Shown here: positions 1-64,000 of the stretch, in pieces | How the letters are laid out: each line of letters starts with the position of its first letter | Position numbering within the stretch: the stretch's first letter is position 1 | Program-made: the position numbers and the translations under genes | IMG/VR virus record: IMGVR_UViG_3300029911_000001 | Span: 62,001 to 126,000 of that record | DNA length: 64,000 nucleotides | Reading direction: 5' to 3' (one strand) | Notes under the pieces: generated by a model | Seen by the model: the letters and a program-made list of their open reading frames with translations, nothing else | What the model was told of the DNA's origin: nothing | Database searches by the model: none

Positions 1-251
1 ACGATTGCAACTTCTTGTCCGTTCAACGTGGACTCGGTGATGACTTGATGCTTCGGCACTTCCTTCGCCTTCTCGAACTCCTCGTCGGTTACCTTGCACA
101 CAACCTTGGCGAAGGACGTTTGCAGCCACTTGACCATATCCGGGTCGGTGGGGAAGTTCAGGTAGAGCGACAGAGGCCCGTGTGCTGCGGCCACGATGGC
201 GTTACCTACCGGGATGGAGCCCTTCACCAAAACGTACATCTTCAATTTCAT
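1..251 (-). CDS. PTH2-family peptidyl-tRNA hydrolase-like protein (3' end truncated by window edge)
   Basis: Not in the ORF track; translated by hand from ATG at 251 (GAGG RBS): MKLKMYVLVKGSIPVGNAIVAAAHGPLSLYLNF...WLQTSFAKVVCKV...VITESTL..EVAIV. This matches the PTH2 pattern KMY.LV...AH...W....KVV.K. Confidence 0.7.
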   Translation of the reverse strand, partial: MKLKMYVLVKGSIPVGNAIVAAAHGPLSLYLNFPTDPDMVKWLQTSFAKVVCKVTDEEFEKAKEVPKHQVITESTLNGQEVAI

Positions 252-290
252 GCTGGCCTCGTGTATGAGTCCGATAGGGCTCATTGGACT

Positions 291-329
291 CATATATGAA
301 GCACTAAAGCCGTTAGTGCTCCATATATG
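291..329. terminator. Inverted repeat/hairpin downstream of the tRNA cluster
   Basis: CATATATG-A-AGCACTAA...TTAGTGCT-C-CATATATG; no clear U-tract. Confidence 0.35.
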
Positions 330-340
330 GGACTTTATCT

Positions 341-413
341 TGGTGGGCACTTCGGGAGTTGAACCCGAATCACCGTTTCCCTTGGCAGGGTGCCACGGTG
401 AACCAATGTGCCC
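341..413 (-). ncRNA. Non-canonical tRNA-like RNA (D-arm-less, GCC in terminal loop)
   Basis: Acceptor GGGCAC/GTGCCC-A-CCA; T-arm TTCGGG-TTCAACT-CCCGAA; no D stem; long arm TCACCGT/ACGGTGA capped by CCCTGCCAAGGG. Confidence 0.6.
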
Positions 414-419
414 GAATCT

Positions 420-506
420 TGGTTGGGGAGGCAGGATTCGAACCTGCAATGAGCTTACGCTCGGGGGCTTCAAAGGCCCTTGACCTACCATTGGTACGAC
501 TCCCCA
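420..506 (-). tRNA. tRNA-Gln(UUG) with long variable arm
   Basis: Acceptor TGGGGAG/CTCCCCA-A-CCA; anticodon loop CT-TTG-AA; variable arm GAGC-GTAA-GCTC; T-arm GCAGG-TTCGAAT-CCTGC. Confidence 0.85.
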
Positions 507-511
507 ATAAC

Positions 512-745
512 TTATGCTGTGACCAAATCCTTCGGAGGCCACTCAAACTTCCAGTTGCTCCGCTCACGAATCTTGTTATCGCGAATGTTGTAGAACCCGG
601 CGTACGCTGCACACGTGATAGAGCAGAACACAGGATGACTCAGGTCGTCCGGCATCTCAACCATCTGAGGCCCACGTGGGGTGTCAGGGTCTTCGTGATG
701 ACGCCGATAATCTGCACAACCGGGTGCTGGACACGCAATCAACAT
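512..745 (-). CDS. Hypothetical Cys-containing protein
   Basis: 77-aa ORF packed between the ligase and the tRNA, with CxxxxC and CSITC motifs. Confidence 0.55.
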   Translation of the reverse strand: MLIACPAPGCADYRRHHEDPDTPRGPQMVEMPDDLSHPVFCSITCAAYAGFYNIRDNKIRERSNWKFEWPPKDLVTA

Positions 746-748
746 AGC

Positions 749-1348
749 TCACTCCCAGTACAGCCTATAGTTCGTTCCGTATACTTCGTTCAACTTCTTG
801 AAGAAGGCATCGGTCTTTATCTTGACCATGAAATCGTCACCCTTGGCGACGACGCCTTCCCACACTGGATACTTTCCGCTGCGGACATCATCAACGAACT
901 GCTTGTTGAGGTTGCCCTCGTAAACCACTTCAGCCGCGTATGGCAGGTCTCCGTACTGCTTGAGAAACTGCCGGGGCGACATCATCCCCTTCTTGAACAG
1001 GTACACATCGAACAAGCGAAGCTGCTTAGGCTCCCCCGGCGTATGCACACCCGCGAAACTTGAGTCCCCGAAGAACTCTGTGAAGACCGTGGTCCTCTGG
1101 CAGTTCCGGTCGTAGTCCTTCACCCGGCGAGTCAACTCATCTGCCATGGTATCCATGAAGACCGGAATCGCTTCACCGAAGACCGGGTTGCTCTTGTCGA
1201 ACAACTCATGTCGGGTACCAAACTTGAACCAACCCTTCTTGGGGTTCCACTCCCAACGAAGGTTCGAGCCATCGTACTTGTAGAAAGCGATGCACTGCTT
1301 ACCTAGAGGGGCTTTGGAACTTCCTTCGATACTTGGGTACTGCTCCAT
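749..1348 (-). CDS. RNA ligase (stand-alone adenylyltransferase domain, Rnl2/Rnl5-like)
   Basis: Nucleotidyltransferase motifs I KYDGSN, III EFFG, IIIa FDVY, IV EGVV, V KIK; AAAGGA RBS. Confidence 0.8.
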   Translation of the reverse strand: MEQYPSIEGSSKAPLGKQCIAFYKYDGSNLRWEWNPKKGWFKFGTRHELFDKSNPVFGEAIPVFMDTMADELTRRVKDYDRNCQRTTVFTEFFGDSSFAGVHTPGEPKQLRLFDVYLFKKGMMSPRQFLKQYGDLPYAAEVVYEGNLNKQFVDDVRSGKYPVWEGVVAKGDDFMVKIKTDAFFKKLNEVYGTNYRLYWE

Positions 1349-1398
1349 ACATCCCTTTCAATTTCTCCAATACCACTTCCATAATCAGGGAGTGGTTT

Positions 1399-1613
1399 AT
1401 GAAATGCCTTCAATGTGATACCGACACGAGTAATCCAAAGTTCTGCTCCAACAAGTGACCATATTGATGGAAATTACATGAACAACCATCGTAATAACTT
1501 GCGGTGCAACTGCCCAAACTGCGATATACAACTACCTACGTCAAAAGGGGAAGAACCGAGGCAACGGTAGGCATTGGCGTCGAGTTCGTTATGCGGAGGG
1601 TAAGTCCCGCTAA
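1399..1613 (+). pseudogene. Degenerate HNH endonuclease
   Basis: Three frame fragments: MKCLQCDTDTSNPKFCSNK*, DHIDGNYMNNHRNNLRCNCPNCDIQLPT, KNRGNGRHWRRVRYAEGKSR*. These match an HNH core with an internal deletion and frameshifts. Confidence 0.75.
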
Positions 1614-1616
1614 AAA

Positions 1617-1692
1617 TGGAGCCGGTTGAGGGACTCGAACCCTCTGCCTTTTGCTTACCAAGCAAATACACATCCATATATGCTTAACCGGC
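1617..1692 (-). tRNA. tRNA-Thr(GGU)
   Basis: Acceptor GCCGGTT/AACCGGC-T-CCA; anticodon arm TTTGC-TTGGTAA-GCAAA; T-loop TTCGAGT. Confidence 0.9.
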
Positions 1693-1698
1693 CTTTCT

Positions 1699-1902
1699 TT
1701 ACTTACAACAGCGACTAATCTGCTTATCAAGTTCCTGTGCAGTCTCGTGCGCTTTTTCAAAAAACTCATCAACATCTTCGGAGTAGGTGACTCCGTGAAG
1801 CAGAGCACGTCGCCGCTTGTCCTCTGCTACGTTGTGGCGAAGGTTCTCCAGCATCTGCTGAGCGATTGCTGCTGCGGCCTCATCCAAGTTTTCCATACTC
1901 AC
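1699..1902 (-). CDS. Hypothetical protein
   Basis: 67-aa helical ORF between two tRNA-Thr genes. Confidence 0.55.
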   Translation of the reverse strand: MSMENLDEAAAAIAQQMLENLRHNVAEDKRRRALLHGVTYSEDVDEFFEKAHETAQELDKQISRCCK

Positions 1903-1917
1903 CTAATACTGCGAAAC

Positions 1918-2000
1918 TGGAGCTAGGTGAGGGACTCGAACCCTCGGTGTTTGTATACCGCTTTACGAAAGCGGTGCCGTCGCCACTGAGCCAACCTAGC
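1918..2000 (-). tRNA. tRNA-Thr(CGU) with enlarged variable region
   Basis: Acceptor GCTAGGT/ACCTAGC-T-CCA; anticodon arm CCGCT-TTCGTAA-AGCGG; ~12-nt variable region TATACAAACACC. Confidence 0.9.
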
Positions 2001-2517
2001 CTAATGTAAATTCTTCGTCATGGGTTTCAAGATGGCAGTTGGCACAGAGGAGGTCGCACTTATCCAACTCCTTCATCAACCGAGCCCAAGCCCACGTCAT
2101 CTTCCCTGCGATGCTAAACTCCTTTTGTTCTGGGTCTCTATGGTGGAAACTTAGAACCCGCATTGACTTACAATATCCGCACGATTGGCACTTACCCCCT
2201 TTGTATTCAACACAACGTCTCTTTACCCGAGTCCGTTGCCTATTAGCAACACAAGAGTTGCATAAAGTCAGGGTGTGACCCTGCTTCTTGGCGAACACAT
2301 ACACCCTAAAACAACGGGTACAGATTAGTGAAGCACCTTCACGCTTTACACTTACAACGACAAGACTTCCATCGTCATCCCGGCGTAAAGACCGAGTGTT
2401 GTGTGCCCCGAACGGGGAGCAGACTAAGCAATACTTTCGACGTTGGAGGTTCCGTTCAACCCCGTCGATAACCACCGTGAGTGGTATGTCTGAGCTACAA
2501 AGTGTACAAGTTCTCAT
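1996..2517 (-). CDS. HNH homing endonuclease
   Basis: YKGGKCQSCGY...LSFHHRDP..KEF.I...ELDKCDLLCANCHLETH; inserted among tRNAs. Confidence 0.85.
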   Translation of the reverse strand: MRTCTLCSSDIPLTVVIDGVERNLQRRKYCLVCSPFGAHNTRSLRRDDDGSLVVVSVKREGASLICTRCFRVYVFAKKQGHTLTLCNSCVANRQRTRVKRRCVEYKGGKCQSCGYCKSMRVLSFHHRDPEQKEFSIAGKMTWAWARLMKELDKCDLLCANCHLETHDEEFTLG

Positions 2518-2573
2518 GTATCAGAACTCTATAGCTCAATTTTTATACTTACTTTTACTCTAACCCACTAAGC

Positions 2574-2648
2574 TGGTTGGCGAGGGGAATTTTGAAATCC
2601 CAACCTCATTCTTATCAGGAATGCGCTCTTCCTTTGAGCTACTCGCCA
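2574..2648 (-). tRNA. tRNA-Ile(GAU)
   Basis: Acceptor TGGCGAG/CTCGCCA-A-CCA; D-arm GCTC/GAGC; anticodon arm CATTC-CTGATAA-GAATG. Confidence 0.88.
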
Positions 2649-2650
2649 TT

Positions 2651-2727
2651 TGGTGTACCCGGAGGGACTCGAACCCCCGTAATGCTCAGTAATCGGCTGA
2701 GTGCCATAGCCACTAGGCGACGGGTAC
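2651..2727 (-). tRNA. tRNA with GAU anticodon (Ile) and atypical anticodon loop
   Basis: Acceptor GTACCCG/CGGGTAC-A-CCA; anticodon arm CTCAG-CCGATTA-CTGAG (C33, U37); T-arm GGGGG-TTCGAGT-CCCTC. Confidence 0.75.
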
Positions 2728-2732
2728 AAACT

Positions 2733-3078
2733 TTACATCTTCTCTAACAAACTCTTTGCTGCTGCATCGTACTGCCATGGGTCCCAGTACCCGTTGAACC
2801 CGGCCCCGACCAACATTCCGAGGCTGTCAACTTTCTGCTCTTTCCAATCTCTGTCCTTCGGGACGAAGCCACAATCCTTGAGGATGTGAATCGCCGCCGT
2901 CGTGCGACCGAGAGGCCCGAACTTCTGCCCCGCTTCCTCTACCCCTCGCCAGTGGTGCCTAGCGAACCGGTGGAGCGCCGAACTTCTTGAACAGGTCATC
3001 CATCCACCCGTTCACTGCCTCGCATCTGTTGCCCAAGAGGCGGTCACAATCCCTGCAATGCTCTTCCCATGCTGCCAT
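2733..3078 (-). pseudogene. Hypothetical His-rich protein split by an apparent frameshift near 2975
   Basis: ATG at 3078 with GGGAGA RBS gives MAAWEEHCRDCDRLLG..WMDDLFKKFG; the continuation HRFARHHWRGVEE..AAIHILKD lies in another frame. Confidence 0.55.
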
Positions 3079-3080
3079 GC

Positions 3081-3311
3081 TTATCTCCCGTAACGAGCTT
3101 GTATCCCATCTATTACTCTGAGACAGCGGACTCTACGGCGGAGCCAGTTGCGTGCTGCGAATTTCTTTCCAGTGTTCTTGGGCAGGTTCAAGAGAAGAGA
3201 ATACTCGGAGGGGTCATAGCGGTGATAGCTGACACCGTACCCTCTCCCGCGAAACTCTAAAATTGCCCGGTTGCACCGTTCTGCTAACGTCATCTTTGCT
3301 GTGACTTTCAT
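3081..3311 (-). CDS. Hypothetical basic protein (first gene after the putative attenuator)
   Basis: Start moved to ATG 3311 (MKVTAKMTL) because of a GGAGAGGG RBS. Confidence 0.6.
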   Translation of the reverse strand: MKVTAKMTLAERCNRAILEFRGRGYGVSYHRYDPSEYSLLLNLPKNTGKKFAARNWLRRRVRCLRVIDGIQARYGR

Positions 3312-3320
3312 ACCCTCTCC

Positions 3321-3350
3321 AAAACACCAAAGCCGCCCTGTTGGGCGGCT
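3321..3350 (-). terminator. Intrinsic terminator of the putative attenuator
   Basis: AGCCGCCC-AACA-GGGCGGCT followed by TTGGTGTTTT (imperfect U-tract). Confidence 0.65.
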
Positions 3351-3377
3351 CGTATACATCGAAGAATTTTTGACTGG

Positions 3378-3464
3378 TTAGTCTTCAATCCCTCCGCACA
3401 CGAAGCCGCAGACGCTGGTTTGCGTTGTGGTAGTTGTAATTCGTGTTTGAGCGGAAAGACGCAT
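3378..3464 (-). CDS. Thr/Ile-rich leader peptide (28 aa, thrL-like)
   Basis: MRLSAQTRITTTTTQTSVCGFVCGGIED*; the run ATT ACA ACT ACC ACA ACG uses all four Thr codons; the 3' half can pair with the terminator 5' arm. Confidence 0.7.
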   Translation of the reverse strand: MRLSAQTRITTTTTQTSVCGFVCGGIED

Positions 3465-3493
3465 TTTCAGAATCCGGTATTCCTATGGTATTT

Positions 3494-3633
3494 TGGTGCC
3501 GGAGGACAGGTTGCCCTATCACTCCGGCTTGGAGCCCTATCCAAGTTTGACCTCAGGTAGGGCATGGCCCGGAAGGTAAATTTTACTTTACCTCCCAGAT
3601 GGTGGCTGAACTAAGGTCTCCCTCAGTCCAACC
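3494..3633 (-). ncRNA. Array of four tRNA-minihelix-like RNAs, each ending in NCCA
   Basis: Units 3600-3633, 3565-3598, 3530-3563 and 3494-3528; 11-13-bp hairpins plus discriminator plus CCA; 1-nt spacers. Confidence 0.8.
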
Positions 3634-3643
3634 GTCTACATAC

Positions 3644-3673
3644 ATAATACACACAAAGTCAGAAAAGTGAACA
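3644..3673 (-). promoter_or_regulatory. Putative promoter for the minihelix/attenuator/tRNA transcript
   Basis: TGTTCA-N18-TATTAT, same spacing as the other copies in the window. Confidence 0.65.
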
Positions 3674-3738
3674 CTTATTTTTGAATTATTCGGAAATATT
3701 ATTCTGGCAGTGCTCCCGGATGATTTTGATGGCATCTT

Positions 3739-4347
3739 TCACCCGTTGTTTCTCGGCCTCCGTGGTGCAGGTCGGCAGGACTTGCTGACCGGTCTTACGG
3801 ATACCCGCCATGACGACTGCAAGGTGGTGCTCAGCGTAAGGATGCTGTCACGCACCGTGCTCATGACGTGGGTATCGTTGGCCGCATCCGTTGCACGGCT
3901 GGAATCAGGGTAGATGAGTCCGGTACCAGTGCGGTCAGTGCGATGACCGACAAGCTTCACGCGACTCTTGTGGTAGTCGCTGCTAACCCACACAGTACCA
4001 CGTTCCTTCAAACCGGGCAGAGTCCATACATGGGCACCCCACAGGAATCCCAAAAATTCCGAAGATTCCTCGCTGGCAGGAGCATAGTCCCTATAAGTCG
4101 CTGCCATCACGTTATTATATGCCGGGGCATCGTCAGGGTGCAGCCACATGTTGGCGACGAGGAGGTTGTCCTTGTGGATTTCTCCGAAGGCGTTGGCAAG
4201 CATAGCAATAGAGAACACCTTAGGCTCCATAGCATCGAGGGGGAAGACATAGCTGTGGTAGCCCCTATCGGAGGCAAGGAGTTTAGGAGCGACAGCGAGA
4301 GTTACCCCTGCGGCACCGGCTGTGAGAAGGAACTTACGACGGTTCAT
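3739..4347 (-). CDS. Hypothetical protein with twin-arginine (Tat) signal-like N-terminus
   Basis: MNRRKFLLTAGAAGVTLAVAP after a GAGG RBS; the C-terminal third looks atypical. Confidence 0.6.
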   Translation of the reverse strand: MNRRKFLLTAGAAGVTLAVAPKLLASDRGYHSYVFPLDAMEPKVFSIAMLANAFGEIHKDNLLVANMWLHPDDAPAYNNVMAATYRDYAPASEESSEFLGFLWGAHVWTLPGLKERGTVWVSSDYHKSRVKLVGHRTDRTGTGLIYPDSSRATDAANDTHVMSTVRDSILTLSTTLQSSWRVSVRPVSKSCRPAPRRPRNNG

Positions 4348-4354
4348 AGATACC

Positions 4355-4780
4355 TCAATCCTTGATGCTGTATTGTACACCAGACCATAGTCCAGTGCTC
4401 ACTTCTTCAAGCTCTACTCCACGTACCCGGAGGAGTTCCACCGCTGCCTGTCTGGCAACACGTTCAAACTCACGGGACGCTTCACCCCGGCTACACACGT
4501 TGCAACTCTCGAAGTGTCCGCACAGGCACCCACCGGCATAGTAGTTGGCGACCTTGAGCACTTCCGCATTAGTCGGCCCGGACTTCGGCTTAGCGATGTG
4601 GACGCGGTAGTAAGCAATCGCATCTGCAACTTCATCGCCGTACTTGTCTTCCATCTCAGCGAACTCGGCGGCTGTTACCGTGTGACCTCGCATGTGCGAC
4701 TGGATGATGTCAAGACATCGCTTATGGTTCACGCGGTCTCCTGCTCCAACTTCTTTGCGAGGATGTCCATCCACAGCCAA
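4355..4780 (-). CDS. Hypothetical protein (CLCGHFESCNVC Zn-binding motif)
   Basis: ORF in a tightly packed minus-strand run; true start probably GTG near 4732. Confidence 0.6.
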   Translation of the reverse strand: MAVDGHPRKEVGAGDRVNHKRCLDIIQSHMRGHTVTAAEFAEMEDKYGDEVADAIAYYRVHIAKPKSGPTNAEVLKVANYYAGGCLCGHFESCNVCSRGEASREFERVARQAAVELLRVRGVELEEVSTGLWSGVQYSIKD

Positions 4781-4989
4781 TCCATGGTTGACCGCAACTC
4801 AGTATCACCCTCATGGTCAGGGTCGTCGTCCATCATGAACTCATTGTAGACAGGGGCTAGTTCCGCTTGTTCCTCAGGCGTGAACTTGGCGATGACTTCG
4901 CGGGGCATGTCATTGCAGCCATGGTTGCTGTACGTGTCTGCCGCCATGCGAAGCAGCATCGCCGCGAGTTTCTTCTCTGCTGGTTTCAT
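4729..4989 (-). CDS. Hypothetical protein
   Basis: MKPAEKKLAAMLL..YSNHGCND; ATGA overlap with the upstream ORF, GGAG RBS. Confidence 0.6.
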   Translation of the reverse strand: MKPAEKKLAAMLLRMAADTYSNHGCNDMPREVIAKFTPEEQAELAPVYNEFMMDDDPDHEGDTELRSTMDWLWMDILAKKLEQETA

Positions 4990-5213
4990 GCGAGTCTCCA
5001 ATCTTCTCCACGTAGGTGTAGAAGCCACTGAGCTTCCGACAGTTCAGCTTGAATGAGACGGTGGACTTGGGTGGCAGGGCACGCCTGAGAGTAACCAGAA
5101 CCAAGGCAGTGGCTCCCGCTGAAACGGGCACCCTCTCTACACTCAGGGCACACGGCCTTCGCCGCTTCCTTCAGGATTTCAATCCGGGTCTCGTTCCTCT
5201 TTTTGAATCTCAT
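4986..5213 (-). CDS. Hypothetical protein (CPEC motif)
   Basis: MRFKKRNETRIEIL...; overlaps neighbouring ORFs. Confidence 0.5.
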   Translation of the reverse strand: MRFKKRNETRIEILKEAAKAVCPECREGARFSGSHCLGSGYSQACPATQVHRLIQAELSEAQWLLHLRGEDWRLA

Positions 5214-5322
5214 GACCGCCCCAATCTCTGTTGAAACCACTCCATGAAGTTCCGCCATACGATGACCGGAAGCGGGAGTTGGTCTTTCTGCATGTGGTTC
5301 AGTAAGGCGAAGGGCATAATTT

Positions 5323-5396
5323 TGGTGCTCCCGGCAGGGTTCGAACCCGCGTCTCTTAGGTTAGAGCTAAGGGCACAGCCGCTATACCACGGGAGC
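5323..5396 (-). tRNA. Amber-suppressor tRNA (anticodon CUA)
   Basis: Acceptor GCTCCCG/CGGGAGC-A-CCA; D-arm GTAT/GTGC; anticodon arm CTTAG-CTCTAAC-CTAAG; T-arm GCGGG-TTCGAAC-CCTGC. Confidence 0.88.
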
Positions 5397-5648
5397 TATA
5401 CAAACAGTATATCTTACACTTCTTTGCGTACGTACTCAACTACACGAAAATCAGCACTCTTTGATACCGAGTTGAGCTTAGCTACTTCTACAGCACGAAG
5501 CCGTGCGTCTTCAGACATGCTCGTGAATGGAAGTAGCCGCTGGGGAACCCAATGCGTCCAGTACGGTTCCTTCTCTTCCATGACCAGAATCACTTCTTCC
5601 TCTTTGCTGTTCCTGCTCGGTCGCAAGCCGGTGAGACGCAGTGGCGGT

Positions 5649-5843
5649 TCATCGGCGGCTTCTCTGAGCCCTAGCACCCTGAACCAGAGGCCACAGGATG
5701 ATGCAGAGGATGAGCATCCCGACACCTTGAAAGAAGTGGTCGGGCAGGTTATCTTCCTTCTCATTGAAGAGTTCGGTGAAGAAGTACATCGCACCGGCAA
5801 ACGCCCAGCAGGTTAAGAAGCCGAAGAAGAAAGGACTGTCCAT
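5649..5843 (-). CDS. Small membrane protein (two TM segments)
   Basis: MDSPFFFGFLTCWAFAGAMYFF...GVGMLILCIILWPLV; GAGG RBS before ATG 5843. Confidence 0.55.
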   Translation of the reverse strand: MDSPFFFGFLTCWAFAGAMYFFTELFNEKEDNLPDHFFQGVGMLILCIILWPLVQGARAQRSRR

Positions 5844-5862
5844 TGGTATCCTCGTAAACGTG

Positions 5863-5974
5863 ACAATCATAGCGACCTACCGAGTGCCCCCGGTAAGGGT
5901 CGTCCCCCAGATGCACGTGCCCCCACGCTCGGATTTACGGGGCTGCTGTACACACATCAGGTCGCTATGACTGT
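5863..5974 (-). ncRNA. Putative structured RNA or leader (~112 nt)
   Basis: 16-bp closing stem ACAGTCATAGCGACCT/AGGTCGCTATGATTGT enclosing three inner helices; lies just downstream of a promoter. Confidence 0.5.
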
Positions 5975-5985
5975 GCTCTTCCCAC

Positions 5986-6017
5986 AGTATACACAGTCGG
6001 AAGCGTTTCTGGACAAC
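5986..6017 (-). promoter_or_regulatory. Conserved phage promoter
   Basis: GTTGTCCAGAAACG-N12-TATACT; near-identical copies at 8977-9008 and 9114-9145. Confidence 0.75.
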
Positions 6018-6053
6018 TTTTTTCTTTTATCCCATATAGCGGGTGTTTAGCCG

Positions 6054-6251
6054 CTAATCGTCCCCCATATGGGACATTGCCAGCGGAACCGGGCACTCGC
6101 TGTCATGCTCCATCTTAGATACCGGCTCGTCCCAGTACACCGAGGCCCCGCAGTGGTTGCACTCGTTGTATGTGTTCATGCCGTGAGTAACGTCGTGAGA
6201 GTATGCGGTACGGAGTACCGCTTCTGCGAGTCGCTTAGTTGCTTCCATCAC
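6054..6251 (-). CDS. Hypothetical protein (CxxC...HxxxC Zn finger)
   Basis: ECNHCG...EHDSECPV. Confidence 0.6.
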   Translation of the reverse strand: MMEATKRLAEAVLRTAYSHDVTHGMNTYNECNHCGASVYWDEPVSKMEHDSECPVPLAMSHMGDD

Positions 6252-6256
6252 CTATG

Positions 6257-14448: not shown

Positions 14449-15045
14449 TTAAACCTTTATTGACCAAGAGGTTCCGTCTGCATAGCTGATATGCCCGTCC
14501 TGCGAGAAGGCCCAGCCGGTGAATCCTCCTGAAGAACCTGATGGAGCCACAGGCGGACCTGTAACTAGGGTAGTGCCTAAATCTCCTGTTAGTGTACCCC
14601 CTGTTAGGAGCAAGGCTTCCCCACTGCCCAACGCGAGGATGTCCCAGTCAGGAGGAGAGGAGAGATTGGGAGCTATACCAATCTCTCCATTGGCGATGCA
14701 GATGTAAGAATTGCCGCTATATGACACACAGTCATAGGCATTGTACGTGAGGGTGTCCGACCACGCATTACGCCACGTGAAGCCCTGACCCGTGGCACCA
14801 GTTGCCCCTGTAGCACCTGTGGCTCCGGTTGATCCTGTGGCACCATCCTCTCCAATAGCCCCCATGGGTCCTTGAGAACCGGGGGTGCCCACAGCGAAGG
14901 TTGTCCATGTGGTGCCGAGGTAATACTGAGTTGGGGGCACACCCGTGTTGATAGTCAAGGCTACGTATGACGCCGTAAGATAAAACACGACATCATTTAC
15001 CTGATAGGTTACTCCTGCGCTCCATGCGCCTTGCCAGTTCAACAT
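14449..15045 (-). CDS. Collagen-like repeat / CBM5-12-like fibre protein
   Basis: GxY repeats (GATGSTGATGATG) flanked by W..AW....TY...DVV.Y.G.SY modules. Confidence 0.75.
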   Translation of the reverse strand: MLNWQGAWSAGVTYQVNDVVFYLTASYVALTINTGVPPTQYYLGTTWTTFAVGTPGSQGPMGAIGEDGATGSTGATGATGATGATGQGFTWRNAWSDTLTYNAYDCVSYSGNSYICIANGEIGIAPNLSSPPDWDILALGSGEALLLTGGTLTGDLGTTLVTGPPVAPSGSSGGFTGWAFSQDGHISYADGTSWSIKV

Positions 15046-15087
15046 AATTCACCCCTATAATAAATGGGGGTAGTCAACAAATTTCAC

Positions 15088-15564
15088 TTATACCTGTAAG
15101 TGAGCCTGAAGGAACCAGACATCCTTGTCGGCCTGTCGAACCAGTTCAATGAAGACATCCGCAGAGCCTTGGTCGCCACACCCCAGACACTCTTCAATAG
15201 CTGTCCGCATGGAGTTAGCCGCCTGCCCTATGCGGACAGAGAGGGCGAGAATGTGGTCAGAGCCCTTCACCGTGTCCACCGGGTACTCGGGGATGGTGGA
15301 GTTTACAGCAACCATGCGTGCCGTGCCATAAGCCACACCGCCCAAAGCCGTGATACGTTCTGCGATAATGTCACTAGCCGTTTCCAGATGCTCTGCTACT
15401 GAGTCGAAAAGGAGGTGCAACTCGTAGAAAGCCATACCCTTTACGTTCCAGTGAGCCTGCTTGGCTTGCGTTTTCAGGTCGAGGGTGTCGGCCAGACGTG
15501 CGTTCAGGATAGCCACCACTGTGGTTCGTTGCAGTTCCGGGATGTTGACGGACGTGGGGAACAT
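15088..15564 (-). CDS. dps: Dps (DNA-binding ferritin-like protein)
   Basis: KQAHWNVKG..FYELHLLFD, D.IAERITALGG, DK.VWFLQAH. Confidence 0.92.
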   Translation of the reverse strand: MFPTSVNIPELQRTTVVAILNARLADTLDLKTQAKQAHWNVKGMAFYELHLLFDSVAEHLETASDIIAERITALGGVAYGTARMVAVNSTIPEYPVDTVKGSDHILALSVRIGQAANSMRTAIEECLGCGDQGSADVFIELVRQADKDVWFLQAHLQV

Positions 15565-16050
15565 TTATCCAATCCTTATCTGGTAGTTTGGTGTCTTTCG
15601 TCTCACCATACAGTGACCTTCCCTTTTGAAAAGAGGGATGGATAAGTCAAAGTTTCCTTGGAACGTAAGATAGTAGTTGAGCAGCGGGTCGTACCCCGAG
15701 TCAATCAGCGTCATCATTCCATTCGCAATAGGAGGTGGTGGAGGAGGCTGAGCTATCAAGTAAATCTGTGACGAGGCCAGCAGCGGGTTAGGGGGTGGTG
15801 CCGGGAGTTGATACCATGGCAAACTCAAATTGTAAAATTGCTTACAGAAAAATGAGAAGGCTTCGAAGCAACTCAACTGACCCACGTCGTAGTGAATCAT
15901 GTAAAGAGAGTTGCCATAGAAGGTGGTGGTCTGAACATCTGCGGAGATGCTGGTGACAGCAAGAACCGCACGCTGACCAGTGTCTACGGCACCGTTAGCC
16001 CACGTCTGTTCCTCACCAATCTGAATCGCTAGTATATTCTCAACACTCAT
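15565..16050 (-). CDS. Hypothetical protein
   Basis: 161-aa ORF with Pro-rich linker in the structural gene run. Confidence 0.65.
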   Translation of the reverse strand: MSVENILAIQIGEEQTWANGAVDTGQRAVLAVTSISADVQTTTFYGNSLYMIHYDVGQLSCFEAFSFFCKQFYNLSLPWYQLPAPPPNPLLASSQIYLIAQPPPPPPIANGMMTLIDSGYDPLLNYYLTFQGNFDLSIPLFKREGHCMVRRKTPNYQIRIG

Positions 16051-16059
16051 AATTTAGGG

Positions 16060-16728
16060 TCAGAAACTTACAATCCAAGAAAAAATAACGGGAACGCCCG
16101 GAGGGAGGAGTAAGGGAGGAAGTGTCTTGTAGTTTATTAATGTAACTGTGTTCGTCGCCGCAGCCACATTGGCATAAGTCGTGGGATCACCTGAAAAGTA
16201 AGGAGCCGTCTGCATGTTGGTGCTTTGGCTGGCTGAGCCGCCGCCAATAAGCCCCATCTCACGGATGCCCTGCGTGAGGTTGTCAGTCGTAGCGTTCACC
16301 GTACATTGGAAATTTACATAGGTGGATAGGGTATTAGCCGTCCAGCCACCAGATGGGTCAGGCTGAACAAAGTTGATGCGAGATAGAGGCTTGCGAATCA
16401 ACTCCTGAATGAGGGAGGTCTGAACTGGAGTCTCCTGAGGTTGAGTCTCGGGAGCCCACGTGGGAGAACCGGCACCGAGAGCCAAGCCCCACACCGAGTA
16501 CAGAGGCTCGTGACCAAGCGGGTAGGGGGGATTGGGGTCGGTGGGATTGACGTTGGCCATCAAACGGGAGAACAGCCATTTAGTTACATTCACAATGGTA
16601 TTGTGTGTTTCAAATAGTATCTCTCCAGTGTCCTCGCGAGATACTCGGATGTTAGTGGAGGGAGAATATTTCTTGAAATCTTCAAGCTGCATTTGACTGC
16701 TCCAAGTACACTTGGGGTTTTGGCTCAC
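16060..16728 (-). CDS. Putative tail/baseplate-proximal structural protein
   Basis: HNTIVN...LALGAG...IREMGLIGG...W.VSF, typical of tail-collar/baseplate proteins; true start perhaps at 16692. Confidence 0.6.
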   Translation of the reverse strand: MSQNPKCTWSSQMQLEDFKKYSPSTNIRVSREDTGEILFETHNTIVNVTKWLFSRLMANVNPTDPNPPYPLGHEPLYSVWGLALGAGSPTWAPETQPQETPVQTSLIQELIRKPLSRINFVQPDPSGGWTANTLSTYVNFQCTVNATTDNLTQGIREMGLIGGGSASQSTNMQTAPYFSGDPTTYANVAAATNTVTLINYKTLPPLLLPPGVPVIFSWIVSF

Positions 16729-17422
16729 TAAATGGGACGCCCTTAGTCGCCGCCCAACGCTTCCTCACACACCAAGAGTTAAATTCAGGGCTACGTTCCC
16801 TGTTACGTGCAGACCGCTTTTGCCTTGTTTCTTCAGAGACAGGTCTACCAATTGCCTTCTGTCGAATCTTTTCTATTGCAGAATCTGAGGGTCTGCCGGG
16901 GCGGAGGTGCCCCTGTAGTAGGGATGTATAGCCATTACGTTGCAATTGACTTAAACACTCAGGTCGTTTAGCACGCTGCTTAGCTGAAACCGACATCCGA
17001 GCCTTGGCTTGTTCTGATTTTGCTACACCTTTCAAAGCAGTCGATAGTTTGGGGAACTTTTTGCCTAACTTAGCTGCGGATATACGCCGACCGGTTTCTA
17101 CTGGTCGTTTCTGACTTCGCCACTCACCCGGTAGTCTGTTCGCCCCTTCCCAGCCGCCAGCACCCCCATCAATCAGGTTGTAACAAAAGGGGTCGCCCTT
17201 TAGTACGGTAAGGAGTTCAAACTCCTTACCATAGGCCGAGGTAGAATCTGGGTAGATAAACAAAATGGACTTCTGAAACTCATGGACGCCATACTTAGCT
17301 ATCGCCTTTTTCAGGATAGAACCGGAACCCAGATACCTGTCATATGGGTCTTTAGTCTTATGGACGCCGATGTAATAACGGCCATTCACAAGGTTGGTCG
17401 TCTTGTATACCGTATAAACCAT
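16682..17422 (-). CDS. GIY-YIG homing endonuclease (Seg-like, NUMOD3 repeats)
   Basis: VYKTTNLVNGRYYIGVH...YLGSG..LKKAIAKYG...YNL..GG.GG. Confidence 0.9.
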   Translation of the reverse strand: MVYTVYKTTNLVNGRYYIGVHKTKDPYDRYLGSGSILKKAIAKYGVHEFQKSILFIYPDSTSAYGKEFELLTVLKGDPFCYNLIDGGAGGWEGANRLPGEWRSQKRPVETGRRISAAKLGKKFPKLSTALKGVAKSEQAKARMSVSAKQRAKRPECLSQLQRNGYTSLLQGHLRPGRPSDSAIEKIRQKAIGRPVSEETRQKRSARNRERSPEFNSWCVRKRWAATKGVPFSEPKPQVYLEQSNAA

Positions 17423-17643
17423 CAGTTCAATTCAACAATCGTGCCGACGTTGGACTTCACAGGCAAGTCCTTGCGGTTGTTCAGCGTGGTGAAAACCCGC
17501 CTGATGCGAAAGTACGGATTCTCTTCCAAAATCTTTACACCACGGCCCACGGCGATGTGGACGTTGAGTGAGTTGTGCCCGTGCTCTAGCCAGTAGACGC
17601 GGACTTCGTTATTCTGAGAAACAAGTTCGACCTGAGTAAACAT
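17422..17643 (-). CDS. Hypothetical protein
   Basis: 73-aa ORF, GAGG RBS, coupled to the next gene. Confidence 0.6.
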   Translation of the reverse strand: MFTQVELVSQNNEVRVYWLEHGHNSLNVHIAVGRGVKILEENPYFRIRRVFTTLNNRKDLPVKSNVGTIVELN

Positions 17644-17653
17644 AGTTAGACCT

Positions 17654-19339
17654 CTATCCCTTATTACTCACGGCGTCGATAATCTGACGGATGATTGCTC
17701 CCGAATTCTCAAACAAAGCGAGTAGGCCGGGGTGGAAATGACCGGGGTGCTCCTCAACCTCATACTTAAGGTCTTCCAAAGAGAACCATTTAATCTCATC
17801 GGTCTCGTCCGCGAAGTCCAAGTTGGCCGAGCCACCCGGCATCGGGTTCAGGCCGAACTCAGTGGGCACGAGGCCGAGGAAGTTGAAATACCTGAATGAC
17901 CCATCGGTGAAGACGAAGGCAGGAATGAGACGAATACCGCCCTTGTAACCAACCTCTTCCATCATCTCGTGTCGAGCACTCTCAGCCGGGGACTTGCCCT
18001 TCTGGATACCGCCCCCGATGGTTCCCCAGCAGTCCCCACCATTCATCTCAGCGTTACGCCAAGCCAAACAGATGCGACCCGTGGTCGTGCAGATAGGGAG
18101 AATACCTGAAGCTGCACCCCCGGCACCAACCCAGTAGCCGTTCTCATCTTCGTAACCCTTTTTCACAGTCGATGTCTTAGACTGGGCCTCGTTACCGTCT
18201 GGGGTGTTGTCTTCGCCTTCTTCAAGCTGCTCGTTCTTCTCGTCGTCCGGCGTGAGGTCGGTGGTCGGGTTGACTTCGGTTTCAGATGGTTCGATAACCT
18301 CATTGCCCTGCTCGTCCACAGCTTCCGCCGCGTCAGAGGATTCAGGGATGTCTTCCTTGTCGAGAATTGTCCAGTCGATGTAGTAAGTCGGAACCGGGTA
18401 GTTGCCTTCCTTCAGTTCTTCAATCGAAGGGAAGTCAGAGAAGGACACGCAGCGGCCATCGGTGAACTTCACGACCCACTCTTGCTTCTCATCCTTCTCG
18501 TTGATGTAGATAGCCATGTCATCGCTGAGGGTGCCGTATGGAGTGAAGTGCTCGTCACCCACGTAGATGCTCTTGGGGATGCCCTTAACGTTGGTTGTCT
18601 TCATCTCAACGTCGTTGTCAAACTTTACCGTAGGAGTGTACTCTGGTCTCGTTGAACCTCGCTTGCCTCTACCTTTGGGGTAGATGGTGTTGAGCAATTC
18701 ATTCTTGAAGCTACCACCCCCCAGAGGAATCGTGGCGGTGGGCTTGCCCCACTGGTCGTACACAATGAGGTACATTGGACGCGGCTGATTCTTGATGGTG
18801 CGGCTGCGGAAGTTCTGAATGATCTTACGTGCATCCTGCACCGTAGTCTTGGACGGCTTGTCGTAAGTCAACTCCAAGTGACGAACCGTCGGTGGACGCT
18901 TGAGTGTCTTTCCTGAAGAAGCGGTGACCACCTTGTCATAGGTTTCATTGACAAAGGACATGGGCAGTTTGAACGTACCTTCGAAGCTCTTCACGGTCGG
19001 GTCTTTGCTGATAGGAGACATGGACTTGTTAGTATCCGCTTCGCCCGTCATACCCTTGAAACAATTCAGCGTGGCAGCATAGACCTGCACGATGATGGCT
19101 TGCTCGTACCCAGCCGTAATCATGAAGGACGACATCTCGTCAAGCAGCACGTGGATGGCTTCGGCAACAAGACCACTCATCGAGTTTGGTTTGTCTTCCA
19201 CCAGCGGGAACTTCATAGAAAACACAGTAAAATTGGGAATTCCGAGGTCAAGGGAGATGAGGGCATAGGGCCGCGCATCTCGTATGATTGAAATGTCAAG
19301 GTTTCCGGTCGCTGGACTTAAGTAAGAGTTCTTATCCAT
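17654..19339 (-). CDS. Protein with C-terminal Nudix hydrolase domain
   Basis: Nudix box GGGIQKGKSPAESARHEMMEEVG after an acidic linker. Confidence 0.8.
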   Translation of the reverse strand: MDKNSYLSPATGNLDISIIRDARPYALISLDLGIPNFTVFSMKFPLVEDKPNSMSGLVAEAIHVLLDEMSSFMITAGYEQAIIVQVYAATLNCFKGMTGEADTNKSMSPISKDPTVKSFEGTFKLPMSFVNETYDKVVTASSGKTLKRPPTVRHLELTYDKPSKTTVQDARKIIQNFRSRTIKNQPRPMYLIVYDQWGKPTATIPLGGGSFKNELLNTIYPKGRGKRGSTRPEYTPTVKFDNDVEMKTTNVKGIPKSIYVGDEHFTPYGTLSDDMAIYINEKDEKQEWVVKFTDGRCVSFSDFPSIEELKEGNYPVPTYYIDWTILDKEDIPESSDAAEAVDEQGNEVIEPSETEVNPTTDLTPDDEKNEQLEEGEDNTPDGNEAQSKTSTVKKGYEDENGYWVGAGGAASGILPICTTTGRICLAWRNAEMNGGDCWGTIGGGIQKGKSPAESARHEMMEEVGYKGGIRLIPAFVFTDGSFRYFNFLGLVPTEFGLNPMPGGSANLDFADETDEIKWFSLEDLKYEVEEHPGHFHPGLLALFENSGAIIRQIIDAVSNKG

Positions 19340-19431
19340 ACACTAAGCTATTTAATAGTTCACTAATGGGTGGTCAGAGCTTTGTTTACACGGACACGAT
19401 TTGATGTATTATTGGGGGTCACAGGATGAGG

Positions 19432-22140
19432 CTACTCCTCGTAAGATGAGAAGAAGTCGCCACCAGAAATTTCCCAACAGAGGTCAGTTCTGGGCGCAAG
19501 CAACCCCATGGGGTGTGTGACATCCCAGTTCGCCACTTCACCCGTGACATTGTTAGTCGAGTCCACCACCGCAATCCATTTGCTGGGGTCGGTGTAAGGG
19601 TTTGAACCGAAGCACTGCCAGACAATCGTGCCATCGTAAGTCGGCACAGTCTTGGACTGGCTGAAGCCGATGCGTGCTGTTGCCGAACCTTCCAACTGTG
19701 TCTCTGAATTGTAGTCAGCGTGAACCAAAGTCATGATAATGCTGGAGCCACTGAATGCAACTACGGGCAGCGTGAGTCCATTGAGAAACGTGGCGAACGA
19801 GAATCCGAGCAAGGTGATGAGACTGACATCATTTACCAAACCCATTCCCGCTGTGCTGTTCACAACCAACGTGAGCAGGTTGTTAGAAATACTGACAGCA
19901 TCAAACGTTGTCGCAACTGTCGCAACCGGTGATGTGAGACCCGGAGACGGAGGAGACTGAGGGGGCGACTGCGGCGATGAGCCCGAGTTTGCAATCTGGA
20001 GACTGCCGTTATTGTCAATCATCAACTGTCCTGTGTAAAAGTTAGTGCTAGGTGCCCACTGGCGAATGCCAGCAACGTAGAGACCGTTCTGTGCGAGGTA
20101 GTAAGCCTGATAGATTGATGGGGACGACAGCGGTGTCCAGTAGGTCTGGTTGGTGTCCCCAATAGGGTCTTGCCCTGTGCTCTTTTTCTTGGCACGATAC
20201 AACTGCCAACCACCCGGTGTCCATACCCCCGCGTTGAAACTACCATCCTCTCCCCAGTACCGGCCACGCACGAGCGTGCCCTTGGGGTACGTGACAGTGG
20301 TGTCCCATACAGTAGGAGACGCATTCAACTGCTGCCAACTTGAGACCATGATAGGCGTGAGCACACGACGACCATATGCAGCCAACGTTGTGGTTGGGTT
20401 AGCCGGGTCGAATGTAGGAGCCTGATACAGCATCGGGTCGAACGGAGGCTCTTCCACTTGCTGAATAAGGATTTCCAACGTGTCGTCAATGCCAGTTCCC
20501 ACGCAATTCAGGTTCTGATAGTAGCTCTGATAGTACGGCTGCTGTGAAATTGGTAGAGCAGCATAGGCCGCAATCGTAATCTCGGGCGTACCGATGTTTA
20601 TCCACACCAAATATGATGGGGGGCTAGTTGGAGGGCTCGATAGACCATCCTCAGTTGTCCCTTGTAGGGTAGGGTTCCAAGTGGGCTTGATGGTACCAGA
20701 GACCCCGCCTACAAGGGTCAGTTGAACGTTACCGTTCGAGTCCTGAATGATAGTGCCAGCCGGGAAGTTGGTTGTGGCAATCCAGCCCTGATAAATCTGC
20801 GTGGTAAGCGTGTAAGCGATGAGGGAGTAGTACGCTGCCTGTGCTGCTGGTAAGGTAGCTAACTGATACTGGGTCAGATACCGTGGGCTGATGAAGCAGT
20901 TCACGTTCTCATCACCAAATGCACCAAATACTGTGGTGAACTCAAGACCAACGTGGGCTGGCTTGGCGAGGTCAATGGCAGTGTAGAGAGAGTTGGTAAT
21001 TTGCTGCAACTCAGCGAGGCTTTGGATGTCTGTAAGAGGGTCGTCTCCACCAACGTTTACGCTAACTGCGATGGCGTTCCGGTCGCTCTGGTCATAAAAC
21101 CCACCAGTCGTAATTTGCTTGTACAGTTCCTCCACGATGATGTTCTTGCCCGTGTAGGCGTAGATAACATCCTGAACAGACTTAGCTGTCGCACCTTCCT
21201 GATATGCGCTCAGGAGGTCAACCAACATATCACGATAGCCCACTGGGTATGCCAGCGGAGAAGGGGCTTGACCGTAATTTGTCCAGACAACCGAACCATC
21301 GGTTGTAATCCCACCGAGTTCAAGAGACCATGAAGGCTGAGATGATGCCGTTGCGCCCGGAGTTGTCGCTACCTGCAAGTTGCCATTGCTGTCAACAATC
21401 ACCGCGTTGGCGATGAAGCCGGTGTTTCCTGCCCATACCAAGAACCCTGCACCCTCAGCGCCAAAATCACCCATGTCAAACTGAGTCTGCTGTTGGAACG
21501 TGCCGGTAACAAACAGAGGATCAGCATACTCACGCTTGATGTCCGGGGGAGTAAGATACACCGGGTTCTTGGCTACAATGTCGTACGAGTACATGTACTC
21601 GATACGAGCCAGTTCCATTGCGATGGCACGGATGAATGCACCCCAAAGGCTCTGGTCGTTTCGCGTAGTGTAGAAGTTGGCGACTGCACTGATGAGGGAA
21701 CGATACCGTGCGTCCTCCAACTGAATGAGGTCTTCGCGAGAGCGAAGGTAGTATTGGTCTTCCTGAGTAACAACAGGAACCATCACCCACACAGTGGTGC
21801 CCGGCAGGGACGGCTGATGCTGTGGTTCAGCGCGACGGTGGTGGTGATGGTGCTGATGCTGTTTGCGCGGCTGCCATGGCTGGAGAGGGCGTTTATGCCG
21901 ACGATCCCGGTGGTCCGCGCCCAGGAACACGTCCTTGAACTGGTTCATCCCCGCGTGCTGCACGGACCCGGCGGGAATTGCCGTCGATCCAGCAGGCAAC
22001 GTGTGGGTGGCGGGATTCTGATTGAATGATCCACCCCTGCTCGTACAGATGTACGATTGGCTACTATACTGTACTGAGTCAAGGTAACTATACTCTGTGG
22101 TAGCAGACCAAGTTCCTCGCGGGTTGTAAATTGGCGTCAT
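19432..22140 (-). CDS. Putative baseplate wedge/tail protein with carbohydrate-binding-like repeats
   Basis: Follows baseplate J; IDLAKPAHV motif; repeated W......Y..G..I.D.NG..Q...TTDG.VVW modules. Confidence 0.7.
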   Translation of the reverse strand: MTPIYNPRGTWSATTEYSYLDSVQYSSQSYICTSRGGSFNQNPATHTLPAGSTAIPAGSVQHAGMNQFKDVFLGADHRDRRHKRPLQPWQPRKQHQHHHHHRRAEPQHQPSLPGTTVWVMVPVVTQEDQYYLRSREDLIQLEDARYRSLISAVANFYTTRNDQSLWGAFIRAIAMELARIEYMYSYDIVAKNPVYLTPPDIKREYADPLFVTGTFQQQTQFDMGDFGAEGAGFLVWAGNTGFIANAVIVDSNGNLQVATTPGATASSQPSWSLELGGITTDGSVVWTNYGQAPSPLAYPVGYRDMLVDLLSAYQEGATAKSVQDVIYAYTGKNIIVEELYKQITTGGFYDQSDRNAIAVSVNVGGDDPLTDIQSLAELQQITNSLYTAIDLAKPAHVGLEFTTVFGAFGDENVNCFISPRYLTQYQLATLPAAQAAYYSLIAYTLTTQIYQGWIATTNFPAGTIIQDSNGNVQLTLVGGVSGTIKPTWNPTLQGTTEDGLSSPPTSPPSYLVWINIGTPEITIAAYAALPISQQPYYQSYYQNLNCVGTGIDDTLEILIQQVEEPPFDPMLYQAPTFDPANPTTTLAAYGRRVLTPIMVSSWQQLNASPTVWDTTVTYPKGTLVRGRYWGEDGSFNAGVWTPGGWQLYRAKKKSTGQDPIGDTNQTYWTPLSSPSIYQAYYLAQNGLYVAGIRQWAPSTNFYTGQLMIDNNGSLQIANSGSSPQSPPQSPPSPGLTSPVATVATTFDAVSISNNLLTLVVNSTAGMGLVNDVSLITLLGFSFATFLNGLTLPVVAFSGSSIIMTLVHADYNSETQLEGSATARIGFSQSKTVPTYDGTIVWQCFGSNPYTDPSKWIAVVDSTNNVTGEVANWDVTHPMGLLAPRTDLCWEISGGDFFSSYEE

Positions 22141-22143
22141 GCT

Positions 22144-25100
22144 TTAGCTCCCAGTCAGATAGCTCAGAGTGATTTTTCCGGGAACAATGTACTCGGTGGA
22201 CGACATGGTTATGTCAGTTGCAGAGCCTGATCCAAACACTTGATAAGTGCAGAAGAACGAGTACAGGGATGGGTTGATGGTCTTGCTTGGAAGGGTAATG
22301 ATGACCCTCTGAGCGTAGGTCGAAGGTAGCGGGTTCGTCGGTGTGATGGAGTCTCCAGTACCGATGATGTAGAAGGAGCCAGACACCGACATTGGAGGCA
22401 GACCCACCGCAGCCGCCGGAGTTACCGCAGTCGAGAGGAAGCTCTGAATCGAGGTTGTACGTGCGTACGCCTGACCTTGATAGAGGAAGCCAACGAACGC
22501 ATCAACTTCGCCTCCCGAAGGAATCGTGCTGTCGGGAAGAACCGCACTCTGCGTGATGAAGCTATTGGCCGGAGTGGCCAAGCCAGCGAATGCGGGGTCG
22601 GAGGACAAAGGAATCCATGTTGTGTTGGTTGGGATGACTACACCTATGTCATAGGAGCCGTCGCTCTTGGCACACTTCACCAACGGTAGGTTGACATTCT
22701 GCACACCAGTCACGCCCATGACCTGCTGAACAAGTTCAGACTGGTACAACGTCGTAGTGGCGTTGTCCATAACAAGATCAATGGTGGAGCGGATAATAGG
22801 ATCAAGCGTGTCCGATGAGGCGTTAGGAGACAAGATCACTGTCATCGTAACGTCCACAGGGGTAGCAACCATGGACTTCACCAGAACATCTGCCGCCGCG
22901 TGCTTGAAGGTGGTAACTTGATTTGCGAGAATTTCTACAAAAGCCGGGTACTCAGTCGCAAAGGTGAACGCTTCTGTGATGAAGTACTCGACTGTAACCT
23001 GTCCACCATCCGGGATGCGGGTGGTTTCAATGTTAGCTGCCGAGCGTGCAATTGCAGCCGTGCCAGAAAGGGGGTCTACAGTGAGAACAAAGTCGGTGTT
23101 CTCCTTCATAATTGTGCCGTTGTAAGTTACCTTGATGTACCGGCTGTCATGCGGTATCAGAGCCCCGATAAGACCCGTTGAAAGCGACAGGTTGATGGTG
23201 CCGTCCGAGTTGTACACCGCACCATCCAAGGTGAGCGTGGTGTTGCCATAACTCTCCGGGAGCCACGTGTTGTAGACGAAACCTTGATTGTCCAGCACTG
23301 AGTAGGAAGTCCCGGTCAACGTCTGCGTCTCCCCTGAAATGAGAGACACCTTCTCATTTATGGTGAACTTGTTATACGTTACCGAAATCTTCTGGTTGTT
23401 CTGAATCGTGCTACCTGTTAATGGTTGTATTCCATACGTATGGTATGAACCTGTGGCTAGGATAGTATAGTCTGTGCCGAAGCCGTACAGAGTTGACAAG
23501 TCGCTCGAACGAACCGACACCACGTTCCCCGGTGTGCCACTGGTGTTGGACACATCCATCGCTGAGTCAATCGTGACCGGCTGACCCAGAAGTGCTGTGA
23601 TGGTTGCTGTTAGGGGAGCACTCGCTGCGGTCGAAACCTGCACAACATCCCCTGCCTGATTGGAACCGCCGTTGAGTAGGAAGTCTGATGTGTGAACAAG
23701 GTTGATGAGAGCCGTAGGAACGGCAGCAGTCTGAGTTGGCTGACCGATAACCGAGTTCACTGACACAATTGGCTGAAGGGCTGGGGTGTCAGACAGGGGG
23801 GACTGGTAACGTGCCAGTAACTGTAACGTCGTGTTACCCCCCTGAGATAGGTTGGATACCGCCGCCGCGTTGGTGGCCGGGACGCCGTTGAGCAGCAACG
23901 GCACCGACACCTGAGTGAACTGGTCACCGACAATCTGGTATGCCATGTCATTCGGGTTGAGGATGATGTAGCCATTCACATTGTCAAATTGAGCACGCTC
24001 CAAGCCGAGGTAGAAACTACCTGTGAGACGAGTTACAAGGAGAGTCACACCCTGATAGAGAGGGAAGGACAGTGTGGAGAAATTTGGAATCTGGAAACGC
24101 AAAGTACTTGCGTTGAAAGAGCCCAACGTGAGGTATGACGTAGGTGTGCCGAAAGTGCCGGTGTTCTGGTACTGGAATGCTACAACTTCATCCTGCTCCG
24201 AGAAATTGATGCCACGGGTGTAGATGTCAACGCAGCCGTACACGTGCTTCTGACGGAGGTAGTCCCAATCCCGCAGCATCTCAGTGTCTCCCGCTGCCAC
24301 AACAGTTGCCGCCACGATTCCGGGAGTTGCGAGAGCGGTATTAAGGTACCCATTGCGAGTACCAGAGTCAACACCAGTGATGAGACGGTTCTCGATACGA
24401 GCCGCGTACTTAGAGTTCAACTCATCGTCCAAACCAAAGGCGGCAGAATCTGGGTTGGTGCAGTACCAGCCTGATGGAGCCCCCGAGCCAATGGTTCTTA
24501 TGGTTCCCGCACCAGCGTTGGTATTGATGCCAGCCGACTGACAGGAAGCCGGTACGCTAATTGACCACCACTGATTGATGGGGTCGTAGAAAGTGCTTGC
24601 TGAGTTTGCTGTGATGGTTGCGGAGCCAGTTGTGGTGAAGGTGAGCGAGGGGGTCTGCGCATCTGGCACTGTCTGAACTGTAAGTCCAATGGGGAAAGCT
24701 ACTGTTCCTGTGGGCTTGGTGTATGTATAAAACGTGAGTTGAACAACAGAGCTTGTTGCCCCGAGACGAGGGATACCCGCTCGTTCCCCCAGAATGTTAA
24801 ACTGTTGGTCGATGAGTGTTTGAGTGTCGGCGGGATTCAACCCATAAGCACGGGCAAGCTGCTGCTTGATGGGAGACGAGGTGTATGGGTCGCTATAGCC
24901 ATTCCCGCTCACATTATCCACTTGCGACAAGGCGGAGACCGACTGGCTCACACGAGAGAACCACTCACGTACACTCAAGTTGGCAAGCTCGATGGATACA
25001 GGGTCAATCATCAAATCGCGTAGCTCAGAGCGTGGCGATAAGTCAAGGTTCGGGTAGTTTCTCGTAACTTGCTGAATCAAACGAGAGGCGATGTCTTCCT

Positions 25101-26115
25101 TACGCTGGAGAGCGAGGAAGTCAGTGGGGGATACTAACTTGAGGTTGACAAAGCCACATGTAATAGGTCCGTTCTGCTGCGACTCAAACACGTTCTGAGT
25201 GTTCGGGTCTTGGACTACTGTGGACAACATCGCGTAGAATATATCGGCGTTATTCACCACCGTCTGTGGGATGTCAACGTAGTTGAAGTTGGTCGTCTGA
25301 ATCGTATCTACAGTGGTGGTTGTCTGAGTGCCCCCCGTTCCGTTGTAGGAAGTCGTAACCACTGAATCAAGAACTGACACACCTGAACGGCTCAACTGCG
25401 TTGGGGTTACAAGATCACCATACTGAACGAAGGGAGGGTTTATACCAGCCGGGTCAGTGGACAGCAGGATACGAGTACCTACGGTACCCGCATATGTAGG
25501 CTGAGACCACTCTAGGCGGCATACGTTCTGAGCCTTGTAGGACTTGACGCCAGAGGGGGGTCCAATCAAGGTGGCACCATTGCTCACGAAGGGGATGAGT
25601 GTGAACTGGATGGTAGTCTGAGTGATGGCAATGAAACCGAGATTCTCCCACACCACACCGTTGTCCGTAGTGGGGGTTCCAGTGACTGTGCTGAACGCTG
25701 GAATGGTTGTACCTGATGTCCCAGCAGTGGTAACAATCTGCACGTAGCCATTGGGGTCAACGATACGATAACCCAAGGCATACGATATGCTGGCCGTCCA
25801 TGGGGCGGCGAGAGGGTCGTAATTACGACCAACGATTTGAACTGTGGCGTCACCTTGGTTGGAGTCGATAGCTAGGGAGCCTGAGAAACTATTCCTGTTG
25901 CCGTTAATCAGCAGCGGATTACGGTTGTAATTGGTCTGGTTGTAAAGCGAGATTTCAACTTGGCTAGTGTTGGTGTCCGCCAGCAAAATGTACGCCAGCA
26001 CTGTCGTGTCAACGGAGATGGCAACGGACTGACCCTGCTGCGCCACGGGGAGGACAGGGGAGACAAGTATAAGCGGGGTTAGTGTAGTCTTTGGTGTAGT
26101 CTTTGGTGTTGGCAT
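22144..26115 (-). CDS. Baseplate J-like (wedge) protein
   Basis: SELRDLMIDP, GIPRLGA, GINTNAGAGTI, GLDDELN..YAARI, GCVDIY motifs. Confidence 0.8.
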   Translation of the reverse strand: MPTPKTTPKTTLTPLILVSPVLPVAQQGQSVAISVDTTVLAYILLADTNTSQVEISLYNQTNYNRNPLLINGNRNSFSGSLAIDSNQGDATVQIVGRNYDPLAAPWTASISYALGYRIVDPNGYVQIVTTAGTSGTTIPAFSTVTGTPTTDNGVVWENLGFIAITQTTIQFTLIPFVSNGATLIGPPSGVKSYKAQNVCRLEWSQPTYAGTVGTRILLSTDPAGINPPFVQYGDLVTPTQLSRSGVSVLDSVVTTSYNGTGGTQTTTTVDTIQTTNFNYVDIPQTVVNNADIFYAMLSTVVQDPNTQNVFESQQNGPITCGFVNLKLVSPTDFLALQRKEDIASRLIQQVTRNYPNLDLSPRSELRDLMIDPVSIELANLSVREWFSRVSQSVSALSQVDNVSGNGYSDPYTSSPIKQQLARAYGLNPADTQTLIDQQFNILGERAGIPRLGATSSVVQLTFYTYTKPTGTVAFPIGLTVQTVPDAQTPSLTFTTTGSATITANSASTFYDPINQWWSISVPASCQSAGINTNAGAGTIRTIGSGAPSGWYCTNPDSAAFGLDDELNSKYAARIENRLITGVDSGTRNGYLNTALATPGIVAATVVAAGDTEMLRDWDYLRQKHVYGCVDIYTRGINFSEQDEVVAFQYQNTGTFGTPTSYLTLGSFNASTLRFQIPNFSTLSFPLYQGVTLLVTRLTGSFYLGLERAQFDNVNGYIILNPNDMAYQIVGDQFTQVSVPLLLNGVPATNAAAVSNLSQGGNTTLQLLARYQSPLSDTPALQPIVSVNSVIGQPTQTAAVPTALINLVHTSDFLLNGGSNQAGDVVQVSTAASAPLTATITALLGQPVTIDSAMDVSNTSGTPGNVVSVRSSDLSTLYGFGTDYTILATGSYHTYGIQPLTGSTIQNNQKISVTYNKFTINEKVSLISGETQTLTGTSYSVLDNQGFVYNTWLPESYGNTTLTLDGAVYNSDGTINLSLSTGLIGALIPHDSRYIKVTYNGTIMKENTDFVLTVDPLSGTAAIARSAANIETTRIPDGGQVTVEYFITEAFTFATEYPAFVEILANQVTTFKHAAADVLVKSMVATPVDVTMTVILSPNASSDTLDPIIRSTIDLVMDNATTTLYQSELVQQVMGVTGVQNVNLPLVKCAKSDGSYDIGVVIPTNTTWIPLSSDPAFAGLATPANSFITQSAVLPDSTIPSGGEVDAFVGFLYQGQAYARTTSIQSFLSTAVTPAAAVGLPPMSVSGSFYIIGTGDSITPTNPLPSTYAQRVIITLPSKTINPSLYSFFCTYQVFGSGSATDITMSSTEYIVPGKITLSYLTGS

Positions 26116-26885
26116 TAGTTACCTACTAACTGAGAGGCGGTCGTTAAAGAGAAACTTACAGGCACACCATTGGGAGCCCCGTAAGATACTAATACGCCGG
26201 AGACAGCGACAGAGTTAGGGTCAATTTGAATCGTCTGCAAGTTATTTATATCCTTGAGCATCTCCTGCGGGTCAAGAGCCTGAACCGTACGCTGAGCCGA
26301 CTGAACCTGCTTAAGATTTTGTAGTGCTGTCATGACCTCGTTGGAGATGTCGGTGTCAGTTATAGCGAACCCAAACTTCCTTCCGATGAAGGTCTTCAAT
26401 CGGGAAGTGTACTGTGGGTAAAAGGCGCATACGGAAGTAAGTACATACTTCAGAACCTTCTGCACCAGCTTGTTAGTCCCCACGATATGCAGGACGGAGC
26501 CGTTACTAACCTGCGTGAGATTGTTTAGCTGACCCATGGTGCCACACTTCAGACAGAAATCCATGAGTGTGATGTAAGAGACCTCAATTAACGGAATGTA
26601 TGACCTAACGGGTAGGTTAAACTGAATCTTGTAGAACTGGTCTGAAGTCTGAACCCGGTTTACGTCCGGTGAAATGGTGTACCCATATACGGGGTCGGAC
26701 GGAGAGACTAGCTGCCCCCGGATATACACCTCAACCAAGGCTGCACCATTGATAGGAGCACGCATGTTTAACCCTACATTAGCGGCAACGTGTAGAGTCC
26801 TAAAGTCCCCCACATCAACCACATAACGTTCAAAACTCTGAAAATGATCGCAGTTAGCCAACTGTACATCGAGGTCATAGCTCAT
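26115..26885 (-). CDS. Putative gp25-like baseplate wedge protein
   Basis: KLVQKVLKYVLT...YPQYTSRLKTFIG; located upstream of baseplate J. Confidence 0.6.
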   Translation of the reverse strand: MSYDLDVQLANCDHFQSFERYVVDVGDFRTLHVAANVGLNMRAPINGAALVEVYIRGQLVSPSDPVYGYTISPDVNRVQTSDQFYKIQFNLPVRSYIPLIEVSYITLMDFCLKCGTMGQLNNLTQVSNGSVLHIVGTNKLVQKVLKYVLTSVCAFYPQYTSRLKTFIGRKFGFAITDTDISNEVMTALQNLKQVQSAQRTVQALDPQEMLKDINNLQTIQIDPNSVAVSGVLVSYGAPNGVPVSFSLTTASQLVGN

Positions 26886-27571
26886 TAGGTGCTCTGCTCC
26901 TTGATAGCAATGGGAGTATCCGCACTGCTGTGATTCATCTGCTCAAGCTCCCACTGAGTCGGGGTTTCGGCCTGATGGACACGGAAGTAGGGCTGACCCT
27001 TGTACATATTCGCCGCGTTCACGTCGTCTACTAAAACAGATACGTACTCCGGTTTTGAGAAAAGACTGTTGATTTTCGTTAACAGCGGCTGCAACGTGTA
27101 AGGGTTGTCATTATTAGCGGTCGTTGGCGGAGTCTGGGCGAAGTTATGATTGTACTGAGCCATATCCTCGTTTTTCTCAATGAGGCAGCGTAGCTGGTTC
27201 ATGTAGAAGATTGCGTCTTCATCCCTCTGAAACATATCCTTCATTCGCGTCTTGATGCGACTCATCATGACCATAGGTATGTGGTCGTCATTGTTGATGG
27301 CGTAATTGAAATGTCCGTTAGGTCCCGGTGACCATAAGTCCTTCTCGAAGGTTGGAGTTAGCGTCTGGTCATTCTGAGTTGTGTAATACTGCTCCAGCAA
27401 ACCAGCAGTCTTACGAAGTTGCTGAGCCCGTATTTGGTAGAACTGAGTTATGCCGGGAAAATTCTGCTCACGCGCAGCCACCCATGCTTGGAATGCATTC
27501 CACTGTGTTAGAGTGAAACGCCCCAAGAAGTTGAAAGGGGGATTGGGGTAAGCATATTTGAAAGAGGCCAT
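26885..27571 (-). CDS. Hypothetical virion protein
   Basis: 228-aa ORF translationally coupled within the baseplate operon. Confidence 0.7.
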   Translation of the reverse strand: MASFKYAYPNPPFNFLGRFTLTQWNAFQAWVAAREQNFPGITQFYQIRAQQLRKTAGLLEQYYTTQNDQTLTPTFEKDLWSPGPNGHFNYAINNDDHIPMVMMSRIKTRMKDMFQRDEDAIFYMNQLRCLIEKNEDMAQYNHNFAQTPPTTANNDNPYTLQPLLTKINSLFSKPEYVSVLVDDVNAANMYKGQPYFRVHQAETPTQWELEQMNHSSADTPIAIKEQST

Positions 27572-27574
27572 AGA

Positions 27575-30193
27575 TCACTTCACAATGTGAATCAAACCGC
27601 CGCTGATGTTGTGGGTGTAAATGCGTGCATTGGGCTTCTCCCCGGCGGCAAAATTCTCATTGCCGATAAAGAGACGTGCCACACGCTGATGACCTACACA
27701 CTGGATACCCACCACCTTTGACCACTCAATCACGTCATCCACATTGGTAAGTACGTGCATTCCTACTTGGATTCCCCCAGCAAATGCCGGAAGATCGTCC
27801 AACCCTACGCCCGGAACTTCCGTCCGTGCGAGGATTTCCTGCGTTGGTACCGGTGTAGACTCAGAGACAATAACAGCGGCACCATTCTCCGCCTCTAGCC
27901 GATAGCAGATTTCCGTGCTGAACTCCATCCACTGCACAGGCAAAAGGCTGTGTTCGGAGTAGTGAACGATGGCATCCAAGTGCGTACCCACAGTAACCTC
28001 CGCTACCTTCAAGTCTGGTAGAACAAACATTGTCACGGCAGGGCATCCCCCTCCCCCTCCACCACTACCACTCAGAGTGTAGGCTACCGTCGTAGTATAA
28101 GTGCAAGTGAGATTGCTGACATTATCCGTAGCAATGAAGCCAAAATAGTCTCCGGGGGCGGTGTTAACATAGGTATTCGGGTTAAACGTTAACTGGAATG
28201 TTTGGAGGTACCCGCTAACGCCATTGATAATGGCACTTGCTGAAGTTACAGGGGTGGATGAGCTACCAATTACCGTCTGAGTAGACTGACCCACATATTG
28301 AGTGAAAAAGTTAACCCCCACCGGGTCACTCCCTCCGGCTGTGAACATCTGAGCCGTAAGGGTCATAGACGTTACTGTCGGGGGGATAAGCGTGAGACTC
28401 GGGGTTACCGTCATGCCTACAGCTACCGGAGCCACATAGGAAGAACCTGCGGCGGTGATAGTGCCCACTTGACCGCTTATATATGAGACTGTATTAGTCA
28501 CAAAGGTATCGTTGCTCAGGTAGGTAAGGGTGCCATTCACTGTCATGTTCACAGTGAGGGTCTGGTTGGTGGTGGCAGCGGGAGCCGTGAATGGTATATT
28601 CCAACCTGTGAGCCATCCCGCCGAGTCAAGCACCGGGCTGGGGGTACCAGTGGAAGTAGCACCTGAAATCGTACATGAGGCATTAACGCTGTTGCCTGTG
28701 TTCTTGGCACCCTGCTGCTGGGGAGAGAACGCCTTGTTCAGAGCGACAGACAGCGTATAGCTTCCCCCATCAGCCGGAATGCTGGTCGGCGAGAGGGAAG
28801 CAACCTGAGGCATATTCATATAATCCACTTCGATGTTGAAAGAGACACCACCATTGGTGCCGGACACAGCGAATGTGTCAAACGTGGTGGACGCATTGTT
28901 GAACCAAGCAATATCATCAGCTTGAACCACGAGGCTGGTGGACAGAACGCGAGAGGAAGATGAGGGGTTAGCCGTGTTCCCGTTGTAGTTGACGGTGAAA
29001 TTGGTACCATCATAGTTCACTCCGAACAACCCTTGATACGCGGTGTTATCCGTGGAGGTCAGAGCAAGAACTGCCTTCGCCGCTGCCGTCTTGTTCACCG
29101 GACTCCCGTTATACGTAGGGAAGGTAAACGTCGGGTTGTTAGGGTCATTATAGAGGTACAGTTTTCCCGTCGTACCCTCAAGCACAGGGCAATAGGACTT
29201 AGTGGGGTACACGATGCCAGACACGTTGACCGTGAGTGTGATGGGCTGACCCACGACCTGAAGGTTAGTTGCACCACCACCGGGGGTGATAGTCACGTTG
29301 CCGACAGGAGTTGCAGGAGCCGGAGCAGCGATGAGGGTTACCGGGGCAAGTTCGCCCGAACTTGTGGTGATGTGAAACACGCGACCGGAGTGGTACCAAT
29401 AATCCCAGTCACCTTCAATGGGATAGACCCCCGCCTGTGAAAAAGTAACCGCTACAGTGCTTGAACCTACATATCCCCCTGAACCGCTATTCTGAGCAGC
29501 CGGGAGAATAGGCAGACCTAACGCAACCGTTTGATTTTGACCAAGGGCGGCTAGGGTGATCCCCTTTCCTGCCCATGTGGGGGAAGCACCCGTTGCGGAG
29601 TTGCCAATACCCCACATGACACCATCCTTATAGGTGATGTTAAAGGTATAGGTACCGGGAGCCGGAACTAGGATACTACCAACAATGCAACAGTTGAAAT
29701 TTGATCCGTAAGGTGGAAAATTGGTGTAGGCGGTCTGTTGACCAGCGGTGTTGAAGCTAGACCACTGGGGACCTGAGCCCCCGGAGTCCCCCCCAATGTA
29801 CGCACTGAAAGCGAGGGAATTGTTGGTCTGAGTCGCCGAGGCGGTAGATATGGTACGAATCGTGTTTCCTGATGGGTCGCTGGCATTTTTCCAGATGTAA
29901 CCAGCCACGGGACCTGAGGTAGGGGAGTCATTCCACGCATAACATGTAACAACGCTGCCAACCTGTATGATGCCATTGGTTTGCTGCCAGTTGACCGAGG
30001 CGGAGTTGGTGGTGTAGTTGCTACCAGCGATGGTTGCTGTTCCCTGAAGAGTATCTGAACCGCCATTAGTGCCCGTGTATGTAAGCGTGGTCGAGCCGGT
30101 GCCCAAGTTAGTGTCCACGGGTATAGTAACCGGTATGGTCTGGGGGTTAGCCCCACCAATGACGACATTTACTGTTTCGTACTGAGTTCCCAT
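27575..30193 (-). CDS. Fibre/adhesin protein with PA14-like domain and C-terminal Hint domain
   Basis: GSILVPAPGTYTFNITYKDG...GVYPIE (PA14-like); GGGGGG-CP...YTHN (Hint). Confidence 0.7.
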   Translation of the reverse strand: MGTQYETVNVVIGGANPQTIPVTIPVDTNLGTGSTTLTYTGTNGGSDTLQGTATIAGSNYTTNSASVNWQQTNGIIQVGSVVTCYAWNDSPTSGPVAGYIWKNASDPSGNTIRTISTASATQTNNSLAFSAYIGGDSGGSGPQWSSFNTAGQQTAYTNFPPYGSNFNCCIVGSILVPAPGTYTFNITYKDGVMWGIGNSATGASPTWAGKGITLAALGQNQTVALGLPILPAAQNSGSGGYVGSSTVAVTFSQAGVYPIEGDWDYWYHSGRVFHITTSSGELAPVTLIAAPAPATPVGNVTITPGGGATNLQVVGQPITLTVNVSGIVYPTKSYCPVLEGTTGKLYLYNDPNNPTFTFPTYNGSPVNKTAAAKAVLALTSTDNTAYQGLFGVNYDGTNFTVNYNGNTANPSSSSRVLSTSLVVQADDIAWFNNASTTFDTFAVSGTNGGVSFNIEVDYMNMPQVASLSPTSIPADGGSYTLSVALNKAFSPQQQGAKNTGNSVNASCTISGATSTGTPSPVLDSAGWLTGWNIPFTAPAATTNQTLTVNMTVNGTLTYLSNDTFVTNTVSYISGQVGTITAAGSSYVAPVAVGMTVTPSLTLIPPTVTSMTLTAQMFTAGGSDPVGVNFFTQYVGQSTQTVIGSSSTPVTSASAIINGVSGYLQTFQLTFNPNTYVNTAPGDYFGFIATDNVSNLTCTYTTTVAYTLSGSGGGGGGCPAVTMFVLPDLKVAEVTVGTHLDAIVHYSEHSLLPVQWMEFSTEICYRLEAENGAAVIVSESTPVPTQEILARTEVPGVGLDDLPAFAGGIQVGMHVLTNVDDVIEWSKVVGIQCVGHQRVARLFIGNENFAAGEKPNARIYTHNISGGLIHIVK

Positions 30194-30203
30194 TTAGCCC
30201 CTC

Positions 30204-33200
30204 TTATACAATTTGCTGCGGAAATGCATTTGTGGCAGCGGCACGTAGAACCCCGTTATTGAAGACATCCCACTGAAAGGTTCCTGTAGCCGATACGCCT
30301 GAATCCACTACCGTAATACCGAACGCATTATTGCCAGTGACACCTGAAGCGAACGGGCCGGAGATACGGATGTAGGCGATTCCGTTATTCAGGGAGTCAA
30401 CGCTGGCGGTGAAGACAGAGTTGCTGAGGGTGATATTGCTTGCCAATGTGGCAGCGTTCGTGGTGACCACCCCTGTAGCTACCACATAGAACGAATGGTT
30501 AGGACGCGGGTTGATGGAATCCGTGCTGCCGTTGTCCACGTACCCGAGATAATTAGTCGTAATGCTGTCTGTATAGTCAATACCCGTTTGCAAGGTGAGA
30601 CCGCTAACCACAGTTACAGTGAACGACTTTTCAGCGAAGGCACCATTCGTGTTGTCTGTGACGCGGAACGTAATCGACTTACTAAAGCCTGTCTGTGTCG
30701 TGACCCCCGTGATGGTTCCTGTGCTGTTACCCAGAGACAGACCGGATGGAAGGGGGCTCGATGAGGCCGGTGAAAGTGACCAAGAGTAATTACCCGAACC
30801 CCCCGTAGCCGTCAGCATCTGGCTGAAGGTGCGGCCAGACGTAATCTGATTGATGGAGGCAGTTGTGATGGATAGACCTGAGGGCTGAACCACCAAATTC
30901 AATGCCGCCTGCGCGAGAGGAGCCAGAGGGTAAGTGTCCCCCAAGCTATCGGTCACCGTGAACACTGGAGTACCATTGAACGTCGCACCTGTCGCACCAG
31001 TAATGAGTCCCCCTGAAGACATGGAGTAGCCGCTCGGAAGTGAGCCTGTGTAACTCCATGTGAAGGGGGTGTTATAGCCGGTCGCGGTCAACTGGTAGTT
31101 GTAGCTGGCCGTCACCGTACCTACAGGTAAAGCTCTTGTAGTGATGGTAAGGCTCGATGTGGAGTTAAGAATGATGAATGCCTGAGCCGATGAACCCAAA
31201 GAGTCCACTGTCTGCACTTTGATTGAGTAGTTGTCTAGCAGAAGAGTAGTGACGCCAGAGATGAACGCCGTTGTGCCACTATCGGCTGCGTTAGCCTGAA
31301 TCGTAAGACCCGACGGGAGCGCGTTAGGACTATCAGGGGTCACTTGCCATGTGTTCGGTGTGGTGAATGTACCAAACGCACGGAGCGTACCCTGATAGGG
31401 TCCGCCACGATCAACAGGACCGACGCCCGATGTGTCTATGACCATGGCCGAAGTTCCGGTCTGAAGGGAGTAAGTCTTAGAGTCTGTATGGCCTGCGCCC
31501 CCAACTGTGTCAACTACACCGATGGTGACGGACTGAATATATGAGGTCACGGATGTGACACCGGAGAAAATGCCTGTTGATGGGTTGAAACTTATACCGC
31601 TGGGCAACGCAGGACCGGTGAGAGACCACGTATAAGGAGGTACGCCGCCAGTAGCCGTCATCTGGTAGGAGTAGGGCTGACCGGGGATAATCTTCGGCAG
31701 GTTTACGGTTGTGATTTGCACGTTGTTGTTGATGGCAAGAAGCAGAATTGCCGAAGTCGTGACACCACGAGCGTCTGTCAAATCAATAATCAAATTCTGA
31801 CTATATGATGAGTTGGTTGGCGTGCCAGAGAGCAACCCAGCCAAATTCAACGTCATGCCAGTGGGTAGAGCGGGAGAGCTTGCATCGAGCGACCACGCAT
31901 AAGGAGTGGCACCCCCAAATCCCTGAAGCACAAATCCGGCGGAATTGTTGTAGGGTTGACCTGTGACTGCTGTAGGTAGGGTTGTTGTGAGGATGACAAG
32001 CGGGTTGATATAGTTAACCACGAAGCGGTGATAGAGATATCCACTCTGACCATTCTGGTTGGTAACACGAAACCACAGGTCGAAATAACCGGCCTCAGTG
32101 GGAGTGCCTGTGATATTGATAGCAGTCCCGCCCACGTTGGGCGACAAGGATATCCCAGCCGGGATTCGACCCCGATAAACGGAGGCAGCAGTCAAAGGTA
32201 CCGACGATGCAGAACCGATAGTGGATGAGTAGGTTTGTTGAACAAACCCATCGGCAATATTATCAATGAGAGAAAAGGCGTTCTGCTGTGTGTCCCATGT
32301 GATGGTGACTGTACCATGAACTACGCTGGTCAAGTCGTAATATTCGATCACACTCTGACTGGTCGCGATGCCCACGATAGTTCCGTAGATAAGACCTGTG
32401 TTGGCGTCAAGGGATAACCCCAAAGGGAGGGACGACCCCGACTGCACGCGGGACAAGAGGGTGCTGGCCGTGGCAATGGACGGTGAGTTGACCCATGGCT
32501 TGAGCGGGTTAAGCCCAACGAAGTCGCCAACAATGTACGGGCGAGTGAAGCACTGGGTATTTCCAATGTCAGTGGTACCATCATGGGAGACCAGTGTATA
32601 TTCACGAGTGATGGTTGCAACCTGATTGTTCCCTTGAAGAATCGGGAGTTGGATGTACACCTGACTGTTCGAGAACGAGGTAGGAGGCCCTGTTACCGTA
32701 ACAACGTCATTCACACCATCAACGGTCGCGGTCAAACCGTTAGAACCCGAAATGGGGGTGGTTGTCGTACTGATACTATAGCCGGACAAGTTACCCAAGA
32801 TGGGGAGAACAATAGTTGTGGTGTCCGCCGTCCCCCAATAATGGTCGAACGCGAACTGGTCGAGGAAGATGGTGCTAATGGGGTCATCCGACTGATAGCT
32901 GAAAGCTTGAGTCAGTGAGGTTGCTGTATTGTCAGTAACCTTGAGGGTGAACTGATGCACACCCGCCTTTTGGGCAGGAACGGTGACGATAACTTCCACC
33001 TGACCGTCCACCAATGCAGCGACCTGAGAGTTCACAGCCTGAATCTGAAGAACCTTTGAGGTCACCTTACCGAGACTGTCAGTAGCTTTAATCCCAACCG
33101 TCCAAGTTCCATAGTTACTGAAGGTGAAGTTCAAGTTGTTGCTGGTGTCGATAAGGACACCGGGGAGGGTGGTAACCGTGTTCAATAGAGACCACACAAC

Positions 33201-33539
33201 CGTACCTGTACCGCCGTTACTGGTTAGAGGGACAACCTGAACTGAAGGGAAGCTGGTTGGCTCAAAGTTCTGTGAACTGTTCAGAATCGAAAACAAGGTA
33301 GGGTCAACCACAAGGACAGTGAGGACCTCATCCGCTGTGTTAAGATTCGAGTCGGTGATAATCACATGGAGTGTGTACGTGCCGGGGCTCAACGAGGTTG
33401 AATTGATACTCAAGACCGCACCCGTCACGCTGAATGAGCCATTCGGTAGCGATGTTTTTGGGTCAGACGAGGGTGTGATAAAGGTGTAAGGTGCTACACC
33501 CCCAACTCCGGCTAACGTTGCTGTTGTAATGATGGACAT
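30204..33539 (-). CDS. Putative Ig-domain (He_PIG) repeat virion protein
   Basis: Repeats ITT..LP....G..Y...L.ATGG..PY.WS.....LP.GL......G.ISG. Confidence 0.85.
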   Translation of the reverse strand: MSIITTATLAGVGGVAPYTFITPSSDPKTSLPNGSFSVTGAVLSINSTSLSPGTYTLHVIITDSNLNTADEVLTVLVVDPTLFSILNSSQNFEPTSFPSVQVVPLTSNGGTGTVVWSLLNTVTTLPGVLIDTSNNLNFTFSNYGTWTVGIKATDSLGKVTSKVLQIQAVNSQVAALVDGQVEVIVTVPAQKAGVHQFTLKVTDNTATSLTQAFSYQSDDPISTIFLDQFAFDHYWGTADTTTIVLPILGNLSGYSISTTTTPISGSNGLTATVDGVNDVVTVTGPPTSFSNSQVYIQLPILQGNNQVATITREYTLVSHDGTTDIGNTQCFTRPYIVGDFVGLNPLKPWVNSPSIATASTLLSRVQSGSSLPLGLSLDANTGLIYGTIVGIATSQSVIEYYDLTSVVHGTVTITWDTQQNAFSLIDNIADGFVQQTYSSTIGSASSVPLTAASVYRGRIPAGISLSPNVGGTAINITGTPTEAGYFDLWFRVTNQNGQSGYLYHRFVVNYINPLVILTTTLPTAVTGQPYNNSAGFVLQGFGGATPYAWSLDASSPALPTGMTLNLAGLLSGTPTNSSYSQNLIIDLTDARGVTTSAILLLAINNNVQITTVNLPKIIPGQPYSYQMTATGGVPPYTWSLTGPALPSGISFNPSTGIFSGVTSVTSYIQSVTIGVVDTVGGAGHTDSKTYSLQTGTSAMVIDTSGVGPVDRGGPYQGTLRAFGTFTTPNTWQVTPDSPNALPSGLTIQANAADSGTTAFISGVTTLLLDNYSIKVQTVDSLGSSAQAFIILNSTSSLTITTRALPVGTVTASYNYQLTATGYNTPFTWSYTGSLPSGYSMSSGGLITGATGATFNGTPVFTVTDSLGDTYPLAPLAQAALNLVVQPSGLSITTASINQITSGRTFSQMLTATGGSGNYSWSLSPASSSPLPSGLSLGNSTGTITGVTTQTGFSKSITFRVTDNTNGAFAEKSFTVTVVSGLTLQTGIDYTDSITTNYLGYVDNGSTDSINPRPNHSFYVVATGVVTTNAATLASNITLSNSVFTASVDSLNNGIAYIRISGPFASGVTGNNAFGITVVDSGVSATGTFQWDVFNNGVLRAAATNAFPQQIV

Positions 33540-33550
33540 CCGTTTTCCTC

Positions 33551-36500
33551 TTAGCTGCTGATAACTACGGTGATGTTCTCGGTGATAGGTTGCGTCGGTT
33601 GAGAACCCGGACCTAATGTACTGATACCCAAATTGTCCACAACCCGCAGAGCTACTGCGATGGTGTAGGTACCTATAGAGGGCGGGGTGCTGATGGGTAC
33701 AGTAAAGCCTCCAATAGGCGTAAGACTCTGATTCACATCCGGTACGTTTGAAGGTGAACCCGTGAGATTGTACGCCAGCACCCGGTTGGTTGGAGACACA
33801 GTGATAAATGATGCCAGACCGCTGGGAACCGTAACCGAATCAACGTAGTAGTTAGCCGGGGCGTGGAAAAGCTGCGGTGAGGACATGAGAGAGTTTGGCG
33901 TCTTGGAAGCAACTACAGCACTTGACAGGCTGATAGCCCACGTGTAGGGAGAGAAAGCCACAGAGATGTAGCTCTGAGCCACAACCGTAACCTGAAGCTG
34001 ACCCGTCACAGTGGTGGAGTTTGCAGCCGAGTCCGTGACCACAACAGTAACGTTGCAGTTATATGGTGTGGTGTTTGCCGCGAACTGAGCAACCGTAATC
34101 TGCAAGGCAGCGGTGGATGTGCCGTTGTTGATGGCAACGAAGCGGGAGTCGCTCACACCCGATATGTTGTAGGTGTAAGGAGCGTCACCGCCAGAGACAG
34201 TGAGGGGTAGCGATAGAGTTTGGGTGACAATGTACTCGCTGACCGACACCGGAACCGTGGTGCCGTTTGCCTTGAGGGCGGAAAATACTTCGGAGAGGGT
34301 AAGGCTGTCCGGGAAACTTACGTTATTGAAGGACAGTGTGTCGGTACCTGCACCGGTCGGGAAGTAGTCGTAGCTCATAGTGAACCCATCTGGAGTCACG
34401 CTGCTGTTGCCCGTGGTGGGCTGTCCGCCAATGGTTAGGGTGGGGTTACCCAGAGTTGCAGTACCCAACGTGTTCTGCAATAGGGGGAGACCGGTGTCAC
34501 CCGGCTGGAACCCAGTGTACTGAGCCGAGATAATGGAATTGTTGTTGACCACACGATATTGCGTGCCAATCGTTGCCGTCGCCCCAACGTGAGCCGGGGC
34601 GATAATGACAGCGGCTTGAGCACGGATGGCGAGATTCACAACAACGCTTGCCTGAGTGCCAAACGTGACCGAGGTCGCGGTGATGGTAATTGGGGTTGAG
34701 GAGACCACACCAGTCGGAGTGCCTTGCAGGTATACGCGGGTGCCCGGAGCAGACGACAGGGTGACGCCAGCCGGGAGACCCGTGGCTGTCCAGTTTGAGA
34801 TGAGGTCGGCGTCAACATAGTAACTGTTGACCGGAATCAACCGGTTGACATAGACGTAAGCCGGAATATTGTTATCCAAGATGTGAGTTGGCTGAGTCGT
34901 AGATTGAGCAACCTTTACAGTGATAGGGGTTGCCGCTGACTGAACGCTGTTCTTGTCCGTAACCACAACCAACACAGTGTACGAACCTGTCGTGGAGGTT
35001 GAGGAGGAGAAGGCCGAAAACCCTCCGATGCTTACCCCCGTACTGATGGTAGGGAGCGTTGTACCGCTCTGAATGCTGAAGGAATACGGAGCAGTGCCGC
35101 CTCCAGCAATGAGGGGGTATGCCCAGCTATAAGCACCTATGGCATCCGCTGTCAAAGTGTTTAGGTCAAGGTTGATAGCGTCAGTGAAAGCAAGAGCAAC
35201 CACCGGAGTTCCCGTTCCTCCACCACCAACATTCAAACTGAAACGCTGTGCTGTGCTCACAGTGGCATTGACCGAGTTGACAATACCCGCAAGCTGGAAC
35301 TTGAAGCTGTAACCAGCAGAGGTTGTCGGAGTACCTTCAAGTAGGAGGATGCAGTCAGCACCAGCACCCGCGACCGTGTTACCGCTGGCGAACGTCATAC
35401 CAGCCGGGAGAACGCCGGGGCCGATGAGGCTGGCGGTGCAAGCCGCGTTGGGAGCGTTGGTCAACTGAATCGTGCCGTTGTTAAGAAGAGCGACACAGTA
35501 GTATTGGCCTGAGCCCGGAGTGTAAGGCGTACTGATAACAGGGTCGGGGTAGCCACTCGCGAGGGGGGTGAACGTCCAAAGGGTTGGAGATGTAGGATGA
35601 CCGTTTGTGTTGACGGAGTAGGCACCTAGGGTGTATTGACCTGAACCCTGCTGCTGAACTGTGATAGTCATTGGCAGAGAGGCGATATGACCCACGGAGT
35701 CAACCACTTTAACCGTGACAGTAAAAACCCCGTTCGCAGTCGGCGTGGCAACCAGCAAAGGTCCGTAGCAAACCGCCCCCGGAAGAGTGTTGCTTGCGGT
35801 GGGGTCAACGTAGAACTTATAACGCTCGTCGGTATCCAAGCCGTTTGCGTTAGAGGGTACACCACCAGTAGCTGTCAGCGTGATTGCAATGTTCTGCGGG
35901 TAGAGCGACGGGTACACTGTAGTATTCGGTGCGTTGAGGAAGGACAGTATAGCCGGAGTCACCCCTGCAACCACGGACATCTGGGTTGGGCTGACAATCG
36001 CCAACCCGGTACCGATGATACCGTCGTCGGTGAAGCTATTCAAGGTGTAAGGGGACTGACCCCCATAGACTGGAACAGCCAACTTGAACTGTTCCCCCGC
36101 GATGATGAGTGGCTGGTTCAACAGACCGTAGGAGAGCTTGGCTGGGGAGAGCAGGATGCTGTAGGTGGCTGATGCCTTAGCTCCGATGGCGTCCGTAACC
36201 TGAACTGTGAAGGTATAGGTCTTGAGGAAGTCAGTAGTCGAATTGTAAGTGCAGGGTACACCACCGAGCGTCCCGGAGTTGGCATCAATGGCGAGACCAA
36301 TAGGAGCCGAACCAGCAACAATAGCCCATGTGTATGGAGCCAAGCCCCCCGTGTTCTGGATAACGATGGGCTGTGGGCTGTTGGGATTGGTGTAGTTCTC
36401 ATAGGGGGTACCAACGGTAGCAGAGGGCAGAGTCGTGGTGGTAATCGCCAAGTCGGTCGGTATAAGGAAAGTCAACGTGGTCTCAGCGATGTACGCAGGG

Positions 36501-39500
36501 CTGCTGGCGTCCATGACAGCGAAGACGACAGTGAATGTGCCAAGCTGGGTTGGAGTGCCGCTGATGGTACCATCAACGTTCATCTTCAAGCCCGGAGGCA
36601 TACCTTCGGTGTACCAACTGTAGTTGGTATTGCCTCCCGTCGCTTGCATCTTGAATTCAGCCATCGGCTTGCCAACGTACGAGTTCGAGGGCAGAGTCGT
36701 AGTGGTAATCTGCACCGGTACCGAAGAGGTGGCGGGGTTGACTTCAAGAATGTACGTTGGTTCGATGAGTTCCTTTGCATGGGGACGACCCTGCATCGGG
36801 AACACGTCGAGTGCCATGGTGCTCAACAGGGAGCTTGCATTCGCAAATCGCGAAGTCGCAACCATGAGCTTGAGTTCATTTGTAATCTCGTCACGAGCGA
36901 TAGAGCGAACAACCACTTCATACGCCTGTGGTGTCACAGTGCCTGTGGAGGCGTTCGTAATTTCAAAGCCAGCATTACCCCCAATGCCTAGCGTGCCAGT
37001 GAGGGCTCCCTGAGCGGCTGCGGTCGGGTTGAACTGCTGGTCGATAACATAAACCTGCTGTGTCAACTGGCGACGGAGCTTGACCGGTGGGTTAGCCGTT
37101 CCGAAGTCGTTCTGCGTCTGGATGACAATGTTCTGGGCACCAGCCGTGGTGAAGGACTTGGCGACGGTGCGAGTGCTGAGGGGCAACCAACCCGTGGACG
37201 TGTTGTCTGGGAAGATAACCTGCCATGCGCTGGCTCCAGCATAGTTGGCATTCAACGTGATGTTGAGCGTCTGACCCAGCAACAGGTTCGTGTTGTCAAA
37301 CGTGACGTTGGTAGCCAACAGGGCAGTCGGGAATGTGTGGCTAGAGTCCCATGGGTTAGAGTTGAGGGCAACCGTGAAGTCACTCGACAACGCCACCATG
37401 TTCATGGAGTAGTCGCCAGAGACCAAGGTCTCTTCGAAGACACGGGCGGAGACCGTACCGCCATTGTTCAACCCTGTATCAAATACAGTTATAGGAGTTC
37501 CACTACCCGGAGGCGTCTGAAGCGTGATGTTCCAACCTTTGTATGCGGTGTACGCTCCGCTCACAGAATACGGTTGCCAGTTGGCCGTCAGGTGGAAAGT
37601 TTCATCAATGACAGCGATGGTTGGAGCCGGGAGGAGGTTCGTGGCCGAGGCGATAGAGCTTGAAATGACAATCAACGGTACTGAGTACGCATTGCCGTAG
37701 AAGCTGGTGCCATAGACGCTGTAGACGGCGGAACCAACCTGCTGCACTGATGCCGAACCTGCACCAGTCACAGTGCGAATTGGAGTCGGGGATGGAATCT
37801 CCGCGAGAAACAGTCCCGTGGGTGTGCCGGAGATGCCCCATGCGATAGTGAACGATGTGTTGTCCGGTATCGAAATAGCGGTGGAAGTTGGATTGGTAAT
37901 CTGCAACGGAATGGCGACAGCCGCCACCGTCATGGTGATGACATCACTGTAGCTGGTTTGGTAACCAAATGCCGATGCGGCGACAACAAACTTGTAGGTT
38001 CCCGGTGTGAGTGCGTTACCCACTATCTGATTGGAGCTATTGATATACAAACCATCGGGAGCACCGAGAACCCCTGAACCGAAGACTGGGTCGCCAACCA
38101 ACTCGAACGTGGCACTGACCGGGGTCGATGATAATTGAATCGGGGGGATGGGGATGCCCGTGGAAGAGTTGATGGTGGTAGGGGTACCCACAATATCCAG
38201 AGGAGCGGGACCATCGCACTTGAACAGTACCTGTGCGTAGCCTTGACGACCCGGAGGGCTCCCGGAGTTAGTCGCTGCAATGGTGAGCGTCCACTTCTGC
38301 CCAATCTGCCCGTTAGCCGGGAAGTGGAAGGTGACTGTGGTGGTGGGTGTCCCTGAACTGATAGTCAGACCAGTGTTGGTTACAGTCGCAGGGGATTCCA
38401 GCGAAGATGCAGCGACGGCATTCACCGTGAAGATGAGGCTTTCGGCTGGGTTGAACCCATCAGGGGAGGAAAGGGTGTAAGTGACTGTAGTCCCCGCCGC
38501 ACCGACCGCGTAATCAGGTGTCCCTGATGTTGTCGCTAGTCCAATCTTGATAGCCGAAGATGACAGCCACGAGGTGTTACTGGTAGATACCTCATTAAAG
38601 TTAATGATCTTGAGACCATTGTTGACTGGAAGCCCGTTGTTATCGAACACCTGAAGGTTCACAGATGCGGGGGCATTACCGTAGATGCTGTAGGTGGCAA
38701 ACTTGTTAGTGCTATTTCCGCCGCCGCCCGAGTTCAAGGACAAGGGTCCGGTGGAAGCCCAGTAATAAGTTAGGGGCTGAGCAACTGTTGCACCGAGTGA
38801 TTGCAACGTACCCAACAGAACGTCAATCTGTGCATCCACATGCAGCAGGTTGCTCACAGTGTCGTAGTAGGCACCAGCCGCGAAGTCCAAGGTACCAGCG
38901 GCCTGACTCTGAGAGCTTACCGATAGTGTAAGTTGGTAAGCACGGGCGGGGGTATCGTAGAATGAACCCGGCTGGTATGCAAGAATCGTGATAGGCACAG
39001 CGACGGGCGACTGAGCGAAGCTGGGAGCGGTTCCGTTTAGCTGGAGACCACCAACAAGGTCAGTTGAGGTGAAAGGTGTGCCGGAAAAGTGAGGAGGCGA
39101 TACACGCAGTGCAAGCTTGGTCTCATCCGATGTGACGAACTCCAGTCCGGCTGGAAGGCTGGAAGGCAGGATGAAGCTGATGCCGGTTTGCGGGGAGTTG
39201 AACAGACCGTAACCTTGAATAAGAACATCGGCTACCGTGCTGTCATAGGACGGGATAAGTAGGGTGGTTCCATTAACCACTGGGTTGCTTGGATTGGCGG
39301 CAACGTAGAAGGGAGTGCGGACTTCCAAGTAAATCGGAAAGTTGGTGGTGCTTACACCATCAGTGACGGAAACAAAGAACTCGTAGGGGTCTTGCTGATA
39401 TTGTGCGCCTGAGAACGTGATGGCACATACAGCCCCGTTGGGAGAAACATTAATCCACGAGGGTGCGCTTCCGCCAAGAGACCAAGTGATAGCGCCCACC

Positions 39501-39637
39501 TGTCCTGATACAGTCAAGGAACCAAGGGTGTCCGAGGCGAGTGATGCGACACGGACGGCCAGACCACTGGCGTTCTGTGCCAGTGGCATGACTGAGTTGG
39601 CATTGTTGGCGAAATTTGTAGTGAATGTAAGGCTCAT
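33551..39637 (-). CDS. Large Ig-domain (He_PIG) repeat virion protein
   Basis: 2028 aa, S/T/G/P-rich, He_PIG-type repeats. Confidence 0.85.
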   Translation of the reverse strand: MSLTFTTNFANNANSVMPLAQNASGLAVRVASLASDTLGSLTVSGQVGAITWSLGGSAPSWINVSPNGAVCAITFSGAQYQQDPYEFFVSVTDGVSTTNFPIYLEVRTPFYVAANPSNPVVNGTTLLIPSYDSTVADVLIQGYGLFNSPQTGISFILPSSLPAGLEFVTSDETKLALRVSPPHFSGTPFTSTDLVGGLQLNGTAPSFAQSPVAVPITILAYQPGSFYDTPARAYQLTLSVSSQSQAAGTLDFAAGAYYDTVSNLLHVDAQIDVLLGTLQSLGATVAQPLTYYWASTGPLSLNSGGGGNSTNKFATYSIYGNAPASVNLQVFDNNGLPVNNGLKIINFNEVSTSNTSWLSSSAIKIGLATTSGTPDYAVGAAGTTVTYTLSSPDGFNPAESLIFTVNAVAASSLESPATVTNTGLTISSGTPTTTVTFHFPANGQIGQKWTLTIAATNSGSPPGRQGYAQVLFKCDGPAPLDIVGTPTTINSSTGIPIPPIQLSSTPVSATFELVGDPVFGSGVLGAPDGLYINSSNQIVGNALTPGTYKFVVAASAFGYQTSYSDVITMTVAAVAIPLQITNPTSTAISIPDNTSFTIAWGISGTPTGLFLAEIPSPTPIRTVTGAGSASVQQVGSAVYSVYGTSFYGNAYSVPLIVISSSIASATNLLPAPTIAVIDETFHLTANWQPYSVSGAYTAYKGWNITLQTPPGSGTPITVFDTGLNNGGTVSARVFEETLVSGDYSMNMVALSSDFTVALNSNPWDSSHTFPTALLATNVTFDNTNLLLGQTLNITLNANYAGASAWQVIFPDNTSTGWLPLSTRTVAKSFTTAGAQNIVIQTQNDFGTANPPVKLRRQLTQQVYVIDQQFNPTAAAQGALTGTLGIGGNAGFEITNASTGTVTPQAYEVVVRSIARDEITNELKLMVATSRFANASSLLSTMALDVFPMQGRPHAKELIEPTYILEVNPATSSVPVQITTTTLPSNSYVGKPMAEFKMQATGGNTNYSWYTEGMPPGLKMNVDGTISGTPTQLGTFTVVFAVMDASSPAYIAETTLTFLIPTDLAITTTTLPSATVGTPYENYTNPNSPQPIVIQNTGGLAPYTWAIVAGSAPIGLAIDANSGTLGGVPCTYNSTTDFLKTYTFTVQVTDAIGAKASATYSILLSPAKLSYGLLNQPLIIAGEQFKLAVPVYGGQSPYTLNSFTDDGIIGTGLAIVSPTQMSVVAGVTPAILSFLNAPNTTVYPSLYPQNIAITLTATGGVPSNANGLDTDERYKFYVDPTASNTLPGAVCYGPLLVATPTANGVFTVTVKVVDSVGHIASLPMTITVQQQGSGQYTLGAYSVNTNGHPTSPTLWTFTPLASGYPDPVISTPYTPGSGQYYCVALLNNGTIQLTNAPNAACTASLIGPGVLPAGMTFASGNTVAGAGADCILLLEGTPTTSAGYSFKFQLAGIVNSVNATVSTAQRFSLNVGGGGTGTPVVALAFTDAINLDLNTLTADAIGAYSWAYPLIAGGGTAPYSFSIQSGTTLPTISTGVSIGGFSAFSSSTSTTGSYTVLVVVTDKNSVQSAATPITVKVAQSTTQPTHILDNNIPAYVYVNRLIPVNSYYVDADLISNWTATGLPAGVTLSSAPGTRVYLQGTPTGVVSSTPITITATSVTFGTQASVVVNLAIRAQAAVIIAPAHVGATATIGTQYRVVNNNSIISAQYTGFQPGDTGLPLLQNTLGTATLGNPTLTIGGQPTTGNSSVTPDGFTMSYDYFPTGAGTDTLSFNNVSFPDSLTLSEVFSALKANGTTVPVSVSEYIVTQTLSLPLTVSGGDAPYTYNISGVSDSRFVAINNGTSTAALQITVAQFAANTTPYNCNVTVVVTDSAANSTTVTGQLQVTVVAQSYISVAFSPYTWAISLSSAVVASKTPNSLMSSPQLFHAPANYYVDSVTVPSGLASFITVSPTNRVLAYNLTGSPSNVPDVNQSLTPIGGFTVPISTPPSIGTYTIAVALRVVDNLGISTLGPGSQPTQPITENITVVISS

Positions 39638-39648
39638 TTTTTATCCGT

Positions 39649-42600
39649 TTACGAAAGCAAGGTTACTGTGTTAGAAGATGAGTCGGCGGTAACACCGCCC
39701 AAAAATGGATTGGTTAAAATAGTTCTAGCCAGTGTTGAGTTCGCCGAAAGAACTGCGCTACCGTTAGTCTGGAAGTCCGATGTGACAACAATACTGGAAT
39801 TGAACTCCACCTGAGCAACTACGGTTGAAGCGTTGATGTTTACTTCCGACACAGTGTCCGTCGCGTGGTTCGAAAGATTGAGGGTTGAGTTACGCTCACC
39901 AACGAAGAACGAGCCGGGGGTAGCCCCTGAGTCTACTGACAAGTCAACACCCGAAGCGGTAATCTCCGAGGAGCTTGCAACCATACCTACGCCACCATCC
40001 GGGAGCCCAATTGATCCACCATCGAAGATGGCATTGCAACCCTGCGAGAAGGCACCGGCCTGAAGATTCTCAGTGAAGATGCAGTTTACAAAGTCAACGT
40101 CCGCATCAATGCAGTAAACAGCGGGGTCGCGGAACCCGTTGAAGGTGAGGTTGTTGAAGATGACTCGGCTATTATCCACAAAGAATGCGGAGGTTGGACC
40201 GTTGCCAAATCCAGCGAAGCCCGTTGCATCAATCACAATATTGCCCGTTGCCCCGGCCACTGAAGTAATAACCAAACGTCCACCGTCCTGAATGGTGTAA
40301 GCAAGATTACCAAGAGCGTAGTAAACCGCTGAACGAATGTCGCCATCGCCCAAAGCAATTTCCTGAAGTGTGCTCTGGAGATTCTGGATGGAGTATGGCG
40401 TATTAGTCTCCACCAGTTGTACCGAGCAGGGATGACGAAGCACTGGAGGTAGTACACTGAGAGCCGCTGTGATAGTGAGCTTCGGGTTGGTCAAGCTGAG
40501 ACCATCGTTGGTGTCGAGCCCCGACACATTATTGACATACAAAATAATAGGAGCAGTGGTGCTCTGAAGGTTCTGCCCCAATACTGTGCGAGGCGAGGGT
40601 GCTGTGATGGCATAGCCCACGTGGGGGATAGCCTGAGAGAAACCGCGTCCTCCACCTGTCGTCGTAATGAACCTAAGTTCCTTGCGGAAGTCCTTGTTCA
40701 TCGGTGGAATAAAGTCGTTGGTGTGAAGCGGTACCTCGAAGGTGTGCTCCACATTGTTCTGACGCATCGCCACATAGTTCGAATCGAACACCGAGGACAG
40801 CGGTGTGTTCGTCAATGTTGCATCCGACCAGTTGACCAGAGAAGGTAGAGTCGTAGCAATCGGAATCTCGCGGTTGTAGGGGTACACATCCTCAAGACCA
40901 ACCACAGGTGCGGCACCAGAGCCGTTAGTGGTCACCAATGCCGTCTCATCATTATGGATGATTTCATAGTTACGATTCAGCACACCTTCTCCCTGATACG
41001 GGATGTATTGCTCCACAATCGTTAGGGTTGAGTTTTGGTCAAATGCCGGGAGGATCGAACCGGTAAAGAAAAACTGGGTTCCATTAGCGATGGAATAATT
41101 ACCAATCACAGTGACCGTGACCACTCCATTGTTGAAGTTCACAGTGGAGCACTGTACGGAGTTCAGGTTACCCTCTAGATCGAGAACCCAAAGGTAACGG
41201 GTTGTGTCATTCCCGCTAATCCCCTTGATGATGCAGTTGTTAGCCGCCGCCACAATCGTGGTGAGGTTGGTGATTGCGTTGTACTGAGCAACCTCAATCG
41301 TGACACGGCTGTCCATTGGAAAGTTATTATCGGTCGTGTAGTTGCCGAACAACACCGTTTCTTCAATCTCTGTCACACCTTTAACCGGAGCGTTGTACAC
41401 AAGTTGTGCCGTATCTTGCGCTAGAAAACTCATGACCAAGGTCTGCGTGTTGAGAATTACGGCTGCAAGGGTAACAACACACTGGTTGCCCTTCATCGAA
41501 CACGTGGTCTGATAATAAGTGCCTGACGCCAAGTCCCAAACACGAGTCGGATAGAGCCCTGCAACCTTACCATTGAGACCAGTGCGAGTGATGGTGAACG
41601 TGGTGGATGTCCCCCCTACAGTTCCCGATGAGCCGGGAATCTGTACCCAAATCTTAGTACCGAATATGATATTTGAGTATTCAGGATTGACCGCCCACAC
41701 CTGATAGGCGTGGGTTGTCAGCGACTGGTTCTGTACGTCGTACTCCGAAATCCCATACACTGGGAGCGTCTTACCCGAGATAGCATCCGTGAGGGTTCCA
41801 CCATCCACAGAGATGGGGGTCTTACGCAGGTCAACGCCAGAGTCGGCGGGGTACTGAACGCCTACCGTGCAATAGATGTTCTGAGCACCGGGGTCAAAGG
41901 GGGTGCCTTGAAGGTTCTTAATGAAGCTCACAGTGACTGACTTTGAACTGAGACCGCTAATCTGTACCTGTCCAGAGAGCAAGTTGATGGGTGATTCAAG
42001 GTTATTAGCAAGATTGAATCCCTGAACCGCAGCCGATACAATCGTACCCTGAGATTGGGCTGGGAGTGACACTGTGAAAGCATCACCCATCTTCCATGGA
42101 CCGCCCTGAGCACTGGAAGCCAACCAGAACGACTTTTGATTGATGGGAATCTTCTTGGTTACATAGAACGTGCGGAGGTCGGAACTAAACCCGTTGGAAA
42201 ATCCATCCCAATTCGTTGGGAGTGTATTCGTGTTGGGAACCGCAATCGGACCAACCGAAACGTAGTAATCGAGGGTGGAGCCTAGAGCTTCTGTCTTGAG
42301 ACCAGAGCCATCCCCGCGACCGATTGCTGAGCGACCATTACCCGTTATAAGGTCAACAAACCCCTCGCGCATCAGCTTATCCAAATCCCACGAGTCAAGA
42401 GTTACAGTTTGACGGGTGTCAACCACATCCTCTTGAAAAATCTGGTCAGCCAGCTTAGAGTCGAGGCGACCAGAGACACCATATTTGAGAAGACCAGAAT
42501 TCTGAGTCGCAGCGTCCCCACAGCCAAAGATGTTGCTTGCTAGGCTGAAGGGACCATAGTTACGCTGGAACATAACAGCCATCGGCATGGCGTAAGTGTA

Positions 42601-43446
42601 CCCATCCATGGTTCCCATGGAGTTGTTGATGTTGCCGTCACCAGCTTGCCACAGACCGGTGTCCCCATTCACAGAGCCCATATTGGTGAACTCGTAGATT
42701 GGGTCAACGATAGGAGCCTGATTGGTGGCTGTCCCCTGTCCGTACACAATCTCTGTGGGCTGAGCACCGGGGTCAAGACCAAACTGATACTTCGTGAAGT
42801 CGTAGGTCAACGCCACACGCTGAATGTTGAACCGCCACTGAATCTGAGAACGGATAGTGGTGAGGAGACCTGCCCCTGTGGAAGAGGTCGCGAAGATATC
42901 CACCGAATCATCTGGCATAATCTCTGCGTTCACTGGATCAGGCGATGTGCAACCATAGGGGTAGAAGTAGCGAAGCTGTGATACTGGGTCGAGGTAATAG
43001 CCTTGACCGGTGGTTGGGTCGAGTGATTGATACCATATTTCGAGGAAGACAACGTAGAGACGAGCGTCTTCGTCGGTAACACCATTTGTCCAGAATGCTG
43101 GTTGCTGAGCCGGAGATAGGGTGATGCGATTCTGTGTGAGGTCGGCGGAGTTGAAGCCTTGAATGGACACAACCTCGCCATTGAACAGAACGTCGAAGGA
43201 CGGGATGATGAATGTGTTGGGGACGAAGGGGCTGTACTGGAACGCTGCATAGGTCAAGCAGCCAGAGGTTGCCGACTTGTTGTCGAGCAACAGGTGCCGC
43301 TTGTATGACTGTAAATCTTGAAGGGCATTTAGATCAGCGTCCGAAATTTGGTGGTCATGCAAAGCTACAATTGAAAGAAGAGACCGACCCGCGACATCCA
43401 GAGTTCTGGAAACCACTGATGGATATTGGAATGTGCTCGTTGCCAT
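39649..43446 (-). CDS. Large virion structural protein with C-terminal beta-helix-like domain
   Basis: 1265 aa; LYVNNVSGLDTNDGLS...PKLTITAAL is a typical pectin-lyase-fold entry motif. Confidence 0.7.
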   Translation of the reverse strand: MATSTFQYPSVVSRTLDVAGRSLLSIVALHDHQISDADLNALQDLQSYKRHLLLDNKSATSGCLTYAAFQYSPFVPNTFIIPSFDVLFNGEVVSIQGFNSADLTQNRITLSPAQQPAFWTNGVTDEDARLYVVFLEIWYQSLDPTTGQGYYLDPVSQLRYFYPYGCTSPDPVNAEIMPDDSVDIFATSSTGAGLLTTIRSQIQWRFNIQRVALTYDFTKYQFGLDPGAQPTEIVYGQGTATNQAPIVDPIYEFTNMGSVNGDTGLWQAGDGNINNSMGTMDGYTYAMPMAVMFQRNYGPFSLASNIFGCGDAATQNSGLLKYGVSGRLDSKLADQIFQEDVVDTRQTVTLDSWDLDKLMREGFVDLITGNGRSAIGRGDGSGLKTEALGSTLDYYVSVGPIAVPNTNTLPTNWDGFSNGFSSDLRTFYVTKKIPINQKSFWLASSAQGGPWKMGDAFTVSLPAQSQGTIVSAAVQGFNLANNLESPINLLSGQVQISGLSSKSVTVSFIKNLQGTPFDPGAQNIYCTVGVQYPADSGVDLRKTPISVDGGTLTDAISGKTLPVYGISEYDVQNQSLTTHAYQVWAVNPEYSNIIFGTKIWVQIPGSSGTVGGTSTTFTITRTGLNGKVAGLYPTRVWDLASGTYYQTTCSMKGNQCVVTLAAVILNTQTLVMSFLAQDTAQLVYNAPVKGVTEIEETVLFGNYTTDNNFPMDSRVTIEVAQYNAITNLTTIVAAANNCIIKGISGNDTTRYLWVLDLEGNLNSVQCSTVNFNNGVVTVTVIGNYSIANGTQFFFTGSILPAFDQNSTLTIVEQYIPYQGEGVLNRNYEIIHNDETALVTTNGSGAAPVVGLEDVYPYNREIPIATTLPSLVNWSDATLTNTPLSSVFDSNYVAMRQNNVEHTFEVPLHTNDFIPPMNKDFRKELRFITTTGGGRGFSQAIPHVGYAITAPSPRTVLGQNLQSTTAPIILYVNNVSGLDTNDGLSLTNPKLTITAALSVLPPVLRHPCSVQLVETNTPYSIQNLQSTLQEIALGDGDIRSAVYYALGNLAYTIQDGGRLVITSVAGATGNIVIDATGFAGFGNGPTSAFFVDNSRVIFNNLTFNGFRDPAVYCIDADVDFVNCIFTENLQAGAFSQGCNAIFDGGSIGLPDGGVGMVASSSEITASGVDLSVDSGATPGSFFVGERNSTLNLSNHATDTVSEVNINASTVVAQVEFNSSIVVTSDFQTNGSAVLSANSTLARTILTNPFLGGVTADSSSNTVTLLS

Positions 43447-43832
43447 TAGTTCTTTCCTCTTTTAAGACAGCCGCAACTTTTATTACGCCCTGCCCTCAGG
43501 GCACTTCCTGACACAGTTACTAACTTCCCGCAGTCACACCGGCATTCCCAAATCATCGACCGGCGACCGTCGCTTACTTTAGCCCTCCATAGCACCATAA
43601 GCTTGCCGAACTTCTGGTTCACAAGGCTATTCTGTTTTTCCTTCTTAACTTTCTTTAACTGCTGGCTGAGGCAACCACAACTCTTAACCTTCCCTGCAAG
43701 TAGTGTGTCCTCCCGTACTTCCTTACGGTTACCGCAGCGGCACTGACACACCCACTTAGTTCGCCCTTTATCACGAAGTTGTGTGAGAGCGACGAGAACT
43801 CCAAACTGCTTTCCCCTCAAATCGTTTGCCAC
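43446..43832 (-). CDS. Homing-endonuclease-associated Cys-repeat protein (no obvious nuclease domain)
   Basis: Two copies of DL.G..FG.L....W.C.C.CG......L..G..KSCGCL. Confidence 0.75.
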   Translation of the reverse strand: MANDLRGKQFGVLVALTQLRDKGRTKWVCQCRCGNRKEVREDTLLAGKVKSCGCLSQQLKKVKKEKQNSLVNQKFGKLMVLWRAKVSDGRRSMIWECRCDCGKLVTVSGSALRAGRNKSCGCLKRGKN

Positions 43833-43926
43833 AAGTATTCCCTGCTACTAATACTCTCTTCTTCTATGGTGTACAATAGTTGGAAAAGTAAATTACGGAC
43901 TTTCAGATTTACTTATTGAGGGTTCC

Positions 43927-44469
43927 ATGGCAGCTTACTCATACCTTACACAATCAATTCAAAGCACCGCTCTTATCACGGCGAAAACTATTGATAGTTT
44001 CTACTACCCCACCACTCAAGGGCATACAGGGTATGCTTGGGATGGAACTCTTTACGCAGGGGGGGTACGGGTGGCTGTCGGGAGCCCACCGACGCCCATC
44101 TATGCCTCATGGTTCACCGAGGGGCAGAGCGCCTACCGTGGCATCCTTCCGACCTTCCCTCAGACCGGGCTCGTCCTACTCTCCAAAGCGGCTCTGACTA
44201 TACTTGATGGCAGCGACTCCACCCTCGCCCTCTGGATGCAATTCCTGCTTCAGAACAACTTTGCTCTGGCGGACAACTTCAACGGTAACCTGAACGGGTG
44301 GAGTCCTTCCGGGCTGGCATACGCGGATGGTATACTCTCGGTCATCTACACCCCCGATGCTGGTAGCCTCTTCAATGTGAGCAGCCCACCTGTTTATAAC
44401 GTTGATTCCAATATGGTTGTAAACCTAGACTTCAGTCAAGACACCGCGTATCTGGATGTTGCCATATAA
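43927..44469 (+). CDS. Hypothetical protein (likely virion-associated)
   Basis: 180-aa ORF, GAGGG RBS, composition like the structural genes. Confidence 0.7.
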   Translation: MAAYSYLTQSIQSTALITAKTIDSFYYPTTQGHTGYAWDGTLYAGGVRVAVGSPPTPIYASWFTEGQSAYRGILPTFPQTGLVLLSKAALTILDGSDSTLALWMQFLLQNNFALADNFNGNLNGWSPSGLAYADGILSVIYTPDAGSLFNVSSPPVYNVDSNMVVNLDFSQDTAYLDVAI

Positions 44470-44517
44470 TTGAAAAAGTTTCTTGACAAGTTTTTTACTA
44501 CCCGGTAGGATAGCTGC

Positions 44518-45486
44518 ATGAACATTCCTCAACTCACGGCTGCGGCGGAACAACAGGGTAGGATGCAGCGGTTCGAAGTTGCCATCAAGGCACTGGAAGA
44601 TGGTCTCGCCACCAACCACATTTGGAACGTGGACTTCGTTTCCGCGAAAGACCAGTTGTCGCGTGTCGCTGAAAAAGCCCTAGACATATCGAGCGAGGAC
44701 ATCCGGGCTCTGGTTCGTGAGGGTCGTGAGGGTCGTCCTAGCTGGCAAAATGAAGACCCCCGTTGGATGGTCATCTACCATCCCCAGTTCTCGAACGTCC
44801 CCGGTGCTCTCAAGAAACTGACCAAGTACACCAAGGATATGGGCAAGTGGACTCCGGCGTACACAACCTTCCTGAACATGCTGGCGGAAATCGCTCAGGT
44901 GGTAGAGTTGGTCAGGGCTGTGAAGCCTTTCATCGAGAAGGGACGCAAGCCGAACCCAAACCCCAAGGAAGTGGATGTCACCAACACCGGCATCTGCTCT
45001 GTGTGTAGCTCACGTCAGAAGTTGAACTTCAATGGCACCTTGGTTGCCCATGGTTACACCCTCGAACGTAACTGGGGTGGTCGCAACGGCATCTGCTTCG
45101 GTGCCGGATATAAGGCATGGGAACTGGCATCGGATGGTGCGGTCGCCTACAAGGAAGCCATGGTCGCGGCGGTGGGTCGCACGGAGTCCTTGCTGGCTGA
45201 CCTCAAGGCCGACAAGTTCGACAAGATGGACGAGATGGTTGAAGTCGTCCGGGCCGGTGTGTACAACAAGGAACGTCGTGAGTACGACCGTACGGATGTT
45301 GATAACTTCAGCCGCGTCAAGCGTATCAAGGAAGAGAAGGCGAAGCGAAGCATCCACGCATTGAAGTCCGACATCGAGTTCTTCACCGCGAAGCTTGCTA
45401 AGTGGAAGGCCGAGCCGCTGAAGTACGGCGGGGCCGAGACACAGGAACGCTGGAAGGCCAAGTTTCTCACCAAGGGGGCTCAGTGA
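44518..45486 (+). CDS. Hypothetical protein (CxxC...HGY...C motif)
   Basis: 322 aa; TTGACA...TAGGAT lies immediately upstream of the ATG (possibly leaderless). Confidence 0.8.
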   Translation: MNIPQLTAAAEQQGRMQRFEVAIKALEDGLATNHIWNVDFVSAKDQLSRVAEKALDISSEDIRALVREGREGRPSWQNEDPRWMVIYHPQFSNVPGALKKLTKYTKDMGKWTPAYTTFLNMLAEIAQVVELVRAVKPFIEKGRKPNPNPKEVDVTNTGICSVCSSRQKLNFNGTLVAHGYTLERNWGGRNGICFGAGYKAWELASDGAVAYKEAMVAAVGRTESLLADLKADKFDKMDEMVEVVRAGVYNKERREYDRTDVDNFSRVKRIKEEKAKRSIHALKSDIEFFTAKLAKWKAEPLKYGGAETQERWKAKFLTKGAQ

Positions 45487-45832
45487 AGTTCAACTCAAAG
45501 TTACTCAAGTCCGCAAACAAACGGTATCGGTTGGCCGTCGATGCCCAGCACTGATAGGAAGCTCCGAGGGCACCGATGGCCGCTGGTGGGTTCTGGTGGA
45601 CTGGCAGGTCGTCTATGGAGATATGCAACCCAACGACAAGTGGCTCCCGTGGTTCTACAGCGTGTCCTTCAAGGAGCCGAAGAAGAACAAACTGCGGTGG
45701 GTATCGGTGCCGACGCAGGATGTCCATGAAGCCTCCAGAGAGGCACAGGAGTTTGCAGCATTGCGGGGGATTCCGGGTCAGGTATACGGAGTCAGCAGAA
45801 CAAACCAACCAATAAGGAAACCCGTCCGATGA
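45483..45832 (+). pseudogene. Hypothetical protein apparently split by a frameshift
   Basis: The GTGA overlap gives MKFNSKLLKSANKRYRL...*; the continuation LIGSSEGTDGRWWVLVDWQ... lies in another frame. Confidence 0.4.
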
Positions 45833-45873
45833 CGTTTACCCTGAACAAAGGCTAAGCGACGGTGTGTATACCG

Positions 45874-45898
45874 AAACCCCCATCTGATGGGGGTTTTT
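45874..45898 (+). terminator. Intrinsic terminator
   Basis: AAACCCCCATC-T-GATGGGGGTTTTT. Confidence 0.75.
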
Positions 45899-45914
45899 CA
45901 GTTTGAAAATAAAT

Positions 45915-45944
45915 TGTTCAAATGGAGTCGGTTATTGGTATACT
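45915..45944 (+). promoter_or_regulatory. Putative promoter for the AIPR gene
   Basis: TGTTCA-N18-TATACT. Confidence 0.65.
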
Positions 45945-46033
45945 GTGCGTGTCGTACCGAAGCGACAAAAAACTTTCGGTAATTTGCCGGCCCAAATCGA
46001 AGCGGCATAATACTTCAGGGCTAAGAGGTAGAA

Positions 46034-47287
46034 ATGAGTCTTCTTGCTACAATTAGCAGTGTAGAAAAGGGGCGTCGTGAGGTAAACCTCAACGATGCCA
46101 ATCGTTGCACGTGGGAGTGCCTCGTACCTGTCGAGCAGATTAACAAGCTCGATGTCACTCAGATTCCGTGGGCTAACATTCGTGTTGGCTATAACAAGGA
46201 CGGATACAAGTCCCCCTTCGCGAAGGAAATTCGGGATTCCCTGTACCTGCGTGATGGGAATTTTGACTCTCAGCACAAGGGCATCCGCATCATCGCCGAT
46301 AGTGCCAACCTCAACGACGGTAAGCTCACCATCAACTTCGGTACTCAGGCAAAGGTGGGTAACTTCAACACCAACACCCGTGGTCTCGGAGATGGGGGAA
46401 CCACGGTTCGTCTTATCAGCGAAGCGTTACGCGATGCGGCGGAGCCTTTCATTCAGGGCGAGTCGAAGCAGTATGTCCGGCTTTTCGTGTACTGTGGCAA
46501 CTACTCCAAGGAAGATACCTCCTCGATGGTCGAGGCGTGGAACACCGGCATGAACGCCAAGTCCTCGGACATGCTGAACTACCAGAAGAGGTTCGACGGT
46601 CTCAAGAAGATGCTGGACGGTAAGCCTTTTGGATTGACCCTCCCTAAGTCCGGTGTTCGCAAGTTCCCCTCAGTTAGCTACTACACGGGTGAGAACGCCG
46701 ACTATGACATCACCGAAATCGTGCAGTTTGGCTGTCTGTTCGCCATGGACTCCGCCCGGACTGCATATACCGGCGTGGGGGGTTGCCTCTCGTTTTTTGA
46801 GAAGGAGGCAGCGAAGTTCAAGAGGGTACAGCCGCTCCTTTTCGACATCATTTACCTGTACGAGTCCATCATCAGCGAACTGCCTGAGTTGTATAACGGG
46901 ACGGGTAAGAACGGGGGTGGGTTGGGTCGTTTCTTGGCCACGCGCCCTGTGGCTGCTGGTTCCAAGAGCCCCACTAACCTCCCCTTCGTTGGACGGGATG
47001 TTCCGTTCACTCCTCACAAGATGTGGGCTTTCCCGATGTTGGCGGCGTTCCGGGGTGCTATTGACTCGGATGCGGAGGACATCGGATGGCTCGTCAACCC
47101 CTTGGAACTCTTCCGTGCGGAGGGTGCCAATGTGTACAAGGAGATTTTGAAGACCTCAGATGTCTACGCTTCGGACTCCTTCAACATTGGACGTGACAGT
47201 AATTTGTACGGAAACTTGCAGAACATGGTCGGTCGTGCTGCGGAGAAGGCCTACCGTAAGGGACTCTACCCTATCTCCGGTCGGTAA
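46034..47287 (+). CDS. AIPR-family protein
   Basis: ANIR...EIRDSL...F...HKGIRIIA...GLGDGGTT...WNT matches the AIPR pattern N(I/V)R..NNGI.I..IVNGGQT..N. Confidence 0.7.
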   Translation: MSLLATISSVEKGRREVNLNDANRCTWECLVPVEQINKLDVTQIPWANIRVGYNKDGYKSPFAKEIRDSLYLRDGNFDSQHKGIRIIADSANLNDGKLTINFGTQAKVGNFNTNTRGLGDGGTTVRLISEALRDAAEPFIQGESKQYVRLFVYCGNYSKEDTSSMVEAWNTGMNAKSSDMLNYQKRFDGLKKMLDGKPFGLTLPKSGVRKFPSVSYYTGENADYDITEIVQFGCLFAMDSARTAYTGVGGCLSFFEKEAAKFKRVQPLLFDIIYLYESIISELPELYNGTGKNGGGLGRFLATRPVAAGSKSPTNLPFVGRDVPFTPHKMWAFPMLAAFRGAIDSDAEDIGWLVNPLELFRAEGANVYKEILKTSDVYASDSFNIGRDSNLYGNLQNMVGRAAEKAYRKGLYPISGR

Positions 47288-47288
47288 C

Positions 47289-48113
47289 TCATCGTTTGCA
47301 AATGTGAATCGCGGGGAGGTTATCTCCCCGCGATTCACATTGAATTGGAACCCCGGCTAACTTCAGTTCGGTGATGGAGTCGGCTACTCTCTTTTTCCTC
47401 CACGCAGCACGTGACTTAGCAAGCAGCTTCTCTTCTGGTGTGATGCTTCGCCACGAGGACTTGTACTCACACACCTGAGGTTCGGTGTAGGGTTTTATCC
47501 ACTTGCAGAGCACAATCTTCTTGGAGACATCTTCACGATTGAAGGGGTTGCCGCGTAGTCCTCCCGTCAGCCCCTTCCCTACGTGGTTCTTTGTGTTTCC
47601 CGATGTTTCCCCTACTCGCTCCCAGTTGTCCGCAATGTAGAGCCCCCCTACACGCTGCGTAGTGGCGTCTAGCTCTGCGTACTCCACGAAGGTCTCAAAC
47701 CCGTAAGGCTTCACCCCGTACAGAGCTTCCCAATCCTTGACGACAATCTTACGCCACATGGCAACAATTCTGGACGCCAGATTGGGTTCATGTAGCTCCA
47801 GTCGGAACAGAGTGTTGTCGATGATACCGTTGATGACCTTCTCGCGGTTCTCCTTGGTTATATGGAAGAACTTGTCTCGCACGCTCGTAGCATAGACAGC
47901 GGAGCCGCCAGAGATAGCTCCGACGTTCTGCCAGCCATCTACAGTCTCGTACCAAATGAGATAGTGAATCTGCTGTCCATGGTGCCCACGAACATCACCC
48001 ACGGCCTTCGACTTATCCGTCCGACCATCGGCGGACATCTTACGCACGTAGTGATTCTTCTCGAACACCTTGATGTCCGAACTACTACAGAACTGAAAGA
48101 ACAGTCGCTTCAC
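47289..48113 (-). CDS. DUF4338 / DruA-like protein
   Basis: HY...G..I.YLI...RD.F...N..FRL...NLASR....W.....DW...YG.....FETFV...G..Y.ADNW..VGETSG. Confidence 0.75.
   Translation of the reverse strand: MKRLFFQFCSSSDIKVFEKNHYVRKMSADGRTDKSKAVGDVRGHHGQQIHYLIWYETVDGWQNVGAISGGSAVYATSVRDKFFHITKENREKVINGIIDNTLFRLELHEPNLASRIVAMWRKIVVKDWEALYGVKPYGFETFVEYAELDATTQRVGGLYIADNWERVGETSGNTKNHVGKGLTGGLRGNPFNREDVSKKIVLCKWIKPYTEPQVCEYKSSWRSITPEEKLLAKSRAAWRKKRVADSITELKLAGVPIQCESRGDNLPAIHICKR
47301..47341. terminator. Perfect 18-bp hairpin between convergent genes
   Basis: AATGTGAATCGCGGGGAG-GTTAT-CTCCCCGCGATTCACATT. Confidence 0.7.
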
Positions 48114-48802
48114 TTTTTCAACCCTTCATCAAAGAACACTTTCTGGCTGTCAGGGATAAACGTTCGGATTTTATCCGGGTCTTGAGGGCTACGGAGAGTG
48201 AACCCATGCTCCACTAATGCCCAAAACATCTGATGGCGACTAATCAATCCCACTCGTTCGGTCTGTTGTAATGCAATAGAGTCTGGGATGTTGTCCGTGG
48301 GGATGAAGTGAATATTGACCTCTACCGCCCACTTAGCCTCAGGCGCGATGTTATATAATCCCTTTGTAGGGACGATGGTTTCACCCGTAAGAGAATGGTA
48401 ATGATTGACAACCACATCATCGTACTTCGGTGGGGCTTCGAGGTAGAAGTGTACCTGTCCCGGCCCTACAAGGTATCCAAGGAACCGGGCTAAGTTACCC
48501 TCGCTGTCCCATACGAGCTTGTCAATGCTCAGGAACCCTGGACGCTTACGTTGTTCGATTTCCGCTTTAAGAGCAATCTCACGGAGAATGTTTTTGGTCA
48601 TTTCCCGCTTGGCTTGAAAAGCGAAGGTTCTCTGGGAACCATCGGTGTATTCAACAATAACCTTGTCTCCGGGGGTGTCAATGCTGACCACTTTGAATTC
48701 TCGGTCGGAGTAGTTAGGGCCTGTACGGTCTATACCTATACTTCCCACAGTAAATGTGTTGTCGTTCATTCTCTGAAATACTGTTACAGGAGCTTTCCCC
48801 AC
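48110..48802 (-). CDS. Hypothetical protein
   Basis: 230-aa ORF overlapping both neighbours. Confidence 0.65.
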   Translation of the reverse strand: MGKAPVTVFQRMNDNTFTVGSIGIDRTGPNYSDREFKVVSIDTPGDKVIVEYTDGSQRTFAFQAKREMTKNILREIALKAEIEQRKRPGFLSIDKLVWDSEGNLARFLGYLVGPGQVHFYLEAPPKYDDVVVNHYHSLTGETIVPTKGLYNIAPEAKWAVEVNIHFIPTDNIPDSIALQQTERVGLISRHQMFWALVEHGFTLRSPQDPDKIRTFIPDSQKVFFDEGLKK

Positions 48803-49371
48803 CGCTGTTTTTTCATAAAAGTAATAGGGGTAATCTCATGACCATTGGGTCGGTTCGTTCGTTTACCTTGTGGGGTTCCTCCACATCCAGTTTTCTCCAG
48901 AACCCAACCTGCGGCTCTAAGACTGGTACCGGGCTCTGTTTCAAGAATGTAGGTTTGAATTTTTCTGTAGCCCATCGTTTTGGCGATACGAGTACAGGCA
49001 CTGTAGAGAAGGCTACAGACGTTATCTGTACCATTTGTGACCAGTCGGCAGACTTCGAGGGTAAGCCCGTCGTCAAGAGCCATACAGGCAGGTCTCATAC
49101 AAATAGCGGCACCCACCAACTTACCCTCTTTGGAGCAACCGATAGAAAACTTGGCGACTCGAATGGGCTTGTGGTGACGGTGTAGTTGGTCAACCAGTTC
49201 GTTAGCTTGGCGCAAATGGAGTGGTACGACTGTAAGCTTGGCTGCTTGTCTTATGGCTCGGGCGGCTTTTACTTCTACCCGTTTCCTATAGGCTCGTTGT
49301 GCTGCGGCGTGGTCTTTATGAATCTTAGGACGACCGACTTTACCCTTTGGTGATTTAATTAGTTTCATCAC
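48784..49371 (-). CDS. XF1762-family / Mom-like DNA modification protein
   Basis: ANELV.QLHRHHKP...GAAICMRP...LEVCRLVTNGT.NVCSLLYSA...TYILETEPGTSLRAAGW. Confidence 0.8.
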   Translation of the reverse strand: MMKLIKSPKGKVGRPKIHKDHAAAQRAYRKRVEVKAARAIRQAAKLTVVPLHLRQANELVDQLHRHHKPIRVAKFSIGCSKEGKLVGAAICMRPACMALDDGLTLEVCRLVTNGTDNVCSLLYSACTRIAKTMGYRKIQTYILETEPGTSLRAAGWVLEKTGCGGTPQGKRTNRPNGHEITPITFMKKQRWGKLL

Positions 49372-49778
49372 TTTGAGAGTTTGTTTTCCTGCACACGTGC
49401 TTAGCCTGTTGTTTTTCTATCCAAGCTATGAATACTTCTTCTCTTAGTGAGAATGTATGGGGAGAGAACGTGGGTAGGTCTTCCCCCTTATAGGAAGTGA
49501 GGTCGAACCTCTTAAGTTCAGGTTGATGGTAAACGAAGTAGGCAGGAACCCCTAGAATACGAGCCATGTTCCGAACGTATGTCGAGTGGCGATAGGCCCA
49601 CAGTGGGCCCTTGTTCTGACGTTTTACCTCCCAAAGCAAAATCGGAAGGTTGCACATTGGGCATATGGGTACTACGTCGAAGTCACATGCGCGAATACCC
49701 TTAGGTTTCCGCATTGTGGCAGAGAAATCCAAGTCTCGGTCACCAGTTCGTTCCACATTGTTTTTAGTACCAACCATA
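49355..49778 (-). CDS. PD-(D/E)XK nuclease-like protein
   Basis: DFD...EVK...MARILGVPAYFVY; start uncertain because the ORF-track start falls inside the tRNA-like gene. Confidence 0.5.
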
Positions 49779-49807
49779 AACTGAGAAGCCCTTGACTCAC
49801 AGAAATT

Positions 49808-49882
49808 TGGAGCGGGTGGGTGGCTTCGACACCCCATTCCTTATGGTGGAATTCCGTAAGGTCTTACTTAGATGACACCCGC
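49808..49882 (-). tRNA. Degenerate/atypical tRNA-Gly-like gene
   Basis: Acceptor GCGGGTG/CACCCGC-T-CCA; extended arm CCTTACGG-AATTCCA-CCATAAGG; altered T-arm; TATTAT just upstream. Confidence 0.6.
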
Positions 49883-49925
49883 TATGTATAATACTGATTA
49901 TCCCCTCCACTAATAGAGGAAAGAT

Positions 49926-50306
49926 ATGCAATTTGTCTCTAAGTTTCTCCAAGCCGCAGTCACAGCCGACCTCAATCAGCTACGCGAATACGCCAAGCAG
50001 GTTGTTGCGGGAGGCGTAGTCAAGCACGTGTATCTCATCGGGAGTACGGCGGCACGAGGTACAGGTCAGGACATCGACATACTCTATGACTTTGGAGATG
50101 CAGGTCTGGACAGAGATGAGGCGACCGCGACTGAGCAGCTTGAACAACTGGTTGAGAGTACCAGTATAGACTCTGACAGCTATGACTCCTTCTACAAGGT
50201 AGATGGTAGGTTCTTCCACCTGTCCTGTGGGGCCGGACGGTGCATCATTGAAAACACAGACTACGGAAAGGAACAGCAGGGTAAGCCTATGGTGACTCTA
50301 GCTTGA
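49926..50306 (+). CDS. Minimal nucleotidyltransferase (Pol-beta superfamily, MNT-like)
   Basis: VYLIGSTAARG..DIDILYD. Confidence 0.75.
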   Translation: MQFVSKFLQAAVTADLNQLREYAKQVVAGGVVKHVYLIGSTAARGTGQDIDILYDFGDAGLDRDEATATEQLEQLVESTSIDSDSYDSFYKVDGRFFHLSCGAGRCIIENTDYGKEQQGKPMVTLA

Positions 50307-50442
50307 AACTCACACTCATGCTGTTGACCGTATTCCTCGTCGGTCAGACCGCCCGTCAAACCGGGCCGGTGGCTCATGACCGCACGCCGCACATACCGAG
50401 CCACCAGCACTCACACAAAAAATAGGTTTCTGACCCATAGGT

Positions 50443-51093
50443 ATGGGTCAGTTTTATGTCTATGAATACCTGCGTTCTGATGGTACCCCTTACTACATAG
50501 GTAAGGGTAAGGAGGCTCGTGCCTTTCATCCTTACTACAGGGCTGTAGCCACCCCCAAGGACAAGGAACGTATCCGTTTTGTAGCTACGGAACTATCTGA
50601 ACCGGATGCTCTACAAGCTGAGATGTTTCTTATCTTCATGCATGGGCGTAAGGATAAGAGAACCGGGTGCCTTCGTAATTTGACCGATGGGGGGGAGGGT
50701 ACTTCGGGGCATACCCACACTGATGAGTGGAAACTAGCTGCGTCGAAGAGAATGAAGGGGCACATAAAATCCCCACTTACTTGTAGTCGAATAAGCAGTG
50801 CTAAGAAGGGTAAACCTGTCAGCCTAGCTCAAAAACAGAGTATATCAAGAGCCCTCAAAGGGCGGCTGTTCAGTGATGATACCCGCCAACTAATTTCTGC
50901 TGCAAAACGTAATGTCCCCCTTCCTTCAATGCGAGGGTCAGGAAACCCTCGTGCCAAAGTAACCGATGTTGATGTCATTGCGATTCGCAACGGTAGTTTG
51001 AAGGAAAGAACTGCCCGAGAAAACCTCGGACTATCCCATACCCAATTTTACCGTTTGAAAAGAGGAGAACAATGGCAATTACAATCGACGTGA
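50443..51093 (+). CDS. GIY-YIG homing endonuclease (NUMOD3 repeats)
   Basis: FYVYEYLRSDGTPYYIGKG...E..LI..HGR....G.LRNLTDGGEG. Confidence 0.88.
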   Translation: MGQFYVYEYLRSDGTPYYIGKGKEARAFHPYYRAVATPKDKERIRFVATELSEPDALQAEMFLIFMHGRKDKRTGCLRNLTDGGEGTSGHTHTDEWKLAASKRMKGHIKSPLTCSRISSAKKGKPVSLAQKQSISRALKGRLFSDDTRQLISAAKRNVPLPSMRGSGNPRAKVTDVDVIAIRNGSLKERTARENLGLSHTQFYRLKRGEQWQLQST

Positions 51094-51566
51094 AACTGAA
51101 GACTTTTCTTTCACTTATAAGTTGGAGCGAAGGAACGAGCATCGCCCCTCTCACCAAGAACCTTGGCTACGATGTCATCGTTACCGGCATCCACGGCCCC
51201 TCTGTGTTCACCGACTACACCGACCACCCGTTCGCCCATGGTGGCTCCGTGCAGTTCCACTTGAACCCACCTGAGTTCTCAACCGCTGCTGGCCGTTATC
51301 AGGTTCTGGCTCATTACTTTGAGGCGTACAAGGCACAGCTTGGACTCCCTGATTTCTCACCAGCATCGCAGGACAGGGTTGCCATTCAGCAAATCTCTGA
51401 ACGCAATTCCATCCACTTGATTGAGCAGGGCAACATCGCGGGAGCCATCACGGCGTGCTCCAACATTTGGGCATCGTTCCCCGGCAATGACTATGGACAG
51501 GGCGGTCACTCACTTGCCGGTCTGGTCGCCAAGTACACCGCTGACCTAGCCGCTCTTGGCGGCTAG
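51072..51566 (+). CDS. Endolysin, lambda R-like lytic transglycosylase
   Basis: FL..I..SEGT...GYDVIV...DHP...STAAGRYQ...L.DFSPASQD...IWASFPG..YGQ. Confidence 0.92.
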   Translation: MAITIDVKLKTFLSLISWSEGTSIAPLTKNLGYDVIVTGIHGPSVFTDYTDHPFAHGGSVQFHLNPPEFSTAAGRYQVLAHYFEAYKAQLGLPDFSPASQDRVAIQQISERNSIHLIEQGNIAGAITACSNIWASFPGNDYGQGGHSLAGLVAKYTADLAALGG

Positions 51567-51704
51567 TTCCTTAGGGGGAGTTGCGGTGCAGCCGCACTCT
51601 TCTCCCCCGCAGTCCCCGATGTAGAAGCACCATTAGCCGTTATGCCTGTCCCAGTCGTGTCCGCACTTCGGACATGCTTCAGGCTGGTCGGTCGTAGAGC
51701 CCAT
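51546..51704 (-). pseudogene. Small Zn-finger ORF interrupted by in-frame TAA
   Basis: MGSTTDQPEACPKCGHDWDRHNG*WCFYIGDCGGEECGC...; TAA at 51633-51635. Confidence 0.45.
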
Positions 51705-52002
51705 TACCCGGCCCTCTGTCCTCGTCACGAGTAATTACGGTTCCGTAATCTCTGCGTTCGGGGATAGGGCTGGAGTCCTTGTCAGCCCTTTCGATAGCTA
51801 CAGTCGCTACCGGCACACCGGCAATGTCTCCCGTCGCAACCTTCGCAACCTGTGTGTCATCCACCGTTCGTGCCAGCTTGAGAGCCTGATACAGATGGTA
51901 GATGGCAAGACCCTCTTCAGGGTTGATACCTGCTCCTGCGTGTACGTGAACCACCCGGTTCAGGTACTCATACAGGTCATCTTGCAACATGATAATCTTC
52001 AT
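51679..52002 (-). CDS. Hypothetical protein
   Basis: 107-aa ORF, ATGA-coupled to the upstream gene. Confidence 0.65.
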   Translation of the reverse strand: MKIIMLQDDLYEYLNRVVHVHAGAGINPEEGLAIYHLYQALKLARTVDDTQVAKVATGDIAGVPVATVAIERADKDSSPIPERRDYGTVITRDEDRGPGNGLYDRPA

Positions 52003-52232
52003 ACGTTTCCGCCTGTGAACCGGTCAAGTGAGTTGAGGGCCTTGATAGCCATGGCTGCGACCTGAATCAACTCAGCACGCAATGCTACCTTGCTCCGGTC
52101 TTTCTGTTTTTGTTTGGTGATGTCCCACACTTCATCTAGCTCTTCAAGAATGACCGAGTATGCTTCATGGAGATTGAAAAACTTCTCTCCATGACGCTTA
52201 GCTCGTGTGAGTTCCCGGTCTGTCCTTGGCAA
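51999..52232 (-). CDS. MazG-like all-alpha NTP pyrophosphohydrolase
   Basis: EAYSVILEELDEVW...ELIQVAAMAI; start uncertain. Confidence 0.65.
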   Translation of the reverse strand: MPRTDRELTRAKRHGEKFFNLHEAYSVILEELDEVWDITKQKQKDRSKVALRAELIQVAAMAIKALNSLDRFTGGNV

Positions 52233-52291
52233 GCTTAGGGCTGATGTTGTCTAGGGTAGGATACCCTCTTGTATTAGTCGCCATTGAAACC

Positions 52292-52879
52292 TCAATAGCT
52301 ACTAATACTGCTCCTGAAGGGTGAGTTCACCATAGATATATTCACGGCTGTAAAGTCATTTCTCCGACCCCAGAGCCATGCTTGCCTTTCATCAGAAAAG
52401 TACACATCCACAACAGGCCGAGACTCTCCGGGCATAATATCCACGAACCGGGCGATGGTCTTCTTGTGACTGTGTTTTTGAACAAGAACAATGAGGTCGT
52501 TCATGTGGGCGTGTAGATGGCTCTGTGCCGCTGGGGACAGGGCAACGTATACGACCGCATTCTCAGGCAGCGTATGTTGGGCAACTGCATAGACGTGTTC
52601 CACGCTTCTTCCGTTCGCGAACTTGGCGTTCGGCGACGATGACTTGGTGTAAGCGGTCACCTGTACTGGCGTCTGATTTTTTTCGAGGAACCCCAGTTTA
52701 CCTTCAGCAACCGCGAGGCGGGTTTGGACTTGCTTCAACTGGGTCTGGGAGAGATTGAGGTCTTGCTGGGTTTGAGTGAGTTGACACACGAGGGCATGAT
52801 TCTGCTGATGCAGAACCTCAACCATCGTGCAAAATGCAACAGAGATGAATAGAGCTAAAATTAGCTTGAGTTTGTTCAT
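52292..52879 (-). CDS. Membrane-anchored 3D/RlpA-like cell-wall protein
   Basis: N-terminal TM segment, coiled coil, VQVTAY...VALS...D....VDVYF....A..WGR. Confidence 0.6.
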   Translation of the reverse strand: MNKLKLILALFISVAFCTMVEVLHQQNHALVCQLTQTQQDLNLSQTQLKQVQTRLAVAEGKLGFLEKNQTPVQVTAYTKSSSPNAKFANGRSVEHVYAVAQHTLPENAVVYVALSPAAQSHLHAHMNDLIVLVQKHSHKKTIARFVDIMPGESRPVVDVYFSDERQAWLWGRRNDFTAVNISMVNSPFRSSISSY

Positions 52880-53014
52880 AGCGAGTGTGGGTTGTTCGGA
52901 CTACTGACAATGCGCTCGTATAACTCCTTTCGCCATCTAAGTAGAATACCAGAGGGGCTGGGGTTTGAATACATAAAACGTTATGTGGTTTAGATACAGT
53001 AGGTTACCTGCACC

Positions 53015-53049
53015 AAAAAATAAAAGAGACGCCTCCCGTGTGGGAGGCG
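53015..53049 (-). terminator. Intrinsic terminator ending the tail operon
   Basis: CGCCTCCC-ACAC-GGGAGGCG followed by TCTCTTTTATTTTTT. Confidence 0.7.
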
Positions 53050-53098
53050 AGGCTCTACCTAATGATTAGATAGTCCCGAAATTATAAACTACTTAGAT

Positions 53099-56053
53099 TC
53101 AACGAGTTAGCGGGATGTGGGGTTCGATGATAAACTGATTAGGTGTGATAGCTCTACCCACAACAATAATCCACTGGCAGTTGGTTGTGACGTTCGAGTA
53201 GTCCTGAGTAAGGATTCCACCGACTGTAGCGTAGATGAGAGCACCTACAGTGAAGTTAGCTCCATCATATTCATAGACCCCGCCATAATTGGTACCCACG
53301 GTTATTGGAGCCCCTGCTGTGGCTGTGGAGAGGGTGATGCCGGAAACGATAGGGTATATAGGGTAGCCTTGTCCGTCCGTTACCACGGTAGTTGGGTCTA
53401 TGGCTGACACTCCGCCATCACTCTGCACCATAACTGCTGTGAGGGGAATGAGATTGGTATTCGCGTTAAAGGTCAAGGTCGGGCTGGTACTGCTGGAGGG
53501 TATGCTTACGGTAGCTGTAGGTGCTGAGGAGGATGTGATAGTCGCGGAGATGTAACTACCAGTCATAACCTGCTGAGCCGTGGTAAGACCATGAATCGCG
53601 ATGACCTGAATTACATCTCCCTTGTTGAGAGACTGAACAATGGACATTTGAATGGTGGTTGGCCCTGTCTGAGTTCCGTCAGTGGACACAGTATCGAGCA
53701 CCGTAGTACTGTTCAACATAAGGTTAGCCGTGCGGTAGCCCAAGCCCCCAATACCCCAATTAATCTCAACTACGATGGCATAGTTACCTGTAGCCTGAGC
53801 GGTAAAAGTGTTATCACTTGTGACGTTCCCTGTCAAGTCGAAATCTACTTGGTCAAAGGACACAGGGAGACCCGCTTGTCCAACCGGCACTGAGTTGATA
53901 ACCGAGTTAACTTCTGCCTTCCAGCCCACGTTAGTAAAATCCTGAAGCAGGAATTGCTGTTGCTGTATAGCCGACTGAATGGCAGTACTAATAGTTGTTC
54001 CCTGCTGTTGCGCTGCTGCATAGCTCAAGTTAGTGCGGAGCATCGCTATCTGCGTGCCAATAGGCAACTGCTGAATGTCGGGTCGCATGAGAAATGTGTT
54101 CGGGTTAAAGGTCGTCCCCTGCCACCCGGATTGTCCCGCTGCGGGTCCCCCATTGGTGGAGAAAGTAACCACTGGGGCCTTGGGAATCTGAAGCAGAGGG
54201 TAGCCCGGAACCCATGTACGATTGCGGGTAGCCGCGTCCGCCTTTAGCTGGTTGTAAATGGTGAGGTCGCCTAGTGGGTCGATAGCTGAATCTAACGCAG
54301 CCGGGTAGCTCACCACGAACTGAACAAGGTATGGGTCTTGCAGCAATAGAGCTTGAAGGTTCGCGTTGAAGGTACGCCAAAACTGGGTGAAACGGTCAAC
54401 GAGCTTGGCCTCCGCGAACTGGTCGTAGATGAACTTGAACTGGGGTCTAGTCGTGGTGTACGTCGGTGTGTTCTTGATGTTTGTGTCCGCGAGAGCAATT
54501 ACTTCCTGCAACACGTTCCCTATAGCAGAAGGGAACGTGCAGGGAGTCGGGTACTCTGCCTCACCATTACCGAGAGTGACTGTGGATGTGACGGTGGGGT
54601 TGACGGAGGTAGCCGTGTAGTCAAGGTCGGTGCCAGTGAATGAGGATACGTAGTTAGGGCTCACGTAGGAATCCCAAAGCTGGCTGCGGGTGTAACCAAG
54701 TAGAGAAGCTTCAAGATAGGAAAGCTGCCACAACAAGTTACCTTGAACCGTTGGCGTGGCACCAGTCAGTGTGGCGATGAGGGGAATAGCCTTGGGAGCA
54801 TTGCTCAATGTTGTGCTGGGGAGGACGGCGTTCCATGGCGTCGGAGTCGCTGCCAGATAAACCAGTGACGGGGATACCAGTTGGGTGTACGCGACTTGGA
54901 AGTTTTGAACCCATGAACCTAAGCGTCCGTTACGAGCCGACGCCAAGTAAAAGAGCCATGCAGATGTTAGGTTAGGGTCGAAGTTGGACGCTACCACCTG
55001 TTCGAGTGTGACAAAGTGTACCATAGCCTTACGCAGGTTGGCATTGCGAACGGTGAGGTCAGGGTTGGCATAGTCTGGGTCGGTTGGTTCAATCGTCTGG
55101 TCGCGGAGGGTCGGGACGATGGAAACGATGTTGCCCTGATAGGTAGCTGATGGCATCTGGTAGTTCGAAATGATGGTCGAGGGATCGGGCACTGCACCCT
55201 GCATCGAGTGGTTGACACTGAACGGGTTGGCAAGGTTGGTCGCCGCGTAAGTAGGTGGAAGAAAAGTAGGGGTCGAGGTTGAGTTCTCCATCGTAGTGAT
55301 GAAGTTAGGGTCACTCAAGTCCTGCCCAGTATTGGGGATGAGACCACCGAGGGGGGGGACGAAGGCGGATGTGCCAAATTGCAAGCCACTGTAGGTCTGA
55401 ATGGTGGTCGGATAATTCGAGAAGATATTGATGTTCGGAACGTGGAGCACGCACTGATTGAAGGCGAAGTTGGTGTCGAACTTCAAGCTCTTCGCCGTCA
55501 ATGCAAACGCGCTGAGAGGTACGAAGTTGAAGCCATTCCAATGCCAGATGGTGTCGGAGAACAGATTCGGGATGGCCGGTAGGTTGGGAAGACCCCAGTT
55601 ACAAATCTCGTTCAGGGTAAGAGCAAGGGCGTTCAGGTTCTGCTGCACCATGCCCACAAGGTTCAACTCCATCGACTGAAGGATACCGATGTTCTGAGTG
55701 ACAGCCGAGATGAGACCAATGATTTCCTGCTGATAGTCGTTGATGCCCTTGATGATTTTGATGGAGTCTGCCACGTACTTTATACCACGTGGAAGGTCAG
55801 ACAGCTTGCCATCAATGGCAAGGTTGTTCATGTTAGTGTAGAGGTCTATCTTCTCCATCAGGTCCTTCTTTTTTTGAAGGAGCCAATGCTGTGCATCGCC
55901 GATGTTCCGTTCAAGTAGACGACCGTCTTCAAGAGCTTTATGGTAATACTTCTCAATCGTGGGGTCGCCGAGAGGGGATAGGCGTGTCACCGCTCCTTTT
56001 GCCTTTATGGGCCACATCTCGGCGTTCTGTAGGTCTGTAGTAAAAGTCGCCAT
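53099..56053 (-). CDS. Virion structural protein with C1q/TNF-like domain
   Basis: VSFDQVDFD.....FTAQATGNY...SLNKGDVIQV near the C-terminus. Confidence 0.7.
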   Translation of the reverse strand: MATFTTDLQNAEMWPIKAKGAVTRLSPLGDPTIEKYYHKALEDGRLLERNIGDAQHWLLQKKKDLMEKIDLYTNMNNLAIDGKLSDLPRGIKYVADSIKIIKGINDYQQEIIGLISAVTQNIGILQSMELNLVGMVQQNLNALALTLNEICNWGLPNLPAIPNLFSDTIWHWNGFNFVPLSAFALTAKSLKFDTNFAFNQCVLHVPNINIFSNYPTTIQTYSGLQFGTSAFVPPLGGLIPNTGQDLSDPNFITTMENSTSTPTFLPPTYAATNLANPFSVNHSMQGAVPDPSTIISNYQMPSATYQGNIVSIVPTLRDQTIEPTDPDYANPDLTVRNANLRKAMVHFVTLEQVVASNFDPNLTSAWLFYLASARNGRLGSWVQNFQVAYTQLVSPSLVYLAATPTPWNAVLPSTTLSNAPKAIPLIATLTGATPTVQGNLLWQLSYLEASLLGYTRSQLWDSYVSPNYVSSFTGTDLDYTATSVNPTVTSTVTLGNGEAEYPTPCTFPSAIGNVLQEVIALADTNIKNTPTYTTTRPQFKFIYDQFAEAKLVDRFTQFWRTFNANLQALLLQDPYLVQFVVSYPAALDSAIDPLGDLTIYNQLKADAATRNRTWVPGYPLLQIPKAPVVTFSTNGGPAAGQSGWQGTTFNPNTFLMRPDIQQLPIGTQIAMLRTNLSYAAAQQQGTTISTAIQSAIQQQQFLLQDFTNVGWKAEVNSVINSVPVGQAGLPVSFDQVDFDLTGNVTSDNTFTAQATGNYAIVVEINWGIGGLGYRTANLMLNSTTVLDTVSTDGTQTGPTTIQMSIVQSLNKGDVIQVIAIHGLTTAQQVMTGSYISATITSSSAPTATVSIPSSSTSPTLTFNANTNLIPLTAVMVQSDGGVSAIDPTTVVTDGQGYPIYPIVSGITLSTATAGAPITVGTNYGGVYEYDGANFTVGALIYATVGGILTQDYSNVTTNCQWIIVVGRAITPNQFIIEPHIPLTR

Positions 56054-56063
56054 TATCCTTGCC

Positions 56064-56321
56064 TTACCCTTGCCTTACCCTATCAATGACCCGTCGTATA
56101 GCTTTAAGCGGGTACGAGTAGTCGTTGTTGTGCAGATACGCCCTGAAGAAAAACTCAAACTCAGGGTCTTGAATGTCGTAGCCATCTTCCTCTACATAGA
56201 AACGCAAGGTGTCAACGATGGCTTGGTCCCCATCATCGTCATCCGGCTGGCCGTCATCTTCAACGTCATCGTGCTCCAAGAGCCAGTCAATCTTATTCGC
56301 GTTGAGGTCGTCTTGATTCAT
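56064..56321 (-). CDS. Small acidic hypothetical protein
   Basis: 85 aa, D/E-rich, translationally coupled. Confidence 0.65.
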   Translation of the reverse strand: MNQDDLNANKIDWLLEHDDVEDDGQPDDDDGDQAIVDTLRFYVEEDGYDIQDPEFEFFFRAYLHNNDYSYPLKAIRRVIDRVRQG

Positions 56322-58621
56322 TAGCTGTTCTCGTCCGATACATAGTCGCCCTGATTGTGAACGATATCCGGGGCCTCTGTTGTGTGCCTCGTCATTGCTG
56401 ACTGGATAATCTTCTGAGCCGACTGTACATGGTCGGTCTTAGTGGTACCCCGGAAGGTTGCACATTCCAAGATGTAATCTCCTGTGATGTGCTCGTGCTT
56501 GTTGCCCTTGATGAGTAGGTCTACGTCACCGTTGATTTCCAACCGCAAAGCCTTCTGTTGCTTGTTCTGACCGATGGTCATTTCAACCCCGCCATCGAGA
56601 GCCGCTGTGAGCGACCGTCCTAATTGGTCTGCTCCTACCGCAAGCACGATAGCCCCGGCAAGGTCGAGGAGTAAGGACTGACCAGAGGCTGGGTTGCTGC
56701 CAATGCGGAGGAGAACGTCCCGTACCGCGTGCAAGTCAACCGATAGACCGTGAGCATCGGCATTCGTCAGTGGAGCCCCTGACCAGTTGTAAGGCAGCAT
56801 GTTGACTTGTGGCGTGCCCACCTGTGTAAGGTCGTGAAAGGCATAAATGTTATCCCCGGCTCCGTAAGTGGGGCGACCGGGTGAGTGAGAGTCGAGACGG
56901 CTGGTTGAAGTCACAGCGTACGGCGTCTTACCCTGTCCATCCTGATAGCCGTTAACAAGGTGACGACGCTTGGAGTTAGGGTCACGGGCACCAATACGGG
57001 CTACGAAGGCACCATCAGCCGCGAGGCGTAGGGAGATGTTCTCCGCACCAGTCTTATTGGTGAGGTCACCGGCATCGCCAGCGGCCAGCTTGGGGGCTGT
57101 CCAATAGTTGAGTGTACGCTGCTGCACCGAGTCATTCTTGCTCCGAGTCTGGGTGAGCACTGTGCGACCACGGTCGGGGAGAGAGGTATCGTCGGCACCG
57201 AGACGAATGACGCTCTGACCCAAAGCTTGAAGGTCGATGGCATCTTCCTCATCGCGGTTCTTTCCGACAACCAGCTTGAGGGAACCTACAAGGTGACCTT
57301 CGAGAGAGCGACCGGCACCATGCGGGTGCTCATACCCTCCAGCCAGAGGGATGTTCTCCTTAGGCATCGTGGCACCAATTTCAAACGATGTGAATCCTTC
57401 CTTGGTAACGTCCCAGCGAGTGGTGTTGTACTCGTAGGGGAAGCGGATGGAATGGCAGGATGCAGCCAAGCGTGCTTCAACATGGTCAGCCGAATCCACG
57501 GCAGGAATGTAACCCGACTCAAAATCAGCACCGAAGCGTCCTTGCTGAGTGTAGGGACTAAGCACCGGTTTGAGCACCATACCATAGGTGGACTTGTCGA
57601 ACAGGTTGTACCCCACCAGAGTGCCCGTGGTCTTTTCCGCGATGAAGCCACGACGCTGAGGCGTGATGCCCTCGGCCAATGTGGGACCTACAGGAGCCGA
57701 CTCTGCTCCTGCAATAGGATGGTCGAAGCCTTGGTTAGCGAGGTATGATTCACTGTCAAATGAAATTTCACCTGTCGTCTGGATAGTAGTGCGTTGCCAT
57801 GGGTCAGCCGTAGTTCCTAGAGCAAAGTCAAGCAAACTACTCTGAAGAATCTCAGGAGTGAGAGGATAGTCAAGAGCGTATTCCTGAACTCTGTCCGTCT
57901 GCTCCGACCATGCGATTACATCCTGCTCACCGGATATATAACGGTCGGATGGTTGAGCATTAGGTTGTAGATACACAACTGATTCCTTGGAGCCATCAGG
58001 TAAGACGACAGGGGTGACCGTAGATGCTCCGGGACGGGTGACTGCACCCTTGAACTCAATGCCAGAGTGCGTGTACTGGAAACGTGTGCCGGTCATCTGC
58101 ACCCAGAGACGACGGTGGGTATCCAACCGGTCGCGAGTCATGTCCTGTGACGACTTGTCCCAACCGGCATCTACCTTCTCAGTGTAGCCCGAAGCCATGG
58201 ATACTGCACGCTGTCCGGGATATGCCTTGCGGTAGTTGCCACGGACACGACGGTTGACGATGGGAACCTTCGTCCCCATGTTGTATCCAATTACATCCTG
58301 AGACCGTTGAATGTCAGTTACAACTGGAGTGAGTAGAGCGTACTGAACATAACCGTTGTCATAGAAGATAGGCACGGTGAGAAACAGGGCACCCTCTTCC
58401 GGCATCGCCACGTCGGAGGACTCGGCTGAGTTGGAGTTAGCGGGAAGGATGTTTACTTCTCTCAGAATAGCCCCGTTCCGAGTATCCATAAGCGAAGCAA
58501 TACCTCGCTCCCAGTCCATGGTCAGAATGGATGCTACAAAAACTTGGAATTGTTCCTCACTGCGCTGGGCAGCGTGAAGCGGGGGTCGGTACTCATTCGC
58601 TCTTGTTGTTGAATATCCCAT
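56321..58621 (-). CDS. Putative baseplate central spike (gp5/gpV-like)
   Basis: N-terminal OB-fold-like ...MPEEGA...; C-terminal beta-strand repeats INGDVDLLIKGNKHEHITGD; ends IVHN. Confidence 0.65.
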   Translation of the reverse strand: MGYSTTRANEYRPPLHAAQRSEEQFQVFVASILTMDWERGIASLMDTRNGAILREVNILPANSNSAESSDVAMPEEGALFLTVPIFYDNGYVQYALLTPVVTDIQRSQDVIGYNMGTKVPIVNRRVRGNYRKAYPGQRAVSMASGYTEKVDAGWDKSSQDMTRDRLDTHRRLWVQMTGTRFQYTHSGIEFKGAVTRPGASTVTPVVLPDGSKESVVYLQPNAQPSDRYISGEQDVIAWSEQTDRVQEYALDYPLTPEILQSSLLDFALGTTADPWQRTTIQTTGEISFDSESYLANQGFDHPIAGAESAPVGPTLAEGITPQRRGFIAEKTTGTLVGYNLFDKSTYGMVLKPVLSPYTQQGRFGADFESGYIPAVDSADHVEARLAASCHSIRFPYEYNTTRWDVTKEGFTSFEIGATMPKENIPLAGGYEHPHGAGRSLEGHLVGSLKLVVGKNRDEEDAIDLQALGQSVIRLGADDTSLPDRGRTVLTQTRSKNDSVQQRTLNYWTAPKLAAGDAGDLTNKTGAENISLRLAADGAFVARIGARDPNSKRRHLVNGYQDGQGKTPYAVTSTSRLDSHSPGRPTYGAGDNIYAFHDLTQVGTPQVNMLPYNWSGAPLTNADAHGLSVDLHAVRDVLLRIGSNPASGQSLLLDLAGAIVLAVGADQLGRSLTAALDGGVEMTIGQNKQQKALRLEINGDVDLLIKGNKHEHITGDYILECATFRGTTKTDHVQSAQKIIQSAMTRHTTEAPDIVHNQGDYVSDENS

Positions 58622-58629
58622 GACACCCT

Positions 58630-61515
58630 TTATGTAGTGCTCTTGTTACCATTCAGTAGTTTGCTGACAAAGGTCTGAGCTTGCTGGTCTGAGGATGGTG
58701 TTACCCCCAGAGCATTGGGGATTTGTGTGTTGTTTGTCGGAGGAGTGACTGGACGATACAGCGGGGTGAGATTACTAGGAGGGGGCGGTCCTCCCGAAAC
58801 AAAAAAGTCTATACGATTTGCAACATCATCCAACGAGTCGGCGATGTCGTTGTCAGGTTGCGTGTCCTTGGTACCGTTTTGGGGAGTCCCCGGTGGCGGA
58901 GTCACCAACTCAAAACTCGTGGCTGATTGTTCAAAACTGGATAGGGTGCTCAGCTTGGACATCTCAGATGCCAGCGAGGCGCTGGGGTCAATCGCAGAAG
59001 GAGAACCTACTCCCGCGAAGAGGAACACGTTGGCTCCGGTGATGGACTGAGTTTCGAGGCTGTTCACAGCCGTGGTCGTGAGAATGCCTAGTCGGGTTTC
59101 GAGCAACGCTTCGTTGAGAGACTTCCACCGTCCCCATGGAAACGGTGTAAGCAGTTCATATCCACCTTCGTCCGTGTAAGGCTGAGCGGTGAGAATCTTC
59201 TGCATGTACCATATATTGATACCAGTGGATGGTGTCTTGTTGGTGGGGGGTTGCTGACCGTTGCTTGTGGTCTGAGTCACAGCTTCATCCTGAGCCGGGA
59301 CGAGCCAGTTGGACTTAGAGAAGAAGGGTTGTCCAATAGGAACAGGTGCTCCACTACAGTTGGTGAACTTACCATCTGCCTGTATTGTGGTTTTGTCGTT
59401 TTGCACGCGGAAGCTCTTAGTCGTGGTGTCCGCCTTAGTCTGCCACGAGGTTCCCCACTGGTTACGTCGGTTGCTGATGACTTCCCAATCCTCCTGATAC
59501 ACAGGCTTGTTAGGGGATTGACGTTGAGTGGCTGGTGAATTAACCAACTTGGCTTTGGAGTTAGAGGACACTCCCCCACTTCCCGACGCGGTGCTGGCCT
59601 TCTTGTTTGTAGCGTTGGTTGCCTGTGACTGACCAGTGGCCGTCGTGGGGTTTGTTGTCGTTGTGTTAGCGGAGCTAGGTGGTTCCGTCCACTGCATCAC
59701 AAGGTTGGGCTGTGTTGTGTAAATTACCTTGTCCTGCGTAGTTCCTGTGCTGCTGCCAACTGGGTGGGTTGCAGGGAACATCGGACGCTTACGCAAGCTG
59801 TCAAGCGTAATGGACATCGTGGCTGCGTTGCCATACTGATACTGGATACTGATGTTCTTGATGTACCCATACATATCCTTGTGAGGAAGATACATAGGAA
59901 ACCCCAGCTTCAATTCAGGACGCAGAGGGATGGTCAGTGTGTAGGTCTTCCAGCTACGGTTAGCACGCACCAATTCACATACCGCATATGTATACAAAGC
60001 GATCTTACTCCCATAACTGAGCCATGGGATTGGCCGAGCCGGTTCTTCCCGCACACCAAACTTAGCTAGTTTAGGGATGTCGATGTGCGTGATGGTGGGG
60101 AGCACCTGACGGGTGGATTCAGGGCTAATCATACCGTTCGTGATGATGGGTGTCTGCACCGTCACACGAGTTGCACGGATGCCCTGCTCATCTTCTGTCT
60201 CACTCTCAGTTTCAATCTCGCTCAGGTGGACGACGAATGGGTTGCTGTCTGTCCGCAAGTTGAGATAGGTGGGGTTCTTGCTGGTGTTGGTCGAATCGGT
60301 CACGTTGGTCACATCGAGGTTGTACAGGGGTGGTTTGAAGATGATGGTACCGTCCACGTCCTGAAATCCCTCATAGCCGATGGACTGAAGAATGGTACGG
60401 ATACGCTCTAGGCGATTCGTGATTCTTCCGTTAGTTAGCTGCAAACTTCCGATAGCCGTGTCCATCTGATAGTTTCTGATGAGTGACACGTAGAAGTCGG
60501 AGTTGGTCGCTTGTTCAACGAGAGATACCTTAGGGGAGACAGAGAATCTCGCGGGGATGTAGGAAGGGTCAGATGACCCCTGACTCTCTGGGTTTAGTCG
60601 TGTGCTGTTATTGTCGGCAGAGTCAGGGACGGGCTGGTCTTTATCCGACGGACCATCCTTACCCATGAGGTAACCTGTGATGTGAACTTCACGACGCAGG
60701 TTATCAAGGATAGGTTGCCATTTGTTGATGTATCCGGCTTCTACTGCTCCCGCCCAATCGTCCCCCTCTTGTCCCTGCTTGTTCAACTGGGCTTGCTGGA
60801 TGCTGGTGATGGTAAACTGGTCAGTCGAGATGGGGCGGGTGAAAACATCGCCAAGCATTTGGTAGGGATTCATACCATACTGATTGGTCTGATAGGGCAC
60901 AACGCTGCTATCCGAGTTTGTCAAGCTGGCCGGTGCGAGGTCGGTGTACATCAAAGCCAAGAAGTGAAGGATGCCAAGGCACTGAATCGAAATCTGTAAC
61001 ACCATGCCATTGTCTTGATGGTTGACGTTGGTTGTCAGCCCCTTGAAGACCCGGTAGTAAATAGTGTTACCGCTTGCCGATGCGAAGTACCCCTTGGCGA
61101 ATACCTGTACTTCCATCATACTTTCGATGAGGTTGTTTCCCCCCGGAGACTGATAGAGATACTTCTGATGATTAGGTACCGCGAGGGAAAAGTTGGCGGT
61201 GGGTACAAGGTTGTCCACATCGTAGGTCGCCTGAAACGATTGCACATGGTCGTTGAAGCTCACATAGGTATAGGAGCTAGGGTGGCTTGGGTTCGTCTTT
61301 GTGTCTTCAACGTAGGGGTTAACCAGATATGTCTTACCATTCAGATATATGATAATGTCAGGGGCCGTCTTAATGATTTCACGTTCCTGAACCGTCTGCA
61401 TTATGTTGCGGATGCTGTGGTTCCCTCCGGTTGCTTGGACGTTTACTTTTAACGTAGGTACGCTTCCGGCTGTATTGCCGGTGTTGGTGGTCGAGTTTGA
61501 AGTGGCGTCTGACAT
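58630..61515 (-). CDS. Putative baseplate hub protein (gp27/late control D-like)
   Basis: MMEVQVFAKG...YRVFKG...FQDVDGTIIFKPPLYN...IPLRPELKLGFP...GYIKNIS. Confidence 0.7.
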   Translation of the reverse strand: MSDATSNSTTNTGNTAGSVPTLKVNVQATGGNHSIRNIMQTVQEREIIKTAPDIIIYLNGKTYLVNPYVEDTKTNPSHPSSYTYVSFNDHVQSFQATYDVDNLVPTANFSLAVPNHQKYLYQSPGGNNLIESMMEVQVFAKGYFASASGNTIYYRVFKGLTTNVNHQDNGMVLQISIQCLGILHFLALMYTDLAPASLTNSDSSVVPYQTNQYGMNPYQMLGDVFTRPISTDQFTITSIQQAQLNKQGQEGDDWAGAVEAGYINKWQPILDNLRREVHITGYLMGKDGPSDKDQPVPDSADNNSTRLNPESQGSSDPSYIPARFSVSPKVSLVEQATNSDFYVSLIRNYQMDTAIGSLQLTNGRITNRLERIRTILQSIGYEGFQDVDGTIIFKPPLYNLDVTNVTDSTNTSKNPTYLNLRTDSNPFVVHLSEIETESETEDEQGIRATRVTVQTPIITNGMISPESTRQVLPTITHIDIPKLAKFGVREEPARPIPWLSYGSKIALYTYAVCELVRANRSWKTYTLTIPLRPELKLGFPMYLPHKDMYGYIKNISIQYQYGNAATMSITLDSLRKRPMFPATHPVGSSTGTTQDKVIYTTQPNLVMQWTEPPSSANTTTTNPTTATGQSQATNATNKKASTASGSGGVSSNSKAKLVNSPATQRQSPNKPVYQEDWEVISNRRNQWGTSWQTKADTTTKSFRVQNDKTTIQADGKFTNCSGAPVPIGQPFFSKSNWLVPAQDEAVTQTTSNGQQPPTNKTPSTGINIWYMQKILTAQPYTDEGGYELLTPFPWGRWKSLNEALLETRLGILTTTAVNSLETQSITGANVFLFAGVGSPSAIDPSASLASEMSKLSTLSSFEQSATSFELVTPPPGTPQNGTKDTQPDNDIADSLDDVANRIDFFVSGGPPPPSNLTPLYRPVTPPTNNTQIPNALGVTPSSDQQAQTFVSKLLNGNKSTT

Positions 61516-62696
61516 TAGGGGTACACATAGGACGTGGGTGCAAATATGTATTGCATCTGTCCTTGACTGGTGGAAGCCAACGGGTTGGTGAACGGATTCA
61601 ACTCATCGTTGGTAGAAGCTACAACCGAAGGTGAATCCGCATAGGGGTTGTTAGCGAGGTTGCTAGTAGCAGCGGCTGTAGTTGAGGCAGTCGATGGGAC
61701 TGTCTGCTGAGACAAGGTGTTGTTCACCGTGCTCTGACCTGTGGTTCCCATCACAGCCGGGTAGCTGTGCCCTCTCTGAATGTTGTTGTGCTTGCTGTCC
61801 CAGTAACCAGAACTATCCCGGTAACGCTCCTTCCATGCAATAAAGGTCAACTCAAAATCAATCAGGAAGGGGTTATCGGCATTCTGAGAAATACCCATGG
61901 ACTCGAACATCCCAGACCAGATGAAGTTACCGACCCACAGGTCGATGTCTTGGTGCATACGAATACGACGGCGTAGGAAATCGGTCGCCAGCGGACCTTC
62001 GTTGAATTCCTCCCCCTCAAACCAATACCCATTATTCTCATAAACCTGCAACAATTGCATCAGGTTACGGTAGGATTCAGCGTAGAACTTAAACTCATCC
62101 GTGAGACCGAGAGCGAAGTAGGAACCCGCTGTCTGTCCTGATATACGAATAGAGGATACGTCCTCCCCCCACACACCGAACTGCCAGCCTCCTCGTGTAA
62201 CCGCCTGAGTATCCACTGTCTGCTTACTCACCTCGATGGTTTTGGGGTTGATAAGGAACGTGAACTCCGCATCCTGAGTAGGATCAAACACCCCTGTGGT
62301 GGGTATTACTCCCCGATGTGGGATGCGAATTTTCACGTAATCAGTGAGATTTTTGTTGGCACCAGTCACAAAAAAATCCCTGTTGGTGATTTGATGTGAG
62401 GTCATGACGCTGTTGCCCCTCGCATCCGTGGTTGCGGAAGCGTTGATGAACACTGCTTGAATGACGTTTAGGTCTATGCTGCTGGGAATAAACCGCTTCT
62501 CAGCACGTATGGGCAGGTTGCCTGTAAGACTGGCGTCACTGAGGTTGTTAACCGCAGGTAACACCGGCGTCGATATCATGGAAGTAGTTGGAGCAGCGTC
62601 GATTGTATCAAACGGAGGATCGGGTTGAGCCGTCACAGTCACGTTGGTGGTTTGTGTGTTCGTCGCCGGATTGAAGTTTTCAGATGTAATTGCCAT
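61515..62696 (-). CDS. Putative tail tube initiator / baseplate protein
   Basis: FLINPKTI.....TRGGW...WGED...I.ISGQT...G.FES..I...A.NPF..DFELTF. Confidence 0.6.
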   Translation of the reverse strand: MAITSENFNPATNTQTTNVTVTAQPDPPFDTIDAAPTTSMISTPVLPAVNNLSDASLTGNLPIRAEKRFIPSSIDLNVIQAVFINASATTDARGNSVMTSHQITNRDFFVTGANKNLTDYVKIRIPHRGVIPTTGVFDPTQDAEFTFLINPKTIEVSKQTVDTQAVTRGGWQFGVWGEDVSSIRISGQTAGSYFALGLTDEFKFYAESYRNLMQLLQVYENNGYWFEGEEFNEGPLATDFLRRRIRMHQDIDLWVGNFIWSGMFESMGISQNADNPFLIDFELTFIAWKERYRDSSGYWDSKHNNIQRGHSYPAVMGTTGQSTVNNTLSQQTVPSTASTTAAATSNLANNPYADSPSVVASTNDELNPFTNPLASTSQGQMQYIFAPTSYVYP

Positions 62697-64000
62697 TATG
62701 GTTGCCCCGGAATGTAGTCTCTACCCACTGTGCGTTCTACTTGGAAGGTGAAGGAGAAATCCCATCTAAAAGGATTACTGGCGTCCATAGTCCATGTCAG
62801 AGATTTGAAGTACCCCTCATAAACGAAGTTACGGAATTGCATCACCACCGAGCCTCGCGTCAAGGCATCGTTATTTCTGCCGTTCATCTGCTGAGCACTG
62901 AGACCTAAAGCTGGAGACCAAGCGTCAATACCTGTCCAGTCTCGTGTCTCACTGGTATTACCCGGATTCACCACTGTTCCACCAGATGATGATTGGGGTG
63001 AGTATATTTTGTTCCAAAGCCAAACTGAGCCGTTCATCTTGAACAAGGAGAGGAGTTCCTGAAATGCATCTTGAGCCGCAACGCGGAAGGCTGTGCTCTG
63101 GGTGACCTTCAATCCACTGAGACGGGTTTGGAAATTTGAGTCAGAGCCCACCGTCCGGTACTCGCTTACCACCCCACCTGTAATACCCCCCTCACCGAGC
63201 ACCGTGCTGTTGTCAATGGTGGCGGATGGGTTGTTGCTCAACGTGAGTCCGCTGACAACAAGACGCTTCAAGTTCTCATCCACATTGAACGTGCTGAAGT
63301 AGTCCGTGATGCCAAACTGATTCATAAACACACCGGTTGAGCATTGACCCGATATAATGTCAGCCTGACTTCCCCACATCGTTATATGAAATGCTGTGCG
63401 AGTCTTTTGCTGATGGTAGAGATGCTTCATGGCGAGGCTATACTGCTTCATCGAGGCGTTCAACTGCAATATAATCGGTTGCCCCGTCCGCCCTTTGTCT
63501 GACAGGGTAAAGTCCTCAAGATATATTTTGAATGTGACCGGCTGCACTTCTTTGCGAAGACGGGGGTTACCCGTGATAAGACTTGTGTCCTGAAACCATG
63601 GCGTGATACCGGATAACCCTTCACCCTCCACAACATCGGGAAACAGTGCGTTATACGCATCCGTGCTAATGTCATTGTTGGTTAGAGGCTTGGCTACAAC
63701 AGCAGTGCGACCCAAATCTGGGAGATTATCTGTAGGAGAGGATGTCATCCCAACTTGTTGAATTACCGTCTGAACAGCAGAATTAACCGATTCTCTACCG
63801 GAGGCTGACGTTGCTCCCTTATATGCAAATGCGGCATTGGCGATATCCCCGTTACTAGCGGAGAGAGCCTGCTTCCACACCTTAGCCCCCGCTGTTAGAT
63901 TATCCGCGATAAAAGAGGGGGAGTTAGGGTCGGCGGAGGAGGGAAGTCCCAAAGACGCAGCAGTAGTAGGTAACACCTGTGCCGGTCCCTGCGCCCTCTG
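62696..64000 (-). CDS. Putative tail/baseplate protein with N-terminal SLT-like domain (5' end outside window)
   Basis: DNLTAGAKVWKQAL...NGD..NAAFAYKG (transglycosylase-like); the C-terminal domain resembles 61515-62696 (YEGYFKSL...ASNPFRWDFSFTF). Confidence 0.6.
   Translation of the reverse strand, partial: QRAQGPAQVLPTTAASLGLPSSADPNSPSFIADNLTAGAKVWKQALSASNGDIANAAFAYKGATSASGRESVNSAVQTVIQQVGMTSSPTDNLPDLGRTAVVAKPLTNNDISTDAYNALFPDVVEGEGLSGITPWFQDTSLITGNPRLRKEVQPVTFKIYLEDFTLSDKGRTGQPIILQLNASMKQYSLAMKHLYHQQKTRTAFHITMWGSQADIISGQCSTGVFMNQFGITDYFSTFNVDENLKRLVVSGLTLSNNPSATIDNSTVLGEGGITGGVVSEYRTVGSDSNFQTRLSGLKVTQSTAFRVAAQDAFQELLSLFKMNGSVWLWNKIYSPQSSSGGTVVNPGNTSETRDWTGIDAWSPALGLSAQQMNGRNNDALTRGSVVMQFRNFVYEGYFKSLTWTMDASNPFRWDFSFTFQVERTVGRDYIPGQP

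Follow-up and report, generated by a model that had tools for sequence, protein, structure and literature searches.

A conserved leader with isoleucine and threonine codons and a predicted switchable terminator upstream of tRNA-Ile and tRNA-Thr genes in giant uncultured phages

Leader-peptide attenuation is a textbook mechanism for the control of amino-acid biosynthesis operons. In the Escherichia coli thr operon attenuator (thrL; Rfam Thr_leader), a short leader peptide rich in Thr and Ile codons is combined with an intrinsic terminator and mutually exclusive 1:2, 2:3 and 3:4 pairings, and ribosome stalling at the control codons favours read-through. T-box riboswitches also control transcription through a terminator/antiterminator choice, but they do so by binding a specific tRNA directly. 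Phages, for their part, encode tRNAs that bypass tRNA-targeting immunity: phage tRNA-Thr rescues cells from P2 OLD and from PARIS AriB (PMC12445682, PMC12409363), and the anticodon nuclease HepS cleaves tRNA-Thr(GGT) most, then Thr(TGT), Thr(CGT), Ile(GAT) and Ser(GCT) (PMC13043305). Here we analysed a 64,000-nt stretch of the IMG/VR virus record IMGVR_UViG_3300029911_000001 (referred to as the window), in which a leader resembling that of the thr operon lies ahead of the phage's own tRNA genes.

A preliminary description, made from the sequence alone, had reported a 28-codon leader with a Thr run, a terminator hairpin, a helix competing with it and tRNA-Ile and tRNA-Thr genes downstream, and our analysis confirms all these elements, which lie on the minus strand. 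The ORF (3464–3378), with its ATG at 3464–3462 and its TAA stop codon at 3380–3378, encodes MRLSAQTRITTTTTQTSVCGFVCGGIED, a peptide with seven Thr residues, and is preceded by a Shine–Dalgarno core, GGA (3475–3473), located 8 nt before the AUG. The control codons ATT ACA ACT ACC ACA ACG (3440–3423) comprise one Ile and five Thr codons and cover all three Thr isoacceptor classes. The antiterminator would be formed by (i) segment 2, whose core GCGGCTTCGTGTGC lies at 3409–3396, and (ii) segment 3, whose core GTATACGAGCCGC lies at 3357–3345 and overlaps the 5′ arm of the terminator; they form 13 pairs with U3404 bulged, and an additional G3395–U3358 pair makes 14 (segments GCGGCUUCGUGUGCG, 3409–3395, and UGUAUACGAGCCGC, 3358–3345). 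The upper part of this 2:3 hairpin (3394–3361) holds the leader stop codon in its apex. Segment 1, ACACGA (3446–3441), can pair with UCGUGU of segment 2 as the anti-antiterminator. The intrinsic terminator (3351–3321) consists of a 9-bp stem (7 GC) with an AACA loop, GAGCCGCCC/GGGCGGCTT at 3351–3330, followed by an interrupted U-tract, TTGGTGTTTT, down to 3321. The 153-nt leader folds better than shuffled sequences (z −3.8), and the whole 323-nt unit folds much better (z −9.1). Note that a run of five or more identical residues is found in 4 of the 484 small ATG-initiated ORFs of the window; the Thr run by itself is therefore not beyond chance, and the weight of the evidence comes from conservation and context.

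No Rfam family covers the region, either at the gathering score or at E up to 10 (the latter on positions 3200–3800), the NsiR4 and RNAI hits corresponding only to the terminator hairpin; in particular, neither Thr_leader nor the T-box model matched. A blastn search against 50,697 GenBank phages gave no match, and a scan of 185,579 reference genomes, bacterial and archaeal, with the leader pattern gave no hit, so that there is no evident host source of the leader.

Comparison with relatives supports the element. Six diverged, although fairly close, variants from metagenomes (individual lineages other than that of the window are referred to below as L004, L015, L024, L042 and L043) keep an ORF of 26–28 codons with the core MRL(S/T)xQTRITTTT(T)QTS, an (A)GGA sequence 6–9 nt before the AUG, which is only GGA in the window lineage, and ATT followed by four or five ACN codons. 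Five of the eight variable sites in codons 1–16 are third positions, and the three lying outside codons 4–5 are all third-position and synonymous; codon 3 uses all four CTN codons and codon 10 all four ACN codons. Besides, the extra Thr codon in the window is an in-frame 3-nt indel, and the stop codon is kept at the same structural position. Importantly, the flanks diverge much more than the element: the upstream protein is 63% identical at the amino-acid level and the downstream gene is replaced in the window lineage.

The terminator is conserved, with 98% of cells paired and two pairs showing compensatory changes, for example G–C to A–U in L042. For the antiterminator, 92.5% of cells are paired, against 23–57% for slid controls; however, covariation is weak, since only six one-sided changes that keep the pairs were found, without any two-sided compensatory change, and L042 uses a shifted register (GGUGGC:GCCACC). 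Likewise, the ACACGA:UCGUGU helix is present in all variants (92–100% of cells paired), but its columns are invariant, and it is dominant in the minimum free energy fold of L015, L042 and L024 only.

To examine whether the control codons are suitably placed, we first computed equilibrium probabilities of the full terminator with a masked ribosome. This proved uninformative, as the pair set included outer A–U pairs and the terminator hairpin stays stable at full-length equilibrium in most modelled states, so the switch must be kinetic. We therefore applied a ribosome-footprint model to nascent transcripts, assuming a footprint from −15 to +12 nt around the first base of the A-site codon. The terminator 5′ arm is sequestered (P 0.67–0.97) with the A site at any codon up to the last Thr of the run, segment 2 being left free, and this probability falls to 0.06–0.47 two to three codons later in all six variants. 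In L015, L042 and L024, the arm is also free without a ribosome (0.14–0.47), as in textbook superattenuation, whereas in the window, L043 and L004 the antiterminator is thermodynamically favoured even without a ribosome (P 0.82–0.89), so that their default state may be read-through.

The leader is preceded by a σ70-like promoter, TTCACT-16-TATTAT (3671–3644), whose −10 block GTATTAT is kept in all variants, with TTGAAA or TTGCAA as −35 in L015 and L024. Between this promoter and the ORF lies a large structured 5′ domain that the preliminary description had missed. In the window, this domain (3633–3494) is a tandem array of four 11–13-bp hairpins (3633–3604, 3599–3568, 3563–3534 and 3528–3498), with loops GAGA, GUAAAA, GUCAAA and GCAA, each followed by (N)CCA, a shape that resembles a tRNA acceptor minihelix. 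The array folds with a z of −6.8, and 23 of 37 pairs show compensatory double changes across six variants. Altogether, stems are 11–15 bp long and 22 of 23 hairpins are followed by (N)CCA, the stems covarying while the CCA, which is internal in the primary transcript, is kept. No other such tandem array was found in the window or in the related loci.

Downstream of the terminator, the first gene is a protein gene, which the preliminary description had also overlooked: a 76-aa ORF without family (3311–3081) starts 10 nt after the U-tract. It is found only in this lineage and is absent in L004, L015, L024 and L043, where a DUF6915 gene follows directly; in the variants, the next gene starts 10–15 nt after the U-tract. 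The DUF6915 gene of the window (3078–2733) is split by a frameshift into 39-aa and 88-aa ORFs. The AlphaFold model of DUF6915 was unusable (pLDDT 47.6), and no sequence relative was found in the PDB. The tRNA genes that follow are two tRNA-Ile(GAU) (2727–2651 and 2648–2574), the first with a non-canonical anticodon loop, CCGAUUA, then tRNA-Thr(CGU) (2000–1918, 83 nt), with an HNH endonuclease gene upstream at 2517–1996, tRNA-Thr(GGU) (1692–1617) and tRNA-Gln(UUG) (506–420, 87 nt), which has a long extra arm and reads CAA, the Gln codon used twice in the leader core. An ATP-dependent ligase-like gene (1348–749) matches phrog_548 'RNA ligase' (E 7e-9). Its 199-aa product is a nucleotidyltransferase-only protein with motifs I, III, IV and V (KYDG, TEFFG, EGVVAK and KIKT), which are invariant in three lineages; 70–74% identical homologues lie after the tRNA blocks of L015 and L024. 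No kinase or phosphatase was recognised, and a sequence search of the PDB with the ligase gave only chance hits.

Noteworthy, in all four lineages with enough downstream sequence, the next RNA genes are two tRNA-Ile(GAU) followed by tRNA-Thr (CGU/UGU/GGU), and an RNA-ligase-like gene follows in the three lineages whose sequence reaches that far. No promoter-like site was found between the terminator and the tRNAs, although phage-specific promoters cannot be excluded. Two DUF6915 homologues without nearby tRNAs have no leader. Of the 39 ligase-linked loci retrieved from viral contigs of related megaphages, the leader occurs only in those with a dedicated Ile/Thr block; in these loci, the Leu, Pro, Met, Phe and Tyr tRNA blocks have neither a leader with a cognate run nor a hairpin–NCCA array.

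Taken together, these data support the reading put forward in the preliminary description, namely a ribosome-mediated transcription attenuator with Ile/Thr control codons in front of the phage's own tRNA-Ile and tRNA-Thr genes. It would lie at the head of an operon encoding a small DUF6915 protein, two tRNA-Ile(GAU), several tRNA-Thr (CGU, UGU, GGU), tRNA-Gln(UUG) and an RNA-ligase-like enzyme. We consider this element real and probably functional, with reasonable but not full confidence, given that translation, termination and the trigger are inferred from sequence without experimental evidence. In this model, host RNA polymerase would start at the σ70-like promoter and transcribe the hairpin-rich 5′ UTR and then the leader, on which a ribosome loads. 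If charged tRNA-Ile or tRNA-Thr is plentiful, the ribosome would run through the Ile–Thr run and cover segment 2, leaving segment 3 free to form the terminator with segment 4, and transcription would stop at about 3325–3321. If those tRNAs are scarce, the ribosome would stall on the run, which would melt the 1:2 pairing and leave segment 2 free to pair with segment 3, so that the terminator 5′ arm is sequestered and the polymerase reads into the tRNA genes. The products of the operon being the very molecules sensed, the circuit would be self-limiting.

The most likely physiological trigger would be the loss of host tRNA-Thr and tRNA-Ile to an anticodon nuclease of the HepS type. That the trigger is a host tRNase, given as an example in the preliminary description, remains an inference, the host being unknown and the presence of a Thr/Ile-directed nuclease speculative, but it gained support from the literature, since the HepS targets correspond to the encoded tRNA set plus the invariant AGC codon 16 of the leader. 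The same attenuator could instead respond to ordinary supply and demand, measuring whether the Thr/Ile decoding capacity of the infected cell meets the needs of the phage and shutting the operon off once enough phage tRNA has accumulated, without any host nuclease. The self-limiting design fits this possibility, and so do the large tRNA arrays grouped by amino acid of related megaphages, which fit general codon-supply functions. We nevertheless regard it as the less likely trigger: besides the coincidence with the HepS target list, each anticodon is present in two copies, one copy having a non-canonical anticodon loop that is conserved across lineages (for example Ile CCGAUUA, with C33 and U37), a ligase gene is kept next to the block and no similar leader precedes the Leu, Pro, Met or Phe blocks of the relatives.

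Readings that dispense with attenuation appear weaker still. The unit from promoter to terminator could be a stand-alone gene for a stable structured RNA, possibly also encoding a small peptide, with a constitutive terminator and downstream genes expressed from elsewhere. Its very stable fold, the strong covariation of the 5′ array and the stability of the terminator in equilibrium folds are in line with this view. In addition, the post-array linker is complementary to the U-tract in most variants, which could close and stabilise a terminated RNA; this long-range pairing was seen in most minimum free energy folds, with one compensatory change between lineage groups, although duplex energies beat shuffled sequences in only 2 of 6 variants. 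However, the short distance to the next gene leaves no room for a promoter, no promoter-like site was found on that strand before the tRNAs, the helix competing with the terminator 5′ arm is kept and third-position variation shows that codons, not only structure, are under selection. We thus hold this explanation to be unlikely, while noting that the two readings are compatible, since the attenuated short RNA could be stable and functional as well. It is even more doubtful that the ORF is untranslated and that the region is a structured 5′ UTR regulated by RNA processing (for example by RNase P or RNase III at the hairpins) or by a protein, the Thr codons being a by-product of RNA-level constraints such as ACAACGC-loop-GCGU and AAACACGA:UCGUGU. 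Admittedly, much of the conserved core is also base-paired in predicted structures, the nucleotide invariance of CAAACACGAATTAC and ACAACGCAAACCAGCG goes beyond what coding needs and runs of five identical residues are not rare among small ORFs of the window. Yet the synonymous variation, which samples all four nucleotides at two codons, the in-frame indels, the Shine–Dalgarno spacing, the fixed position of the stop codon and the match between the Ile, Thr and Gln codons and the anticodons encoded downstream all argue against it.

The 170–250-nt structured 5′ UTR has no role in the classical attenuation model. One speculative and, in our view, improbable possibility is that the transcription unit is a two-part counter-defence RNA. 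The array of three to five minihelix mimics would be cut out by RNase P and trimmed to free minihelix–NCCA RNAs of about 12–13 bp plus NCCA, one per array resembling the tRNA-Thr acceptor stem GCCGG. These would act as decoys or sponges for enzymes that read the acceptor end of tRNAs, such as toxSAS pyrophosphokinases like FaRel2 (which accepts minihelix substrates and selects tRNA-Thr and tRNA-Gly), CCA-end nucleases or nucleotidyltransferase toxins, while the leader behind the array would sense anticodon-nuclease damage by ribosome stalling and switch on nuclease-resistant replacement tRNAs and a ligase. Independently of this scenario, the NCCA-tagged array is an unexplained RNA feature that may be new in its own right.

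We found no description, in the open-access papers and preprints searched, of leader-peptide attenuation in front of tRNA genes, or in a phage as a sensor of tRNA supply. If the element, of about 330 nt, works as proposed, phages can measure the decoding capacity of the infected cell codon by codon and deploy replacement tRNAs only when needed, phage tRNA carriage would be linked mechanistically to tRNA-targeting immunity (HepS, OLD, PARIS) and the control codons of such leaders would give a sequence signature for predicting which host tRNAs are under attack. With respect to the phage tRNA sets that bypass such immunity (T5 tRNAs against PARIS AriB, phage tRNA-Thr against P2 OLD, HepS targets; PMC12409363, PMC12445682, PMC13043305), the locus shares phage-encoded tRNA-Thr and related tRNAs with altered anticodon arms, which here would replace cleaved host tRNAs; those tRNAs are not reported in these papers, as far as we read them, to be under a stall-sensing leader, whereas here the tRNAs appear to sit behind one. 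Like T-box riboswitches, the element would sense the state of a specific tRNA, but a T-box has no leader ORF. Finally, compared with the E. coli thr operon attenuator, whose short Thr- and Ile-rich leader and intrinsic terminator, and perhaps alternative pairings, have counterparts here, the element is phage-borne, carries a 140–250-nt hairpin array ahead of the leader and precedes tRNA genes, a ligase-like gene and DUF6915 instead of biosynthetic enzymes.

The preliminary description, which proposed an attenuator sensing Thr and Ile upstream of phage tRNA-Ile and tRNA-Thr genes, proved correct in every statement it made about the sequence. On the - strand, the leader runs from an ATG at 3464 to a TAA at 3380–3378 and encodes MRLSAQTRITTTTTQTSVCGFVCGGIED, with the run ATT ACA ACT ACC ACA ACG at 3440–3423; GCGGCTTCGTGTGC (3409–3396) can pair with GTATACGAGCCGC (3357–3345), and the terminator-like hairpin GAGCCGCCC/GGGCGGCTT (3351–3330) is followed by a T-rich tail extending down to 3321. 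The tRNA genes found downstream on the same strand are Ile(GAT) x2, Thr(CGT), Thr(GGT) and Gln(TTG). Upstream lie a suppressor-type tRNA with anticodon CTA (5396–5323, - strand; called 'Pyl' by ARAGORN), which is present upstream of the leader in every related locus, and a phage-borne permuted (two-piece) tmRNA (9774–9374, - strand) with the tag ANSNVALPIAA. Note that a Thr run in a small ORF is not in itself remarkable, since four of the 484 ATG-ORFs of 15–60 codons in this window contain a run of five identical residues; the question was therefore settled by comparison with related sequences.

The leader sits in a 427-nt gap between a 213-aa ORF (4380–3739, no family) and a 76-aa ORF that starts at 3311, 10 nt after the T-tail. 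A sigma-70-like promoter (TTCACT-16-TATTAT, 3671–3644) opens the gap, and four strong hairpins (3633–3498) lie between the promoter and the leader. The 323-nt unit from promoter to terminator folds far better than shuffles (z -9.1), while the leader part alone gives z -3.8. Downstream, everything is on the same strand and tightly packed: the 76-aa ORF, a DUF6915 gene split by a frameshift (3078–2959 and 2999–2733), two tRNA-Ile, an HNH endonuclease, two tRNA-Thr, a ligase-like gene (1348–749) and tRNA-Gln. No promoter-like site was found on this strand between the terminator and the tRNA-Ile genes. The DUF6915 gene is interrupted near FKKFG/LHRF, giving a 39-aa and an 88-aa ORF, and the same split is called in independent metagenome contigs; it could reflect a pseudogene, a programmed frameshift or a shared assembly error.

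No match was found in GenBank phages, but the same phage occurs in many metagenome contigs of up to 231 and 432 kb. Diverged homologues of the element were recovered in three ways, namely through a 63%-identical homologue of the upstream protein (locus L004), by a 16-mer scan of IMG/VR (loci L015 and L024) and by searching the metagenome collection with a degenerate codon pattern (loci L042/L044 and L043/L045), giving six distinct variants in total. Their leader peptides are MRLSAQTRITTTTTQTSVCGFVCGGIED in the window, MRLSVQTRITTTTQTSVCGLVCGENQD in L043, MRLTCQTRITTTTQTSVRGLVCKEKD in L004 (where the leader ends in TAG), MRLTSQTRITTTTQTSGGGIVVSGTEFD in L015, MRLTSQTRITTTTQTSGGGNVSGTEFD in L042 and MRLTNQTRITTTTQTSVLRPRVFVRI in L024. 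The same pattern found nothing in 185,579 reference bacterial and archaeal genomes.

The variation observed among these six leaders is that of a translated ORF whose N-terminal half is selected and whose C-terminal half is shaped by RNA structure, as in classical leaders. In codons 1–16, the variable sites are at codon positions 1, 2 and 3 in the ratio 2:1:5 and, outside the two variable residues 4 and 5, all three variable sites are third positions and all are synonymous. Codon 3 uses CTT, CTA, CTG and CTC, whereas codon 10 uses ACA, ACC, ACG and ACT. The extra Thr codon of the window is a clean 3-nt indel, and L015 and L042 differ by another in-frame indel. An (A)GGA lies 6–9 nt before the AUG in every variant, and the stop codon always falls in or next to the apex of the 2:3 hairpin. 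Noteworthy, the run of each variant contains codons for all three tRNA-Thr isoacceptor classes.

The terminator is kept in all six variants, with 98% of cells paired and two compensatory pairs, for example G-C to A-U in L042. The antiterminator put forward in the preliminary description is kept at 92.5% of cells, against 23–57% for slid registers, but its six changes are all one-sided (G-C to G-U); in L042, the G-to-A change in segment 3 is accommodated by a shifted partner, GGUGGC. A 1:2 helix, connecting ACACGA of codons 7–8 with UCGUGU of segment 2, and a small hairpin over the last Thr codons are present in all variants but are invariant, and hence uninformative for covariation. The structural support for the switch is therefore conservation, not covariation.

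We then modeled nascent transcripts ending just before the terminator 3' arm, using a ribosome footprint from -15 to +12 nt around the A site and allowing no pairing across the ribosome. In all six variants, the terminator 5' arm is sequestered (P 0.67–0.97) while the A site is anywhere up to the last Thr of the run, and it is released (P 0.06–0.47) two to three codons later. In L015, L042 and L024, the arm is also free in the absence of a ribosome (0.14–0.47), because the 1:2 helix holds segment 2. In contrast, in the window, L043 and L004, the antiterminator wins even without a ribosome (0.82–0.89); termination in these lineages would need a ribosome running to the stop codon, which sits inside the 2:3 hairpin. 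At equilibrium on the full-length RNA the terminator is stable, so the decision must be kinetic, as in known attenuators.

As regards the genes that would be controlled, the DUF6915 gene starts right after the terminator in L004, L015, L024 and L043. It is intact (120–129 aa) in L015, L024, L043 and L036, the last being a locus from another phage. The 76-aa ORF of the window is a lineage-specific insertion, and L042 has an HNH homing-endonuclease gene (350–934) inserted directly after the attenuator terminator; the HNH gene of the window (2517–1996, - strand) is inserted at a different point, between the Ile and Thr tRNAs, and its end overlaps tRNA-Thr(CGT) by 5 nt. In all four lineages with enough sequence, the RNA genes that follow are two tRNA-Ile(GAU), then tRNA-Thr: the two tRNA-Ile(GAU) are followed by Thr-CGU, Thr-GGU, Gln-UUG and Thr-UGU in the window, by Thr-CGU and Thr-GGU in L043, by Thr-CGU, Gln-UUG, Thr-UGU x2 and Thr-GGU x2 in L015, and by Thr-UGU, Thr-CGU, Thr-UGU, Thr-GGU x2 and later Gln-UUG in L024. 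The conserved leader core Q-T-R-I-T4-5-Q-T-S uses CAA, ATT and ACN, the codons read by those tRNAs. A 70–74% identical ligase-like gene with motifs I, III, IV and V follows the block in the three lineages whose sequence reaches that far, and no promoter-like site was found between the terminator and the tRNAs in L015 or L024.

As controls, two DUF6915 homologues in other phages (L036 and L038) have neither tRNAs nearby nor a leader; note that the homologue of L038 (5001–5400), an AT-rich 97-kb phage contig, has several in-frame stops after about 78 codons in the standard code, which may indicate a truncated gene or an alternative genetic code. Among 39 ligase-linked loci of related large phages, the leader occurs only where a dedicated Ile/Thr block exists. 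Related megaphages (IMG/VR contigs L059, L066, L067 and L068, 84–456 kb) carry the same ligase gene inside tRNA arrays sorted by amino acid (Tyr x2, Leu x5, Pro x4–5, Met x3–4, Phe x2), but no cognate leader peptides were found in front of the Leu, Pro, Met, Phe and Tyr blocks of the relatives.

The preliminary description overlooked the 5' domain. The 5' UTR (3633–3494 on the - strand in the window, and upstream of the leaders of L043, L004, L015, L044 and L024) is a tandem array of three to five hairpins of 11–15 bp, mostly capped by GNRA tetraloops. Importantly, 23 of 37 pairs show compensatory double changes across the six variants, so this is a selected RNA structure. Twenty-two of 23 hairpins are followed immediately by (N)CCA, and these linkers are conserved while the stems vary. 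The geometry, about 12 bp plus NCCA, is that of a tRNA acceptor-T minihelix, which is probably the minimal RNase P substrate. One hairpin per array begins GCCGG and ends CCGGC-N-CCA, like the tRNA-Thr acceptor stems of the same phages. Such tandem arrays occur nowhere else in the window or in about 650 kb of related loci, although an isolated 18-bp hairpin followed by UCCA lies just downstream of tRNA-Gln (331–289, - strand). Possible roles of the array are RNase P processing, stabilization of the 5' end, or decoys for enzymes that act on the tRNA acceptor end. The linker after the last 5' hairpin (CACCAAAAUACCA, 3497–3485) is complementary to the terminator U-tract (CUUUGGUGUUUUGG, 3332–3318), and the other lineage group has AAGCAUUAAG with CUUUAGUGUU, which is one C-G to U-A double change. 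This long-range pairing appears in most folds, but it is not significant, the duplex energy beating shuffles in only 2 of 6 variants.

What would trigger such a switch? tRNA-Thr is a recurrent target of anti-phage systems. HepS, a prophage HEPN anticodon nuclease, cleaves tRNA-Thr(GGT) most, then Thr(TGT), Thr(CGT), Ile(GAT) and Ser(GCT) (PMC13043305); P2 OLD destroys tRNA-Thr(UGU) and is bypassed by phage tRNA-Thr (PMC12445682); and FaRel2 pyrophosphorylates the CCA end of tRNA-Gly and tRNA-Thr and accepts minihelix substrates (PMC11245113). The HepS list equals the tRNA set behind the leader, plus the invariant AGC codon 16. Moreover, the phage tRNAs are odd in ways that suggest evasion. Each anticodon comes in two copies, and one tRNA-Ile(GAU) (2727–2651 in the window) has the anticodon loop CCGAUUA (C33, U37) in all four lineages, next to a canonical copy. 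Thr(GGU) copies have loops UUGGUAU or UUGGUAC; Thr(CGU) (2000–1918 in the window), and one Thr(UGU) in L024, is 83–86 nt with an 11–15-nt variable loop; Gln(UUG) (506–420 in the window) is 87 nt with an extra arm; and some anticodon stems have 4 or 6 pairs. All encode their CCA. These observations make the nuclease-triggered switch suggested in the preliminary description plausible, but it remains an inference. The host is unknown, and plain supply-demand feedback would use the same circuit.

In conclusion, we consider the attenuation mechanism likely, although translation and termination are inferred and the trigger remains open. Searches limited to open-access papers and preprints found no description of a leader-peptide attenuator in front of tRNA genes or in a phage tRNA cluster, so the claim of novelty is provisional. 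The element probably works like the thr, trp, his and pheST attenuators, although it is not a member of any Rfam family. It differs from them in three ways: its cargo is tRNA genes and a ligase, it lies in giant uncultured phages, and it has the minihelix array in its 5' UTR.

Follow-up and report, generated by a model that had tools for sequence, protein, structure and literature searches.

The DNA comes from an uncultured megaphage with myovirus-type structural genes, found in peat and bog metagenomes on contigs of up to 231 kb (IMG/VR) and 431 kb (JGI); among cultured phages, only an Acidobacteria jumbo phage is related to it, and distantly so. In the window (the whole stretch of 64,000 nt analyzed here), the first 10 kb form an island of one orientation devoted to translation and translation rescue. 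In addition to the tRNA cluster listed in Table 1, the island contains an amber-suppressor tRNA(CUA), a permuted two-piece tmRNA, an HNH endonuclease and an RNA-ligase-like gene. Just past the window start lie a tRNA-Thr(UGU) gene, in which CCA is not encoded, and a weak PTH2-like gene. The phage thus has three tRNA-Thr isoacceptors. All six tRNA genes inside the window encode CCA, and only 2 nt separate the two tRNA-Ile genes. The neighboring proteins are mostly without family matches.

Upstream of the tRNA cluster, a sigma-70-like promoter is followed by four hairpins in tandem, each ending in an unpaired base and CCA. This array constitutes the first 140 nt of the leader transcript and lies 5' of a small ORF and a predicted terminator/antiterminator switch (Table 1). 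An earlier note, made from the sequence alone, had described the hairpins as a run of four CCA-ended tRNA minihelices. The coordinates and strand that it gave for the four units proved exact, and the minus-strand sequence reads as it had described, with spacers of exactly 1 nt (U, U and A) and the discriminators A, G, U and A. Likewise, the array had been placed about 10 nt after a -10 box, and exactly 10 bases lie between TATTAT and the start of unit 1.

Table 1. Positions of the leader features, the tRNA genes and the homologous arrays (window coordinates unless another locus is named)
Feature	Position	Strand	Description
Sigma-70-like promoter	3644..3671	-	-35 TTCACT 3671-3666; 16-nt spacer; -10 TATTAT 3649-3644
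Minihelix array, four hairpins each with N-CCA	3633-3494	-	Units of 34/34/34/35 nt, 1-nt spacers
Unit 1	3600..3633	-	13 bp, GAGA loop, A73, CCA; orthologues in L007, L114, L117
Unit 2	3565..3598	-	12 bp, GUAAAA loop, G73, CCA; double compensatory changes in 6/12 pairs
Unit 3	3530..3563	-	6 bp + C·A mismatch + 5 bp, 6-nt loop, U73, CCA
Unit 4	3494..3528	-	7 bp + bulged U + 6 bp, GCAA loop, A73, CCA
Leader ORF	3378..3464	-	28 aa, MRLSAQTRITTTTTQTSVCGFVCGGIED, rich in Thr/Ile/Gln codons; kept in six lineages
Antiterminator (predicted)	3345..3409	-	Long helix, base GCGGC..:..GCCGC; five lineages tested
Intrinsic terminator	3320..3351	-	9-bp G+C-rich stem, then U-rich tail
tRNA cluster: Ile(GAU) x2, Thr(CGU), Thr(GGU), Gln(UUG)	420..2727	-	Downstream of leader, same orientation
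Lineage A array	window 3633-3494	-	Four units
Lineage B array	L007 1031-1171		Four units
Lineage C array	L114 3425-3564 (= L115, L116)		Four units
Lineage D array	L117 5664-5805		Four units
Lineage F array	L123 4785-4610		Five units: 34, 34, 34, 34, 36 nt
Lineage E	L109		Promoter and candidate attenuator; 41-aa hydrophobic ORF in place of the array

RNAfold predicted four independent hairpins with a folding energy of -81.3 kcal/mol (z = -8.2), and none of 200 dinucleotide shuffles was found to fold as well. When the two strands were compared, the sense RNA gave -80.3 kcal/mol and the antisense RNA -52.7 kcal/mol, i.e., the other strand is about 28 kcal/mol weaker. In addition, nine of the 50 pairs of the array are G·U, corresponding to A·C on the opposite strand. 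Thus, the G·U pairs and the sense/antisense energies indicate that the structure belongs to the RNA of the minus strand and not to DNA.

The chance expectation was assessed with a descriptor that requires N-CCA after an ends-in helix; the helix must have 11 bp or more and no more than one mismatch or bulge, and its loop 3-9 nt. On the two strands of the window this descriptor matched 12 times; four of the matches are the array and the rest are scattered. Dinucleotide shuffling of the window (40 shuffles) gave 6.95 +/- 1.9 single matches and 0 adjacent pairs, so that the shuffled-sequence control set by the earlier note never yielded a tandem pair. Adjacent pairs were also absent from 617 kb of unrelated viral loci (about 1.2 Mb of strands), even at a 10-bp threshold. 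The array escapes tRNA and repeat finders, as that note had anticipated: ARAGORN reported no tRNA at 3494-3633, though it reported six tRNAs and a tmRNA in the window; the Rfam 15 covariance models, the tRNA model included, gave no match at E<=1 between 3300 and 3700; and Tandem Repeats Finder returned nothing at the array.

Conservation of the hairpins among related megaphages

All array sources are uncultured metagenome contigs. The identical array was found in dozens of strain-level copies, and divergent versions were reached via two anchors, namely the neighboring proteins and the conserved leader. Homologous arrays also occur in four lineages other than that of the window, all from one megaphage clade, and a sixth lineage (E) carries the promoter and leader but no array (Table 1). 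Flanking proteins are 63-79% identical between lineages. The -35 and -10 boxes and the distance to unit 1 (8-10 nt) are kept in six lineages.

The array folds into four simple hairpins and forms none of the D, anticodon and T arms (the last with its T-loop) of canonical tRNAs. The geometry is instead that of a tRNA minihelix, a loop-closed helix of about 12 bp (7 + 5): the helix has 11-14 bp in all 21 units of the five lineages, and every helix is followed by a single unpaired discriminator and CCA. Helix and loop together span 30-32 nt, as against 31 nt in tRNA. The CCA is unchanged in 21 of 21 units, and position 73 is A in 11 units, U in six, G in four and C in none. The T-loop consensus UUCRANY is absent from the apex, and each of the 21 loops is either a GNRA tetraloop or NUAAAA. 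Spacers across the lineages are 1-3 nt of A/U. The unit length of 34-36 nt is kept through compensating indels, as in unit 3, which has the arrangement 12+6+12 in lineage A and 13+4+13 with a GAAA loop in lineages B-D, remaining 34 nt long throughout. Judged from sequence, the units also have features that would suit RNase P, i.e., the helix, the NCCA end and, in many units, a U at position -1; in unit 2, this U(-1) is able to pair with N73.

Covariation was examined on a four-lineage alignment, for which RNAalifold gave a structure of 51 pairs with 96.6% of the cells paired. Double compensatory changes were found in 13 pairs, whereas column shuffles gave 5.7 +/- 1.6 (0 of 500 reached 13), and sliding the 3' partner by 1-3 columns left just 0-4 double-change pairs. 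One-sided changes run from G-C to G-U. Homologous arrays with compensatory changes, whose absence would have counted against the proposal of the earlier note, are therefore present in five lineages, and in the four-lineage alignment 13 of 51 pairs are changed on both sides. The tRNA-minihelix geometry with NCCA that it had described extends to all 21 units. Overall, these data support the view that the hairpins are a selected RNA structure with the geometry of the tRNA minihelix.

The units vary in an uneven manner. Among the outer seven (acceptor-like) pairs in lineages A-D, 13 are invariant, six show one-sided changes, nine co-vary and one has a mismatch. The outer stem GCCGGAG of unit 4 is invariant in A-D, and the discriminator differs in every orthologous unit (A/U, G/A, U/A and A/U). 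An inner core, YUGAGG-GNAA-CYUURG, is common to units 1 and 3 and to units 1-3 of lineage F; these units are therefore paralogues with diverged outer stems. The earlier note had held that the units have the same geometry and share no primary sequence; the former was confirmed, and the latter does not apply to units 1 and 3, which have this inner stem-loop in common. Between lineages B and D, units 1, 2 and 4 are identical and unit 3 alone is different, which indicates unit exchange. The unit stems partially resemble acceptor stems of the phage's own tRNAs (e.g., GCCGG in both unit 4 and tRNA-Thr(GGU)), with no parent tRNA of matching sequence and no resemblance consistent across lineages.

In viral, metagenome and genome scans, the arrays were confined to one small clade of peat-soil megaphages. 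A blastn search of 601 nt against 50,697 phage records gave no match, and in IMG/VR the neighbor proteins retrieved nothing but identical copies. One distant relative of the upstream 213-aa protein was found among 5.8 billion proteins, and this led to lineage B. The unit-4 hairpin pattern matched viral contigs 74 times, all matches outside the same phage being isolated hairpins, and the leader pattern was found in the same phage only. The junction of units 3 and 4 matched identical copies and one chance site in metagenome contigs, and four chance sites in G+C-rich coding repeats in GTDB genomes. Scanning with the core-plus-CCA pattern revealed lineage F only. A pattern for the tRNA-Thr variable region found six unrelated phage contigs with tRNA clusters, with no arrays and no homology to the window, and distant DUF6915 homologues (L110-L113 and L118-L122) have neither leader nor array. 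Because these scans used exact patterns that reach close relatives only, unrelated arrays of other sequence would escape them. The array has been seen solely fused to this leader, an arrangement that fits a cis role equally well.

The leader ORF and a candidate attenuator

The small ORF begins about 30 nt past unit 4. The sequence after the last unit, AAAUACCAUA...GGAUUCUGAA-AUG, is kept in lineages A-D, and the conserved core of the ORF, QTRITTTTQTSV, is found in six lineages, namely the five with arrays and lineage E. Nucleotide variation in the ORF is concentrated at Thr third positions, with one in-frame 3-nt indel. The core in every lineage uses all four Thr codons together with AUU and CAA, and the regulatory codon run comprises five to six Thr codons plus Ile and Gln. 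These core codons are those read by the downstream tRNAs Ile(GAU) and Thr(CGU, GGU) wherever the downstream sequence is available; Thr(UGU) and Gln(UUG) are also present wherever the contig of a lineage reaches far enough.

The base of the predicted antiterminator sequesters the 5' arm of the terminator, and the same segments are visible in lineage F. The antiterminator and terminator folds were calculated to be about 1-5 kcal/mol apart in five lineages. The stop codon of the ORF lies inside the antiterminator, and when the RNA was masked up to the stop codon, the terminator alone remained. At the sequence level, the leader therefore has a regulatory-codon ORF that overlaps the 5' arm of an antiterminator, and an alternative terminator. 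It looks like a ribosome-mediated attenuator of the phage tRNA(Ile/Thr/Gln) operon, in which a threonine-codon "sensor" seems to control the phage's own tRNA genes. A shortage of charged Thr-, Ile- or Gln-tRNA would stall the ribosome in the leader ORF and favor the antiterminator, and the replacement tRNA genes would then be transcribed; read-through would enter the DUF6915 gene and then the tRNA genes. The thr, his, leu and phe leader attenuators likewise consist of a short regulatory-codon ORF and mutually exclusive helices. Unlike those amino-acid operon attenuators, the present leader is encoded by a phage, precedes tRNA genes instead of biosynthetic genes, and carries a minihelix array on its 5' end.

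This context, the leader of an apparently attenuator-controlled tRNA operon, had been overlooked in the earlier note. In lineage E, the promoter is the same as in the others down to ...GTATTATATATGTAGAC, and the same candidate attenuator follows. The presence of this attenuator without hairpins indicates that the array is dispensable for attenuation and can be regarded as swappable cargo in a variable 5' slot. Accessory or counter-defense loci typically hold different cargo in different lineages, as this slot does with the 41-aa ORF of lineage E.

Proposed acceptor-arm mimicry and alternative explanations

What might the hairpins do? They are probably tRNA-end mimics of an undescribed kind. 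As a tentative reading, possible but short of probable, we propose that the array is a functional non-coding RNA module whose units act in trans as decoys of the tRNA end. From the promoter, taken to be constitutive, the array would be transcribed ahead of the attenuator. RNase P would then cut each helix off at its 5' side, the 1-2-nt spacers would be trimmed away from the 3' ends, and every transcript may thus yield four or five hairpins, about 34 nt long and ending in CCA, even if the attenuator terminates. Such a release by RNase P and exonucleases can be expected because the phage's own CCA-encoding tRNAs are packed as tightly; with genes 2 nt apart, tRNA-type processing at such spacing is already needed. 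The free minihelices might serve in trans as decoys for, or competitive binders of, host factors whose docking site is the acceptor arm or the CCA end. Their targets could be anti-phage tRNA toxins (toxSAS, MenT/AbiEii-type), or tRNases that need the anticodon arm, which the units do not have, and the diversified outer stems of the decoys may cover different specificities. Diversification of the outer stems, retention of the inner core and exchange of unit 3 form the pattern expected of specificity-bearing surfaces. The setting within a translation-rescue island is also in line with the proposal, as is the accessory-type slot that the array occupies.

Several observations bear on which factors could be engaged. 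The loops are GNRA or NUAAAA and not T-loops, and elbow-dependent recognition by RNase P, CCA-adding and modification enzymes would therefore be weak. In units 1-3, the discriminator and the outer base pairs, the first pair included, vary among close relatives, indicating that no fixed set of host tRNAs is mimicked. This variation also weakens the suggestion in the earlier note that the units have different acceptor identities, insofar as these are taken to be fixed. For the toxin FaRel2, four acceptor-stem determinants have been published, and minihelices were shown to be substrates in vitro (PMC11559606). Unit 4 has all four determinants (G1-C72, C2-G71, G4-C69 and Pu5-Py68, the last as G5-C68) in lineages A-D, which indicates compatibility only, and units 1-3 do not have them. 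The same pattern in unit 4 is also simply that of tRNA-Thr or tRNA-Gly. tRNA-Thr has been reported to be a recurrent target of defense nucleases, with rescue by phage tRNA-Thr (PMC12445682, PMC12409363). Against an enzyme with multiple turnover, a decoy substrate would offer little protection unless present in great abundance or bound without turnover. A broader scheme, in which a constitutive decoy array and a Thr/Ile/Gln-tRNA-sensing attenuator that switches on replacement tRNAs together make up an undescribed two-tier, RNA-only counter-defense cassette, is more speculative and less probable than not.

In all five array-bearing lineages, the array is found in one place, after the promoter and before the leader ORF that these lineages share, and the sequence after the last unit is conserved in A-D, as would befit a cis-acting module of the leader with no role in trans. 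The hairpins of such a module could provide RNase P entry sites (the classic minimal substrate of RNase P being a hairpin with RCCA), a 5' stabilizer against RNase E or 5'-end-dependent decay, or a Rho-resistant spacer that times ribosome loading. We consider this unlikely, although a serious competitor, given that lineage E has this promoter and candidate attenuator with no hairpins at all. Moreover, one hairpin would be enough for stabilization or end definition, yet four to five distinct units are kept, and a spacer or stabilizer needs neither an invariant CCA on each unit nor a 12-13-bp ruler. Strict conservation limited to shape and CCA, with drift of most stem sequence, could point instead to partners that read geometry and the CCA end, not tRNA identity. 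Minihelices are known substrates or ligands of the housekeeping enzymes of the tRNA end, and abundant minihelices might titrate RNase P, the CCA-adding enzyme, 3' exonucleases, EF-Tu and the ribosomal CCA sites, re-tuning tRNA maturation and translation. Such a sink is quite unlikely: the phage's own numerous tRNAs and its tmRNA depend on the same enzymes, and the swapping of units, like the invariance of the outer stem in unit 4, points to some sequence-specific reading.

Some synthetases charge minihelices, and the units might accordingly be aminoacylated, acting as donors for an aminoacyl-tRNA-dependent transferase or titrating ThrRS, IleRS or GlnRS and so biasing the attenuator. Physical linkage to a leader of Thr/Ile/Gln codons is in line with this, as are units 3 and 4, which have G1-C72 and C2-G71 like all phage tRNA-Thr. 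However, the discriminator is a major identity element and changes in every orthologous unit; ThrRS, IleRS and GlnRS are strongly dependent on the anticodon, which is absent; and no aminoacyl-tRNA-dependent transferase was seen among the nearby genes. The best minihelix identities, G3·U70 (Ala) and C73 (His), occur in no unit, and an Ala- or His-type identity was rejected on this ground. Charged mini-acceptors are, overall, improbable. Since phage tRNA regions accumulate pseudogenes, hairpins in a tRNA cluster might be suspected to be functionless, either the remains of decayed tRNA genes or a run that arose by chance. Against this stand the compensatory changes, the invariant CCA and the unit length and number kept across divergent lineages, as well as GNRA tetraloops that look engineered and are not remnants of T-loops. 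The shuffles, in which no two adjacent units arose, and the covariation counts effectively refute this explanation, and we regard it as very improbable. Tandem inverted repeats beside a promoter could also be a DNA-level element whose hairpins are extruded in single-stranded DNA, such as an origin, a primosome site or a hairpin promoter. This is the most improbable of the explanations considered, and is effectively excluded by the strand-specific G·U pairs (9 of 50) and fold energies (antisense about 28 kcal/mol weaker); one-sided changes from G-C to G-U and a conserved single-stranded CCA, which would be meaningless for DNA hairpins, agree with this.

How do the proposed decoys compare with known systems? 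Synthetic tRNA minihelices have the same 12-13-bp helix, closing loop, unpaired discriminator and CCA, with a canonical length of 35 nt compared with 34-36 nt here, and serve as substrates for RNase P, the CCA-adding enzyme and some synthetases. Those are laboratory constructs cut from real tRNAs and have a 7-nt T-loop, whereas the phage units are natural, arranged in tandem and closed by GNRA or NUAAAA loops. Phage tRNA clusters, like the array, are polycistronic, tightly spaced, CCA-encoding and presumably RNase P-dependent, and the array lies in the same region and orientation as such a cluster. Unlike the phage tRNAs, the units have no D arm, anticodon arm or T-loop and therefore cannot decode. 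The T4 tRNA cluster holds small stable RNAs that are conceptual relatives of the array. Plant-virus 3' TLS, mascRNA/menRNA, the tRNA-like domain of tmRNA, YrlA and skipping-rope RNA are also partial tRNA mimics that engage tRNA enzymes, and RNase P releases several of these natural tRNA-like RNAs, whose CCA is either already part of them or added. However, they are L-shaped with an elbow and usually single-copy, while the units are plain, elbow-less helices that occur four or five in tandem, each different. RNA anti-CRISPRs are phage RNA decoys that mimic repeats, in mini-arrays. The concept of tandem short RNAs that copy the handle of an immune enzyme is similar; in the present case the handle is the tRNA acceptor end, and the decoy action is hypothetical.

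For over 30 years, minihelices have served as constructs in the laboratory and in origin-of-life research; our literature search found no report of a genome encoding them as such. Nothing pertinent was found either on naturally occurring arrays of minihelices, on mimics or decoys of tRNA in phages, or on attenuators of phage tRNA operons. There is a substantial chance that trans-acting mimics of the tRNA end form a new class, of which the array would be the first example. As a conserved natural array, it shows that a bare acceptor arm with CCA is a selectable functional unit, and it offers a handle on the cellular or immune factors that read that tRNA end alone. Should the units be decoys, they would counter, at the RNA level, the tRNA-directed anti-phage systems that are being described in growing number, and could be used as they stand to inhibit such enzymes. 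If the attenuator is real, this would be the first virus found in the literature search to sense the decoding of exactly the codons read by its own tRNAs, and why phages carry tRNAs becomes directly testable at this locus. If the two-tier reading is correct, stand-alone natural minihelices would constitute a new class of trans-acting tRNA mimic.

A putative attenuator ahead of the tRNA genes

The phage tRNA-Ile, tRNA-Thr and tRNA-Gln genes lie downstream of a conserved element made up of a leader ORF and a terminator. The conserved core of the leader ORF, QTRITTTTQTSV, uses all four kinds of threonine codon, plus AUU and CAA, and an antiterminator and a terminator are predicted as alternative folds of the element. 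It is a putative phage-encoded attenuator of the tRNA operon. No precedent for a phage-encoded attenuator of a tRNA operon was found in the literature.

Coordinates of features in the window and at related loci
Feature	Location	Strand	Remarks
Leader ORF and alternative folds	window 3464-3320	-	conserved element
Leader element, relatives	lineage B, L007 1230-1375; C, L114 3599-3740; D, L117 5842-5985; E, L109 7852-7990; F, L123 (-)
41-aa hydrophobic ORF, MLPYIDAFLHDRQTFEAAILTLGLVLSLVALAWFMVKIDDH	L109 7718-7843		replaces minihelix array
76-aa ORF	window 3311-3081	-	extra; between terminator and DUF6915 gene
DUF6915 gene	window 3078-2733	-	frameshifted
HNH endonuclease and RNA-ligase-like gene	window 1996-2517, 749-1348	-	interspersed with tRNA genes
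tRNA-Thr(CGU/UGU)	window 1918-2000 (-); L008 14690-14771; L102, L103, L105-L108		unusual ~12-nt variable region
tRNA-Gln(UUG), phage	window 420-506	-	87 nt, long extra arm
tRNA-Gln(UUG) homologue, lineage C	L114 6189-6276
PTH2-like (peptidyl-tRNA hydrolase) gene	L008 13998-14405		weak; just outside window start
Amber-suppressor tRNA(CUA)	window 5323-5396	-
Permuted (two-piece) tmRNA, phage-encoded	window 9374-9774	-	tag ANSNVALPIAA

Variation on either side of the leader

Between the promoter and the leader lies a variable slot. In lineage E, both promoter and leader are those of the lineages carrying the minihelix array, and the array is absent from the slot; the 41-aa ORF found in its place was without a match in the family search. 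In unit 2 of the array (window 3598-3565, minus strand) and its orthologues, a U preceding the helix is able to pair with the discriminator base, and this pair co-varies, being U·G in lineages A and C and U-A in lineages B and D. Because of this co-varying pair, unit 2 may form a 13-bp helix of which the CCA is the sole unpaired part.

A DUF6915 gene comes after the attenuator in all relatives. The copy in the window is frameshifted: its 39 N-terminal codons are read in a different frame from the called 88-aa ORF, and the downstream-frame protein is on record in 23 contigs; this copy could be a pseudogene or reflect a programmed shift. The 76-aa ORF preceding it, for which the family search also gave no match, is an insertion in the window phage, missing from lineages B, C, D, E and F.

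Translation genes and their neighbours

Related lineages keep both the tmRNA and tRNA(CUA); the tmRNA tag differs in lineage C (AAPMALAMAA), and lineage D has two CUA tRNAs. To the lineage-C homologue of tRNA-Gln(UUG), ARAGORN assigned a four-base anticodon (UGAA). The PTH2-like match, at L008 and just beyond the window start, is weak (E ~0.003, under the curated cutoff).

The start of tRNA-Thr(CGU) is overlapped by the final bases of the HNH ORF. Genes for tRNA-Thr(CGU/UGU) with the ~12-nt variable region, AUACAAACACC, were found again in several unrelated viral contigs. On one of these contigs, 46 kb long (L105/L106), Thr(UGU), Thr(CGU) and Thr(GGU) are grouped compactly as a set of three. 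Full tRNA-Thr sets seem to be a recurring phage module.
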